A stretch of 49,012 bases of DNA from Candidatus Methylomirabilota bacterium. Its GTDB lineage: Bacteria > Methylomirabilota > Methylomirabilia > Methylomirabilales > CSP1-5. The DNA is taken from the NCBI GenBank assembly GCA_027293415.1, contig JAPUFX010000135.1, positions 1-49,012 of the forward strand, read 5' to 3'. Numbering within the stretch: position 1 is the first letter of the stretch; the number at the start of each line of letters is the position of its first letter. A program made the position numbers and the translations under genes. Positions 1-49,012 of this stretch are shown here, one piece after another. The notes beneath the pieces are model-generated. The model was given only the letters and a program-made list of their open reading frames with translations. It made no database searches and had not been told where the DNA came from.

Positions 1-66
1 GAACAGGTTCTGGCCGGCGTCGCCTCCTTGCAGTCGGCCCTCGAGAAAGGCGGCACACAGGGCCAT
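1..66 (-). CDS. Possible 5' end of a gene running off the window (MALCAAFLEGRLQGGDAGQNLF...)
   Basis: ATG at 66 just downstream of the crt stop, open to position 1; too short to identify. Confidence 0.25.
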   Translation of the reverse strand, partial: MALCAAFLEGRLQGGDAGQNLF

Positions 67-77
67 CGATAGCGGGG

Positions 78-860
78 CTACCTCCCTTTGAAGTGGGGCT
101 GCCGCTTCTCAAGGAAGGCGTTGACCCCTTCCGTCTTGTCCTCGGTGGCAAAGCAGACGGCGAAGGTGTTGGCCTCCAGGGTCAATGCGGCCATAAGATC
201 AATCTGATATCCCCCGTCGATGACCCTCTTCGCGAGCTCGAGTACCACCGCACCCTTGCTTATGACCTGCTGAGCGAATTTCCTCACCTCCGTCATCAGG
301 TCGGCGGCCGGGAAGACCTTGTTCACGAGGCCGATCCTGTAAGCCTCCTGCGCATCGATCATCTCTCCGGTGTAGATCAGTTCTTTCGCCCGCGGCTTGC
401 CAATCAGGCGGGCGAGGCGTTGTGTGCCGCCCCCCCCAGGAATGAATCCCAGATTCACCTCCGGCTGGCCGAACCGGGCCCGATCCGACGCGAAGATGAA
501 GTCGCAGGCGAGGGCCAGCTCGCACCCGGCTCCCAGACAAAAGCCATTGACGGCTGCGATGATTGGCTTCTTCAGGCGCTCGATCCGGTTGAAGGCTGCC
601 TGGAAGGCCTGAGAGGATTGAAGGGCCTCCAGGGGGCTCAACTGCTGGAATTCGGTGATGTCGGCACCAGCGGCGAAGGCCTTCTCCCCAGCCCCCGTCA
701 GGATCAAGACCCGAACTTCTTGGTCCGCCTCGGCCTGGTCCGACACCCGGGTAAGCTCCTGGATCATCATCCGATTAATCGCATTAAGCGCCTTGGGACG
801 ATTCAAGGTGATGAGGGCGACCCCATCGGTGACCTGGTAGCTCAGCGTCTGATGGTCCAC
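78..860 (-). CDS. crt: Enoyl-CoA hydratase (crotonase)
   Basis: LNRPKALNA, AGADITEF, GAGCELALACD, FGQPEVNLG crotonase motifs; GTG start 3 nt after hbd stop. Confidence 0.93.
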   Translation of the reverse strand: MDHQTLSYQVTDGVALITLNRPKALNAINRMMIQELTRVSDQAEADQEVRVLILTGAGEKAFAAGADITEFQQLSPLEALQSSQAFQAAFNRIERLKKPIIAAVNGFCLGAGCELALACDFIFASDRARFGQPEVNLGFIPGGGGTQRLARLIGKPRAKELIYTGEMIDAQEAYRIGLVNKVFPAADLMTEVRKFAQQVISKGAVVLELAKRVIDGGYQIDLMAALTLEANTFAVCFATEDKTEGVNAFLEKRQPHFKGR

Positions 861-863
861 AAC

Positions 864-1730
864 TTATTCCTTTCTCTTGTGTTCATATGTGTAAAAACCG
901 CGGCCCTTCTTTTGGCCGAGGAAGCCAGCTTCGACCATGCGAACAAGGAGAGGACAGGGACCGTATTTGGGTTCCCCAAAACCCTCGTGAAGGGTCTGCA
1001 AGATGGCGAGGCAGACGTCGAGGCCGATCAGATCAGCCAAGGCTAGAGGGCCCATAGGGTGGTTCGCACCGAGTTTCATCACATTGTCGATGGCCTCGGC
1101 GGTTCCTACCCCCTCCATCAGGGCGTAGATCGCCTCGTTGATCATGGGCAAGATGATTCGATTCGCAAGGAAACCGGGAAAATCGGTGGCCCTCACAGGG
1201 GTCTTGCCTATCCGCTGAGCCAGTTGGTGGGTGACGGCAACTGTTTTTTCTTCGGTGGCGAAGCCCGGGATGATCTCTACCAACCGCATGATGGGGACAG
1301 GGTTGAAGAAGTGCATCCCGATGACCCGAGAAGGGGCGGAAGTGGTTGAGGCGATCTTGGTGATTGAAATGGAAGACGTGTTCGTGGCCAGGATCACCTC
1401 GGGTCTGCACGCCCGGTCGAGTTCTTCGAACACACCCTTTTTGACCGAGAAGTTTTCAGCCACTGCTTCGATGACAAAGTCGGCATCGGCGCAATCGGAG
1501 AGGGCGGTAGTCAAGGTGAGGTTTTTGAGCATTTCCCCTTTCTGGGCCTCAGTGAGCTTTCCTTTTTCCACCCCTTTGGCGAGACCGAAAGTAATCCGGC
1601 TCTTGGCACTTTCAAGGATGTCTTTTGCCACATCCTCGAGGAGGACCTGAAGCCCTGCCTGGAGGGCCACCTGAGTGATTCCATGTCCCATGGTCCCCGC
1701 ACCCACCACGGCAATAACCTTGATGTCCAT
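864..1730 (-). CDS. hbd: 3-hydroxybutyryl-CoA dehydrogenase
   Basis: GAGTMGHG NAD-binding motif, TNTSS, GMHFFNP, GFLANR, HPMGPL; strong SD upstream. Confidence 0.94.
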   Translation of the reverse strand: MDIKVIAVVGAGTMGHGITQVALQAGLQVLLEDVAKDILESAKSRITFGLAKGVEKGKLTEAQKGEMLKNLTLTTALSDCADADFVIEAVAENFSVKKGVFEELDRACRPEVILATNTSSISITKIASTTSAPSRVIGMHFFNPVPIMRLVEIIPGFATEEKTVAVTHQLAQRIGKTPVRATDFPGFLANRIILPMINEAIYALMEGVGTAEAIDNVMKLGANHPMGPLALADLIGLDVCLAILQTLHEGFGEPKYGPCPLLVRMVEAGFLGQKKGRGFYTYEHKRKE

Positions 1731-1799
1731 CCTCCAGTCCCTCCTTTCAGGGTAAAGTCGCGTTCGGAGTCCCGACTTAGGACGGGGATCCTTTGCCCT

Positions 1800-2040
1800 T
1801 CAGATTCTCTCTACGATGAGAACAATCCCCTCTCCGCCACCGAGGCAGAGGGTAAGAGTCCCCGTCGGGCCTAACGTTCTTACATGAGGTTCAAGAGAGT
1901 GGTCAGGATGCGGGCTCCCGTGGCACCAACGCGATGACCCAACCCCCCCTTTGACGTTCACGCGGTCCTCCGTCACTCCCAGGATGTGCATGTTGGCTGA
2001 GGCGGCCGCTGCAAAAGTCTCATTGATTTCGAACTGTCGT
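1800..2040 (-). pseudogene. Decayed C-terminal fragment of a second acetyl-CoA acetyltransferase (thiolase)
   Basis: FEINETFAA..DRVNVKGG, then frameshifted LGHRVGATGARILTTLLNLM*ER*ARRG, then LCLGGGEGIVLIVERI; colinear with the phaA 3' end, two indels and two in-frame stops. Confidence 0.88.
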
Positions 2041-2131
2041 ACATTCAAGAACGGAAGCCCGGGACCCTCTCTTCCGCTCCCTTCGCCTAGCCCACCCAAG
2101 AGGTTAAACCAATAAAACACGGCGCGTTAAT

Positions 2132-2156
2132 AGTCAATGGATTTTTGCGCGGCATC
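2132..2156 (-). promoter_or_regulatory. Candidate -35 (TTGACT) and PhaR-like box upstream of the thiolase remnant-hbd-crt
   Basis: Minus strand GATGCCGCGCAAAAATCCATTGACT; same box-to--35 spacing as the 3956-3980 promoter; -10 weak. Confidence 0.45.
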
Positions 2157-2333
2157 AGAATAATTAATGCCTAGATTCAACTGCTAACGTTTAAAGGGAT
2201 CCATGGCTAGAAGGCTGGTAAGTAACGGTGAAAGGCTACCCTTTGAGCGGGATCCAGAGATCCACGATAAGGAGAGCGGTGGGAGCGTTGATGGCGGTTG
2301 AAGCGCCGGTTCGACCCCTCCATGGAAAAGTGC

Positions 2334-2448
2334 GCCACCGTCGCCATTAACTACCAGCGAAATGAGGCATCAGCCAAGGAGGTCGTTCAGGAAATCGAAA
2401 GGATGGGGGGAAGATCGGGCGATATCTATCAGGCCGAGGTGAGCGACC
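2334..2448 (+). repeat. Inverted copy of an internal phaB segment (partner 5202-5316)
   Basis: 113/115 nt identical to the reverse complement of 5202-5316 (mismatches at 2337 and 2438). Confidence 0.95.
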
Positions 2449-2453
2449 GACGC

Positions 2454-3635
2454 TCAGACCCTCTCCACGATCAGAGCGATCGCCTCTCCTCCGCCGAGGC
2501 AGACGGTGCACAGTCCCCGTCGGGCCTGGCGTTCTTGCATGAGGTACAGCAGGGTGGTGAGGACACGAGCGCCGGTGGCACCAATAGGATGACCCAGCGC
2601 CACCACGCCTCCCTTGAGGTTTACGCGGTCGTCGGTCAGGCCGAGAATGCGCATGTTGGCCAAGGCCACCGCCGCAAAGGCCTCATTGATCTCAAAGAGG
2701 TCAATATCGTCGATTGTCAAACCGGTCCGCTTTAAAACCTGCTTGACCGACTCTGCCGGCGCAAGCGTGAACCATTCCGGTGCCAAGGCCGCCTCGGCAA
2801 ATCCCACGATCCGGGCCAACGGCTTGATTCCCAATTGCGCGGCCCGCCTTCCCGATAGCACGGTCAACGCCGCGGCCCCATCGTTCACGGATGGCGCGTT
2901 CGCCGCTGTAATCGTTCCACCTTCCTTGAACACGGGTTTCAGCGTTGGGATCTTCTCAAGCGCCAGGCGGTTCGGTTCCTCATCCTCCTCCACGAGGCTT
3001 GTCTCGCCCTTGCGTCCGGTCACGGGAACCTGAATGATTTCGGCCCTGAATTGTCCCTCGCGCTGCGCGCTCAAAGCGCGCATGTAGCTCTGCAGAGCAA
3101 ATCGGTCCTGTTCCTCCCGAGAGAGCTCGTATCTTGCAGCACACAATTCCCCGCACAGACCGACGTGCATATCGTTGAGGACATCCCAGAGACCATCGTG
3201 AATCATGCTGTCGATGAGCTGGCCATGCCCCATCCGGTACCCGTTCCGGGCCTTGTCCAGCAGATACGGGGCCCGGCTCATGTTCTCCATGCCGCCAGCC
3301 ACCAGGATCTCGGCTTCACCACTTCGGATGGCCTGGGCCGCCATCGTGACCGCCTTCAGGGCAGAGCCGCAGACCTTGTTGATCAAAGTTGCCCCGACCG
3401 ACTCAGGAAGGCCAGCCGCGGTAGCCGCTTGTCGCGCAGGAGCCATACCCATCCCGGCGCTCACGACGTTTCCAAGATAAACCTCGTCAACCTGGGCAGG
3501 CTCGAGGTGTGCACGACGCACCGCTTCGGCAACGACCAGGCCCCCCAGCTTGGGTGCCGCAACCGACGCTAAAGCTCCGCTGAAGCTTCCGATAGGCGTC
3601 CGGACAGCGCTCCCGATGACGACATCATCCATCAC
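2454..3635 (-). CDS. phaA: Acetyl-CoA C-acetyltransferase (beta-ketothiolase)
   Basis: NKVCGS, NEAFA, GHPIGATG, CLGGG thiolase motifs; SD AAGGAGG; context with phaB and phaR. Confidence 0.94.
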   Translation of the reverse strand: MMDDVVIGSAVRTPIGSFSGALASVAAPKLGGLVVAEAVRRAHLEPAQVDEVYLGNVVSAGMGMAPARQAATAAGLPESVGATLINKVCGSALKAVTMAAQAIRSGEAEILVAGGMENMSRAPYLLDKARNGYRMGHGQLIDSMIHDGLWDVLNDMHVGLCGELCAARYELSREEQDRFALQSYMRALSAQREGQFRAEIIQVPVTGRKGETSLVEEDEEPNRLALEKIPTLKPVFKEGGTITAANAPSVNDGAAALTVLSGRRAAQLGIKPLARIVGFAEAALAPEWFTLAPAESVKQVLKRTGLTIDDIDLFEINEAFAAVALANMRILGLTDDRVNLKGGVVALGHPIGATGARVLTTLLYLMQERQARRGLCTVCLGGGEAIALIVERV

Positions 3636-3648
3636 GAGCCTCCTTCCT

Positions 3649-3885
3649 CTATGCTGCGCTCTTCGGGATCCATTCGGCCAGTGCTATGCCGGGTCGACAG
3701 TCTTTATGTTCCGGAACGTGTTGCTCGATCTTATACCGGCAGCGCGGGCAGCAAGGGCCGAGATGGTAACCGTGGTCCCAGCAAAAGCTCCCTTCGATTT
3801 CGAGGGTGGATGTCTGCTTTCCTCCTGGCTCGTCAGCTGCAGTTCTTGCTCCAGGAAGCGGTTGACCATTTCGAAACAGATCCAT
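3649..3885 (-). CDS. Small Cys/His-rich hypothetical protein (78 aa)
   Basis: ATG 3885 with AAGGAAAG SD, downstream of a strong promoter; stop lies just before the phaA SD; CWDHGYHLGPCCPRC...HKDC. Confidence 0.6.
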   Translation of the reverse strand: MDLFRNGQPLPGARTAADEPGGKQTSTLEIEGSFCWDHGYHLGPCCPRCRYKIEQHVPEHKDCRPGIALAEWIPKSAA

Positions 3886-3932
3886 CAGACTTTCCTTGCG
3901 GTTGGTCGATCCAGATGACACAATCGCTAACT

Positions 3933-3978
3933 AATATAACACTATGCGTCATAGATGTCAAGATGATTTTGCGCTGCA
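3933..3978 (-). promoter_or_regulatory. sigma70 promoter for small ORF-phaA with PhaR-like box
   Basis: TTGACA (3961-3956)-N17-TATATT (3938-3933); TGCAGCGCA at 3978-3970; CTATG-N3-CATAG palindrome in the spacer. Confidence 0.75.
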
Positions 3979-4071
3979 TTAAAGAACGTGAATACTTGGA
4001 TTCAAGTGTCTGATTTCAAAGGGGCATATGAGGGAGGAGACGAAAGTTTTGGGGAGAGTGGTGAGGAATGG

Positions 4072-4599
4072 CTAGGTAGTTTCGACGGGGCTTTTCTCCG
4101 GGTCTGTGATCCGCTTCTCCAAGCGCTCAAGGCTCTCCTTGAGCAACTCGAGTTCGGCTTTCAAAAGGGCTTCGGCGGTCTGCTCGGTCTGCTCCGCCGA
4201 GGTTTTTGGGGACCGATCGGGCTTCCTCCCCGGAGGTCCCCAGCCCCTCATTGCCACTTCCTTCCAGAGTTTTCCCGCTTCTCGCTGTGTGGTCGTGAAA
4301 GTCTCCAGGCTCGAAAAGAGCCCCCGCTGAAAGAGATGTTGGAGCGATTCCCCGTACTGGATCAGTTGGTGCAGGAAGCTGACCGGCACGAGGTTTTTGT
4401 GCTTCTTCTCCTCCTCCAGGATGATCTGCGCCAGGGTGACCGCGGTCAGGTCTTCGTGTGAGGTGGTATCCACCACCTTGACCTGCTTCCCCTGCCGGAT
4501 GAGACCAGCAATCTCCTCGAGCCTGATATAGCGGCTTCGGCTGGGGTCGTAGAGCTTCCGGTTGCTATACTTTTTGATGAGGACAGGATCATCCGCCAT
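4072..4599 (-). CDS. phaR: Polyhydroxyalkanoate synthesis repressor
   Basis: IKKYSNRKLYD...RYIRLEEIAGLIRQG...EDLTAVTLAQII DNA-binding domain; start moved to ATG 4599 (SD GGAAAGG). Confidence 0.92.
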   Translation of the reverse strand: MADDPVLIKKYSNRKLYDPSRSRYIRLEEIAGLIRQGKQVKVVDTTSHEDLTAVTLAQIILEEEKKHKNLVPVSFLHQLIQYGESLQHLFQRGLFSSLETFTTTQREAGKLWKEVAMRGWGPPGRKPDRSPKTSAEQTEQTAEALLKAELELLKESLERLEKRITDPEKSPVETT

Positions 4600-4656
4600 T
4601 GGACAACCTTTCCATGAATGCCGCGGGGACATCCCATTTGTGGCAGCAGGGGTCCC

Positions 4657-5403
4657 TCACATGTACATCCCTCCATTGACGTTGAGCACGTGACCGGTAA
4701 TGTAGCTCGTTTCATCGGAGGCCAGAAAGACCACTGCTTTTGCTACGTCCTCCGGCTTGCCGAACCGGTGCATGGGAATCTGGGCGAGGACCTTCTCCTT
4801 GACTTCGTCGGGGGTACCGGCCACCATCTCGGTCTCGATGAACCCGGGCGCAACAGCGTTGACGGTGACCCCTTTCGCGGCGAACTCCTTGGCCAAGGTT
4901 TTCGTCAAGCCGAGGAGCGCTGCCTTGGCCGCCGCATAGTTCGCCTGACCGAAGTTCCCCGTCTGACCAACGACGGACGAGATGTTAATGATCCTGCCAT
5001 AGCCTCTGGCCTTCATCGCCACGACGAAAGCCTTCGTGCAGTGGAAGGCGCCGTCTAGATCCACCGAGACCACGGCCTTCCAGGTCTCATAATCCATATT
5101 GATGAAGCTTTTGTCGCGATTAATGCCGGCGTTGTTGACCAAGATGTCCACGCGTTCAAACCGTTGGAGGATCGCACCCCGCATGCGAAGGACCTGCGCG
5201 GGGTCGCTCACATCGGCCTGATAGATATCGCCCGATCTTCCCCCCATCCTTTCGATTTCCTGAACGACCTCCTTGGCTGATGCCTCATTTCGCTGGTAGT
5301 TAATGGCGACGGCGGCCCCCTCCTCGGCAAGGGCTAACGCAATCGCCCGGCCGATCCCCCGGGAGCCCCCGGTCACCACGGCGACTCGCCCTTTTAGCCT
5401 CAT
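4657..5403 (-). CDS. phaB: Acetoacetyl-CoA reductase (SDR family)
   Basis: [35 protein letters not shown]; adjacent to phaR and phaA. Confidence 0.88.
5202..5316 (-). repeat. phaB segment duplicated in inverted orientation at 2334-2448
   Basis: Direct sequence comparison, 113/115 identity. Confidence 0.95.
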
Positions 5404-5452
5404 CGCATCCTCCCTCCGCTCTGGAACGCCGTGATTCAGCTACTCATAACAA

Positions 5453-5481
5453 AGTCTACCATCGCCTTGGTTTCGAGGCAA
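5453..5481 (-). promoter_or_regulatory. sigma70 promoter for phaB-phaR
   Basis: TTGCCT (5481-5476)-N17-TAGACT (5458-5453) with extended -10 TG. Confidence 0.6.
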
Positions 5482-5605
5482 TGTCTAATCTGAACATCGT
5501 AACTTGTTAAATCAAAGGCTATTTCTGGCACAACATAGGTCAGATTGGGGAGACCGCGTTTTGGGCGTTATGACGCAGCCGCTATAACGCATATGCTAAA
5601 AAAAC

Positions 5606-5635
5606 TTGACAGCCGGACACCCATTACCTTGTAAT
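5606..5635 (+). promoter_or_regulatory. sigma70 promoter for phaJ
   Basis: TTGACA (5606-5611)-N18-TGTAAT (5630-5635); TATGACGCA and TATAACGCA boxes at 5569 and 5583. Confidence 0.55.
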
Positions 5636-5761
5636 AGTCATAGAAGGAGCGAAAGGATAAGGTAATTTTCCCAACGACACCTCGGAAAAGGAGGAAGGGA
5701 AAGCATAGGCGATCGCTAGCGGATCGGCGTGGTTGCCGAGCGACTGTTGAGGAGAGACTCA

Positions 5762-6184
5762 ATGCGCGGGAAGACGATGGACGGGCTGGAGCTCGGGCAG
5801 AAGGCCGTCATCGTGAAGACGATCACGGCCGCAGATATTGAGCAATACTCCACCCTGACAGGAGATCGGAACCCCCTGCACACCGATCATGCCTTTGCCA
5901 AACGGACGCGATTTGGGGAACCTATCGCGCAAGGCATGCTGGCGGCCAGCGTGATCTCGGCGTGTATCGGCAGTCGGCTGCCCGGCCCCGGGACGATCTA
6001 TCTTTCCCAAGAACTCCGATTTCTCAGGCCCGTGAAGATTGGCGATACAGTTATCGCCCGTGTCGAAGTGACCGAACTCATCAGAGAAAAGCACCGGGTT
6101 CGCCTCAAGACGACCCTTCACAATCAGCGTGGAGAGCCGGTCATCGAGGGTTCTGCGCTGGTGATCCCCCCCTCCCACCACTAG
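5762..6184 (+). CDS. phaJ: MaoC-family (R)-specific enoyl-CoA hydratase
   Basis: TGDRNPLH, RFGEPIAQGML, LPGPGTIYLSQELRFLRPV; start moved to ATG 5762 (SD GAGGAG). Confidence 0.88.
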   Translation: MRGKTMDGLELGQKAVIVKTITAADIEQYSTLTGDRNPLHTDHAFAKRTRFGEPIAQGMLAASVISACIGSRLPGPGTIYLSQELRFLRPVKIGDTVIARVEVTELIREKHRVRLKTTLHNQRGEPVIEGSALVIPPSHH

Positions 6185-6341
6185 CAATACGCACTTCACT
6201 AAAGGTTGCTTCCGTCTCGGCTGTGGGGCTCTAGTGCCGTCACGAGCGGCGCACTCTCTTGCCCTCAGCCCGAGGCCGACGTTCCTACCGCGATTCATCC
6301 GCGGCACCTTCGTGTTTTTCTTAGCTTTGAGGGCCCTTACG

Positions 6342-6370
6342 TTGACAGGGTGCTTGTAATCCCATAAAAT
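6342..6370 (+). promoter_or_regulatory. Near-consensus sigma70 promoter of the Ubl operon
   Basis: TTGACA (6342-6347)-N17-TAAAAT (6365-6370). Confidence 0.8.
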
Positions 6371-6405
6371 GCATGCGTTCGAAGGAGACCCGTTCCCGCA
6401 AGGAT

Positions 6406-8163
6406 ATGGTGGCGGTGAGGCCAATCCCGCAATGGGCTGAAGATCTCTATGAGCGGATGGAGGCAGACACCTCGAGCCTCTTCGTCCTCCACCATAATAT
6501 CGCCGATTACGCCCCCCTCAATCAGAGCTTTCTCCCCTTTTCGACCTTTCTCACGCAGTGGCTGGGGATAACAGATCCCGTCATTTTCTACAATCGCTCC
6601 ATGGGCCTTCGCTTTCCCAATGACGAGAGCGAGCGCCGATTTCGAGAGGCGGCTGGTCTCAAGGCCAAGCCCGTTCAGGACGAGCGAGAGGCATACCTGG
6701 AAGAGCAGCGGCAGCGGGCCTTAAGGGCGTTAGGCGAGGCGACCGGTGCCGAGCCTCCCCTTCCTACTCATGCCAGCAAGGTTGTTCCACTCATTGGTCA
6801 ATGCCTCCGGTCGGGACGTCTCCGGAATGGCAGCCGGCGCGCGATCGTGGTCCTGGAGTACGCCGAGAGTATCGCGCCAGCCGCCGATTTTTCCTGTATG
6901 AATGAGGACGATCGAAACAATTTGGTGGCTCTGCTCAGCCTCGCAACCGATCGCACCGTCCGGGAGCAGGGCGGGATGGTTCTCCTCACCGTCAGCAATC
7001 TGGCCGACTTGCACCCGGCGCTGCGACAACCGGGCGATCGGGTCGAGCTCATCGAGGTTCCTCTCCCCGATGAGGGGGACCGGCTTGAGTATATCGAGCA
7101 CCTGTTGGACCAGGATGGCGCGACCCTCAGCATGAGTGCAGAGGCCTTTGCCCGAGCGACCGCCGGTCTGACCCGGTTGCACCTCGAGCAGCTCTGGCGC
7201 CAGGCGAAGGCTAAGGGGTCTCCTTTGACCTTTGAGGAGGTCAAGAGGCGCAAACGAGAGATCCTGCGGCACGATCTCTACGGGATCGTCGAACTGGTCG
7301 ACCCGAGTTTTGGACTCGAGGCCATCGGGGGGCTTGCAGCGGTCAGGGAATTCTTCCGTGAAGTGATCCAGGCCATCCGGGATGGGGACGTGAAGATGGT
7401 CCCTCGTGGGATCACGCTCGTCGGTCCGCCCGGGGTGGGGAAGACAGCGGTGGCCGAGGCGCTGGCCAAGGAGTGCGGCTTCAATTTCGTCAAGATCACT
7501 AACCCGCGGGAGAAATGGGTGGGGGCCTCGGAACGGAACTTCTGGAAGATTCTTCAATCCCTCCGATCGTTGACCCCTCTGGTAGTTTTAGAAGATGAGG
7601 CAGATCAGACCGAGCAATCCCGGGACGAAATTAGTGGCGATTCCGGAGTGACCAACCGGATTCGTCAGATGCGCTTTGAGTTCACCGGAGACCCTACCAT
7701 CCAGGGAAAGGTTTTGTGGATCCGGATCACAAATCGTCCGGACAAGCTAGATCCCGCGGAGCGTCGCTCAGGCCGGTTCAGCGAGCGGATTCCCCTGTTG
7801 ATGCCGGACGCGGATGAGCGGCTCTCTATCTTTGCGCTCATGCCAAAGAAACACGGCTTTGTCACGGTGAACGTGAACTTTCCTGCCCTGGCGGACCTCT
7901 GTGAGGAGCGCTTTCCGGGACAAATTACGGGTGCGGATATCGAGGAGATTTCGCTCAGGGCCTACCGCCATGCCAGGGTTCGGGGGGCGGATGAGGTTGC
8001 GGAAAAAGATTACCGCTGGGCTATTGAGGACTTCATCCCCTCTCAATCGGAGGAGCTGATCCGCCGGCAGGAGCTCATGGCGGTCGCCCACTGTTCCTCC
8101 CGCCGCTTCCTCCCTGAGCGGTACCGGGATCTCGGAGTCGACGAGGTCCGATCCCTCGGGTAG
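6406..8163 (+). CDS. AAA+ ATPase (COG0464-like), degenerate N-terminal region plus one intact classical AAA module
   Basis: Walker A GPPGVGKT (7423-7446), pore loop EKWVGASE, Walker B VVLEDE (7582-7599), SRH TNRPDKLDPAERRSGRF; ATG 6373 lies upstream of the predicted TSS, so 6406 or a nearby GTG is preferred. Confidence 0.9.
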   Translation: MVAVRPIPQWAEDLYERMEADTSSLFVLHHNIADYAPLNQSFLPFSTFLTQWLGITDPVIFYNRSMGLRFPNDESERRFREAAGLKAKPVQDEREAYLEEQRQRALRALGEATGAEPPLPTHASKVVPLIGQCLRSGRLRNGSRRAIVVLEYAESIAPAADFSCMNEDDRNNLVALLSLATDRTVREQGGMVLLTVSNLADLHPALRQPGDRVELIEVPLPDEGDRLEYIEHLLDQDGATLSMSAEAFARATAGLTRLHLEQLWRQAKAKGSPLTFEEVKRRKREILRHDLYGIVELVDPSFGLEAIGGLAAVREFFREVIQAIRDGDVKMVPRGITLVGPPGVGKTAVAEALAKECGFNFVKITNPREKWVGASERNFWKILQSLRSLTPLVVLEDEADQTEQSRDEISGDSGVTNRIRQMRFEFTGDPTIQGKVLWIRITNRPDKLDPAERRSGRFSERIPLLMPDADERLSIFALMPKKHGFVTVNVNFPALADLCEERFPGQITGADIEEISLRAYRHARVRGADEVAEKDYRWAIEDFIPSQSEELIRRQELMAVAHCSSRRFLPERYRDLGVDEVRSLG

Positions 8164-8180
8164 TGCATCGGGAGGCGTTG

Positions 8181-8960
8181 ATGGGGGAGTATATCGAGAT
8201 TGAGGGAGGGGTGGTTCGTCTCCTCCGTCATAGTGGGCAGGGCGAGGCCGTCCTCGATAGAGAAGTCTCGCTCCATACCTTTCTCCAAACCCTCCTTGCT
8301 ACCACGGGCGGTTTCTGCCGCCTTCCTGTCCTTCCCATCGGCACACGGTTCGTCCTGGGCCGGGGGTCGGATCTGCTGATTGCCGTGGAGCAGCCCCCCC
8401 AGGTTCGCCACTTCACCTGGCGGCCGGCCGGGCCGCAGGGAGCGGCCCGAGATTATGCAGTGGCCTTTCCCTACATTCTGTACCTGTTGCTCTTCCACGA
8501 GGAGTCCTTCGACGAGATGCGAATTTACTGCCGCCCTGCTCCGCTGACCTCGGATACTGACCCCCTGTATCTGTCAAACCTTTGGAATGTTTCCGCAACG
8601 GAGATGCCCATGGCCAAGTGTCGGGCCTGCCTTCAGGGTCGCCCTCCGTTCGACGATCTGACCCTCGCCGCGCAAGTGCAAGCTGTCATCGAGTTCTTCT
8701 GGGGGACCGGTTTCAATACCGCCATCGAAGAGAGTTGCTTTCAGCGGGCGGCAAAGCGCGATAGCCGCATTGCCACCCTGGAGGCGTGGGAAGTGGCGAG
8801 CCGACAGAATTCTCTTTTCCCCCTCGGGGTGGATTGGGAGCCAGTGGGGATGGGTCTCAGCGAGATTGCGGATGGGCTCATGGCCTGGCGGGGGGCTCCC
8901 CCACCTATTGACGATACAGCGGACTTGGTAGATCTCATCTATCGGGTCCAGGAGGGGTGA
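8181..8960 (+). CDS. Prokaryotic E2-like (Prok-E2_D / PRTRC protein B-like) conjugating protein
   Basis: FPYILYLL...LYLSNLWNV...CRACLQG...FFWGTGFN...LEAWE pattern; candidate Cys codons at 8619 and 8628; SD GGAGG before ATG 8181; context. Confidence 0.75.
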   Translation: MGEYIEIEGGVVRLLRHSGQGEAVLDREVSLHTFLQTLLATTGGFCRLPVLPIGTRFVLGRGSDLLIAVEQPPQVRHFTWRPAGPQGAARDYAVAFPYILYLLLFHEESFDEMRIYCRPAPLTSDTDPLYLSNLWNVSATEMPMAKCRACLQGRPPFDDLTLAAQVQAVIEFFWGTGFNTAIEESCFQRAAKRDSRIATLEAWEVASRQNSLFPLGVDWEPVGMGLSEIADGLMAWRGAPPPIDDTADLVDLIYRVQEG

Positions 8961-8964
8961 GGGA

Positions 8965-9633
8965 TTGTTCCCGATCTATCTAAAGGAGCCGGGGTTTCAC
9001 GAGCCCGAAGAGTCGATTTACTATCTGGTGACGAGGGACGGCCTCTTCCAGGTCAAGCGGACCCCCCTCTTTCGCTCTCGGATTCGGGTCCCGGGGCTCT
9101 CATGGCTCGAGGAAGAGCAGGAAGGCGCAGATTTCCTCCTTCCGGTCATTCCAGCGAAGATCTTGGGGGAAACCATGGCCTTCTTCCGGGAGGTCTTTCG
9201 GAAGTATCGTGCCGAGGCTGCTGTCCTTGTCTATATCCGCGAGGGGGATGGGGAGTACGAGATCCGGATTCCCCCCCAGACGGTGGCGGGAGGGCATTGC
9301 CGGTATGAGGTCGGTCCGAACCCTGCCGGCCTTCGCCGGGTAGGGACGATTCACAGCCACGCCGCGGTCGAGGCCTTTCATTCGGAGCTGGATGATGTGG
9401 ACGAGCAGTATGACGATGGGGTCCATGTGACCATTGGATCCCTCCACGCGAAACCCACCGTCTCTTGCTCGCTCGTCGTGGACGGTCGGCGCTTCGATCT
9501 CCGGCCGGAGGCGATCCTAGAAGTGATGCCGTGGCAACTGGACCCGACAATCCGGCTCGAGGACTCGCAGGAGGTGACAGCAGAGCCCCCGCCCGGAGAT
9601 TCGGATCCCACCGGCCGGCCCTCTGCCATTTAA
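8965..9633 (+). CDS. JAB/JAMM (MPN+) metallopeptidase, Prok-JAB / PRTRC protein A-like
   Basis: Exact HxH-x7-S-x2-D motif HSHAAVEAFHSELD (H130, H132, S140, D143) and upstream Glu in AEAAV; TTG start. Confidence 0.9.
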   Translation: MFPIYLKEPGFHEPEESIYYLVTRDGLFQVKRTPLFRSRIRVPGLSWLEEEQEGADFLLPVIPAKILGETMAFFREVFRKYRAEAAVLVYIREGDGEYEIRIPPQTVAGGHCRYEVGPNPAGLRRVGTIHSHAAVEAFHSELDDVDEQYDDGVHVTIGSLHAKPTVSCSLVVDGRRFDLRPEAILEVMPWQLDPTIRLEDSQEVTAEPPPGDSDPTGRPSAI

Positions 9634-9639
9634 GGAAGG

Positions 9640-9715
9640 GTCCAAAGTCCGAGGTCCGAAGTCGACCAGTCTCCTGGGGTCTTCGGTTTTTGACGCTGGA
9701 CTTTGGACGTCGGAC
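9640..9715. repeat. Heptamer tandem-repeat hairpin (GTCCNNN units)
   Basis: gtccaaa gtccgag gtccgaa gtcgacc ... ttttgac gctggac tttggac gtcggac. Confidence 0.8.
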
Positions 9716-9724
9716 GAATAGACA

Positions 9725-10408
9725 ATGATGGAGATCAAGGTCATCGGTATTGGGGGGATTGGCTGCGCCCTTCTCCCTTTCCTCGCCAGGTATCTCAATT
9801 ACCGAGGGGAGCGGGTGCGCATCGCCCTCATTGACGGGGATGAGTTTCAGCGGTCAAATGCGGACAGACAAGCCTTTGGGACGTTGGGAAACAAAGCAAA
9901 GGTGAAGGCCGGTGAGTTGGCTCGAGAGTTTGAGGGCCTTTCCTTCCGGGCCGTCCCCGAATATATCACTGAGACGAACATCGCCCAGCACCTCCAAGAA
10001 GGGGACACGATTTTTCTCGCGGTAGACAACCATAAGACGCGAAAGTTGGTGAGTGACTATTGCGAGAAGCTCACGGCCATGGCCTTGATTTCTGGGGGGA
10101 ATGATTTTACGGATGGCAATGTTCAGATTCATATCCGTCAAGGAGGTCGCGACCGAACGGCACCTATCACTCGATTTCATCCGGAGATTCGGGATCCCCA
10201 AGATCGTTCACCTGCAGAAATGTCGTGTGAGGAGCTGATGGAGCGTGGTGCACCCCAGCTCCTCTTTACGAATCTCACCATTGCTTCGGCGATGCTCAAC
10301 GCGTTCTATAGCACCTGCGAAGAAAAACTGCAGTACGGCGAGGTATACCTTGATATCATCGAGGGGAAGAGCAATCCGCTCAAGCGCGAGGGAGAGCGAG
10401 AGCCATGA
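9725..10408 (+). CDS. E1/ThiF-family adenylyltransferase
   Basis: GIGGIG, IDGD, SNADRQ, NKA, AVDN..R, ISGGND; C-terminal SCEE (C168) candidate catalytic Cys; no Zn-binding CxxC pairs. Confidence 0.92.
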   Translation: MMEIKVIGIGGIGCALLPFLARYLNYRGERVRIALIDGDEFQRSNADRQAFGTLGNKAKVKAGELAREFEGLSFRAVPEYITETNIAQHLQEGDTIFLAVDNHKTRKLVSDYCEKLTAMALISGGNDFTDGNVQIHIRQGGRDRTAPITRFHPEIRDPQDRSPAEMSCEELMERGAPQLLFTNLTIASAMLNAFYSTCEEKLQYGEVYLDIIEGKSNPLKREGEREP

Positions 10409-10674
10409 CCGAGCCACTGAAACAGGCGCAACGGGTGCGTCCGGCATCCCCGACAGGGACGCAGGAGACCGTGAGGGTTATCTATGGGGTCCATTCCCTT
10501 GACGCGAACGTCGCCGGTCGAACCGTCGGAGAGATCCGCGCCGCGTTGAGGCAGGCGTTGAACATCGGCCCCCAGGCCGTTGCGGTCGTTGATGGCCAGG
10601 AAGTCAAGGAGAGTTTCGTTCTTCAAACAGGGGAGATTTTGGAATTTGTCCGCCTTGCCGGCGAAAAAGGCTGA
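10405..10674 (+). CDS. Ubiquitin-like beta-grasp protein (EsaB/ThiS-like, PRTRC protein C-like)
   Basis: TVGEIRAAL...AVVDGQEV...VLQTGEILEFVRLAGEKG* C-terminal Gly; ATGA overlap with the E1 stop. Confidence 0.85.
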   Translation: MTEPLKQAQRVRPASPTGTQETVRVIYGVHSLDANVAGRTVGEIRAALRQALNIGPQAVAVVDGQEVKESFVLQTGEILEFVRLAGEKG

Positions 10675-10688
10675 GGGGAAAAATCACT

Positions 10689-11273
10689 TTAGATTGAGAG
10701 AGGCCGTAAGAGCGTGAGTGAGATGCCCGCCACTAGTGGGATGGTGACATTGTCATCCACAGGTAGGGGAAGGACCTCCGTCACCGTAGCGATCGAAGCC
10801 ACCAAAAAGGAGGTGGCGGGGGAGAAGAAAGGGAGCATCACCAGGCAGGCAGTGATCAGAAAGGCGACTGTTCCCGCCAGGGTTTTCCTCTGACCAATCC
10901 GATAACCTCCAACCGCTTGCCCAACAACCGATGCGGCAGTGTCGGCGCAGGCCAGGATCAAAAGGGCGGCAATGGCGATGGTCCGCTCGAACATGAGGAT
11001 GGTGAACCAGCAGGCTAAAAAATAATACGTCGCCCCCGTGAGGCGGTTCTCTTCCCCGGGGCGCATGGCTACCTGGAACAACAAACGAAACCAACGGTTC
11101 ACGGCAGGCCACCAGAGGCGAAGAAGGTCTGCCCCGATGAAGGGGAGACCGAGGGTCCCCAGGATGAGGAGGGCCTCGAGCTTTGTCAGATTGAGAACCA
11201 GATAAAGAAGAGGAATAAGGCCGCCGACGAGGTGAATAATCTTACGAGCCGACTCGGAAGATGGAAGCAGCAC
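10689..11273 (-). CDS. Polyprenol/phytol/diacylglycerol kinase-like membrane protein (cytidylyltransferase family)
   Basis: RKIIHL, GATYY, ADTAASVVG, KTLAGT, DDNVTIP; multiple TM segments. Confidence 0.85.
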   Translation of the reverse strand: MLLPSSESARKIIHLVGGLIPLLYLVLNLTKLEALLILGTLGLPFIGADLLRLWWPAVNRWFRLLFQVAMRPGEENRLTGATYYFLACWFTILMFERTIAIAALLILACADTAASVVGQAVGGYRIGQRKTLAGTVAFLITACLVMLPFFSPATSFLVASIATVTEVLPLPVDDNVTIPLVAGISLTLLRPLSI

Positions 11274-11642
11274 CCACCCCCTCCTTTTCCGATCCCCTCA
11301 GTTCAACGCTAACAGGTACTGCCCGTCGTGGATCTTCTCGACGACCTCCTTGATCGTGAAAGTCGTCCGCTCATCTCTCTCCGCCGTCCCCATACCATAG
11401 GGACGTGGGGCAGTCAACGTCTTAAGCGATTGTCCGAGGCGCAGGCCACGGCCCAAGCCCCGGTGAGAAAATAGATTGCTCAAGGGGGGGTGCACTCGTC
11501 GTGGAGAAGGGTCTTACGAGGGGTGAGGTTCTAGAAGTGTATCCAGGAATGAGGACTAGATGGATGGTGGAACACCAACCATCTAGAACCGACGGGGAGC
11601 AAGTACGGGTTTCGGAAGAGGGGAGAGTGCGCCTGATACAGT

Positions 11643-11694
11643 GTGCAATGTTTGCACGATCGTGCAAGGTTTGCACGTCCGAATCAATAACTTG
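11643..11694. promoter_or_regulatory. Tandem palindromic protein-binding site with adjacent IHF consensus
   Basis: GTGCAA-N3-TTGCAC-GATC-GTGCAA-N3-TTGCAC (11643-11676); AATCAATAACTTG (11682-11694) fits WATCAANNNNTTR. Confidence 0.55.
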
Positions 11695-11835
11695 TAACAG
11701 GTCAGTGAAGCGGAAATAGATCAATGCTTCCAGCTGGAGGGTCTCAGGAAGTGGGCAGGGGGAATTTTTTTGAGGTGATGAATCCAGATGAATTGGGGGG
11801 TCTGGACGGGGTGAATGAGAGAATGTTGCAGGTTA

Positions 11836-13731
11836 TTACAACGCTTGAGGTCCCGGAGCCTGGGTGGGGACCGGGACAGTAATCCTGGTGCCCGCGCGGA
11901 TCCGGTGTGGATTCTTCAGCTGATTCATCTCCATCAGGACTGGCACGGTGGTTCCGTGCCGCTGGGCGATGGTAGACAGTGTCTCGCCTCGACGGACCCG
12001 GTGCTGGCGCCATGTCACGTGACGTGCTTGGGGAGCTTCAGGGTGAATCCGCAACGTGTGGCCGGGGTAAATACGGGAGCCGTTCAGGTTGTTCCAACGC
12101 TTCAAATCCTGGGTGCTCACCCGATGGGCGCGACCGATATCCCAGAGGGTGTCGCCGCGCCTGACGACATAATGTGAAGAATTTGAAGATGAAAAGATTT
12201 TCTCGTTCTTGCCTGGCCTCGTGGTGCTTGGGGCCTGGGCGACGGTAAAAGCGGGGACTGGAACAGTAATCCTGGTGCCCGCGCGGATTCGGTGTGGATT
12301 CTTCAGATGGTTCATCTCCATCAGGACCGTTACCGTAGTCCGAAACCGCCGGGCGATGGTAGAAAGAGCCTCCCCTCGCCGAATCCGGTGCTGCCGCCAC
12401 ACAACACGGCGCACCTGGGGAAGCTGCTCGAGAGCCTCGAGGAAGTTGGCTCTACTTCCAGGGGGAAGGTTAAGAAGATATCCCTCCTGAGGCGGGGTCA
12501 CAAGGCGCCTCAGCTCGGGGTTCAGATCCTTGAGTTCTTTTATGCTCACGCCGGCGGCCTTGGCCAACAGCCGGAGATCCGTGGGCTGAGGCAAGGCGAC
12601 TTGGTCCACCTGCCACGGTTGCTCCACGGGTGGTTCGAAGCCGTACGCCTCAGGATCCTTGGCGATGATGGTCATTGCCATAAATGCAGGGACGAAATAC
12701 CTGGTTTCCCGGGGGACTTTGAGATTCCAAAAGTTTGTGGTTCTTTGGCGTCGGATGGCTCGTTTGACCTTTCCCTCACCCGAATTGTAGGCGGCAATGG
12801 CTAAAGGCCACGAGTGAAATATTGCATACAATTCCGAGAGGTAATCCGCCGCCGCGGCACTAGCCTTCACCGGGTCTCGGCGTTCGTCCACCCACCAATT
12901 AGTCGTTAAGCCATATTTACGGCCGGTCCCTCTTATGAACTGCCACAGGCCCACTGCCCTCGCTCGGGAGTAAGCGTAAAGCTTAAATGAACTTTCAATA
13001 TAGGCCAGGTTTACTAGGTCCAGGGGCAGACCCTTTTCCGCGAAGATCTCCCGCATCAGGGGAAGATATCGACCCGAGCGCTCCAGAGCCTTGGCGATTT
13101 CATCCCGCTTCTTGGTGCTGAAGAGATCAACGAATCTCTGTACCCGCCGGTTCAATTCTATAGGCACATCGTAACTGATCTCCGGTTTCACTGGGGGCGA
13201 GAGTTCGGGAATGGCTTGCTCCAAGGCACGCAAATCCTCGGAAGTGATCAGCGAGCCTTCCCCGTCAAAGGGGATCTCGGTCATTAACTGGATCGCGGCT
13301 AACTCGTCCGAGAACGCTTTGACTTCCTTCAACGTTTCTGCCCGGCGTCTCGCCACCTCATGTGTCACGCTTGCACCATCGCTCAGCAGGAGGTCACGGG
13401 CGCGGCTGAGCAGTGTCATCGCCTCGTGGTCCTGGCCCATTTCCGCCTGCCGCTTGGCCTGGCGGAGGAGTTCGCGGGCCTCCGTCAGGAGAAGATCGTC
13501 GGATAGGACATCCGTCGCTGTGATTGAGGAGGTCGGAGGACGCGGTATGGCAAGCGCCAGCGGCGGCATGTGCGAGTAGAGAGGTTTCTGTGGGCCATCT
13601 GATTCCCACGTCGGCCGGGGACTGCTGGGGGGTGGCACGGTGCTATTACGAAGAGCGAATGGGCCAGTACAACCCATAAGGAGGATGCTGCTTACAGACA
13701 GCAACCTCGTCAACCTACGCTTAGAACCCAC
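11836..13731 (-). CDS. mltD: Membrane-bound lytic murein transglycosylase D-like lipoprotein with LysM repeats
   Basis: Lipobox LMGC; AYIESSF, AVGLWQFI, AIAAYNSGEG, ETRYFVP SLT motifs; three C-terminal LysM repeats; start moved to GTG 13731. Confidence 0.92.
   Translation of the reverse strand: MGSKRRLTRLLSVSSILLMGCTGPFALRNSTVPPPSSPRPTWESDGPQKPLYSHMPPLALAIPRPPTSSITATDVLSDDLLLTEARELLRQAKRQAEMGQDHEAMTLLSRARDLLLSDGASVTHEVARRRAETLKEVKAFSDELAAIQLMTEIPFDGEGSLITSEDLRALEQAIPELSPPVKPEISYDVPIELNRRVQRFVDLFSTKKRDEIAKALERSGRYLPLMREIFAEKGLPLDLVNLAYIESSFKLYAYSRARAVGLWQFIRGTGRKYGLTTNWWVDERRDPVKASAAAADYLSELYAIFHSWPLAIAAYNSGEGKVKRAIRRQRTTNFWNLKVPRETRYFVPAFMAMTIIAKDPEAYGFEPPVEQPWQVDQVALPQPTDLRLLAKAAGVSIKELKDLNPELRRLVTPPQEGYLLNLPPGSRANFLEALEQLPQVRRVVWRQHRIRRGEALSTIARRFRTTVTVLMEMNHLKNPHRIRAGTRITVPVPAFTVAQAPSTTRPGKNEKIFSSSNSSHYVVRRGDTLWDIGRAHRVSTQDLKRWNNLNGSRIYPGHTLRIHPEAPQARHVTWRQHRVRRGETLSTIAQRHGTTVPVLMEMNQLKNPHRIRAGTRITVPVPTQAPGPQAL
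11876..12327 (-). repeat. Intragenic LysM duplication (11876-11940 vs 12263-12327)
   Basis: 62/65 nt identical, offset 387 nt (129 codons). Confidence 0.85.
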
Positions 13732-13741
13732 CCTCTCCTCC

Positions 13742-14626
13742 CTATAGTGCCGCGGTGGACGAGTGATCTTCACCCAGACGTCCTAGCGCTTTGCGAAGAG
13801 CGGGAAGGACGCGTTGGGTGGCCTTATACCCGGCTTCCTCAATGGTGTCAAGCCTATCGAAGGCAAATATTCCGTGCGACTCAATCGCCGCCGAGGACAC
13901 CTGGAAGACCTTTGCTCCTTGAGCCTTGCAGCGGTGTACTTCCCAGAGGCTCGGAAGTCTGCTGACATCTCGGTAAAAGCGCCACAAAGCATCACCCAGG
14001 GGTCCTGATGCTCGTCGCATTGGGGGGCCAAGATTCACCGCCAAGACTACCCGTGCTCCCCTTTCTACGGCTTCCTTCACGGGGAGATTGCCGCTCATAC
14101 CGCCGTCCAAGTAATAGTGTTTCCCCACTCGGACCGGCGGGTGGGAGGGGACGGCGGTACTGGCTAGGATCGCCTCTACAACCGAGTCGGTCGGTTGGTC
14201 CCCGAAGACCACCCGGCCCGGTGGAAGGAGGCGAGTTGCGGTAATGTAGAGGGGAAGAGGGAGTTGGCTGAAGGTCAATCCCCTCAAGCCGAGTGCCTCT
14301 TCAATGAAGGCTCGCCGTCGCTCAAGGGAAATCAGGCGCCACGTATCCCAGAAATTCCCTTCTTTCACCTTCGTCTCGTTGTGCAATGCCTGTGCCACCA
14401 GCTCCCTAAGGATTCCTAGAGCCTCTCCCCTGCTCCCTTCTTTGCAGAGGTAGGCGCCAACGATCGCCCCGATGCTGACCCCGACCACTCGCTCCGGCAC
14501 GAGTTGCCCCTCCGAAAGGGCCCGCCAGACGCCAAGGTGGGCAGCCCCCCGGGCTAGACCCCCGCTGAGGACTACGCTGAATCGGTTGGGGGACTTGAGC
14601 ATTGGTGGAAAGTGATTTGAATTCAC
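13742..14626 (-). CDS. Patatin-like phospholipase
   Basis: SGGLARGAAHLG, GVSIG nucleophile elbow, DGG; GTGA overlap with the cutA stop. Confidence 0.88.
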   Translation of the reverse strand: MNSNHFPPMLKSPNRFSVVLSGGLARGAAHLGVWRALSEGQLVPERVVGVSIGAIVGAYLCKEGSRGEALGILRELVAQALHNETKVKEGNFWDTWRLISLERRRAFIEEALGLRGLTFSQLPLPLYITATRLLPPGRVVFGDQPTDSVVEAILASTAVPSHPPVRVGKHYYLDGGMSGNLPVKEAVERGARVVLAVNLGPPMRRASGPLGDALWRFYRDVSRLPSLWEVHRCKAQGAKVFQVSSAAIESHGIFAFDRLDTIEEAGYKATQRVLPALRKALGRLGEDHSSTAAL

Positions 14627-14973
14627 CGGGACTCGGAGTGAGAGGTGGAGTCGTCGATCCAGGAGAGGTAGTCGGGAAGGCCAGAGGTGATCGGTATGGC
14701 GATGATCTCGGGGACAGTATAAGAGTGCAGGGCCCTGACTAGGGCCTGTACCTTAGGGAAAAGATCGGCCCGTCCCTTCCCGATAAGCAAAACCTCCCCC
14801 TCCTCTTGGACCTTGCCTTCCCACCAGAAAAAGGATCGGACTGCCGGCACAAGGTTCAGGCAGGCGGCAAGTCGCTCTTCCAAAAGGGACCTAGCGATCC
14901 TCTCCCCCTCCTCGATTGAGGCGGTAGTGATGAAAAAGACAATGTGGTTCGCCCGGCCTTCTGGTTGGGACAT
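14623..14973 (-). CDS. cutA: Divalent-cation tolerance protein CutA
   Basis: LEERLAACLN, WWEGKV..EGE, HSYTVPEII; start moved to ATG 14973. Confidence 0.93.
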   Translation of the reverse strand: MSQPEGRANHIVFFITTASIEEGERIARSLLEERLAACLNLVPAVRSFFWWEGKVQEEGEVLLIGKGRADLFPKVQALVRALHSYTVPEIIAIPITSGLPDYLSWIDDSTSHSESR

Positions 14974-15373
14974 CGAGTTGTGATCCCGTTCGTTCCCCAG
15001 GGTATCACTTATGGTGTGACTCGATTCTGGCGACACCCGGAAGCCCTTGATCTCTAAATAGGTCGACCGAGCCGCACCCTTCAGTTCATCCAAAACGTCA
15101 ATAGGGTCCTCGATGAGACGGGGTCACGAAACGTGCCCTATACTTTAGGGAAAAGGAGGGAGGTATGTCAAGGAATAGGGAAGGGTGCTACTTCGTAGTC
15201 AACTTTGGGTGCTGCTGTTGTTGCGGTGGCCAAGGACTGTGGGGAAGCCGGAATTGCACGAGGGTTGGATTCGCCTCGGGGGCTTCGATGGTCGCCCTAT
15301 TGCAAAGTTGCCAACGCTCCACCGGAGGAAGCCAATATAATAGACGCAATGAAACCAAATAGTTAGAAGCAGA

Positions 15374-15412
15374 ATGAAATAACTTGACAAATAGACACTA
15401 AGATTTCATATT
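15374..15412 (+). promoter_or_regulatory. dnaK promoter with overlapping inverted repeat (possible HspR operator)
   Basis: TTGACA (15384-15389)-N17-CATATT; ATGAAAT...ATTTCAT arms; CTTGACA-N7-ACTAAGA weakly resembles HAIR. Confidence 0.5.
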
Positions 15413-15475
15413 ATACGTCGGGTAAGAATTTGGAACGTGGGAAGATAACTTCTACTGTTCAAAGGAGGTCCTGAA

Positions 15476-17404
15476 GTGGCAAGAGTCATTGGAATCGATC
15501 TGGGTACAACGAACTCGGCCGTGGCGGTCATGGAAGGAGGCGAGCCCTCTGTCATCACGAATGCGGAAGGCGCGAGAATTACCCCTTCAGTCGTTGCCTT
15601 CTCAAAGGATGGGGAGCGGCTGGTAGGCCAGGTGGCAAAGCGGCAGGCGATCACGAATCCTGACAATACGATCTTTTCCATCAAGCGATTCATGGGCCGC
15701 CGCTACGAGGAAGTACTCCACGAGATAAAGCTCGTTCCCTACAAGGTGGAAAAGGGCCCCGGAGGGGATGCGCGGGTCGAGTCCCGGGACAAACAGTATT
15801 CGCCTCCAGAGATCTCGGCCATGATCCTGCAAAAACTCAAGACCGACGCCGAGGCCTATCTGGGAGACAAGGTAACCAAGGCTGTTATCACGGTGCCCGC
15901 TTATTTCAATGATAGTCAGCGACAAGCGACGAAGGACGCTGGGGTCATCGCCGGACTGGAAGTCCTTCGGATCATCAACGAGCCGACGGCCGCCTCTCTG
16001 GCATATGGCCTGGAAAAGAAAAAGGACGAAAAGATCGCCATCTTCGATTTAGGGGGTGGGACGTTCGATGTCTCGATCCTGGAGATCGGCGATGGGGTCT
16101 TCGAGGTCAAAGCGACCAACGGAGATACTCATTTGGGCGGCGACGACTTCGACCAGCGGATCATCGAATGGATCGTCGCCGAGTTCAAGAAGGATCAGGG
16201 GATCGACCTCAGCAAGGATCGGATGGCGCTCCAGCGTCTGAAGGAGGCAGCAGAGAAGGCCAAGTGTGAGCTGTCCACGATCATGGAGACAGAGATCAAT
16301 CTCCCGTTCATCACTGCCGATGCCTCGGGGCCCAAGCACCTCAGCATGAAGCTCACCCGGTCCAAATTGGAGCAGTTGGTCGAGAGTCTCATCGAACGGA
16401 CGGTCGGCCCCGTGCGGCAATGCCTGGAGGATGCCAAACTCAAGCCGGGACAGATCGATGAGGTTATCCTGGTCGGCGGGCAGACCCGGATGCCTCGGGT
16501 CCAGCAAGTGGTGAAGGATGTCTTTGGCAAGGAGCTCCACAAGGGAGTTAATCCTGACGAGGTAGTGGCGATCGGTGCCGCCATTCAGGCCGGGGTGCTG
16601 GCTGGCGATGTTCGGGATGTGGTCCTTTTGGATGTAACACCCCTCTCCGTTGGGATCGAAACCCTGGGCAACGTGATGACTAGACTCATCGAGCGGAATA
16701 CCACCATCCCCACGCGAAAGGGGGAGATCTTCACTACGGCCGCAGATAATCAGACGTCGGTAGAGATCCACGTGCTCCAAGGGGAGCGAGAGATGGCGCG
16801 GGACAACCGCACGTTGGGTCGGTTCCACTTGGTCGGGATTCCGTCGGCTCCCCGGGGGATACCCCAGATCGAGGTGACTTTTGACATCGATGCCAATGGC
16901 ATCCTGAACGTCGGTGCGAAGGATACGGCCACTGCTAAGGAGCAGAAGATCACCATTACCCATTCGAGCGGCTTGGCAAAGGAAGAGATCGATCGGATGG
17001 TGAAGGAAGCCGATTCACATGCGGCGGAGGATAAGCAGCGCCGGAAGGAGATCGAGGCCCGAAACCAACTCGATTCTCTGATCTATACGACGGAAAAGAT
17101 GCTCAACGAGAATCGAGACAAGATTCCGGTGGGTGAGATCTCGGGGATAGAAGAGGCCTTACAGGAGGGAAAGAAAGCCCTTGAATCGGGCAACGCCGAC
17201 CAAATCCGTCAGGCCATCGAGCAGATTACCAAGGCCTCTCACAAGATGGCCGAGGCCATGTATCAGCGAGCCCAGACCGAGCAGCAGGCACCCGGTGCCG
17301 AGACCGCTGGAGAGCAGGCCGCGGGAGGGGAGCGACCGGCGGAGGGAGAGGTTGTAGACGCGGAGTTTGAGGACCTTGGCGGTGGAAAGAAGAGTGAGGG
17401 CTGA
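15476..17404 (+). CDS. dnaK: Chaperone DnaK (Hsp70)
   Basis: [33 protein letters not shown] tail. Confidence 0.99.
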
Positions 17405-17437
17405 TAGCGCAAAGGGATTCGAAGGAGGTGGCGTGGT

Positions 17438-17887
17438 ATGGCAGTAGTGCGGTGGGATCCATTTCAGGATTTGATCACGCTTCAGGATCGGATGAATCAG
17501 ATATTCGAGCAAACGTTGGCCCGGTCTCGCGGGGATCGGGAAGGGGTGGTGGCATCGGCTTGGTCACCCCCGGTAGACATCTATGAGACGGCCGAAAGCC
17601 TTGTCCTGAGGGCAGAGCTCCCTGGCCTCAGCAAGGAAGATATCGATATTCAAGTCCGAGATAATAGGTTGACCCTCAAAGGGGAGCGGCGGCACGAGAA
17701 GGAGGTCAAGCAGGAAAACTACCTTCGGGTGGAGTGCGCCTACGGGACGTTCCAGCGCGCGTTCGTCTTGCCGACGGATATCCAGCCCGACAAGATTCGT
17801 GCGACCTTTAAAGACGGGGTCATGGAAGTGAACATCCCGAAGGCGGAGGCGGCAAAGCCAAAGCACATCAAAGTTGAGGTGAAATGA
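17438..17887 (+). CDS. Small heat-shock protein (Hsp20/alpha-crystallin)
   Basis: RWDPF, PPVDIYET, ELPG, YGTFQRAFVLP, ATFKDGVMEV. Confidence 0.95.
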   Translation: MAVVRWDPFQDLITLQDRMNQIFEQTLARSRGDREGVVASAWSPPVDIYETAESLVLRAELPGLSKEDIDIQVRDNRLTLKGERRHEKEVKQENYLRVECAYGTFQRAFVLPTDIQPDKIRATFKDGVMEVNIPKAEAAKPKHIKVEVK

Positions 17888-17985
17888 AATTCCGTCCGAC
17901 ATCGGACACCTTGAAGGAGATCTTAGGCTTTGCCGTTGGGCGTCAGGGACACTGGGAGGGACAGGGGGTATATAGGTAGATCGAG

Positions 17986-19092
17986 ATGGCCAAGCGAGAC
18001 TACTACGAGGTCCTGGGGGCTCCTCGGAACGCCTCAGAGCGGGAGATCAAGCGAGCGTATCGAAAGCTCGCCCGGAAGTATCATCCCGACGTCAATCCGG
18101 GAAATCCAGAGGCAGAAGCGAACTTTAAAGAGATTACCGAGGCGTACGAGGTCCTGAGTGATCCAGGCAAGCGCCGACAGTATGATCAGTTTGGCCATCA
18201 GCCGTTTGCCTCAGCCACCGAGGGAGCCGGTCCGGGATTTGGTTTTGACTTCGGCCCCTTCACCGGGTTCCGCCAGCGTGGTTCTGGCGGCATTGCGGAT
18301 ATCTTATCGGATATCTTTGGCGGCGGCCCAGGGGCAACAACAGCTTCCCTGAAGGGGGAGGATCTTCATTACTCCATCGATCTGGATTTTGAGAACGCGA
18401 TCCGGGGCCTCTCCACGGAGATCACACTTCAAAAACACGTAAGCTGTAAGGCCTGTCATGGGACCGGAGCGGCGTCCGGATCGGCCCCACAGTCCTGTCC
18501 TGACTGCGGAGGGAGCGGACGACGGCAGGTCTCGCGCGGTATCCTGAGTATGGCATCCCCCTGCCCCCGGTGTCAGGGGAGCGGGAAGGTGATTCTCCAG
18601 CCCTGCCGAAGCTGTGGCGGCAAGGGGGCGATCTACCGGACCGAACGGCTGAAGGTCAATATCCCTCCCGGAGTGGACACCGGCTCGCGAATTCGCCTCG
18701 CAGGCAAGGGAGAGCCGGGGAGGAATGGGGGTCCTCCCGGGGACCTTTACGTGACCACCCGGGTTCACCCGCATTCCTTCTTCGAGCGAAAAGGGGACAA
18801 CCTCTACTGTGCGATCCCCATCACCATCACAGAAGCAGCGCTCGGGGCGCGGGTCGAGGTTCCCACGGTAGACGGCACGGCCACCATGACAATTCCTCCC
18901 GGGACTTCGAGCGGCCGCATCTTCCGCTTGAGGCAGAAAGGGGTGCCGCATCTCAAGGGGAGTGGCCGGGGGGATCAATATGTCACGGTTAAGATTGTCG
19001 TTCCCCAGAATCTGGATGAACGGTCCCAACAGCTCCTCCGGGAGTTTACGCGGTTGAATCCGATGGACCCCAGGCGGGATCTGAAGGGGTAA
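17986..19092 (+). CDS. dnaJ: Chaperone DnaJ (class A)
   Basis: HPD motif, G/F region, four CxxCxGxG repeats. Confidence 0.97.
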
Positions 19093-19093
19093 C

Positions 19094-19164
19094 GTCCACG
19101 GTCCAGCGTCCAACGTTGAAGAGCGAATCCTTTCCTGTCGGGGTTGGACATTGGATATCGGGAC
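19094..19164. repeat. Heptamer tandem-repeat hairpin (GTCCNNN units)
   Basis: gtccacg gtccagc gtccaac ... gttggac attggat atcgggac. Confidence 0.75.
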
Positions 19165-19195
19165 GGAGTAGGTGCTGCCCGGGGAGGTGGCGGAA

Positions 19196-19597
19196 ATGCC
19201 AAGAAGAAAGAAGAAAGCTCTGTACATGATTAGCGTGGTGTCGGAGATGTTCAATATCCACCCCCAGACTCTCAGAGCGTACGAGCGAGAGGGACTGATC
19301 CGGCCTTCCAGGACCGAAGGAAACACGCGCCTCTATTCCCAGGATGACCTAGAGCGGATCGAGCTCATTTTACGCCTGACCAATGAGCTCGGGGTGAATC
19401 TGGCCGGGGTAGAAGTGATCCTCAATATGCGGGAGCAGATGGAGCAGATGCGCCAGGAGACGGCCGAAGCTTTCGAGGCGGTGCTCCGGGTTGTAGGGGA
19501 GGAGGTGCTCCACCGCCGGCAGAGCCCAGGCCTGGTCCCGGTGGGGCGGCGTGGTTTAAGTCGGCGTTCTCCACCTCAGCGGAGGGAATCCCCTTGA
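19196..19597 (+). CDS. hspR: MerR-family heat-shock repressor HspR
   Basis: YMISVVSEMFNIHPQTLRAYEREGLIRPSRTEGNTRLYS...GVNLAGV; follows dnaJ; start ATG 19196 (SD GGAGG). Confidence 0.88.
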   Translation: MPRRKKKALYMISVVSEMFNIHPQTLRAYEREGLIRPSRTEGNTRLYSQDDLERIELILRLTNELGVNLAGVEVILNMREQMEQMRQETAEAFEAVLRVVGEEVLHRRQSPGLVPVGRRGLSRRSPPQRRESP

Positions 19598-19671
19598 CAC
19601 CCTCAGAATCGTTTCTACGTTGATGATCGTTGGAAAAATGCACGGAGGATACTAAAGGAGACACAGGGGCT

Positions 19672-20523
19672 ATGGGAAACACCATTAAAACGACACTCCT
19701 GTTGGGGACGATGACGGGTCTCCTTGTTATCTTCGGGGATTATTTCGGAGGTACCCAAGGGATGGTGATTGCCTTCCTGTTCGCCCTCCTGATGAACTTT
19801 GGCTCTTACTGGTATTCCGACAAGATTGTCCTGAAGATGTACCGGGCCCGGGAGGTTACAGAGGCAGAGGCCCCGGAACTGGTAGGCATGGTCCGATCCC
19901 TCAGCCAACGGGCGCAGCTCCCCATGCCCAGGGTGTATATCGTCCCCAACGAGTCCCCCAATGCCTTTGCCACGGGTCGGAATCCACAGCACGCGGCCGT
20001 TGCGGTAACCTCTGGGATTCTGCGGATCATGAACTCTGAGCAACTGGAGGGGGTGCTGGCCCACGAGTTAGGACATGTCAAGCACCGAGACACCCTGATC
20101 AGCGCCGTTGCTGCCACGTTGGCCGGGGTGATCATGATGTTGGCGTACATGGCCCGGTGGGCCGCCATTTTCGGAGGGGTGGGTGGCAGGGGTTCAGAGG
20201 ATCGAGGGGGTGGTATTCTGGGTCTCCTCGCCATGTCCATCCTGGCCCCCATTGCCGCTCTCGTCATCCAGATGGCGATCTCCCGCACCCGGGAGTTTCA
20301 GGCTGATGCAACGGCGGCGCGGCTCACCAAGAAGCCCTCCGGGTTGGCCTCGGCCCTCGAGCGACTCCATGCCGCTGCCGAGCGGATCCCCTTGGAAGCC
20401 AACCCGGCCACGTCCCATCTCTTCATCGTCAATCCGCTGTCGGGGAGGTCTCTCTTGCGCTTCTTCTCCACTCATCCTCCGGTCGAGGAGCGTGTCAAGC
20501 GTCTCCGCGCCATGCAGGTCTAG
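19672..20523 (+). CDS. htpX: Zinc metalloprotease HtpX
   Basis: [31 protein letters not shown]; start ATG 19672; TTGACA-N16-TACGTT at 19594-19621. Confidence 0.96.
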
Positions 20524-21186
20524 ATGACGCTGGCCCTGCAACGGACAAATTGGAGAGCAAGGGCGGGCAACAGCTGCTTGCCCTTGCTCTTTTGGTCAAT
20601 CCTCCTCGTATGTTCGGGGCTTGTGTTGAGCGGTTGTGCGTTGATTGCTTCCGCTCCCCCCGAGAAAGTCGGCCTCCGTCCGGCGCCTTCCCGCACCCCG
20701 ACGTACACGGTGAGCGGGCGGAGCATCATCGCGACTCCCGGGCCTTTAAACGTAACGGTGCGGCCTCTCGCCCCGGAGGACGTGCTCGCGTATTTTCAAA
20801 AGCATCGCAAAAAGAACCCGTTTGGAAGGATGCGAGATGACATTACGCCCTTCTATCTTCGGATCGAGAACCGGTCCCGGGACCAGTTGACCTTAGATTC
20901 GGGTCTCACTATCCTGAAGGATCAAAAGAACCGGGGTGTCGCGGCATTCGATGCTGCCGAACTGTTCCAGACCTTTGCTGAAAATCCAACCCTACTTCAG
21001 GCGGCCCAGAAAGAGGTCATTACAGGGTATTTGGTCATTGCCCCTGACCGGAGTCGTGAAGGAATTTTAGTCTTTCCGGCCATTCCTAAGGATGCCAAGG
21101 CCGTTTTCCTCCAATTTACCTCACTCTACGTTGGGCCCACAGCGTTTCCTCTTATCTTCGAGTTCGAGGTAGTCCCGAAAGAGTGA
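20524..21186 (+). CDS. Hypothetical lipoprotein
   Basis: Hydrophobic leader with LSGC lipobox; starts right after the htpX stop. Confidence 0.7.
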   Translation: MTLALQRTNWRARAGNSCLPLLFWSILLVCSGLVLSGCALIASAPPEKVGLRPAPSRTPTYTVSGRSIIATPGPLNVTVRPLAPEDVLAYFQKHRKKNPFGRMRDDITPFYLRIENRSRDQLTLDSGLTILKDQKNRGVAAFDAAELFQTFAENPTLLQAAQKEVITGYLVIAPDRSREGILVFPAIPKDAKAVFLQFTSLYVGPTAFPLIFEFEVVPKE

Positions 21187-21221
21187 AAAAGTAAAACCCT
21201 TAGCGCGAGCAGGGGTGCCAT

Positions 21222-22871
21222 ATGTCCCTCCGCCCGGAACTATTTCGAGCGCTGGCAGATGCGAGACGTCTGCCGCACGGGGAAGAAGATAGGGAGGCCT
21301 GGCGGCAGGCCTACGAGACAGTGGAAGAGGTCCTCGCGGCCCTCGAGGAGGAGGAGTTGGGCGGGGAAGAGCCAGCACTCTCTGTCGTCCTTGGAGAACC
21401 GGTGTCGTCACCCGGAGAGCCGGCGGAGTTGCCTGCAGGGCCTCGATCCCAGGCGAACGACATTTCCGAAATTTCCATCGTCTCTACGGCGCGCCTCATC
21501 CACCGAAGAGAGCTTTCACCCGTTGAGCTTGTACAAGCGATGTTGGAACGTATCTCCACGTATGGGAAGCCCATCAATGCCTATATTGCGTGTTACGCCG
21601 AAGAGGCAATTCAGGCGGCCCGGACGGCGGAAGATGCCATTGCGCGCGGCCGGCCGCTCGGCCCACTCCATGGCATCCCGATCGCGGTGAAGGATCTCTT
21701 CTTCACCGCCGGCCTTCCCACCACCGCCGGGACACGGGTTTTCAAGGATTTTGTCTCTCAGGAGGATGCCACCGTCATTCGCCGTCTCAAGGAGGCAGGC
21801 GCGATCCTCTTGGGAAAGCTAAACCTTCACGAGCTTGCCTACGGAATTACCAACGATAATCCCCATTTCGGAGCCGTGCGGAATCCCTGGAACCTCAATC
21901 GGATCTCGGGAGGAAGCAGCGGGGGCTCTGCCGCGGCCGTGGCTGCATCCCTCTGTCTCGGATCTCTGGGAACCGATACCGGAGGTTCGATACGGATCCC
22001 GGCTGCCTGCTGTGGGGTGGTCGGACTAAAGCCAACCTACGGTCGGGTGAGTCGCAGCGGTGTTTTCCCCCTGGCTTGGTCCCTCGATCATGTCGGTCCC
22101 ATCACAAACGTGGTGGAGGATGCAGCGCTGCTGCTTCAGGTCTTGGCCGGGTCCGATGCGCGAGACGTCACTACGAGTCCATTGCCGGTTCCAGATTATT
22201 GTCGAGCGCTCGAGAGTGACATGAAGGGGGTCAGGATTGGGCTACCGAGGGATTTCTTTTACGACCCGGCCGAAGTAGATCCCTTAGTCATGGGGGCGGT
22301 GGAAGGGGCCCTTGAAGTTCTGGAGGGTCTGGGGGCGAGCGTGGAGGAGGTATCAATCCCTCTCCTCCGTCACGCACCTGCCATTCAGTTTCTTACCCTC
22401 TCGAGCGAGGCAACCGCCAACCACAGTCGGCTCCTCCGGACCCGCGGGCGAGAGCTTGGGATAGATGTCCGGCGCCGTCTGGAGCTGGGAGAATTCCTTG
22501 GAGCCTCACAGTATGTGCGGGCCCAACAGGCTCGTCGGCTCCTAATGAAGCAATTTGCCGCTGTCTTCCATCAGGTGGACCTGTTGGTAACTCCGACCCT
22601 CCCTATTGTGGCCCCACCTATCGGCGAGCAGACGGTCGCCATTTGCGGGATCCGGAAAAGGCTTCAGCCAACCATCACCCGGTTTACGAGCCCCGCGAAT
22701 CTGACCGGACTTCCCGCAATCACGGTCCCGTGCGGTACGGACGTCGGAGGAATTCCCGTGGGACTTCAAATGATCGGGCGACCCTTCGATGAAGTAACAC
22801 TTCTTCGGGGGGCCTATGCTTACCAGCGGGCGACACCGTGGCACGCCCGACGGCCCCCGGTCGCCCAGTGA
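21222..22871 (+). CDS. Amidase-signature enzyme (GatA/AtzE-like) with an N-terminal GatC-like extension
   Basis: IAVKD, GGSSGGSAAAVA, GTDTGGSIRIPA. Confidence 0.92.
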   Translation: MSLRPELFRALADARRLPHGEEDREAWRQAYETVEEVLAALEEEELGGEEPALSVVLGEPVSSPGEPAELPAGPRSQANDISEISIVSTARLIHRRELSPVELVQAMLERISTYGKPINAYIACYAEEAIQAARTAEDAIARGRPLGPLHGIPIAVKDLFFTAGLPTTAGTRVFKDFVSQEDATVIRRLKEAGAILLGKLNLHELAYGITNDNPHFGAVRNPWNLNRISGGSSGGSAAAVAASLCLGSLGTDTGGSIRIPAACCGVVGLKPTYGRVSRSGVFPLAWSLDHVGPITNVVEDAALLLQVLAGSDARDVTTSPLPVPDYCRALESDMKGVRIGLPRDFFYDPAEVDPLVMGAVEGALEVLEGLGASVEEVSIPLLRHAPAIQFLTLSSEATANHSRLLRTRGRELGIDVRRRLELGEFLGASQYVRAQQARRLLMKQFAAVFHQVDLLVTPTLPIVAPPIGEQTVAICGIRKRLQPTITRFTSPANLTGLPAITVPCGTDVGGIPVGLQMIGRPFDEVTLLRGAYAYQRATPWHARRPPVAQ

Positions 22872-22881
22872 ACCAGGTAAC

Positions 22882-22947
22882 AATCAGCAATCAGCATGCG
22901 GAAGTTGAAAAAGCCGACTGCTGACCGCTGACGGCTGATGGCTGAGA
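22882..22947. repeat. Heptamer tandem-repeat hairpin between convergent genes (possible terminator)
   Basis: aatcagc aatcagc ... gctgacc gctgacg gctgatg gctgaga. Confidence 0.75.
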
Positions 22948-22951
22948 TGTG

Positions 22952-23260
22952 CTACTTGAGGAGGGGAGCGAGGCGTGCCGTGAAGGAGACGAGGTCGGCA
23001 TTTCGTATCCGGATTCGCTTGTGACGGGTCTGCGCTCCGGCGATGATCTCTACATGGGTGAGGGGAACCTTCAGGGTGGTGGCCAACAGGCGGCGGCAGG
23101 CTGTGTTGGCTTTGCCGTCCACAGGTGGGGCAGTGACGGTTACTTTCAAGACCCCTTCCCGGACTCCGATGATCTCATCCCGCCTAGCCCCTGGCCGGAC
23201 GAGAACCGGGAGGAGAAGATCAGGACCCCGCACCTGGAGGTTCAGGTTGGACAGGCTCAC
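22952..23260 (-). CDS. yggU: DUF167 / YggU family protein
   Basis: VRPGARR, LKVTVTAPPVDGKAN, GAQTRHK. Confidence 0.9.
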   Translation of the reverse strand: MSLSNLNLQVRGPDLLLPVLVRPGARRDEIIGVREGVLKVTVTAPPVDGKANTACRRLLATTLKVPLTHVEIIAGAQTRHKRIRIRNADLVSFTARLAPLLK

Positions 23261-23717
23261 TGGCGTCCTCGGCAGCCTCGGTGTCTAGGAGATCCTGGTA
23301 GAGCTTGATGGCCCCCCGGACCCTGGCCTCGAAAAAGGCCTTCTCCCGCTTCGAATCCGCAATCTTTCCCTGCAATCGGCCCAACGTCAGATGGGCGCGC
23401 TCCAAGAGGGCCTCCGCCTTGATTTCGGCGTCCTTGATGATGAGCTCGGCCTCCTTCCGGGTTGTGTCTTTCATGTCATCGGTCATGCGCTGGAGGGCGA
23501 AGAGAACCTCCTTGACTTCGTTCTCCCGCCCCCGATACGTCTCTAGCTGGGTCTCCAGCTTCTCAAGCCGATCCTCCTTGAGGATACTCTCCTTGAGGAG
23601 CCCCTGCAGTTGCTCGGCGATCCCTTCCAGGAAGTTCCTGACCTCCACCGGATCCAGACCGCGGAAGCGCCGTCGAAATTCTTGTTGTGCGATTTCGAGA
23701 GGGGCCAGATTCTTCAT
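23220..23717 (-). CDS. divIVA: DivIVA domain protein
   Basis: LAPLEIAQQEFRRRFRGLDPVEVRNFL then coiled coil; ATGA overlap with yggT. Confidence 0.9.
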   Translation of the reverse strand: MKNLAPLEIAQQEFRRRFRGLDPVEVRNFLEGIAEQLQGLLKESILKEDRLEKLETQLETYRGRENEVKEVLFALQRMTDDMKDTTRKEAELIIKDAEIKAEALLERAHLTLGRLQGKIADSKREKAFFEARVRGAIKLYQDLLDTEAAEDASEPVQPEPPGAGS

Positions 23718-24010
23718 CGAAGCCTCCACGCCAGCTCCCGTAAGGAAGCCACGAGAAATTGGTCCAAGAACATAATCGCGAGGATGACCACCAGCGGGGA
23801 AAAATCGATCCCCCAACCGATAGGGACGGCTCGGCGGACCGGCTGCAGGACCGGTTCGGTGCTGCGATAGAGAAACTGGACGATCGGATTGTACGGGTCC
23901 GGGTTAACCCAGGAGATAACCGCCCGGATGATGATCATCCACATATAGACGAAGAGACCAATGTGTAAAATTTGTGCGATAGCAGTCAGCAAGTTGGCAA
24001 AGACGAACAT
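23714..24010 (-). CDS. yggT: YggT family membrane protein
   Basis: SWVNPDPYNP, TEPVLQPVRR, IDFSP. Confidence 0.93.
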   Translation of the reverse strand: MFVFANLLTAIAQILHIGLFVYMWMIIIRAVISWVNPDPYNPIVQFLYRSTEPVLQPVRRAVPIGWGIDFSPLVVILAIMFLDQFLVASLRELAWRLR

Positions 24011-24013
24011 TGC

Positions 24014-24835
24014 CTACTCCTCACCCAGCTCCATGGAGCGACGGGTTGCCGCCTCGACCGCCTCCATGAGTAACCCTCGAAACCCCGCCTGTTCCAAGAT
24101 GTGGAGGCCGGCGACGGTGGTCCCCGCAGGTGAGGTGACCATATCTTTGAGTTTGGCGGGGTGTTCTCCCGATTCCAGGACCATCCGGGCTGCTCCGAAG
24201 GCTGTCTGGGCTGCAAGCAAGGTGGCGACCTCGCGAGTAAGTCCCATGTGGACCCCCGCGTCCGCAAGGGCCTCGATCAAGACAAAGATGTAGGCGGGGC
24301 CACTCCCGCTCAGACCGGTCACGGCATCCATCAACTTTTCCTCAACTTGGACGACGCGGCCCACCGCCTCGAAGACCTCCCAGGTGGACTTCAGATCCTC
24401 TTCAGTGGCGTGCCGTCCAGGCGTGATGGCACTCGCACCGGCCAGGATGAGGGCAGGCGTGTTGGGCATGATCCGCACAACCCGGGTTGGGTGAGAAAAC
24501 CTGGCTTCAATAAAAGCCGTCCGGATCCCAGCGGCGACCGAGAGAAGGAGATGATCCTCTGTCACCGCTCCACGGAGCCCGGTGAGGACTTCATCCATCA
24601 CCTGCGGCTTCACGGCGAGGAGGAGGATCTGAGCCTTGGTGGCGGCTTCCTCATTATTGGTCAAGGTCTCGATGCGATACATCTTGTGTATTACGTCGAG
24701 GCGCTCTGTTCGGATGTCGGTCGCGATCACCTGTTCCGGGCGAACCTGTCCTGCCTGGAGGAGGCCTTTGATCAGGGCCTCGCCCATGTTCCCAGCGCCG
24801 ATGAACGCGATACGCTTATCCTGTAATGCCGTCAC
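24014..24835 (-). CDS. proC: Pyrroline-5-carboxylate reductase
   Basis: IGAGNMG, RIMPNTP, GLSGSGPAY, VTSPAGTT; start moved to GTG 24835. Confidence 0.96.
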   Translation of the reverse strand: MTALQDKRIAFIGAGNMGEALIKGLLQAGQVRPEQVIATDIRTERLDVIHKMYRIETLTNNEEAATKAQILLLAVKPQVMDEVLTGLRGAVTEDHLLLSVAAGIRTAFIEARFSHPTRVVRIMPNTPALILAGASAITPGRHATEEDLKSTWEVFEAVGRVVQVEEKLMDAVTGLSGSGPAYIFVLIEALADAGVHMGLTREVATLLAAQTAFGAARMVLESGEHPAKLKDMVTSPAGTTVAGLHILEQAGFRGLLMEAVEAATRRSMELGEE

Positions 24836-24972
24836 CCGATTTTCCTCACTGATTTGATTTATAGCTTGAGATTGCAACATGAGTCAAGGGATTCATCGCA
24901 CCGAGGCCTCTATCCGCGGGCTGTTGCAGGACGTATCTGCTCAGAGGCCTGACCGTTGAGCTGCCGGGTGGC

Positions 24973-25001
24973 TTGACACCCGCCGCCCGTTGAACGAAGA
25001 T
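24973..25001 (+). promoter_or_regulatory. Candidate uvrC promoter (leaderless)
   Basis: TTGACA-N17-GAAGAT, 6 nt before ATG 25008, no SD. Confidence 0.4.
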
Positions 25002-25007
25002 TGAAGC

Positions 25008-26804
25008 ATGATGCTATCGGAAAAGATCAAAGGGCTGCCGGACCGACCCGGGGTCTATCTCTTCAAGGGGAAAAAGGGGGAGATGCTTTACATCGGCAAG
25101 GCCCTTTCCCTGAGGAAGCGGGTGCAGTCTTACTTTCAGGGGCGGGAAGCGCAGTCGGAGCGGTCCGAGCGGATGGCGAGCCTGCTTTCGCAGGTCCTGG
25201 ATGTCGAGGTGATCGTCACCGACAATGAACTCGAGGCCCTGATCTTGGAGTCGAATCTCGTCAAGGAGCAGCAGCCCAAATATAACGTTGTGCTCAAAGA
25301 TGACAAGCACTACCCCTTCCTCAAGCTGGACCTTCACGATCCGTGGCCGCGTCTGCAGGTGGTCCGGCAAGTGAAAGAGGACAAAGCCCTATACTTTGGT
25401 CCGTATGTGCCCGCCACCACCATGTGGAAGCTCCTCCACCTGATCAACAGAACCTTCCCCCTCCGGAAATGTCCCGATATTCGGGGGCGCCGGCACTGCC
25501 TGGACTATCATCTCGGCCGTTGCCTCGGTCCCTGTGAGCAGTCGGTGGGTAAGGCGGAATACGATCAGGTGGTGGAGCGGGTCCGTCTCGTCCTGGAGGG
25601 ACGGGACCGCGAGTTGGCCAAGCAGCTTGGGGAGAGCATGCATCAGGCGGCAGGAAGGCTGGAGTTCGAGCGGGCGGCCAAGTTCCGGGACCAACTCCTC
25701 ACTTTACGGGAAGCCCTGGCCGGGCAGAAGGTCCTCTCAGCGGGTGGCGAAGAGCAGGATGCCTTTGGGATCAGTATCCAAGGAGCGGAGGCCAATATTC
25801 AAATCCTCCTGATCCGCCGGGGACGCCTTGTCGGCCGGGAGTCTTTCACCTGTGGCGAAGGGCTTGCCCGCACGCCTGGAGACCTCCTGGATGCTTTCAT
25901 CCGGCAGTTCTATCTCCGACGGCGGACCATCCCGCCCGAGGTTCTCACGTCGCATCCAATGGAGGATGCGGACATGATCGCGCGGTGGCTTTCGGAGCGC
26001 GCCCAACACCGCGTGGAGGTTCGCCATCCCCAGCGCGGCCGCAAGGCCCGCCTGGTCGAATTGGCGGTAAAGAACGCCGAGATTGTCCTGATGGCGAGCT
26101 TGAAATCGACAGCAGGCCGGGACGCGGCACTCGAAGATCTGCGGAGGGTGCTGGGCATCTCCCAAGTCCCCCACCGAATAGAGGCCTATGACATCTCCAA
26201 CATCCAGGGGATGCTAGCAGTCGGGTCCCAGGTGGTGTATGAGGATGCCTTACCCCGCCGCTCAGACTACAAACGATACCGGATTAAAACGGTGAGTGGG
26301 GCGGATGATTATGCCATGCTGGAGGAGGTCCTGCGGCGGCGGTTCGCCAGAGTGGCGCAGTGGCCCCTGCCCGATCTGATCCTCATCGACGGGGGACGTG
26401 GACAACTGAACGTGGCGCTCAAGGTGGCTCGGGGACTAGGGCAGCGGGAGCTGCCCATCATTTCGTTGGCGAAAGAGGAAGAGGTCGTTCACCATCCGTT
26501 CCGGCACACGCCGATTGCACTCCCCGAAGGCTCCCGGGCCAGGCACCTGCTTCTGCAGATTCGGGATGAAGCCCATCGTTTTGCCATCACGTACCACAAG
26601 AAGCTCCGTGGGAAGCAGAGCCTCTCCTCGATCCTGGAGGAGATCCCTGGAGTAGGAGAGAAACGGAGGCAGGCCCTCCTCAGGGGCTTTGGTTCTCTCA
26701 AGGCCATGCAGCAGGCCACTATTGAGGAAATTCGAAGAGTGGGGGGACTGCCCTCCCATGTTGCGGCTGCCGTCCACGATTTTCTGCAGGCCCTTGCCGA
26801 GTAG
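25008..26804 (+). CDS. uvrC: Excinuclease ABC subunit C
   Basis: GIY-YIG N-terminus (PGVYLF..YIGKA), DISNIQG, DGGRGQ, RDEAHRFA, HhH. Confidence 0.98.
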   Translation: MMLSEKIKGLPDRPGVYLFKGKKGEMLYIGKALSLRKRVQSYFQGREAQSERSERMASLLSQVLDVEVIVTDNELEALILESNLVKEQQPKYNVVLKDDKHYPFLKLDLHDPWPRLQVVRQVKEDKALYFGPYVPATTMWKLLHLINRTFPLRKCPDIRGRRHCLDYHLGRCLGPCEQSVGKAEYDQVVERVRLVLEGRDRELAKQLGESMHQAAGRLEFERAAKFRDQLLTLREALAGQKVLSAGGEEQDAFGISIQGAEANIQILLIRRGRLVGRESFTCGEGLARTPGDLLDAFIRQFYLRRRTIPPEVLTSHPMEDADMIARWLSERAQHRVEVRHPQRGRKARLVELAVKNAEIVLMASLKSTAGRDAALEDLRRVLGISQVPHRIEAYDISNIQGMLAVGSQVVYEDALPRRSDYKRYRIKTVSGADDYAMLEEVLRRRFARVAQWPLPDLILIDGGRGQLNVALKVARGLGQRELPIISLAKEEEVVHHPFRHTPIALPEGSRARHLLLQIRDEAHRFAITYHKKLRGKQSLSSILEEIPGVGEKRRQALLRGFGSLKAMQQATIEEIRRVGGLPSHVAAAVHDFLQALAE

Positions 26805-26911
26805 TGCTGCACTCCTTTCTGGCTACCCCCTTCACGTGCCGGCCCGAGATGATGCCGTGGATTCGCAGATAAACGTGTCTTTTTTCACCGCGTGGGACCT
26901 CGGCCGCTTCG

Positions 26912-26940
26912 TTGCCCGTTCTCTCGACATATGGTAGAGT
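26912..26940 (+). promoter_or_regulatory. Promoter of the diadenylate cyclase gene (leaderless)
   Basis: TTGCCC-N17-TAGAGT with extended TG; ATG 6 nt downstream, no SD. Confidence 0.55.
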
Positions 26941-26946
26941 GACGCC

Positions 26947-27837
26947 ATGAAGCCAGGAGAGCTTACGAGGGCGATGATCGAGGCGGCGCGCAGCGTCGCC
27001 AAAGACGCGGGTGTCCGGGCTGTGTTTCTGAACGCCGACCTGGTATCTGACCCCGCCCAGCTCAAGGGGGTTTTTGGCGAGACGGAGGTGGTCTTCTTCA
27101 CCCGGAAGCGGCTCCGGGCACCGCGGCTACAGGGGGTAGCCGATAGGATTATCCACCTCCCGCCGGTGGCCTTGAATCGGATCGCGCAGATCAAATTGGC
27201 TGCTCTCTTGGCCCTCTCCAAAGGATATCTCCAGCTAGGGGATCTCATCCTGTTTCTGTCCGGGATCCAGCATCTTGGAGCTCTGGATACCATGATGATC
27301 ATGGAGGTGGGGGAGGAGTTTGAGCTCTTCTCGCTAAAGGAGGGGGGCTCGTTTATGACGGTTGTGAATCCCGAAGTGTTTGCCCGGGTGGTGGACCTGG
27401 CAGTGGAATTGGCCCACGAGGGCCGGGAGGGGAAGTCACTCGGAGCCATCTTCGTACTCGGGGACACCGAAGAAGTCATGAAGTACGTCGATCAACTCGT
27501 CTTGAATCCCTTCCAGGGCCATCCAGAGGAGCGACGAAACATCCTGGATCCACAAATCATGGAGTCGGTAAAGGAGTTTTGCGCCATCGATGGCGCCTTC
27601 GTCATCCGATCGGACGGCGTGATCGTCACCGGTGGGGCCTACCTCCGTCCTCCCGTTCCGGGGGACGAGTTACCCCCCGGTCTCGGGGCCCGGCACGCGG
27701 TAGCAGCCTCAATGAGTGCAAGCACTGATGCGGTTATCGTGACTCTCTCCGAGTCCACGGGAACGGTTCGGATTTTCGAGGGGGGTCGGATGGTGACCGA
27801 GATCGAACGGGGCCCCAGGAAGCGGGGGAGCACATAG
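26947..27837 (+). CDS. Diadenylate cyclase (DisA_N domain), DacZ-like architecture
   Basis: REGKSLGAIFV, FCAIDGAFVI (DGA), LGARHAVA, SESTGTVRIF; no TM; N-terminal PK_C-like region. Confidence 0.85.
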   Translation: MKPGELTRAMIEAARSVAKDAGVRAVFLNADLVSDPAQLKGVFGETEVVFFTRKRLRAPRLQGVADRIIHLPPVALNRIAQIKLAALLALSKGYLQLGDLILFLSGIQHLGALDTMMIMEVGEEFELFSLKEGGSFMTVVNPEVFARVVDLAVELAHEGREGKSLGAIFVLGDTEEVMKYVDQLVLNPFQGHPEERRNILDPQIMESVKEFCAIDGAFVIRSDGVIVTGGAYLRPPVPGDELPPGLGARHAVAASMSASTDAVIVTLSESTGTVRIFEGGRMVTEIERGPRKRGST

Positions 27838-27963
27838 GCTTGCCAGCGCCGTGCGTGAGAGATTCCCTGGGCCGTGGTTTTTGACCGAGACGATCGCGGC
27901 CCACTTTTTTTGAGGGGCGGGAACGAGAGAAGGGTAGATGGCGTGGTAGAGCGCGGGGAGTCG

Positions 27964-28353
27964 ATGGAGCTCGAGGTCGTGGCGACGGAAAAGGCCCCGA
28001 AGGCGGTGGGGCCCTATGTGCAGGGGGTAAAGGCACATGGGTTTCTCTTCACCGCGGGACAGATCGGGCTGGACCCGGCCACGGGCAAACTCGTGGAGGG
28101 AGGGATTGAGACCGAGACCCGTCGGGTGTTGGAGAGTCTCAAGGCCGTTGTCGAGGCTGCAGGGAGTTCCTTCACACAGGTGGTGAAGACGACGGTCTTT
28201 CTCACCGATCTTGGCCACTTTCAGGCCATGAACCAGATCTACGCCACGTACTTTTCAGGACCCAGCCCAGCCCGTTCCACCGTCGGTGTCGCCCGGCTCC
28301 CTTTGGGGGCATTGGTAGAGATCGAATTGGTGGCCCTCGTGGAGAAGGACTGA
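27964..28353 (+). CDS. ridA: RidA/YjgF enamine-imine deaminase
   Basis: APKAVGPYVQG, AGQIGLDP, PARSTVGV..LP.GALVEIE; start moved to ATG 27964. Confidence 0.93.
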   Translation: MELEVVATEKAPKAVGPYVQGVKAHGFLFTAGQIGLDPATGKLVEGGIETETRRVLESLKAVVEAAGSSFTQVVKTTVFLTDLGHFQAMNQIYATYFSGPSPARSTVGVARLPLGALVEIELVALVEKD

Positions 28354-28874
28354 TGCGTGAGAGGGCCAGCTTATACCAGTTGCTTAAAACCACCCGTGGC
28401 TGGGTGGCCGTTGCCTATACCGAGCGAGGGATCCTGGCCCTCACGCTCCCGGTCGAGACCCTAGAGAGGGCCTTCGAGGCCTTGCAGGGAAAGTTTGCTT
28501 TCCCCTTGGCTCGGGGACAGGGATACGAAAAGCTGGCTCGGGACCTCGATTGTTACTTCCGAGGAGAGGCGGTCTCATTCGACTATCCGCTGGATCTTAC
28601 GGCAGCTACTCCTTTTCAACAGAAGGTGTGGGCGGTCCTGCGGGGAATTCCGCACGGGGCAACGCAGGGCTACCAAGAGGTAGCGAGGACGATCGGGATG
28701 CCTCGGGCGGCGCGGGCAGTCGGGCAGGCTGTAGGAGCGAATGCGATCCCCCTTCTCATCCCCTGCCACCGGGTTGTGGCGTCTGACGGGTCCCTGGGTG
28801 GCTTTGCCTGGGGTCTGACGTGGAAGTGTCGCCTCCTGCAGGTAGAAGGGGTCACGCCAACGTCGAAGACGTAG
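28353..28874 (+). CDS. ogt: Methylated-DNA-protein-cysteine methyltransferase
   Basis: TPFQQKVW, ARAVGQA, IPCHRVV. Confidence 0.93.
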   Translation: MRERASLYQLLKTTRGWVAVAYTERGILALTLPVETLERAFEALQGKFAFPLARGQGYEKLARDLDCYFRGEAVSFDYPLDLTAATPFQQKVWAVLRGIPHGATQGYQEVARTIGMPRAARAVGQAVGANAIPLLIPCHRVVASDGSLGGFAWGLTWKCRLLQVEGVTPTSKT

Positions 28875-28915
28875 CGTTGCATGAATGAGCCGCGGTGCTG
28901 GGCGGGTCAGGATGC

Positions 28916-29929
28916 TTAGGCGAAAGGCGGAATACGGAAGATCGCCGATGTGCTGGCCAGGATCAAATACTGGTCGGGCGCGAAGGCGAGGCCGACCAAG
29001 TTGGCTCCGGATATCATAAGCCGGGGGGCTTGTCGGTTCGAGAACATGTAGACCCCGCGGTGTCCCCTGACCCCGGCAGTCACCCAGAGCCGACCCTGCC
29101 GGTCAAACGCAAGGCCTTGAGGTCTTTCCAGGGGTCCCCAGTAGGGTTCGGCATCACCGAAGCTGTTGATCTGGTAAATGACATCTTGGTTGGAGAGTGT
29201 CGGGGCCGTGGCGTAGAGATTTCCGTCCGGCCCGGCGGTCAGATGGAAGGCGGCCACGCTGGGCGGCAGGGAGGCGAAGGGCTCGGCCTGGCCCTCTGGC
29301 GGCAGACGGTAGACGGTTCCGGTTCGATCTCCGATGTATAGGACGCCGGCCTCGTCGAGACAGAGACCCGTGGCAATGCCCAAGTTTTTCGCGATCACCT
29401 GGGCGTCCCCTTCAGGAAGAAGAAGACGATATACGGACCCATCGAATCGGCTCGAGGTCAAGAGGGCCCCATCGGGCTGGAGCGCCAGCCCAGTGGGATT
29501 GATAGGGAGAGCAGCAATGTGCTCCACGGCCCCGGCGGGGGTGATGCGCACCAGTGGGGTTGGAACCTTCTGTCCACGCCGGCCGCTGATGGTGGTGTAA
29601 ATGACCCCCTCTGCATCCACCACGGGATTGGCCACCGGGTGAACTCCGGTGGCCAGCTTGGTCCCGATGGTGAAAGGAGTGCTGATAGGCTCTGTATCGA
29701 TCATGAGGGTGAGGGGGCCAGCGGTCGCGTTGGGGGGGATGGGGAGGACCAGACGGATATCGGAGGCGATCGATGGCCGGGCCTCGGCCTCGCCGAGAAA
29801 GACGAGGGGTGGTGTCCCGCCGCTGAGAAAGCCCGTCCCCACAACGACGACAGTTCCTCCCTCGACACTTACCGAGGGCTCGACCGCGGAGATGTGGGGT
29901 TCCGGGGAGGATGATTCAGACACACTCAC
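28916..29929 (-). CDS. IPT/TIG domain plus SMP-30/NHL-type beta-propeller protein
   Basis: N-terminal VVVVGTGF..VFLGE..LVLPIP Ig-like domain; PTGLAL, ATGLCLD, PQGLAFD blades; promoter TTGACG-N17-TAACGT at 29991-29963. Confidence 0.75.
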   Translation of the reverse strand: MSVSESSSPEPHISAVEPSVSVEGGTVVVVGTGFLSGGTPPLVFLGEAEARPSIASDIRLVLPIPPNATAGPLTLMIDTEPISTPFTIGTKLATGVHPVANPVVDAEGVIYTTISGRRGQKVPTPLVRITPAGAVEHIAALPINPTGLALQPDGALLTSSRFDGSVYRLLLPEGDAQVIAKNLGIATGLCLDEAGVLYIGDRTGTVYRLPPEGQAEPFASLPPSVAAFHLTAGPDGNLYATAPTLSNQDVIYQINSFGDAEPYWGPLERPQGLAFDRQGRLWVTAGVRGHRGVYMFSNRQAPRLMISGANLVGLAFAPDQYLILASTSAIFRIPPFA

Positions 29930-30065
29930 TCCTCGGCGCTAACCGTGGCAGGATCCGGATCTACGTTACCCCTCTGGTTGCCTGTCGTCAAGGCATTTAC
30001 GAAACCAGGGTTCAAATATCCGAAACCCAACTGCTGGCATCTGGGAGAGGGAACGAGGAAGCGTG

Positions 30066-30200
30066 ATGACGTATGCGGTGACAGTCGATTTTTTCGGGAT
30101 TGATACCGCCTCGCCGGAACAGGCCAGTGCGGTAATGGCGGAAATGCTGCAATCGGTAGGTTTTACCCGTTTTGAGGTGAGGGAAGCCCGAGAGGTCTAG
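30066..30200 (+). CDS. Small hypothetical protein (44 aa), below the ORF-track cutoff
   Basis: MTYAVTVDFFGIDTASPEQASAVMAEMLQSVGFTRFEVREAREV; SD GAGGAAG; beta-alpha-beta amphipathic pattern. Confidence 0.55.
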   Translation: MTYAVTVDFFGIDTASPEQASAVMAEMLQSVGFTRFEVREAREV

Positions 30201-30338
30201 CGCCGTTCCAACTATTTGTGCCAACTTTCTCGCTGCACTCGATCACGGCCCTTGCAACAAGGCAGGCTGCTCAAATCGGCCCCTCGATCTTCCTCGGGGT
30301 GGTGAGCCTGTCGAACCACTTATCAAGTTGGAACGGCA

Positions 30339-30704
30339 CTAGTCAGCAGTTCCGGCGGTCACTGCTTCTTGAGGGGCTTCCTCGGGGGGATGGGCCTGAT
30401 CCCCGATCGGAACCCGGAACTGATCCTCAAAATCGTCGATGGGGATCATATCAATGGCCTCCCAAGCCATGCCATCACAGACCCGGGCGCAGATCAGGCA
30501 CCCAATGCACTCGTGCCAACGGATCCGGACGGGGGGAATGACCGCCCCGGTGTACGTCCCGGATGGTTCGTGGTCGATACAATCTACCGGACAAAAGGGA
30601 ATACACGCCTCACACCCGGTGCAAGAGTCGTTGACGACGGCCATGAGGCGCGGTCGCCTCTTTTTTTTGGTTTTTCTGTTGTAATGGGGGATATCCTCGT
30701 ACAC
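30339..30704 (-). CDS. 2[4Fe-4S] ferredoxin-like protein
   Basis: CTGCEACIPFCP and CIGCLICARVC; start moved to GTG 30704, downstream of the promoter. Confidence 0.88.
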   Translation of the reverse strand: MYEDIPHYNRKTKKKRRPRLMAVVNDSCTGCEACIPFCPVDCIDHEPSGTYTGAVIPPVRIRWHECIGCLICARVCDGMAWEAIDMIPIDDFEDQFRVPIGDQAHPPEEAPQEAVTAGTAD

Positions 30705-30751
30705 GGTGTGCTCCCTGTGCGACCCTCCCTGAGCATCCAAGATGCACAAGT

Positions 30752-30780
30752 ATAGTACCATAGCGGGCTTCCGGTGTCAA
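30752..30780 (-). promoter_or_regulatory. sigma70 promoter of the ferredoxin gene
   Basis: TTGACA (30780-30775)-N17-TACTAT (30757-30752), extended TG. Confidence 0.75.
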
Positions 30781-30970
30781 TGTGAAGGGTCAGAACCTTG
30801 TCCTTCGTGCAAATTGGTGCTAGGGTCATGTACCCGTATTCGCCACCGGATCACACCTCTCCTCGTCGGCTTGGACGAGCGCTGCCACGAGGAGGAGAAC
30901 CTGCGCGTCACCCCGGCGTCCCCGGTATCGCCTGAGGACTGCCGAGACCTGTTCTGGAAGGAGGAGTCGG

Positions 30971-31327
30971 ATGGGATTCGTTTCGGATCCAGTGGACTAT
31001 GGCCTCGAGGAGGATCGACGCCAGGTCTATGTCCGCTGGCGTGATGGCCATGAGAGCCGTTATCCGCTGGACGATTTACGGAAGGTGTGCCCCTGCGCCG
31101 ATTGTCATACGGCCGAGAGACCGGCCGAGAGACCACAGGGGGGGCTTCAGGTCCTGACCGGCCCGGTGATCGGTCGGGGGGAGATTCGGATCGTGCAGAT
31201 GGCGCCGGTGGGCCGCTATGCGTTGAATTTCACGTGGAGCGACGGTCACAGTACAGGAATATACTCTTTCGATTTCCTGCGGAGCCTCTGCCCGTGTGAA
31301 ATCTGCCGCTCAGGAGCAGGACATTGA
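30971..31327 (+). CDS. DUF971 / GBBH-like N-terminal domain protein
   Basis: WRDGHES..LRKVCPCADC, VGRYAL..WSDGHSTGIYS; SD AAGGAGG. Confidence 0.88.
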   Translation: MGFVSDPVDYGLEEDRRQVYVRWRDGHESRYPLDDLRKVCPCADCHTAERPAERPQGGLQVLTGPVIGRGEIRIVQMAPVGRYALNFTWSDGHSTGIYSFDFLRSLCPCEICRSGAGH

Positions 31328-31833
31328 ATCTGGTGCAGTGGATGCAGGGACTTCCTCCGGAGATGGCCACCTTTATTATGGCCACCCTTCCGATCTCGGA
31401 ACTCAGGGGGGCAATCCCGGTAGCCCTCGGTGTCTACAAACTTCCCGTCTGGTCTGCCGTGCTCTGGGCAGTCCTGGGCAATTTAGCACCCATCCCCTTT
31501 ATCCTGAAACTCCTGGAGCCGGTTTCGAAATTTCTGCGTGAACGCTGGCGTATCTGGGATAGATTTTTCAACTGGCTTTTCACCCGGACCCGCCGAAAGG
31601 GGGAGCGCTATTTTCAGGTCTATAAAGAGATGGGACTTGTCCTGTTCGTTGCCATTCCTCTCCCCATTACTGGGGCCTGGACGGGGTCCGTGGCGTCATT
31701 TCTTTTCGGGCTTTCTCTCGGACGGGGTTTTTTTCTGATCACGCTCGGTGTCCTTATCGCCGCGACCTTGGTGACGGCTGCAAGTTTGGGCGTAGGCTGG
31801 CTCGTCTTTCTGGGAGGATCTCATGTGCATTGA
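31324..31833 (+). CDS. COG2426 putative small multidrug export protein
   Basis: LPISELRGAIP, FVAIPLPITGAWTG. Confidence 0.85.
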   Translation: MNLVQWMQGLPPEMATFIMATLPISELRGAIPVALGVYKLPVWSAVLWAVLGNLAPIPFILKLLEPVSKFLRERWRIWDRFFNWLFTRTRRKGERYFQVYKEMGLVLFVAIPLPITGAWTGSVASFLFGLSLGRGFFLITLGVLIAATLVTAASLGVGWLVFLGGSHVH

Positions 31834-32989
31834 CCGAGATCTCTCCAAGGTGCAGTCGATGTATCCCTCGGTCTCGGTAGTCATCTTTGATGACCGTCGG
31901 AAGCTTCTTTCCGTCCACCGGGCGAGGTTGATTGTTTTGATTCTGATTCTCCTGGCCTTTGGGGCGGGCATTGTCTCGGCTGAAAGCACCCTGCTCAACC
32001 CCGGGGAAGGAAAGCATCTGGCTGATCTCCGGCAGCTGACCTTCGGAGGGTCGAACGCCGAGGCCTACTTTTCCTGGGACGGGAGGGTGTTGATCTTTCA
32101 ATCAACGCGTGGCGGATACGGCTGTGACCAGATCTTCATTATGAACACGGACGGAAGCGACGTCCGCCTGGTGAGCACGGGTCTCGGACGGACGACCTGC
32201 TCCTTTTTCCTTCCCGGGAACCAGCAGATGATCTACGCCTCAACCCATATGCGAGACGCCGCCTGCCCGCCCAGACCGGACCGCTCTCAGGGGTATGTCT
32301 GGGCACTCTACGACTACGATATCTACATCGCCAATGCCGATGGGACCGGCCTGACGCGCCTCACCCATCATCCCGGATACGATGCCGAGGGGGCACTCTC
32401 TCCGGACGGCAAGAAGATTATCTTCACCTCGTTGCGAGCGGGGGATCTGGACATCTATACCATGAATACCAAGGGGCGGAACCTCCGGCGACTCACCTTC
32501 GAGAAAGGTTTTGACGGGGGAGCTTTCTTCTCCTGGGACGGGACAAAGATCGTCTACCGAGCTTACCATCCCGATACGCCCCAAGAAATGGCCGACTACG
32601 AGCGTCTTCTCTCCAAAAGCCTGTTGCGGCCCACGCGCGCTGAGATCTTCGTCATGGGTGCGAACGGAGCAGATAAACGGCGGTTGACCCACAATGGGGC
32701 AGCTAACTGGGCCCCCGCATTTCATCCGAACGGGCGGCAAATCATCTTCTCGTCAAATCTCCGTGACCCTGGGACGCGGAGTTTTGATCTCTATCTCATC
32801 AATATTGACGGCACCGGCCTGGAGCAAATCTCGTTCGGCGGCTTCAATAGCTTTCCCTTTTTCTCTCCCGATGGGAAAAAGCTTGTCTTTAGTTCGGATC
32901 GCCTCGCTAAGGGGCCCCGAGAGTTCAATGTCTTCATCGCCGACTGGATCTCCGAGATGAGGAGGGTTGACCCCTCGTCCGTCAGGTGA
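31823..32989 (+). CDS. TolB-like (PD40 repeat) beta-propeller exported protein; start uncertain
   Basis: Repeated FSWDG/LSPDG/FSPDG blades; hydrophobic signal-like segment LIVLILILLAFGAGIVSA. Confidence 0.85.
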   Translation: MCIDRDLSKVQSMYPSVSVVIFDDRRKLLSVHRARLIVLILILLAFGAGIVSAESTLLNPGEGKHLADLRQLTFGGSNAEAYFSWDGRVLIFQSTRGGYGCDQIFIMNTDGSDVRLVSTGLGRTTCSFFLPGNQQMIYASTHMRDAACPPRPDRSQGYVWALYDYDIYIANADGTGLTRLTHHPGYDAEGALSPDGKKIIFTSLRAGDLDIYTMNTKGRNLRRLTFEKGFDGGAFFSWDGTKIVYRAYHPDTPQEMADYERLLSKSLLRPTRAEIFVMGANGADKRRLTHNGAANWAPAFHPNGRQIIFSSNLRDPGTRSFDLYLINIDGTGLEQISFGGFNSFPFFSPDGKKLVFSSDRLAKGPREFNVFIADWISEMRRVDPSSVR

Positions 32990-33060
32990 TAGGCTGAATT
33001 GTAGCGGGGTTGCCGGTCCGTCCGAACGGGGGACGTGGTGATAATGGAAAGGGGAAATGG

Positions 33061-33090
33061 CCCCGCGGTCTAAAATCCGCGGGGTTTTTT
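33061..33090 (+). terminator. Rho-independent terminator
   Basis: CCCCGCGG-8 nt loop-CCGCGGGG followed by TTTTTT. Confidence 0.8.
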
Positions 33091-33104
33091 CATTGCGGAT
33101 AGCG

Positions 33105-33224
33105 ATGCCTCGAGGAAAGGTAGTCAAACTCAAGCCACGGAGTCTTCGGGTGAAAGACCGGCGAAAGATCTTGAAAGAGGTTCCGAAGCTCCGCAAGATC
33201 AAGCCGGCGAAGTCTGGAAAGTGA
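33105..33224 (+). CDS. Small, highly basic hypothetical peptide (39 aa)
   Basis: MPRGKVVKLKPRSLRVKDRRKILKEVPKLRKIKPAKSGK; stop overlaps the SD of the next gene; own SD weak. Confidence 0.4.
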   Translation: MPRGKVVKLKPRSLRVKDRRKILKEVPKLRKIKPAKSGK

Positions 33225-33233
33225 GGAATAAAC

Positions 33234-33464
33234 ATGATCCGGGCCTATATATTTATCGAGGCAACCAAGGCAAGAGATCTCAAAGTAGAGGAAGAGATCG
33301 TCACGTTACCCGGCGTGAAGCAGGCCGATGTGGTTACGGGACGGTTCGACGTCATTGCTATGGTCGAGGTGGAGGAGCTCGGAGCCCTCTGGGAGCTGGT
33401 CGACAGGATTCAGGCTCTGCCTCCTGTCGTGAAGACCACGACCAACGTTGTGGTCAAGCGGTGA
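33234..33464 (+). CDS. Stand-alone Lrp/AsnC ligand-binding (RAM) domain protein
   Basis: RAYIFI...VVTGRFDVIAMVEV...VVKTTT. Confidence 0.85.
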   Translation: MIRAYIFIEATKARDLKVEEEIVTLPGVKQADVVTGRFDVIAMVEVEELGALWELVDRIQALPPVVKTTTNVVVKR

Positions 33465-33516
33465 ATATCCTCCACACCTCTTTCGAGCAAGAAAGGAGTG
33501 AGGGGAGCAGGAAGTC

Positions 33517-34023
33517 GTGAACGCCGACGAGCAAGCTACCCTCCGGCGGTGGACCATCGTCGTGGGGCTGGTGCTCGCGGTGACCGTCTCAATTCTTTTT
33601 CCCCTCCTGGTGACGAAGTGGGACCGGCACCTGGTCGAAGTCTCTCTCGGTCCTTTCCGATGGGTCGGCCTTGTCCCGATAAGTCTTGGCGTCATCCTGG
33701 TGGTGTGGTCAGCCGCTCTCTTGTTCACCCGGGGGGGGGGCACGCCAGCCCCCTGGGATCCGCCCCAGAGGTTCATCATGGCCGGTCCATATCAGTATGT
33801 TCGGAACCCCATGATGCTCGGCGTCTTTGCAACCGTGTTCGGTGAAGCAGTGTTGGCAGAGTCACTGGCAATTTTGCTCTATCTAGGTTTGGTGGTGAGC
33901 GTGGTGTGTTGGTACGTCGTCGCCATTGAAGAGAAAGGACTGGAGATCCGCTTTACTGATACGTACGTCGTCTACAAAGAACGTGTCCCGCGGTGGCTTC
34001 CCCACCTGCGCCGAAAGAGATAG
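33517..34023 (+). CDS. Isoprenylcysteine carboxyl methyltransferase / PEMT family membrane protein
   Basis: GGGTPAPWDPP, GPYQYVRNPM, EEKGL..RF...Y..Y..RVPRW. Confidence 0.87.
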   Translation: MNADEQATLRRWTIVVGLVLAVTVSILFPLLVTKWDRHLVEVSLGPFRWVGLVPISLGVILVVWSAALLFTRGGGTPAPWDPPQRFIMAGPYQYVRNPMMLGVFATVFGEAVLAESLAILLYLGLVVSVVCWYVVAIEEKGLEIRFTDTYVVYKERVPRWLPHLRRKR

Positions 34024-34039
34024 GGGGGGTGACTGGATT

Positions 34040-34312
34040 ATGCCGAGGGATTATGGGCGAGGAGAGTACGTGAACGTGATGGCTGCCAAGGATCCCGCCG
34101 TTCAGAAATTAGTGACGCAAGGGTATGAGTTCGTCACCAATGCCTTCCGCCGCGGCGCCGCACCGAAAGGGGTACGGGCAAAGGAGGCGGAAGCGGTGAA
34201 GGCGCGGCTCCAGAGTGAAGGGTATCGGACCGCGGTTGCATCTGCGTACGACGAGGCGGGGAATCCGCTTCCCACGATGGTTTCCATATGGCGAAAGCAA
34301 GAAGCCGAGTGA
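34040..34312 (+). CDS. Hypothetical protein (90 aa)
   Basis: Fills the gap after the methyltransferase, ATG 34040, protein-like composition. Confidence 0.55.
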   Translation: MPRDYGRGEYVNVMAAKDPAVQKLVTQGYEFVTNAFRRGAAPKGVRAKEAEAVKARLQSEGYRTAVASAYDEAGNPLPTMVSIWRKQEAE

Positions 34313-34386
34313 GGAGGGATGGGTTGTGAGCGAGGTTCAACTATGGTAATTCATGTAAAGATAGCCACGAAAAAGGTAGGGGGATA

Positions 34387-35823
34387 ATGACCGCAGGGAT
34401 AAGCCGGCAGATACGGCGGACAAAGATCGTGTGTACGATCGGTCCCTCCAGCGAGTCCGAAGAGGTTCTCGAGCGTCTCATCCTCGCCGGGATGGATGTT
34501 GCCCGTCTCAACTTCGCCCATGGCACCCATGAGGAACATGCTCGGATCATCCAGCGGATCCGAACCCTCGAGGTGAAGTTGGGAAAACCGATAGCCATCC
34601 TTCAGGACCTTCCCGGACCAAAGATTCGCTTGGGGGATTTCGAAGGGGGGGCGGCTCTGCTCCGGACGGGAGCAGAGTTTACCATTACCAGCCGGGCCGT
34701 CATGGGGACCGGTGAGTGCGCTCATGCCCCTTCCCCCGAATTCTTCCGAGAAGTTCGGACCGGGGATCGGATCCTCGCTGATGACGGTTTGATTGAGTTC
34801 GAAGTATTGACGTCTGATGGCGCGGACGTGCGGTGTCGGGTCGTGACGGGCGGGATTCTCCGAAACCATAAGGGAATCAGTCTGCCCAGCGGACGGCTGC
34901 ACAGGACTGCATTGACCAAGAAAGACATGGCGGATCTGCAGTTCGGGATTGCCCATGGGGTGGACTTTGTTGCCACGTCATTTGTGCGGAACGCAGCCGA
35001 TCTCATGGACGTCAGAAACTTTCTGGGGGCCTCGGGGGCTAAGATTCCGATTGTCGCCAAGCTCGAGAAGCCTGAGGCCGTTCGAAACCTCGACGATATC
35101 CTGAAGACGGCGTCGGGGGTTATGGTGGCCCGGGGAGATCTGGCGGTGGAGATGTCCATTGAGGAGGTCCCGGTCCTCCAAAAGATCATTCTCCGCCAGG
35201 CCCGCCGGTACAAGGTCCCCGTGATTATCGCGACCCAGATGCTGGAATCCATGGTGGAACATCCGAGGCCGACTAGGGCGGAGGCCTCTGATGTCGCCAA
35301 TGCCATCCTCGACGGGACCGATGCGGTGATGCTCTCGGCGGAGACCGCGACCGGAGGTTACCCGGTCGGGGCGGTGGAGATTATGGCCCGAATTACGCTC
35401 AAAGCAGAGCTGCACGTGCGGCAGCCCCCGTTACCACATCGGGAGGAGGGGAGTTTTCCGGTGGTCGCCAGCGATGCTGCCTGTCGGGCCGCCCGGAGCC
35501 TCCATGCCAAGGCCGTCGTCGTCTTCACCGAGTCTGGCTTGACCGCCCGGCTGATCTCACAGGACCGTCCCGAGGTCCCAATTCTGGCCCTGACCCCTTC
35601 AGAAGGGTCGCGACGACGCATGGCTCTGTACTGGGGAATCGTTCCGCTCCTCATTCAGCGGCGGGAGACGCTCGAAGAGATGGTCCAAGAAATGGAGGGC
35701 CTCCTTCTCACGGAGGGCTGGGTTAAGGCCGGCGACAACTTGGTTGTTCTTTCGGGGACTCCGATGTGGAAGCCTGGGACCGTCAATGCTATCAAGTTGC
35801 ACCGGGTCGGCGACGTCCGGTGA
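34387..35823 (+). CDS. pyk: Pyruvate kinase
   Basis: RTKIVCTIGP, ARLNFAHG, VAKLEKPEA, MVARGDL, ATQMLESM, DAVMLSAET. Confidence 0.98.
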   Translation: MTAGISRQIRRTKIVCTIGPSSESEEVLERLILAGMDVARLNFAHGTHEEHARIIQRIRTLEVKLGKPIAILQDLPGPKIRLGDFEGGAALLRTGAEFTITSRAVMGTGECAHAPSPEFFREVRTGDRILADDGLIEFEVLTSDGADVRCRVVTGGILRNHKGISLPSGRLHRTALTKKDMADLQFGIAHGVDFVATSFVRNAADLMDVRNFLGASGAKIPIVAKLEKPEAVRNLDDILKTASGVMVARGDLAVEMSIEEVPVLQKIILRQARRYKVPVIIATQMLESMVEHPRPTRAEASDVANAILDGTDAVMLSAETATGGYPVGAVEIMARITLKAELHVRQPPLPHREEGSFPVVASDAACRAARSLHAKAVVVFTESGLTARLISQDRPEVPILALTPSEGSRRRMALYWGIVPLLIQRRETLEEMVQEMEGLLLTEGWVKAGDNLVVLSGTPMWKPGTVNAIKLHRVGDVR

Positions 35824-35853
35824 TGAGTGGTGGATCGGTGCGACAGCAGTTGG

Positions 35854-38010
35854 TTAAGGCCGATGTAATGAAGGTGACTGTGCTGCCTGGTCTTGTGACT
35901 CTTTATCCTCCTGAGCCATAACTTCCAAAAAGGCCTCCACCACCTTTGGATCGAACTGGCGGCCGGTCCCTTGCTTGATTCGCTCAACGGCCTCCGCGCG
36001 GTCCAGTCCGACTCGGTAGGGCCGATTTGAGCTGAGCGCGTCAAAGACATCGGCCACCGCAAAAATGCGCCCACCCAAGCTTATATCTTCTCCGGCGAGA
36101 CCATCGGGATAGCCATTCCCATCGAGCCACTCGTGATGCTGTAATACGATGGGAACGACTTCGGCATACGCGGCGATGGGTTCCAAAATCCGGGCTCCCT
36201 TGCGTGGGTGCTCGCGCATGAGCAAAAATTCTTCGTCCGTCAATTTCCCGGGCTTATCGAGAACCGCGGCGGGGATGCCAATCTTGCCGATGTCGTGAAG
36301 CAGCCCCCCTCGATGCAGGATGTCCAGTTCTTTCGAGGGGAGTCCCATCACACGCCCGATCTTTAACGCGAGTTCCGTCACCCGCTCGGAATGGCCCGCC
36401 GTCCAAGAAGATTTCGCATCGATGGCCCGGGCCAGGGCGATCAGCGTGCCCCAGTTCAGTTGGTCCAGCTCCTCGATCAGGCGGGCATTTGACAGGGCCA
36501 CCGCCACCTGATCGGCCAATTGACGGGCCTGGGCCAGGTCTTCGTGGCTGTGTTCAGGTGGATCAGCGTACCCCAGGGTAATGATGCCCGATAACTTTTC
36601 TTTGAGGAAGATCGGGAGGACCCAAAATGATTTGCTGCCCCGTCGGGCCAGGGGCGCAAGATAGTGGGGGCCACCTTCGTCGGCGTTGGCGATGAGGCTT
36701 TCCGGATTGTCGCGCAGTTCTTGGATTTCTGCTGCTGTGAGCTGCGTGGCCTCGACCCATGCTTCGCTTTTGGGGTTGTCGTTCGCAATATATGTCCGCG
36801 CCCTATCGCTCGAATCGGGGTCGACAAGGGTCACGCCGATGCGGTCACAGGGAAAAACGTCGCGCATACGGGTGAGCACCGTATCCACGATTGTCTCGGT
36901 TTCCAACGCCGAGAGAATGGCTCGGTCGATCTCAGCTATGGTGGCCAAGGCGTAGAACTGTCTGCCTAATCGGCTGGCCATAGCATTGAAGGATCCGGCG
37001 AGTTCTTCAAACTCGTCGCCGCTCGTGACCGTTACCCGACTCTCGAAGTCCCTCATGGCGATGCGCCGGGTCCCTTCCCGCAGCTTTTCGAGGGGGACGA
37101 GATTCCTTCGAATCTGGCTGGTGCTCAGGAGGAGGACCACCCAGAGGGACATGAGGACGACGAGGGGGAAAATTCTTCTGAAATTGGCCATGGGGGCGAG
37201 CACGTCGGTTTTCGACTCGCTCAATACCACCGTCCACTTTGGAACGCGAAAGCTGAACTTTAAGGGAATGGACCAGTAGCCTGCCAGGTATTCCGTTCCT
37301 TCGTGTCTCCATTCGAATCGACCCGACGCGCCGCGTGCCATTTCATCCGCCACCCGCTTCGGAAAAGACACCGTGCCGGGAAGTGAACAGAAGATCAGCG
37401 TGTTTGAGTGATCCAGCACGCACAGTTCGGTCATGGGGGGCAATGTATTCTGGTAATCGCCTATACCCCAGAGGTACATGGGATTGATTTCTCCCACCAG
37501 GAGGCCCTTCGTCGGCTGTTGAGGATCAAGCAGCCTGCCCATAAAAATCCGGGGCGGCATGCCTGGAGGATGTTGAGTGGCCACAAGGGTATGGCCGTCG
37601 TTGAGGATTTGTTTTTGCGCAAAGCTGAATTCGGGGAGATTCGGCACACGACCGAGGATGGCCGTGTACCTGCCGCCATCGGTGATTCGTGCCACCCCCT
37701 TGAACCGGTGTTGGAGATCTTTCCCAAACCCTGCAGGCACCGTCATGATGGGTCCCCCGGTGCCTAGGGCGAGCTTGGAAGCCACCATCTCCATCTCAGC
37801 GTCCAAAAACTGCAGCCGCTCGAAGATGCTAAGCCCCACGGCCTTGCTCGCCTGGTGGAGTCGTCTATGGCTCTGCGTATTCAGCTGGTTTGTTACTTGG
37901 CCGAATGAGATGAGTGCCAGTGCTGCAATGGGGAGGAGGGCGCAAAGAATGAACAGGATGAAGATTCGGCGCGCTACCTTACTGCGGAGAAATGTCGTAT
38001 CGATTTTCAC
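35854..38010 (-). CDS. Membrane HD-GYP phosphodiesterase with periplasmic sensor, HAMP and GAF domains
   Basis: Two TMs, GDEFEELAGSFN (HAMP), GAF, GHSERV, LHDIGKIG, HHEWLDGNGYP. Confidence 0.92.
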   Translation of the reverse strand: MKIDTTFLRSKVARRIFILFILCALLPIAALALISFGQVTNQLNTQSHRRLHQASKAVGLSIFERLQFLDAEMEMVASKLALGTGGPIMTVPAGFGKDLQHRFKGVARITDGGRYTAILGRVPNLPEFSFAQKQILNDGHTLVATQHPPGMPPRIFMGRLLDPQQPTKGLLVGEINPMYLWGIGDYQNTLPPMTELCVLDHSNTLIFCSLPGTVSFPKRVADEMARGASGRFEWRHEGTEYLAGYWSIPLKFSFRVPKWTVVLSESKTDVLAPMANFRRIFPLVVLMSLWVVLLLSTSQIRRNLVPLEKLREGTRRIAMRDFESRVTVTSGDEFEELAGSFNAMASRLGRQFYALATIAEIDRAILSALETETIVDTVLTRMRDVFPCDRIGVTLVDPDSSDRARTYIANDNPKSEAWVEATQLTAAEIQELRDNPESLIANADEGGPHYLAPLARRGSKSFWVLPIFLKEKLSGIITLGYADPPEHSHEDLAQARQLADQVAVALSNARLIEELDQLNWGTLIALARAIDAKSSWTAGHSERVTELALKIGRVMGLPSKELDILHRGGLLHDIGKIGIPAAVLDKPGKLTDEEFLLMREHPRKGARILEPIAAYAEVVPIVLQHHEWLDGNGYPDGLAGEDISLGGRIFAVADVFDALSSNRPYRVGLDRAEAVERIKQGTGRQFDPKVVEAFLEVMAQEDKESQDQAAQSPSLHRP

Positions 38011-38024
38011 AATCTGTGCTCGGA

Positions 38025-38482
38025 TCAGTACTCTGACGCTAGCCCCACGAATCCCCCGTCATTGGCACGGACGATGTCGTCCCGGCTCACCATGGCCGTC
38101 AGAGGGGGCTGACTTTGTCCATCTTCGCCTTTACTGTACAGATCATAGTCGGAATTGAGTGGGACCAGAAACTGGTCCTTCCGCACCTGTCCCAGTCCCT
38201 TTACAGTGGCGAAATCCAGATACTCATAGGGATTTCCATAGGGGTCTTCGAAATTTGCCCGCCCTACGTCGGCAAGGCTGAGCGGCGCGCTCCCGTTGAA
38301 CAACTGATACGTACCGATCTCGCTACTCAATGTACGAATGTCCGCGATGGCCTTCGCGACTTTCGCCTTGTCGAGGGCTTCAAAGTACATGGGAACAGCA
38401 AGAGCGGCAAGCGTCGCCAATATCGCCAGGACGGCAAGCACTTCGATGGGCGTAAAAACACGACGATTCCTTTTCCGCCCAT
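38025..38482 (-). pseudogene. Type IV pilin/pseudopilin-like gene with a frameshifted, degenerate leader (ORF remnant 38025-38441)
   Basis: KRNRR-VFTPIEVLAVLAIL in frame with the pilin body but no in-frame start; ATG 38482 is 41 nt upstream (off by one); DPYGNPY, DYDLYSKG. Confidence 0.65.
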
Positions 38483-38615
38483 GATAAGCGAATAGGATCG
38501 TGCCATGGGACTATTCCCGCGTAGACAAATATCTTTGTATCATATGTGCTGGATATCTGGGTAGGCATATGTGTGATCCGCGAAGACTGATGCCCGGTGG
38601 GGGCATAGTCATCTG

Positions 38616-39290
38616 CTAATGATGGGTGACCCGTGAGGATTGCTCCGAAGTCGTTCCAGAGACAACAGCGGTCCCGCCTTCACCCTCCCCGCGTGTCTCC
38701 TCTGCGGGCATACGGAATTGGTCGATGCATTCCCTTAACTTTTGCATCTGGACCCCGAGAGCCGCGATTGTCTGATTGATGTCTTCGGCGGATCCGTTCT
38801 CGATACCTCCCTTGAGGTCGCTCAACACCGCCCGCACTTCCCGATGCTGTGTCTCAATACCTTTGATCTTCGTCCGCAGGCCTACGATCATCTCGTTGAG
38901 ATGATCGGCTTCGTTTCCCAGATAGTCGTGCTTGCGAAGCGTCACCCGCCCGGAGAGATCGCCTGCCGCGATCGACTTGAAGGTGTTCCGGAAACGCATG
39001 AGTGGTCCCGCAATTCTGTGGGAAACAAAAATCGAGTGAATGGCAAAGAGCAGAAAAGCGATGAGCAGGGCTGGCCAGACCCGGGCGTGGAGGGACAAAA
39101 ATTGGCTTGCCACGGCTTCCTGTTCGGAGAAAGAAAGCGTTTTGCTTTCGAGCTGGATAATCAGGGGGACGAAGAGGGTGGCGGAAAAGATCAAAAGAAT
39201 GGCGAAGAAATAGAGGAGGTTGATTAATAAAAGCTGGTACTGGAAACGGTCTATGAGGATGTGTCTTCTTTTGTATGGGCGCTTGGCCAT
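38616..39290 (-). CDS. Two-TM HAMP-domain membrane protein
   Basis: KRRHILIDRFQ, two TMs, SHRIAGPL..F..IAAGDLS.RV.LRKHD. Confidence 0.8.
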   Translation of the reverse strand: MAKRPYKRRHILIDRFQYQLLLINLLYFFAILLIFSATLFVPLIIQLESKTLSFSEQEAVASQFLSLHARVWPALLIAFLLFAIHSIFVSHRIAGPLMRFRNTFKSIAAGDLSGRVTLRKHDYLGNEADHLNEMIVGLRTKIKGIETQHREVRAVLSDLKGGIENGSAEDINQTIAALGVQMQKLRECIDQFRMPAEETRGEGEGGTAVVSGTTSEQSSRVTHH

Positions 39291-39662
39291 CTAACGTCTC
39301 TCTCTCGTCCAGGTGAAGTGCTTTTGATTTTTGAATCGGATGACGCCATGATTGGTTGGGGCATAGTAGATGGAAAACGTGTATTGCTGTCCCTCAAGAT
39401 TGAGGTAGTGAATATTGTAGAGGACCCCTCCCTCATCATGGGTTTGTTCGATGCTCGCGACAGAATACGTGTCGGTGTTATTTTCTCTAGTTGCAAAGAT
39501 AATTGCGTCTTTCTTGAATTCAAAAAAACGATCGGCGTACTTCGGTTCCGAGGTCTTCCACACTCCCAAGAGATCGTCCGGAATGGTTTTCTCAGTCGCG
39601 GGTTGACATCCGACAATCGCGGCGAGCAGGGTGAATATTAACAATGCCTGGCGCGAATTCAT
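39291..39662 (-). CDS. Hypothetical lipoprotein
   Basis: IVGC lipobox; abuts the next gene. Confidence 0.7.
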   Translation of the reverse strand: MNSRQALLIFTLLAAIVGCQPATEKTIPDDLLGVWKTSEPKYADRFFEFKKDAIIFATRENNTDTYSVASIEQTHDEGGVLYNIHYLNLEGQQYTFSIYYAPTNHGVIRFKNQKHFTWTRERR

Positions 39663-40045
39663 TTGCATATACCCTGGCTACGTGCGGAGGAGGTAGGTAC
39701 AGGTGTCGTGAAATTCGGCAAAACTATTGCGGGCATTTGCGCCCCAATCGCTATATTGTAGACTATCGAGTGGATCAAACCTGGTCAGAAAATGGTATAT
39801 GTTGCTAGTTATGTTGCAAGTCGCGGGCCAAGGACCTCGCCATCAGGCGATATTATCGGCCCGCCGGCACGGGTGTCAACACATCGGCAAGCCAGGCCTG
39901 GGAGGAGGCAGGTGTGTCGGGAATCCATCGGCCCGCAGGGGCTCTGTGAGGTTGTGATTCTTGTCCGCTTCAGGCCCAAGGAAGATATCCAAGGAGAGAT
40001 ACGGCTCTCGCACTTCGCCCGCGGGGACTTCCGGTGGAGTGAACT

Positions 40046-40381
40046 ATGAATGCCGGTGAAGGGGAAGTCACCCTCTGCCCGTGGTGCGGGACCGCCGTGC
40101 CCGTGCCTCGACAGCCGTTCCCCGGGCCCGGCCAGGAGAGTTCGTTCCTCCGATGCCCCTGCGGCGCCATAGGGCTGCCCACCCTGGAGCCGAAATCGGA
40201 CCGCTTGACCGTGGCCGAGAAACTCCTCGGGGTTTCGCGAAGGCTGTGGGCGGAACTGGCGTGGGGCCTGGAGAAAGTCGAGTGGCGAATGGTGGAGTGC
40301 TGGAGCCGTCTCCACAAGCTGGAAGAACTTATCTCTGGTCCAGAAGTCTGGGTGGCGCTTGTATGGGGTCGCAGGAGGTGA
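40046..40381 (+). CDS. Hypothetical zinc-ribbon protein
   Basis: CPWC and RCPCG. Confidence 0.55.
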   Translation: MNAGEGEVTLCPWCGTAVPVPRQPFPGPGQESSFLRCPCGAIGLPTLEPKSDRLTVAEKLLGVSRRLWAELAWGLEKVEWRMVECWSRLHKLEELISGPEVWVALVWGRRR

Positions 40382-40453
40382 ATCCAATCAATACATTATA
40401 TCTTAGCGTCGATCTTCTTGTGGTTTCCAATGAACATATAAGGAGGAGGGGGG

Positions 40454-40672
40454 ATGAGCAGGGCCTCAGGCACCTATACCAGACGTTTCATATACTGGGA
40501 GTATTGGGTAGCCCTTGCCGCCGTTCTGTTTGATGTGATCTCTTTTGTGGTGCCACTATTTGCATTGGCGTTTCTCGTGGTGCTACTACAGCCGCAGGGT
40601 TGGCGATGGATGGCGTCGGTTACCGATGTGCTCCGCCGGGTGCAGGACGGTAACGATGGTGTCAATGTATGA
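40454..40672 (+). CDS. Small membrane protein (72 aa)
   Basis: Strong SD AGGAGG; hydrophobic hairpin. Confidence 0.6.
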   Translation: MSRASGTYTRRFIYWEYWVALAAVLFDVISFVVPLFALAFLVVLLQPQGWRWMASVTDVLRRVQDGNDGVNV

Positions 40673-40698
40673 CTTTCCTCCCCGATCAGGGTCCGAGG

Positions 40699-41601
40699 TC
40701 AGGTGTCTCGGCGCCTCGGAACCTCGATCGGAAGGTCCACCCGGTCTCCCCATTCTTTCCAAGAGCCGAGGTAGTTCCGCACGCGGGGATAGTTCAACAG
40801 GCGGTAAACCATATACGCGTGGGCTGATCGGTAGCCGCCTTGGCAGAGAGGGATGACCTCTTTGTCTGGTGTCAAGCCACGCCCCTCGAGCATCTCCCTG
40901 AGCTCGGCAGCCGGCTTCAGCGCGCCGTCCGGGCCAATGAAGTTCACCCATTCCAGGTGGACGGAGCCAGGGACAGTCCCGCCCCGAGCTGCCCGTACAT
41001 GCTCGCCGTAATACTCGCGATCGGTGCGCGTGTCATGGATCCTCACGTCGGGATCTTGTAGATGATCGACGATGTGTTGCGCGGTGGCAAGGCGGTCTTC
41101 CAACGGGTCTTTGAGATGCTTGGAAAAGCCGGTGCGGACGATACGCCTCCCCCCCTTGGGTCCGAGATCCTGCGCACTTCCGAACATGGGCCAGGCCTCG
41201 CGCGTGAAAGGAAACCCCGCCCCTTTCCAGGCGGTAACCCCCCCGTCGAGGATATGGACATCCTCGTGGCCCAGATACTCGAGGAACCAGAAGCCGCGTG
41301 CCGCCCGAAAACCGCTGTTGTGCTCGTAGAAGATCACCGTTTTGCCGAAGTCGGCTCCTCGTATCTCCATGAGGTATGCCAGTGTCCAGATAAAGGCGGC
41401 GAGCGCCTCGGGCCGCGTATCGTTCAGGGAGTAACCGTAGATGTCGAAATGGGCCGCCCCTTCGATGTGACCGGCGCAAAAGTCCGGCGCGGGGCGCGTA
41501 TCGACGATGATGAGATCGTCATCCTTCTGGTCTCCGATCCGCTCGCGGAGCTGATCGGGGGTCCAGACCAAGTTGGCGTTTACGAAGTCCTTGTACGCCA
41601 T
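40699..41601 (-). CDS. sseA: Two-domain sulfurtransferase (rhodanese/TST)
   Basis: GHIEGA, LDGG..AW, GGTVPGS, active-site loop CQGGYR, YLGSWKEW. Confidence 0.9.
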   Translation of the reverse strand: MAYKDFVNANLVWTPDQLRERIGDQKDDDLIIVDTRPAPDFCAGHIEGAAHFDIYGYSLNDTRPEALAAFIWTLAYLMEIRGADFGKTVIFYEHNSGFRAARGFWFLEYLGHEDVHILDGGVTAWKGAGFPFTREAWPMFGSAQDLGPKGGRRIVRTGFSKHLKDPLEDRLATAQHIVDHLQDPDVRIHDTRTDREYYGEHVRAARGGTVPGSVHLEWVNFIGPDGALKPAAELREMLEGRGLTPDKEVIPLCQGGYRSAHAYMVYRLLNYPRVRNYLGSWKEWGDRVDLPIEVPRRRDT

Positions 41602-41879
41602 GGAAAGATTCGCCTCACGGTGGGTTGCTCCAGCCCACCGAGAATGGGCTGGGATATTCTTGATATCTCCGGAACTAAGTTACGAGAGCCTGGCAGCAGG
41701 CCGATGCCCGTCTGGGCCTTGACGGAGGGTACCTAATAGACGTGCATTTCGTCAACAGGCAATGCTCATCCGAGATATCATCTTCTTCTTACTGGACACC
41801 TGGGTCGATGGCGTGCGATTTCTCCACTGGCGCCCACCTGGGTTTGTGGAGGTGAGGCGAGGGGACGGAAGCGAGGTCG

Positions 41880-42911
41880 TCAACCGTCCTGTGCCGGTGT
41901 GGGAGCTAACAGCACGGCCACCCACCGAAAGTTCTCGCTGTTTTCCAAGAGAATTTTGACGACCATGGTCAAGGGAACCGAGAGCAGCATCCCTACGGGC
42001 CCCCAAACCCAGCCCCAAAAGACCAACGAGAGAAAGATCACCAGCGTTGAGAGGCCAAGTTTGCGTCCCATGAAATAGGGTTCAACGAAGGTTCCCAAGA
42101 CCATGTTCACCGCCAGATAACCGAGCCCTACCAGGGCCGCCGCACCGGGCCCGAGCTGGACGAGGGCCAGCAACAGCGTCGGGACAGCAGCTAAAATCGA
42201 GCCCAGGTTTGGAATGTAGTTGAAGAGGAAGGCGAGGAATCCCCACAGAATCGGAAAGTCGACACCAAGGATGGCCACCCAGACACCGATCAAGATGCCC
42301 GTGGCCAAACTGATAAGGGTCTTGATCCCAAGATAACGCTGCACATCCACGACAATCTTGGTAAAAGTGTCGGAATCACTATCCTGGCTGCCGAACACGA
42401 GACGGAGTTTTTGCGGAAATTGCGTAATCTCAAAGAGGATAAAGATCGTGGTAATGATAACCAGGATGAAGTTTGACAGCACCGAAGCCAGACTGTTGAA
42501 CATCTGACCAACGAAAGCCATCGCCCTACCAGGGTTAATGACGTCACGTGCTATCTCAGGAGAGACTTCGATCCCCTTGCTTTGCAACCAAGCAAGCAGT
42601 GCGGCATTCATCTGCTGAAGGCGGTCTGCATATTTCGGGGCTTCCCGGGTGAAGCTCTCCACCGAGCCACCCACGATGAGCACGATGGTCCCTAGGCATA
42701 CGATGTTGGCCAGTACCGTCAGCAAAACAGCCAGGGTCGTGGGGATCCGCTTGTCCTGCAGCCAAAGCAGCAGCGGCAGGCTCAGAATGGCTAATAATAA
42801 GGAGAGCGCGAAGGGAAGCGCTATTGGGGCTGCGGCCCGCAGACCTGCTATGACCACGACGAGGGAGGCTGCAATCAACAGGAACCTGAAACCTTGTGCT
42901 GTGTTACCCAC
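41880..42911 (-). CDS. AI-2E (UPF0118) family transporter
   Basis: FLFNYIPNLGS, EPYFMGRKLGLS, WGWVWGPVGMLLSVPL. Confidence 0.92.
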   Translation of the reverse strand: MGNTAQGFRFLLIAASLVVVIAGLRAAAPIALPFALSLLLAILSLPLLLWLQDKRIPTTLAVLLTVLANIVCLGTIVLIVGGSVESFTREAPKYADRLQQMNAALLAWLQSKGIEVSPEIARDVINPGRAMAFVGQMFNSLASVLSNFILVIITTIFILFEITQFPQKLRLVFGSQDSDSDTFTKIVVDVQRYLGIKTLISLATGILIGVWVAILGVDFPILWGFLAFLFNYIPNLGSILAAVPTLLLALVQLGPGAAALVGLGYLAVNMVLGTFVEPYFMGRKLGLSTLVIFLSLVFWGWVWGPVGMLLSVPLTMVVKILLENSENFRWVAVLLAPTPAQDG

Positions 42912-43221
42912 GGTGTTTCATCTCCGTTGTGGAAATGACGGCCTCGTCTAGCTCTATGGATATGGCGGTCGGTCTGCTCGACGTGAAATATATATTCTCC
43001 CCCGGACTTTGCGGTAAGGAAAACCTCCTGGGAATCCAAGCGGCTCCCTCATTATGAGGAAGAATTCGATCCCTGCAACCGAAATCGGATGGCTCGGAGA
43101 TAAGGCGGATGGTCCGCCTGCTAGCGAGCAGGTCAAAGAAAGCAGCACGCCCTCCCGGACGGCGTTCCGCCCGGAAAGGCGGCCGACTACTTGGTGCGTC
43201 GTGGATTGTGCCGGATGCGGG

Positions 43222-43911
43222 CTAGGGACCCTCTTGACCGGTCGGGGGTTCCGGCCTCCAACCGCCTTGGCCGATCAAGGGGACAAAAACACAGGCCACC
43301 CCCCGTTTCACTCTAGGTCCCCCCTCTTCCTTGGCAACGATCGTGAGCTCCTGCATCCAATGGTCGCCGATGGGGGCCACTAAGATTCCTCCCCAGGCAA
43401 GTTGTTCCATCAATGCAGGGGGGATAGCGGGAGCGCCGGCGGTAATGAGGATCCGATCAAAGGGGGCCTCCTCGGGCAGCCCCAGGGTCCCGTCTCCAAG
43501 TCTCACGTGGACATTGTCGAAGCCCAGGGTATGAAGGATAATCCTCGCTCTCTCGACCAGGGGTTCGATCCGCTCGACGGTATAGACCTCCTTAGCGAGC
43601 CACCCGAGTATAGCCGCCTGGTAGCCCGAACCTGTCCCGATCTCCAGGATCTTCTCGCCCACCCGAAGATTGAGGGCCTGCGTCATCACGGCCACCATGA
43701 ATGGTTGTGAGATGGTCTGGCCTTCTCCAATGGGGACCGCACAATTGTCATAGGCCTCATAACGCCAAGGCTCGGGGATGAAGAGATGGCGAGGGATCTG
43801 CTCCATCGCCGTTAACACCAGCGGGTCAGTGATCCCCTCAGCCTTGAGCTGCTGCTCCACCATTCCCTTGCGGGTTTGGACAAAGGGATCGTCCTTGACA
43901 GAAACTACCAT
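43222..43911 (-). CDS. pcm: Protein-L-isoaspartate O-methyltransferase
   Basis: IPRHLF, GQTISQP, LEIGTGSGY, APFDRI, FVPLIG; start moved to ATG 43911. Confidence 0.95.
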   Translation of the reverse strand: MVVSVKDDPFVQTRKGMVEQQLKAEGITDPLVLTAMEQIPRHLFIPEPWRYEAYDNCAVPIGEGQTISQPFMVAVMTQALNLRVGEKILEIGTGSGYQAAILGWLAKEVYTVERIEPLVERARIILHTLGFDNVHVRLGDGTLGLPEEAPFDRILITAGAPAIPPALMEQLAWGGILVAPIGDHWMQELTIVAKEEGGPRVKRGVACVFVPLIGQGGWRPEPPTGQEGP

Positions 43912-44039
43912 GAAAGGCCTCCGAGGTCCGTGTTCGTCTCCTCGCTCTGTGACGCAGGAGGGGGAAACGAGAGGCGAGGAGGAACACCAATCCTCCACTA
44001 AGAATATAGTAACGCGAGGGTCGAATGTCACCCCACCTG

Positions 44040-44396
44040 TCAGACGGCGGACTTCTGGGGGGCAAAGACCTCCACCCGCACGGTGAAGGTTCGGCTTGCT
44101 GCGGGGGGGAGGGCCCCGGCGCCCATCACGTGGCGGGAGATCATCTCCCCTTGGTCGTCGTGGATCTGGACGACGATGGCATATTCCCACGGCTCACCAG
44201 TACCCGGATGCTGGATGGTGCCCTCAACGTGCAGTGGGCAAAAGGTGGGGGCGACCGGACGATCGGTTCTGACCGCGTTGAAGTGCAGGTGGCGGTGGCA
44301 GGCAGGACATATCGGTGCACTGCTGAGGATCTTCGCCTCACAGTGGGGGCAGGTCCGGGTCTCCCCGGGCGGGGAGCGCCATGTTGCGGTCATCAC
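44040..44396 (-). CDS. Double zinc-ribbon plus small beta-sandwich hypothetical protein
   Basis: CPHC..CPAC; overlaps the bactofilin stop. Confidence 0.65.
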   Translation of the reverse strand: MMTATWRSPPGETRTCPHCEAKILSSAPICPACHRHLHFNAVRTDRPVAPTFCPLHVEGTIQHPGTGEPWEYAIVVQIHDDQGEMISRHVMGAGALPPAASRTFTVRVEVFAPQKSAV

Positions 44397-44872
44397 CCGG
44401 CCTCGCCTTCCTCGCTGATGCCATACTGGCTCGGTCCTCGCTCATCCCACCCGAATTCGACCTTTCCCCGCATGCGCGACCCCGCTGCCACCGTCAAGGA
44501 CCCGGCTTGGAGATCTCCGATCAGCGTCCCGGACTGCATGAGCTGCACCTGGGATGACGCGTGGATGTTCCCGTGGATCTCCCCTCCCACGCGGACGGTG
44601 TCGGCCTGCAGCTCTCCGGAGATGTGAGCGCCAGGCTCGATGTTCAAATCACCATCCACCTGAACGGTTCCCTCGAAGCGGCCGGCAAGCCGTAAATGGC
44701 CTGCTCCCTGGATTTTCCCCTCGAAGGTCAGCCCGGCACCAATGAAGGATTCCGTTGACTGCGAGCGTTCCTCCACGCGGTAGCGGAGCTCGGGACGCGA
44801 CGGGGTCTCCTCGGACTGGTCGGTCTCCACCGAAAGTTGTTCTTTCCGCGGGTATTCCTTCCAAAGTGCCAT
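44393..44872 (-). CDS. Bactofilin (polymer-forming cytoskeletal protein)
   Basis: SFIGAGLTFEGKI..G.LRLAGRFEG...V.GEIHGNI..G.L.GDL..GSL....G....G; start moved to ATG 44872. Confidence 0.9.
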   Translation of the reverse strand: MALWKEYPRKEQLSVETDQSEETPSRPELRYRVEERSQSTESFIGAGLTFEGKIQGAGHLRLAGRFEGTVQVDGDLNIEPGAHISGELQADTVRVGGEIHGNIHASSQVQLMQSGTLIGDLQAGSLTVAAGSRMRGKVEFGWDERGPSQYGISEEGEAG

Positions 44873-45138
44873 AGCGAGATCCTCCTCAGCCCCGTTGGTA
44901 TCGATAAGGGATTTCGTTTCTGATTCACGGCGAAGTCTATCGGTGAGCACAAGACAAGGCAGACTCCATGCCAAATCAGGGAAGGCCCAGAGCCCATGGT
45001 GGCAATGGCCCTAATTTCACATGTTTTCCTTGCAACATCCTCGGGCGGGTTTAGAGATGCACAGTCTTTCTAACCAGCTGAAAGGTAAGGCTTACATAGT
45101 AGGAATGTAAGGATTACATCGCCCGCGAGGGACCGACG

Positions 45139-46032
45139 TCAAAACGTCCGTGTTTCTCCCGGCCTCATGACGATGACCCGCGTTGAGGAGCCCGCGAGTG
45201 CTTCTTTGAATGCAGTAGGTGTTCCCTTGAGGAGTTTGGTGGTTCCGTAATGCATGGGAATGACTGTTTTTGTTTTCAGGAGATTTCGGACTGCGTATGC
45301 GGCGTCGGCCGGATCCATGGTGAAATGCCCCCCGATGGGAAGTAGGGCCAGATCCGGCCTGTAATACTCGCCGATGAATTTCATGTCGGCGAAGATGCCG
45401 GTGTCGCCTGCATGGTAGATCTTGAAGCCATTCTCTAGCTCGATGATGTAACCGCAGGGCTCTCCCCCCGGGTACATCGTTATTTTTTTGGTGGCGGGGT
45501 CCACGTGACGGATTTCCGAGCTGTGCTCGGCCCGCACCATGGTGATCTTGATCCCGGGGCCGAGCGGCGAGACCGGTCCGCCTTTGTTGAATCGAAGCAG
45601 TTGTGTATACGGTACCCAGCCGAGGGACGCAAAGGTGTGTCCCATGTCGGCATTCATGCCCACCCTGGCTCCCTTCATCTTTGCGATCGCAGCCGTATCG
45701 CCCACATGGTCACCGTGCCCGTGGGTGACGAGGATAAGGTCCACCTTGTCAAGCTTGTTTAGGTCCTTGAGTGCTTGGGGTGTCTTCGGATTCTTGGTAA
45801 TGAAAGGGTCCACGAGGATCACCTTGCCGCCTGGCGAAGTGATCTTGTAGGCAGCGTGTCCGAACCACTGTAATTCGAACGCCTGGGCAAGTGTGGCACC
45901 CGTCGCAAGCACCAGCAGCACAGCGGTCAGCGCACCTGTCATAATGTGCATCCGATATGTTCGCATCACAAGTTTCCTCCGCATTAGGGGGTGGCCGGTT
46001 GCCGTTCTCGTGAGGGAAAGTGACCCTCGCAC
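45139..46032 (-). CDS. Exported metal-dependent hydrolase (MBL fold, UPF0173-like); start probably downstream of 46032
   Basis: WFGHAA, THGHGDH, YHAGDTG, LPIGGHFTM, IPMHY; signal peptide ending AQA. Confidence 0.88.
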   Translation of the reverse strand: MRGSLSLTRTATGHPLMRRKLVMRTYRMHIMTGALTAVLLVLATGATLAQAFELQWFGHAAYKITSPGGKVILVDPFITKNPKTPQALKDLNKLDKVDLILVTHGHGDHVGDTAAIAKMKGARVGMNADMGHTFASLGWVPYTQLLRFNKGGPVSPLGPGIKITMVRAEHSSEIRHVDPATKKITMYPGGEPCGYIIELENGFKIYHAGDTGIFADMKFIGEYYRPDLALLPIGGHFTMDPADAAYAVRNLLKTKTVIPMHYGTTKLLKGTPTAFKEALAGSSTRVIVMRPGETRTF

Positions 46033-46096
46033 GAAGGACGTCCGGGAATACCATTACATGTGAGGCAGCAGGATGCTGAGAAAGGAGGAAGAATTT

Positions 46097-46417
46097 CTAG
46101 AGTGAATGGATTCTTTTGACTTCCTCAAGCGCCTCGTTGAATGTTATCAAGGGGACGATTGTAATTGTGTTGAAGGATGCGATCTTTGCGGCGAGACAAA
46201 ATTGTTGGATTAAATGAGGGTTTTCGGCATCAACGATCCAGATAAATGTGTGTTCGAGCGCTGAATGGTATTGGCCAAGAATTGTGTTGATTTTGTACTT
46301 TTTTGTCAGTGAATCGACGTTGGATGCTGTGAGTTGTAAAAAACCTTTCGCCGTATTGATGTTATTCAACGGACACGACTCAGTTGTATGACTTGCATAT
46401 ATACCAAAGAGTGCCAT
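46097..46417 (-). CDS. Low-GC hypothetical protein (106 aa)
   Basis: SD AAGGAGGAG; HTTESCP and HSALEH motifs; AT-rich relative to neighbours. Confidence 0.75.
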   Translation of the reverse strand: MALFGIYASHTTESCPLNNINTAKGFLQLTASNVDSLTKKYKINTILGQYHSALEHTFIWIVDAENPHLIQQFCLAAKIASFNTITIVPLITFNEALEEVKRIHSL

Positions 46418-46608
46418 GTTTTATATCTCCTCCTTCCGGCCCTTACGTGTTGTTTTGCTCCTGATCACCGGCCACAATTGTGGAAGCGCTAACAGGTCTT
46501 CCATTTCTCATACCACACGCACCTATGCAAAGCAAGGAGTCTCGGGTTGAACGGAAGGGGGAGAGTACTGGAGTCGAGGTAGCTGATGAGAGGGCGACAG
46601 TGCGGTGC

Positions 46609-47976
46609 CTACTTGTGTTTTCTCTGCGTTGCCAACCAATAAGCCAATCGGTGGGGAGCATCCGTCATGATTCCAATTTCACCAGGCTCCCCAGACCTCC
46701 CCATACGTTCTCGGTCTTTTGCCACACCCAGTGAACCTCTGAAGTGATCATCGCCGTTTGCTGTCCAAAAGACCAGAATTTGGGATTTTTTCTGAATAGC
46801 TTTTTCGTCCCTTTTGGAAACATCTTTAAATAACCATTCGATGAGTGGCCATTTGAGGCTCCCATCAATTTTGGTGAGGTTGAACGACAGGGCAGTTGGA
46901 TGTTTCTTGGCGCGAGCGAGAATGTCCCTGGCCTTGTCCACCTCCGTCCATTCTAATGTCCAGGAAAGCTGAGACGTTGCAAAATACGGTGATGATTGAA
47001 ACGCTTCCGACCTGCTAAGAAATTTGCCTGACCTATCATCAGATGCGGCAATGCTGACGATCACGCTGCTGCCCCGGCGTAAGAGCAAATGAGCAAACCG
47101 GGTGATGTTTTTCAGCACCTGCTTTACGTTGTTCGTAGAAAGCCATGTGAGCTTCGGATCAACATAGACGAACGGCACCGAATACGTCTGGAGTTCTTCA
47201 AAAATATCTTTGAGTGGTGAAAATTCTGCAGGTATCGAGTCTATGTCGCACGTCTGGTTCAGCAGCGGGGGATGGTAGACCATCAATCTATTCAGGAGCG
47301 GGATTCGAGATTGCTCACCATTGGTTGTCCAGGAGTATTGATAGGGAACCGTGATATCGAACTCGATGCCACTGGCGCCAAAGTACCAGGCGCGGGATAG
47401 CGCTTTTGGCCTATTGTCTAGCCCGGCGAAACCAAGGCCACGGTGGCCAATGATACACACGCTCGACAGTTCGGTGTCGGACACGGCTCCTACCCACTGA
47501 AGCACATATTTCTTGGTTTTGCGTTTTTTCTTGAGTTGGAGGACAAGGCGCTTTTTGCCAGGCTTCTTGCCGCGTGTGTGGTGAGGAGGCACCAGGCGAA
47601 GCGTTGCTTGCAGGCGCGTCAGATTCCTGTCTGCCCTATGAAGATTACCATTGAGAAGAACGGGTTTCCCCCGACGGGTCTTATCAGCGGGGCTCTTGAA
47701 GAAAAGCACACCTTCGTATTCCCCGTCGGCGATAAATCCCGCGAGCGTGCCATGGGGCTTATCCTTGCCCGGACGCGGGAGGCGGGGTGTAAAAGCGACT
47801 GAGATTATTTCCTGACCGAATTCGTCACGGGAAATCCATCGTCCGACGTAGCTGTGCCACGCCGCAAATATTTCGTTGTCATTCTTACGATTGGCATAGG
47901 TTGTCGGCAGACGCAGGGCGCCGTGGTTCTTTTTTGTTGTGGTGTTCTTTGGAATTCTCTGGTGGGGCATTTTCAC
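46609..47976 (-). CDS. Glycerophosphodiester phosphodiesterase-like protein with an unknown N-terminal region
   Basis: IIGHRG...N...A...GASGIEFDI, DPK; N-terminal ~170 aa unrecognised. Confidence 0.65.
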   Translation of the reverse strand: MKMPHQRIPKNTTTKKNHGALRLPTTYANRKNDNEIFAAWHSYVGRWISRDEFGQEIISVAFTPRLPRPGKDKPHGTLAGFIADGEYEGVLFFKSPADKTRRGKPVLLNGNLHRADRNLTRLQATLRLVPPHHTRGKKPGKKRLVLQLKKKRKTKKYVLQWVGAVSDTELSSVCIIGHRGLGFAGLDNRPKALSRAWYFGASGIEFDITVPYQYSWTTNGEQSRIPLLNRLMVYHPPLLNQTCDIDSIPAEFSPLKDIFEELQTYSVPFVYVDPKLTWLSTNNVKQVLKNITRFAHLLLRRGSSVIVSIAASDDRSGKFLSRSEAFQSSPYFATSQLSWTLEWTEVDKARDILARAKKHPTALSFNLTKIDGSLKWPLIEWLFKDVSKRDEKAIQKKSQILVFWTANGDDHFRGSLGVAKDRERMGRSGEPGEIGIMTDAPHRLAYWLATQRKHK

Positions 47977-47998
47977 CTCCGCCTGTCATGGCGTGCGA

Positions 47999-48568
47999 TT
48001 AGTCCGCACCGGTCAATTCAAGCCACCGACCCGCGTGGCAGTAGTGGACCACCGACGCCTTCTCTAGGAAGGCATCGTCGATACCCTGATGATCAATTCT
48101 GGGGGGTTCAGGAACCCCGTAGGCCCTATAGTGTTCAATGATAAACTGCTTCCCGACAATCCCGATGCGCCGAGAATATCCAAGCTTCCTACCGCCGATG
48201 CCTTGCAGAAAGATCCGATCTGATTGTCTGGATATTTCAGTAATGCTGGTCGGGGAAGTATTCCCAAACACGAGAATAGAGGAATGACCATCTCTTGAGC
48301 AAAGAACCGCCCAATCCATCTGACCCTTTCTTCGAAGCTCTCCCCGCACAACATTGTGAGGTTGTGGATCTGCGAAGCTTTGTGGGATAGTGCAGCCTTG
48401 ATCTTGCAACGCCCGAAGAATCTGAGTCGGGAGTTGAGCAAATGCACTGGGCTGCAGGTGAATGATGCGTGATTCCCTCGATCTTCCTCCGTCTGTTTGC
48501 TCCTCGGCTGAGACAGTATTAATTGCTGCAACGACCATTAGCGTGATGACTAACGTTGCTCGGTGCAT
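47999..48568 (-). CDS. Exported hypothetical protein
   Basis: Signal peptide MHRATLVITLMVVAAINTVSA; DWAVLCS, HQGIDDAFLEKAS. Confidence 0.7.
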   Translation of the reverse strand: MHRATLVITLMVVAAINTVSAEEQTDGGRSRESRIIHLQPSAFAQLPTQILRALQDQGCTIPQSFADPQPHNVVRGELRRKGQMDWAVLCSRDGHSSILVFGNTSPTSITEISRQSDRIFLQGIGGRKLGYSRRIGIVGKQFIIEHYRAYGVPEPPRIDHQGIDDAFLEKASVVHYCHAGRWLELTGAD

Positions 48569-48649
48569 CGGCAGGGGGGTAGGAAAGATCTGGGGGTGTG
48601 GTTCCGTCTGACGATGATGTAGTAGAGCAGCCATGGTGGGGCTTAGGTG

Positions 48650-48845
48650 TAGTGCCGCACCAACTATTTTTCACTAGCATTCCGCGCTGGTGCGGCACTT
48701 CCGCTAGGGGGGCAGGCCCCCCTTCGGCGCTCGGCGTTCGCCTCGCTGAGCACCCCCCAGGCGTAGGGAGCCTCTCCCCTACAACCCCTCAGTGCCCCTG
48801 GCGGAACCCTGGGTTGCTTAGGAGGAGTTAGTTGGAGGGGCACTA
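48650..48845. mobile_element. MITE-like non-autonomous element (196 bp)
   Basis: 17-bp terminal inverted repeats TAGTGCCGCACCAACTA (48650-48666) and TAGTTGGAGGGGCACTA (48829-48845), 15/17 match; TA at both ends; internal GC hairpins; no transposase. Confidence 0.6.
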
Positions 48846-49012
48846 GTACATCAGTCTAACAGCAACCCCTTGGAATTGAAATGATGCCCAACGAGTTTTG
48901 CTGGATTCGTTCCCTAGAAGACGAGCTGCTCCGTGGCGTCATACTTGGAATACTGAACATTATAAACCAGGGTGGTGAGTGTGCCAGTGACTTCGGTACT
49001 CACCCCCGTCCA

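Follow-up and report, generated by a model that had tools for sequence, protein, structure and literature searches.

An operon in this stretch joins an AAA+ ATPase to the genes of a ubiquitin-like (Ubl) system, in the order AAA, a ~260-residue protein with a single cysteine, a JAB metallopeptidase, a minimal E1 and the Ubl. This arrangement raises the question of whether the ATPase is a motor that acts on the Ubl tag, as the preliminary description of the locus had proposed. To our knowledge, the characterised bacterial Ubl systems (type II CBASS, Bil and Bub) conjugate their tags without a dedicated reader motor. Pup does have a reader motor, but it is neither a beta-grasp protein nor activated by an E1. 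In the literature, we found no paper describing the five-gene AAA-Ubl system.

The window, i.e. the whole stretch of 49,012 nucleotides that was analysed, encodes a 585-residue protein at positions 6406-8163 (+). An alternative ATG lies upstream at 6373. As the homologues start at MVAV... in sequence comparisons, and as a promoter occupies positions 6342-6370, we take 6406 to be the true start. All residue numbers of the ATPase are counted from the upstream ATG (translation 6373-8163). The following features were located in and before this gene:

6342..6370, + strand: sigma-70-like promoter of the operon, TTGACA-17 nt-TAAAAT, agreeing with the consensus at 11 of 12 positions
6406..7287, + strand: degenerate first module (D1) of the ATPase, without P-loop, from motifs, profile and predicted fold
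6478-6510, + strand: LFVLHHNIADY, residues 36-46, in the Walker A position of D1
6847-6867, + strand: VVLEYAE, residues 159-165, in the Walker B position of D1
7288..8163, + strand: active second module (D2) of the ATPase, from motif, profile and homologue-alignment evidence
7423-7446, + strand: Walker A of D2, GPPGVGKT, residues 351-358
7510-7533, + strand: pore loop of D2, EKWVGASE, residues 380-387
7582-7605, + strand: Walker B of D2, VVLEDEAD, residues 404-411
7729-7779, + strand: second region of homology of D2, TNRPDKLDPAERRSGRF, residues 453-469, with R465 and R468
8092-8127, + strand: conserved C-terminal CSSRRFLPERYR of D2

Judged by its motifs and profile match, the C-terminal half of the ATPase is a complete classical AAA module. 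The Pfam AAA profile (PF00004) matches residues 348-473 with an E-value of 3e-27 and 96.1 bits, well above the cut-off of 21.2, and besides both Walker motifs the module has the aromatic-hydrophobic-Gly pore loop 1, the sensor-1 asparagine N454 and the two arginine fingers R465 and R468 that mark the classical clade of AAA+ proteins. Across 30 homologues with identities of 48-93%, there is no variation in Walker A and B, W382-V383-G384, N454, R465 or R468. Among solved structures, the D2 modules of VAT and p97 match best (E 4e-54). The N-terminal ~300 residues are a degenerate AAA module. A P-loop (G-x4-GK[ST]) was not found in residues 1-320, and strand 2 of D1 is followed by a conserved YNRSxGLxF at the place expected for a pore loop. 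A profile built from the N-terminal domain only matches p97/Cdc48/VAT (E 8e-12, profile positions 127-279), and the AlphaFold model of the ATPase (pLDDT 83, pTM 0.77) aligns to p97/Cdc48 over ~590-650 columns with a TM-score of up to 0.58. This alignment spans D1 and D2 only; before strand 1 of D1 the model has just ~24 residues with one short helix (20-30). The layout of an inactive D1 and an active D2, which had been proposed from the sequence, is supported by profile, fold and motifs, and the invariance of W382-V383-G384 in the 30 homologues likewise supports the earlier assignment of a classical-clade pore loop. The proposed lack of an HbYX tail also holds: the protein ends in ...VRSLG, without an HbYX motif, and its tail past residue 585 is not conserved among the homologues.

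Cdc48, p97 and VAT belong to the type II classical AAA+ unfoldases and act on ubiquitinated proteins. The window ATPase resembles them in its two stacked AAA modules, which give a full-length fold match of the model, in its D2, which is closest to theirs in sequence, in the Trp-hydrophobic-Gly pore loop, in the lack of a built-in peptidase, and in being genetically coupled to a beta-grasp tag together with an E1, an E2-like protein and a JAB. Unlike them, it has no N-domain (the double-psi-barrel/beta-clam domain that binds cofactors) and no P-loop in D1. Against the CDC48 family model TIGR01243 it reaches 124.7 bits, compared to a cut-off of 802.65, and it does not have the two nucleotide-binding modules of that family. 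An adaptor of the Ufd1/Npl4 type, as used by Cdc48/p97, was not recognised in the window's system, and the tag is a bacterial Ubl with a Lys-Gly end. The label "SpoVK/Ycf46/Vps4 family", under which JGI lists homologues of the ATPase, is merely a COG-level name.

The four genes downstream of the ATPase were assigned as follows:

8181..8960, + strand: partner protein of ~260 residues (also given as 265; "E2L"), in a reading frame open from 8163
8965..9633, + strand: JAB/JAMM metallopeptidase with an intact HxHx7Sx2D motif (HSHAAVEAFHSELD from residue 130), from profile and motif
9725..10408, + strand: minimal E1-like adenylating enzyme of the ThiF family, 227 residues, with conserved Cys168 (SCEE), from profile
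10405..10674, + strand: Ubl, 89 residues, its start overlapping the stop of the E1 (ATGA)

Among 41 distinct Ubls, the C-terminal LEFVRLAGEKG is invariant. It is followed by variable extensions of 1-100 residues in 34 of them, and 40 carry a polar N-terminal tail that is 20-23 residues long. The Ubl orthologue of Desulfobaccales gives a weak match to ThiS (E 1.8e-4). The JAB, whose E84, H130, H132, S140 and D143 do not vary among 36 sequences, matches Prok-JAB (E 3.5e-5) and PRTRC_A (E 1.5e-8; 34.5 bits, below the cut-off of 101.8). The E1 matches ThiF (E 2e-16) and PRTRC_ThiF (E 3e-14; 52.8 bits, below the cut-off of 144.75), and 97% of 33 sequences share its C168. An in-frame TGA that was flagged in the E1 gene of four genomes is the natural stop, located one codon earlier, and selenocysteine was rejected. 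The partner has an invariant cysteine, C156, in 60 of 60 sequences and an invariant asparagine, N142, within PNLWNV (both in ORF numbering). Neither single sequences nor a profile of the partner gave a match in Pfam, NCBIfam or the PDB sequences, Foldseek with a model of pLDDT 85 found no PDB fold at E <= 0.001, and hhalign gave no significant match to single PRTRC_B sequences. When its alignment was compared with that of PRTRC_B (Prok-E2_D), hhalign returned a marginal but colinear match (E 0.057), in which the invariant N, C, F, W and FP are aligned with one another. A very distant relationship of the partner to PRTRC protein B/Prok-E2_D is possible; the label "E2" for this gene is only weakly supported. 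Since the identity of the partner as an E2 is putative, protein conjugation by the kit is putative as well.

The PRTRC cassette (ParB-related, ThiF-related; NCBIfam TIGR03735-03738) is found on plasmids and integrative elements, and we know of no functional characterisation of it. The window operon shares with it the order of B (Prok-E2_D), A (JAB) and ThiF together with a small Ubl, similar protein sizes, the best NCBIfam matches of JAB and E1 and the colinearity of the partner with protein B. It differs in that all window scores stay below the family cut-offs, that proteins B and C have no NCBIfam match in the window, that ParB is missing from the operon, and proteins D and E from the system, that the genes are chromosomal and, in Desulfobaccales, scattered, and that an AAA+ ATPase is present, which PRTRC does not have. 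The combination of ParB with A, B, C, E and ThiF above their cut-offs, by which PRTRC is recognised, was not found. In the Bil, Bub and type II CBASS operons of bacteria, genes for a Ubl, E1 and E2 occur together with one for a JAB or another peptidase (PMC11601596). Unlike the window system, they are described without an AAA+ unfoldase. The Bil E1 consists of tandem adenylation domains and a Cys domain (~450 residues), whereas the window E1 is a single domain of 227 residues. PADLOC returned a BilD match over a partial stretch only (E 6.7e-6) and none for BilA, BilB or BilC, which leaves the operon outside Bil. With the Pup-Mpa/ARC-proteasome system of Actinobacteria and Nitrospirota, the window system has in common a bacterial tag together with a dedicated AAA+ ring (here the proposed reader), a dedicated tag-removing enzyme and a flexible segment of the tag that is putatively able to enter the pore. 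Pup, however, is disordered and has no beta-grasp fold, its ligation depends on PafA instead of an E1, and Mpa has coiled-coil and OB domains as well as a proteasome-docking tail. Neither a coiled coil nor an OB domain is present in the AlphaFold model of the window ATPase, and its score against pup_AAA (TIGR03689) is 43.8 bits with a cut-off of 504.75, which sets it apart from Mpa/ARC.

To follow the gene neighbourhoods, the loci were scanned with an alignment of the full-length ATPase; the alignment of the N-terminal domain has no conserved stretch. Operons with the order AAA, partner, JAB, E1, Ubl were found repeatedly, in Methylomirabilota as well as in Acidobacteriota. Within 21 loci with at least 3 kb of downstream sequence, JAB and E1 were each found in 20, the partner in 17 and the Ubl in 16, and where the partner was missing from the operon it was found elsewhere in six of seven genomes. 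In Desulfobaccales the genes are distributed over three separate loci, AAA with partner, JAB with E1, and the Ubl, with AAA and E1 being 1.03 Mb (genome G001) or 2.05 Mb (genome G207) apart. Even there, 42 of the 45 carrier genomes have AAA and E1 together (n = 83: both 42, AAA only 2, E1 only 1, neither 38; Fisher p 5e-20), as do 26 of the 27 carriers in Methylomirabilota (n = 151: both 26, AAA only 0, E1 only 1, neither 124; p 2e-28). In a sister clade from Chloroflexi, the AAA is paired with a JAB and with an E2-like protein other than the partner. All AAAs linked to E2 or JAB genes form a single clade (SH-aLRT 97). The genomic coupling of the AAA to the Ubl genes is strong, and this co-occurrence, which extends to genomes with unlinked genes, supports the functional link between AAA and Ubl proposed in the preliminary description. 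There, close homologues occurring mostly without the Ubl genes had been named as the finding that would speak against the link; instead, all homologues of at least 47% identity with a readable context or genome carry partner, JAB, E1 and Ubl.

It is nearly an even call, in our view, that the ATPase is the dedicated motor of a five-part Ubl system, an N-domain-less, Cdc48-like two-tier AAA+ protein that drives a tag-threading cycle. In this cycle, the variable extension past ...GEKG would be trimmed from the Ubl by the JAB, and Gly86 would then be adenylated by the E1, with a possible transfer onto Cys168 of the E1. From there, the Ubl would pass to the invariant cysteine of the ~260-residue partner and on to lysines of target proteins. 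The AAA hexamer would grip the tag, most plausibly via the flexible 20-23-residue N-terminal tail of the Ubl, comparable to Mpa and Pup, and by pulling on it would unfold or extract the tagged protein; finally, the JAB would remove and recycle the Ubl. D1 would serve as a nucleotide-free structural ring and D2, complete and strongly conserved and with its Trp-Val-Gly pore loop, as the ATP-driven translocating ring. The directly supported portion of this model is its parts list and the genomic coupling; the steps of the cycle, among them the threading of Ubl conjugates by the ATPase, we infer. None of the sequence features of the ATPase is demonstrably Ubl-specific: relatives without Ubl genes also have its N-terminal PxW helix, its D1 motifs and its C-terminal SS[RK]..P.

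The tightest adjacency in these loci is that of AAA and partner, not of AAA and Ubl, and would suit an ATPase that works on the partner equally well. Such an ATPase might remodel the conjugation machinery, for instance by resetting oligomers or dead-end complexes of the partner, and thereby gate or recycle the pathway; TRIP13, which resets HORMA proteins, and NSF, which resets SNAREs, would be the models. AAA and partner indeed stay adjacent in 36 of 39 of the scattered Desulfobaccales loci (gaps of 29-4306 nt), the Chloroflexi sister clade also has an E2-like gene directly 3' of the AAA (order AAA, coiled-coil protein with a UBC-like HPH..C motif, JAB), and the polymer-forming PspA encoded next to distant relatives suggests an ancestral disassembly role. 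The partner is, however, not adjacent to the AAA in seven Methylomirabilota loci, its oligomerisation is purely hypothetical and the features of the Ubl suit a pore-entry tag, and we regard a remodelling of the partner as rather unlikely. The ATPase might also deliver its tagged substrates to a peptidase whose gene lies elsewhere (20S, ClpP or FtsH/Lon-type) in a degradation pathway, as is usual for tag-reading AAA unfoldases, most of which (Mpa, PAN, the Rpt ring) feed a peptidase. The window's genome does contain a Pup-type 20S proteasome cluster, separate from the operon, so that the earlier remark that no protease gene is visible is correct for the operon but not for the genome. Among Methylomirabilota, 120 of 151 genomes have PrcA, whether or not the system is present; among Desulfobaccales, PrcA is missing from all 83 genomes, including the 44 with the AAA. 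On this distribution a partnership with the proteasome was rejected. As the distribution of the 20S proteasome is unrelated to that of the AAA, the earlier preference for a segregase still stands. No peptidase other than the JAB was found in any examined locus, the C-terminal tail of the ATPase is, as described above, unconserved and free of HbYX, and a route to degradation appears improbable; with no compartmental peptidase co-occurring with the system, remodelling or extraction is likelier than obligate degradation.

Less probable still is a sulfur-carrier or biosynthetic pathway of the ThiS/MoaD type, in which the JAB would trim the carrier and the AAA would be unrelated or have a role in assembly. 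JAMM trimming of carrier precursors has precedent in sulfur-carrier pathways, e.g. of the QbsE/QbsD type, the E1 is a minimal ThiF/MoeB-like enzyme, and the weak ThiS match of the Ubl and the putative status of the partner as an E2 would fit as well. Yet the Ubl ends in Lys-Gly and not in Gly-Gly, in none of three lineages is the kit linked to rhodanese, cysteine-synthase or cofactor genes, the best family matches of JAB and E1 are in PRTRC, a Ubl cassette of identical gene order, and the unfoldase is an obligate partner of the kit. Finally, the ATPase could be a Vps4-like remodeller of membrane-associated polymers with an incidental linkage to the Ubl. A survey describes a bacterial ATPase that is associated with PspA and has two AAA+ domains, of which the N-terminal is inactive (Ravi et al., doi 10.1101/2020.09.24.301986). 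Blastocatellia proteins encoded next to PspA/IM30 and a membrane protein have the same architecture and the D1 motifs in common with the window ATPase, are 33-35% identical to it over the full length and fall with it into a single broad family, which comprises ~840 clusters at 50% identity. On the tree, however, Ubl-linked and PspA-linked ATPases are separate clades. A PspA/IM30 gene is absent from the window operon and from ~70 loci of the Ubl-linked clade, which instead co-occurs with E1, JAB, Ubl and partner, and nearly perfectly so with the E1 across genomes, even where unlinked. The PspA-linked genomes are without the Ubl-system E1, and no JAMM, HPN..C or GxGxxG motifs were detected in the neighbours of the Patescibacteria and Blastocatellia relatives. 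Together this makes a PspA-type role highly improbable.

Returning to the ATPase as the motor of the Ubl system, the findings suggest that several uncultured bacterial lineages have a "tag and unfold" pathway, so far undescribed, that corresponds to ubiquitin/Cdc48 in eukaryotes. With somewhat greater reserve than for the motor itself, we propose that this is a self-contained, proteasome-free pathway in several bacterial phyla, composed of a Ubl with a pore-entry tail, a minimal E1, a novel single-Cys carrier, an N-domain-less Cdc48-like ATPase and a recycling JAB. Such a pathway would be the bacterial parallel to the ubiquitin-Cdc48/Rpn11 logic of eukaryotes and might even be related to it. 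If this is true, the pairing of a tag with an AAA+ reader exists in bacteria without a proteasome, and the five proteins would provide a reconstitutable model for how an AAA+ ring recognises a ubiquitin-fold tag and starts to pull on it. It would also bear on the origin of the eukaryotic ubiquitin-Cdc48-Rpn11 arrangement.

With regard to a phage or mobile origin, a search of viral contigs yielded no relative, and the PADLOC matches, to IetA, TRIP13 and BilD, were all weak; such an origin was rejected. In Desulfobaccales, the conserved neighbours of the system genes encode proteins of 251, 213 and 317 residues without assigned function, an FlK thioesterase, an FMN reductase and a TGS GTPase. 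They were considered as further universal components and rejected, as none is found near the Methylomirabilota operons, and they therefore reflect a gene order maintained within the Desulfobaccales lineage. The system is chromosomal and lies outside defence islands; its chromosomal location and the conserved local gene order in Desulfobaccales point to a cellular role rather than that of a mobile element.

The gene of the two-module AAA+ ATPase (here the AAA, with modules D1 and D2) is the first of a compact operon on the forward strand (6342-10674), followed by a single-cysteine protein (the partner), a JAB peptidase, an E1 and a ubiquitin-like protein (Ubl):

6342-6370, +, near-consensus promoter, TTGACA-17-TAAAAT
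6406-8163, +, AAA+ gene; ORF open from 6373, ATG at 6406 matching the start of the homologues
from 8163, +, ORF of the partner gene, 265 aa; likely start ATG at 8181
8965-9633, +, JAB/JAMM peptidase
9725-10408, +, ThiF-type E1, 227 aa
10405-10674, +, Ubl, 89 aa, its start overlapping the E1 stop

The start at 6406 agrees with the preliminary description of the sequence. The flanking genes are unrelated: upstream lie genes for a MaoC dehydratase and for PHB, and downstream a convergently oriented membrane-protein gene.

Relatives of the AAA were scanned in one genome per species. Of the 115 loci found the best 80 were read, and their gene content was taken from profile searches of the ORFs. Loci of Methylomirabilota and Acidobacteriota (55-98% identity) repeatedly show the order AAA, partner, JAB, E1, Ubl; among the 21 with at least 3 kb downstream, JAB and E1 are each present in 20, the partner in 17 and the Ubl in 16. 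Where the operon lacks the partner, it is encoded elsewhere in 6 of 7 genomes, in two of them as a tandem pair; these paralogues lie at separate loci (G157:C24:18399-20461 and G159:C14:6338-8371, read as L090 and L091). Four loci of one Methylomirabilota subclade (L020, L021, L028, L067) contain AAA, partner, JAB and E1, and in the 1.5 kb past E1 no Ubl gene can be recognised; their Ubl may be encoded elsewhere.

The 39 Desulfobaccales loci (AAA 47-49% identity) are arranged differently. AAA and partner lie on the same strand, 29-4306 nt apart, in 36 of them, the Ubl is found 3-9 kb upstream in 23, mostly on the opposite strand, and JAB and E1 are paired at another site in all six genomes examined; the distance to the AAA is 1.03 Mb in G001 and 2.05 Mb in G207. 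The Ubl gene adjoins a conserved 317-aa protein (MAAEWQIVAFPVILPWREEFW...; L039 3540-6747 and about 23 other loci) and occasionally a TGS-domain GTPase as well; the Methylomirabilota operons have neither of them nearby.

The strongest evidence for the link is genome-wide presence and absence. Of 151 Methylomirabilota genomes, 26 have both AAA and E1, none the AAA only, one E1 only and 124 neither (Fisher p 2e-28); for 83 Desulfobaccales genomes the numbers are 42, 2, 1 and 38 (p 5e-20). The one genome with E1 alone in Methylomirabilota is a MAG of 88% completeness, and its E1 match sits at a contig end. Because the genes are unlinked in Desulfobaccales, the correlation there is not due to carriage in one operon. 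More distant relatives in Blastocatellia and Patescibacteria (33-35% identity) have no Ubl-system genes at their loci, and their genomes lack E1. The AAA co-occurs obligately with four Ubl-pathway genes. Its proposed tie to the Ubl genes held up in the test suggested with it, in both operon recurrence and genome-wide AAA/E1 co-occurrence, and the coupling is strongly supported.

All motifs named in the preliminary description were found at their positions in the AAA, and its layout of an inactive D1 and an active D2 was borne out, with a D1 that lacks a P-loop yet is AAA-derived and a D2 that is a complete classical AAA module. D2 matches Pfam AAA (E 3e-27); its top NCBIfam match is CDC48, followed by PAN, both far under the cut-off, and among solved structures the D2 modules of VAT and p97 are the closest (E 4e-54). 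Walker A, Walker B, the pore loop W382-V383-G384, sensor-1 N454 and the arginine fingers R465/R468 (numbered from the ATG at 6373) show no variation across 30 homologues (48-93% identity). A P-loop was sought in the N-terminal half and not found; a profile from this half alone retrieves p97, Cdc48 and VAT at E 8e-12. The alignment of the AlphaFold model (pLDDT 83, pTM 0.77) with p97/Cdc48 takes in about 590-650 columns and spans D1 and D2; an N-domain is absent. Judged by profile and model, the N-terminal half is a decayed AAA module. A YNRSxGLxF segment after D1 strand 2, at the pore-loop position, hardly varies, distant relatives included. The protein thus has a conserved D2 translocase module with a full catalytic set on a dead D1.

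The partner has one invariant cysteine in 60 of 60 sequences and an invariant asparagine 14 residues ahead of it. Neither its sequence (against HMM libraries and PDB sequences) nor its confident structural model (against PDB folds) gave a match. The best family matches of JAB and E1, both below cut-off, are to the PRTRC cassette, whose gene order B, A, ThiF is that of partner, JAB and E1 here, and PRTRC protein B belongs to Pfam Prok-E2_D. An alignment of the two families, partner and PRTRC_B, gave a marginal E of 0.057; it runs colinearly across 187 columns, and within it the N, C, F, W and FP residues that are invariant in each family fall in the same columns. The partner is probably a very divergent Prok-E2_D-like protein, its identity as an E2 not being established.

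The full JAMM motif is kept in 36 of 36 JAB sequences and Cys168 in 97% of the E1 sequences. The Ubl C-terminus LEFVRLAGEKG is invariant; 34 of 41 distinct Ubls carry a non-conserved extension of 1-100 residues beyond it and are therefore precursors, while the Ubl of the window has none past GEKG. The polar N-terminal tail varies strikingly little in length, measuring 20-23 residues in all but one of the 41 sequences. Because of the C-terminal Lys-Gly of the window's Ubl, digestion with trypsin or Lys-C would leave modified lysines with just one Gly (+57.02 Da), and standard di-Gly remnant proteomics would miss its conjugates.

By analogy with its family, the AAA would form a hexameric ring. 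The Ubl may be conjugated via E1 and then the single-Cys partner, the AAA pore would engage the Ubl tail, and the tagged protein would be unfolded or extracted without degradation, with JAB serving in both maturation and recycling. In the main alternative, the motor would act not on tagged substrates but on the partner protein encoded next to it. Degradation was disfavoured in the preliminary description for want of a protease gene and an HbYX tail. This stands for the operon, which has no peptidase besides JAB, and for the AAA, which has no HbYX; the genome, however, encodes on a separate contig (C83, locus L099, 1-3027) a Pup-type proteasome cluster:

3-443, Dop/PafA-like C-terminal fragment
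657-1448, PrcB-like gene
1450-2142, PrcA-like gene
2200-3027, PafA/Dop-like gene, cut by the contig end

Among 151 Methylomirabilota genomes, 120 encode PrcA, whether or not they carry the AAA system; all 83 Desulfobaccales genomes lack it, including the 44 with the AAA. As the distribution of PrcA is independent of the AAA, a partnership with the 20S proteasome is unlikely.

A third lineage, in Chloroflexi (AAA 49-52% identical), independently supports the link to Ubl genes. Here the AAA is followed by genes for a 234-aa protein and a 200-aa JAB (L098 11856-13205; also L003 9799-10485). The former combines an N-terminal coiled coil with YDHPHITRGQPCLGNV, which, read by eye without HMM support, appears to be a UBC-type HPN..Cys motif; the latter contains HSHVRMPAFWSDTD (Prok-JAB E 0.0015). 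No E1 or Ubl was found nearby, the sole genome checked being an incomplete 1.4-Mb MAG. A quick maximum-likelihood tree puts all the AAAs that come with an E2-like protein and JAB into a single clade (SH-aLRT 97), with the Patescibacteria and PspA-linked Blastocatellia AAAs outside it. The N-terminal-domain family comprises 840 clusters at 50% identity (E <= 1e-3), mostly of 560-620 aa. The Blastocatellia relatives follow PspA/IM30 and a membrane protein, as in L078 7653-11683 (likewise L079, L081, L083), with the order YbjQ-like, PspA/IM30, 278-aa membrane or coiled-coil protein, AAA (35% identity). A double-AAA protein paired with PspA has been published (Ravi et al., doi 10.1101/2020.09.24.301986), and this order agrees with it; hence the architecture is already known, and it is the Ubl-linked clade that appears new. 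No bacterial Ubl/E1/E2/JAB system with an AAA+ ATPase came up in a literature search covering part of the journals; Bil, Bub and CBASS as described list none.

The system is patchy within orders, being absent from complete Methylomirabilota genomes and present in about half of the Desulfobaccales. It is chromosomal, with a conserved local gene order in Desulfobaccales, was absent from the viral contigs searched and matched none of the defence models searched; an antiviral role finds no support here. Just past the Ubl, seven Methylomirabilota/Acidobacteriota loci carry a convergent gene (- strand), missing from the window, for a single-module AAA of about 310 aa (L001 15310-16239, L014 12527-13468, L023 3987-4979, L024 5788-6726, L030 6050-7006, L069 2708-3655, L074 2570-3517), which may act as a second, accessory ATPase or simply reflect conserved gene order.
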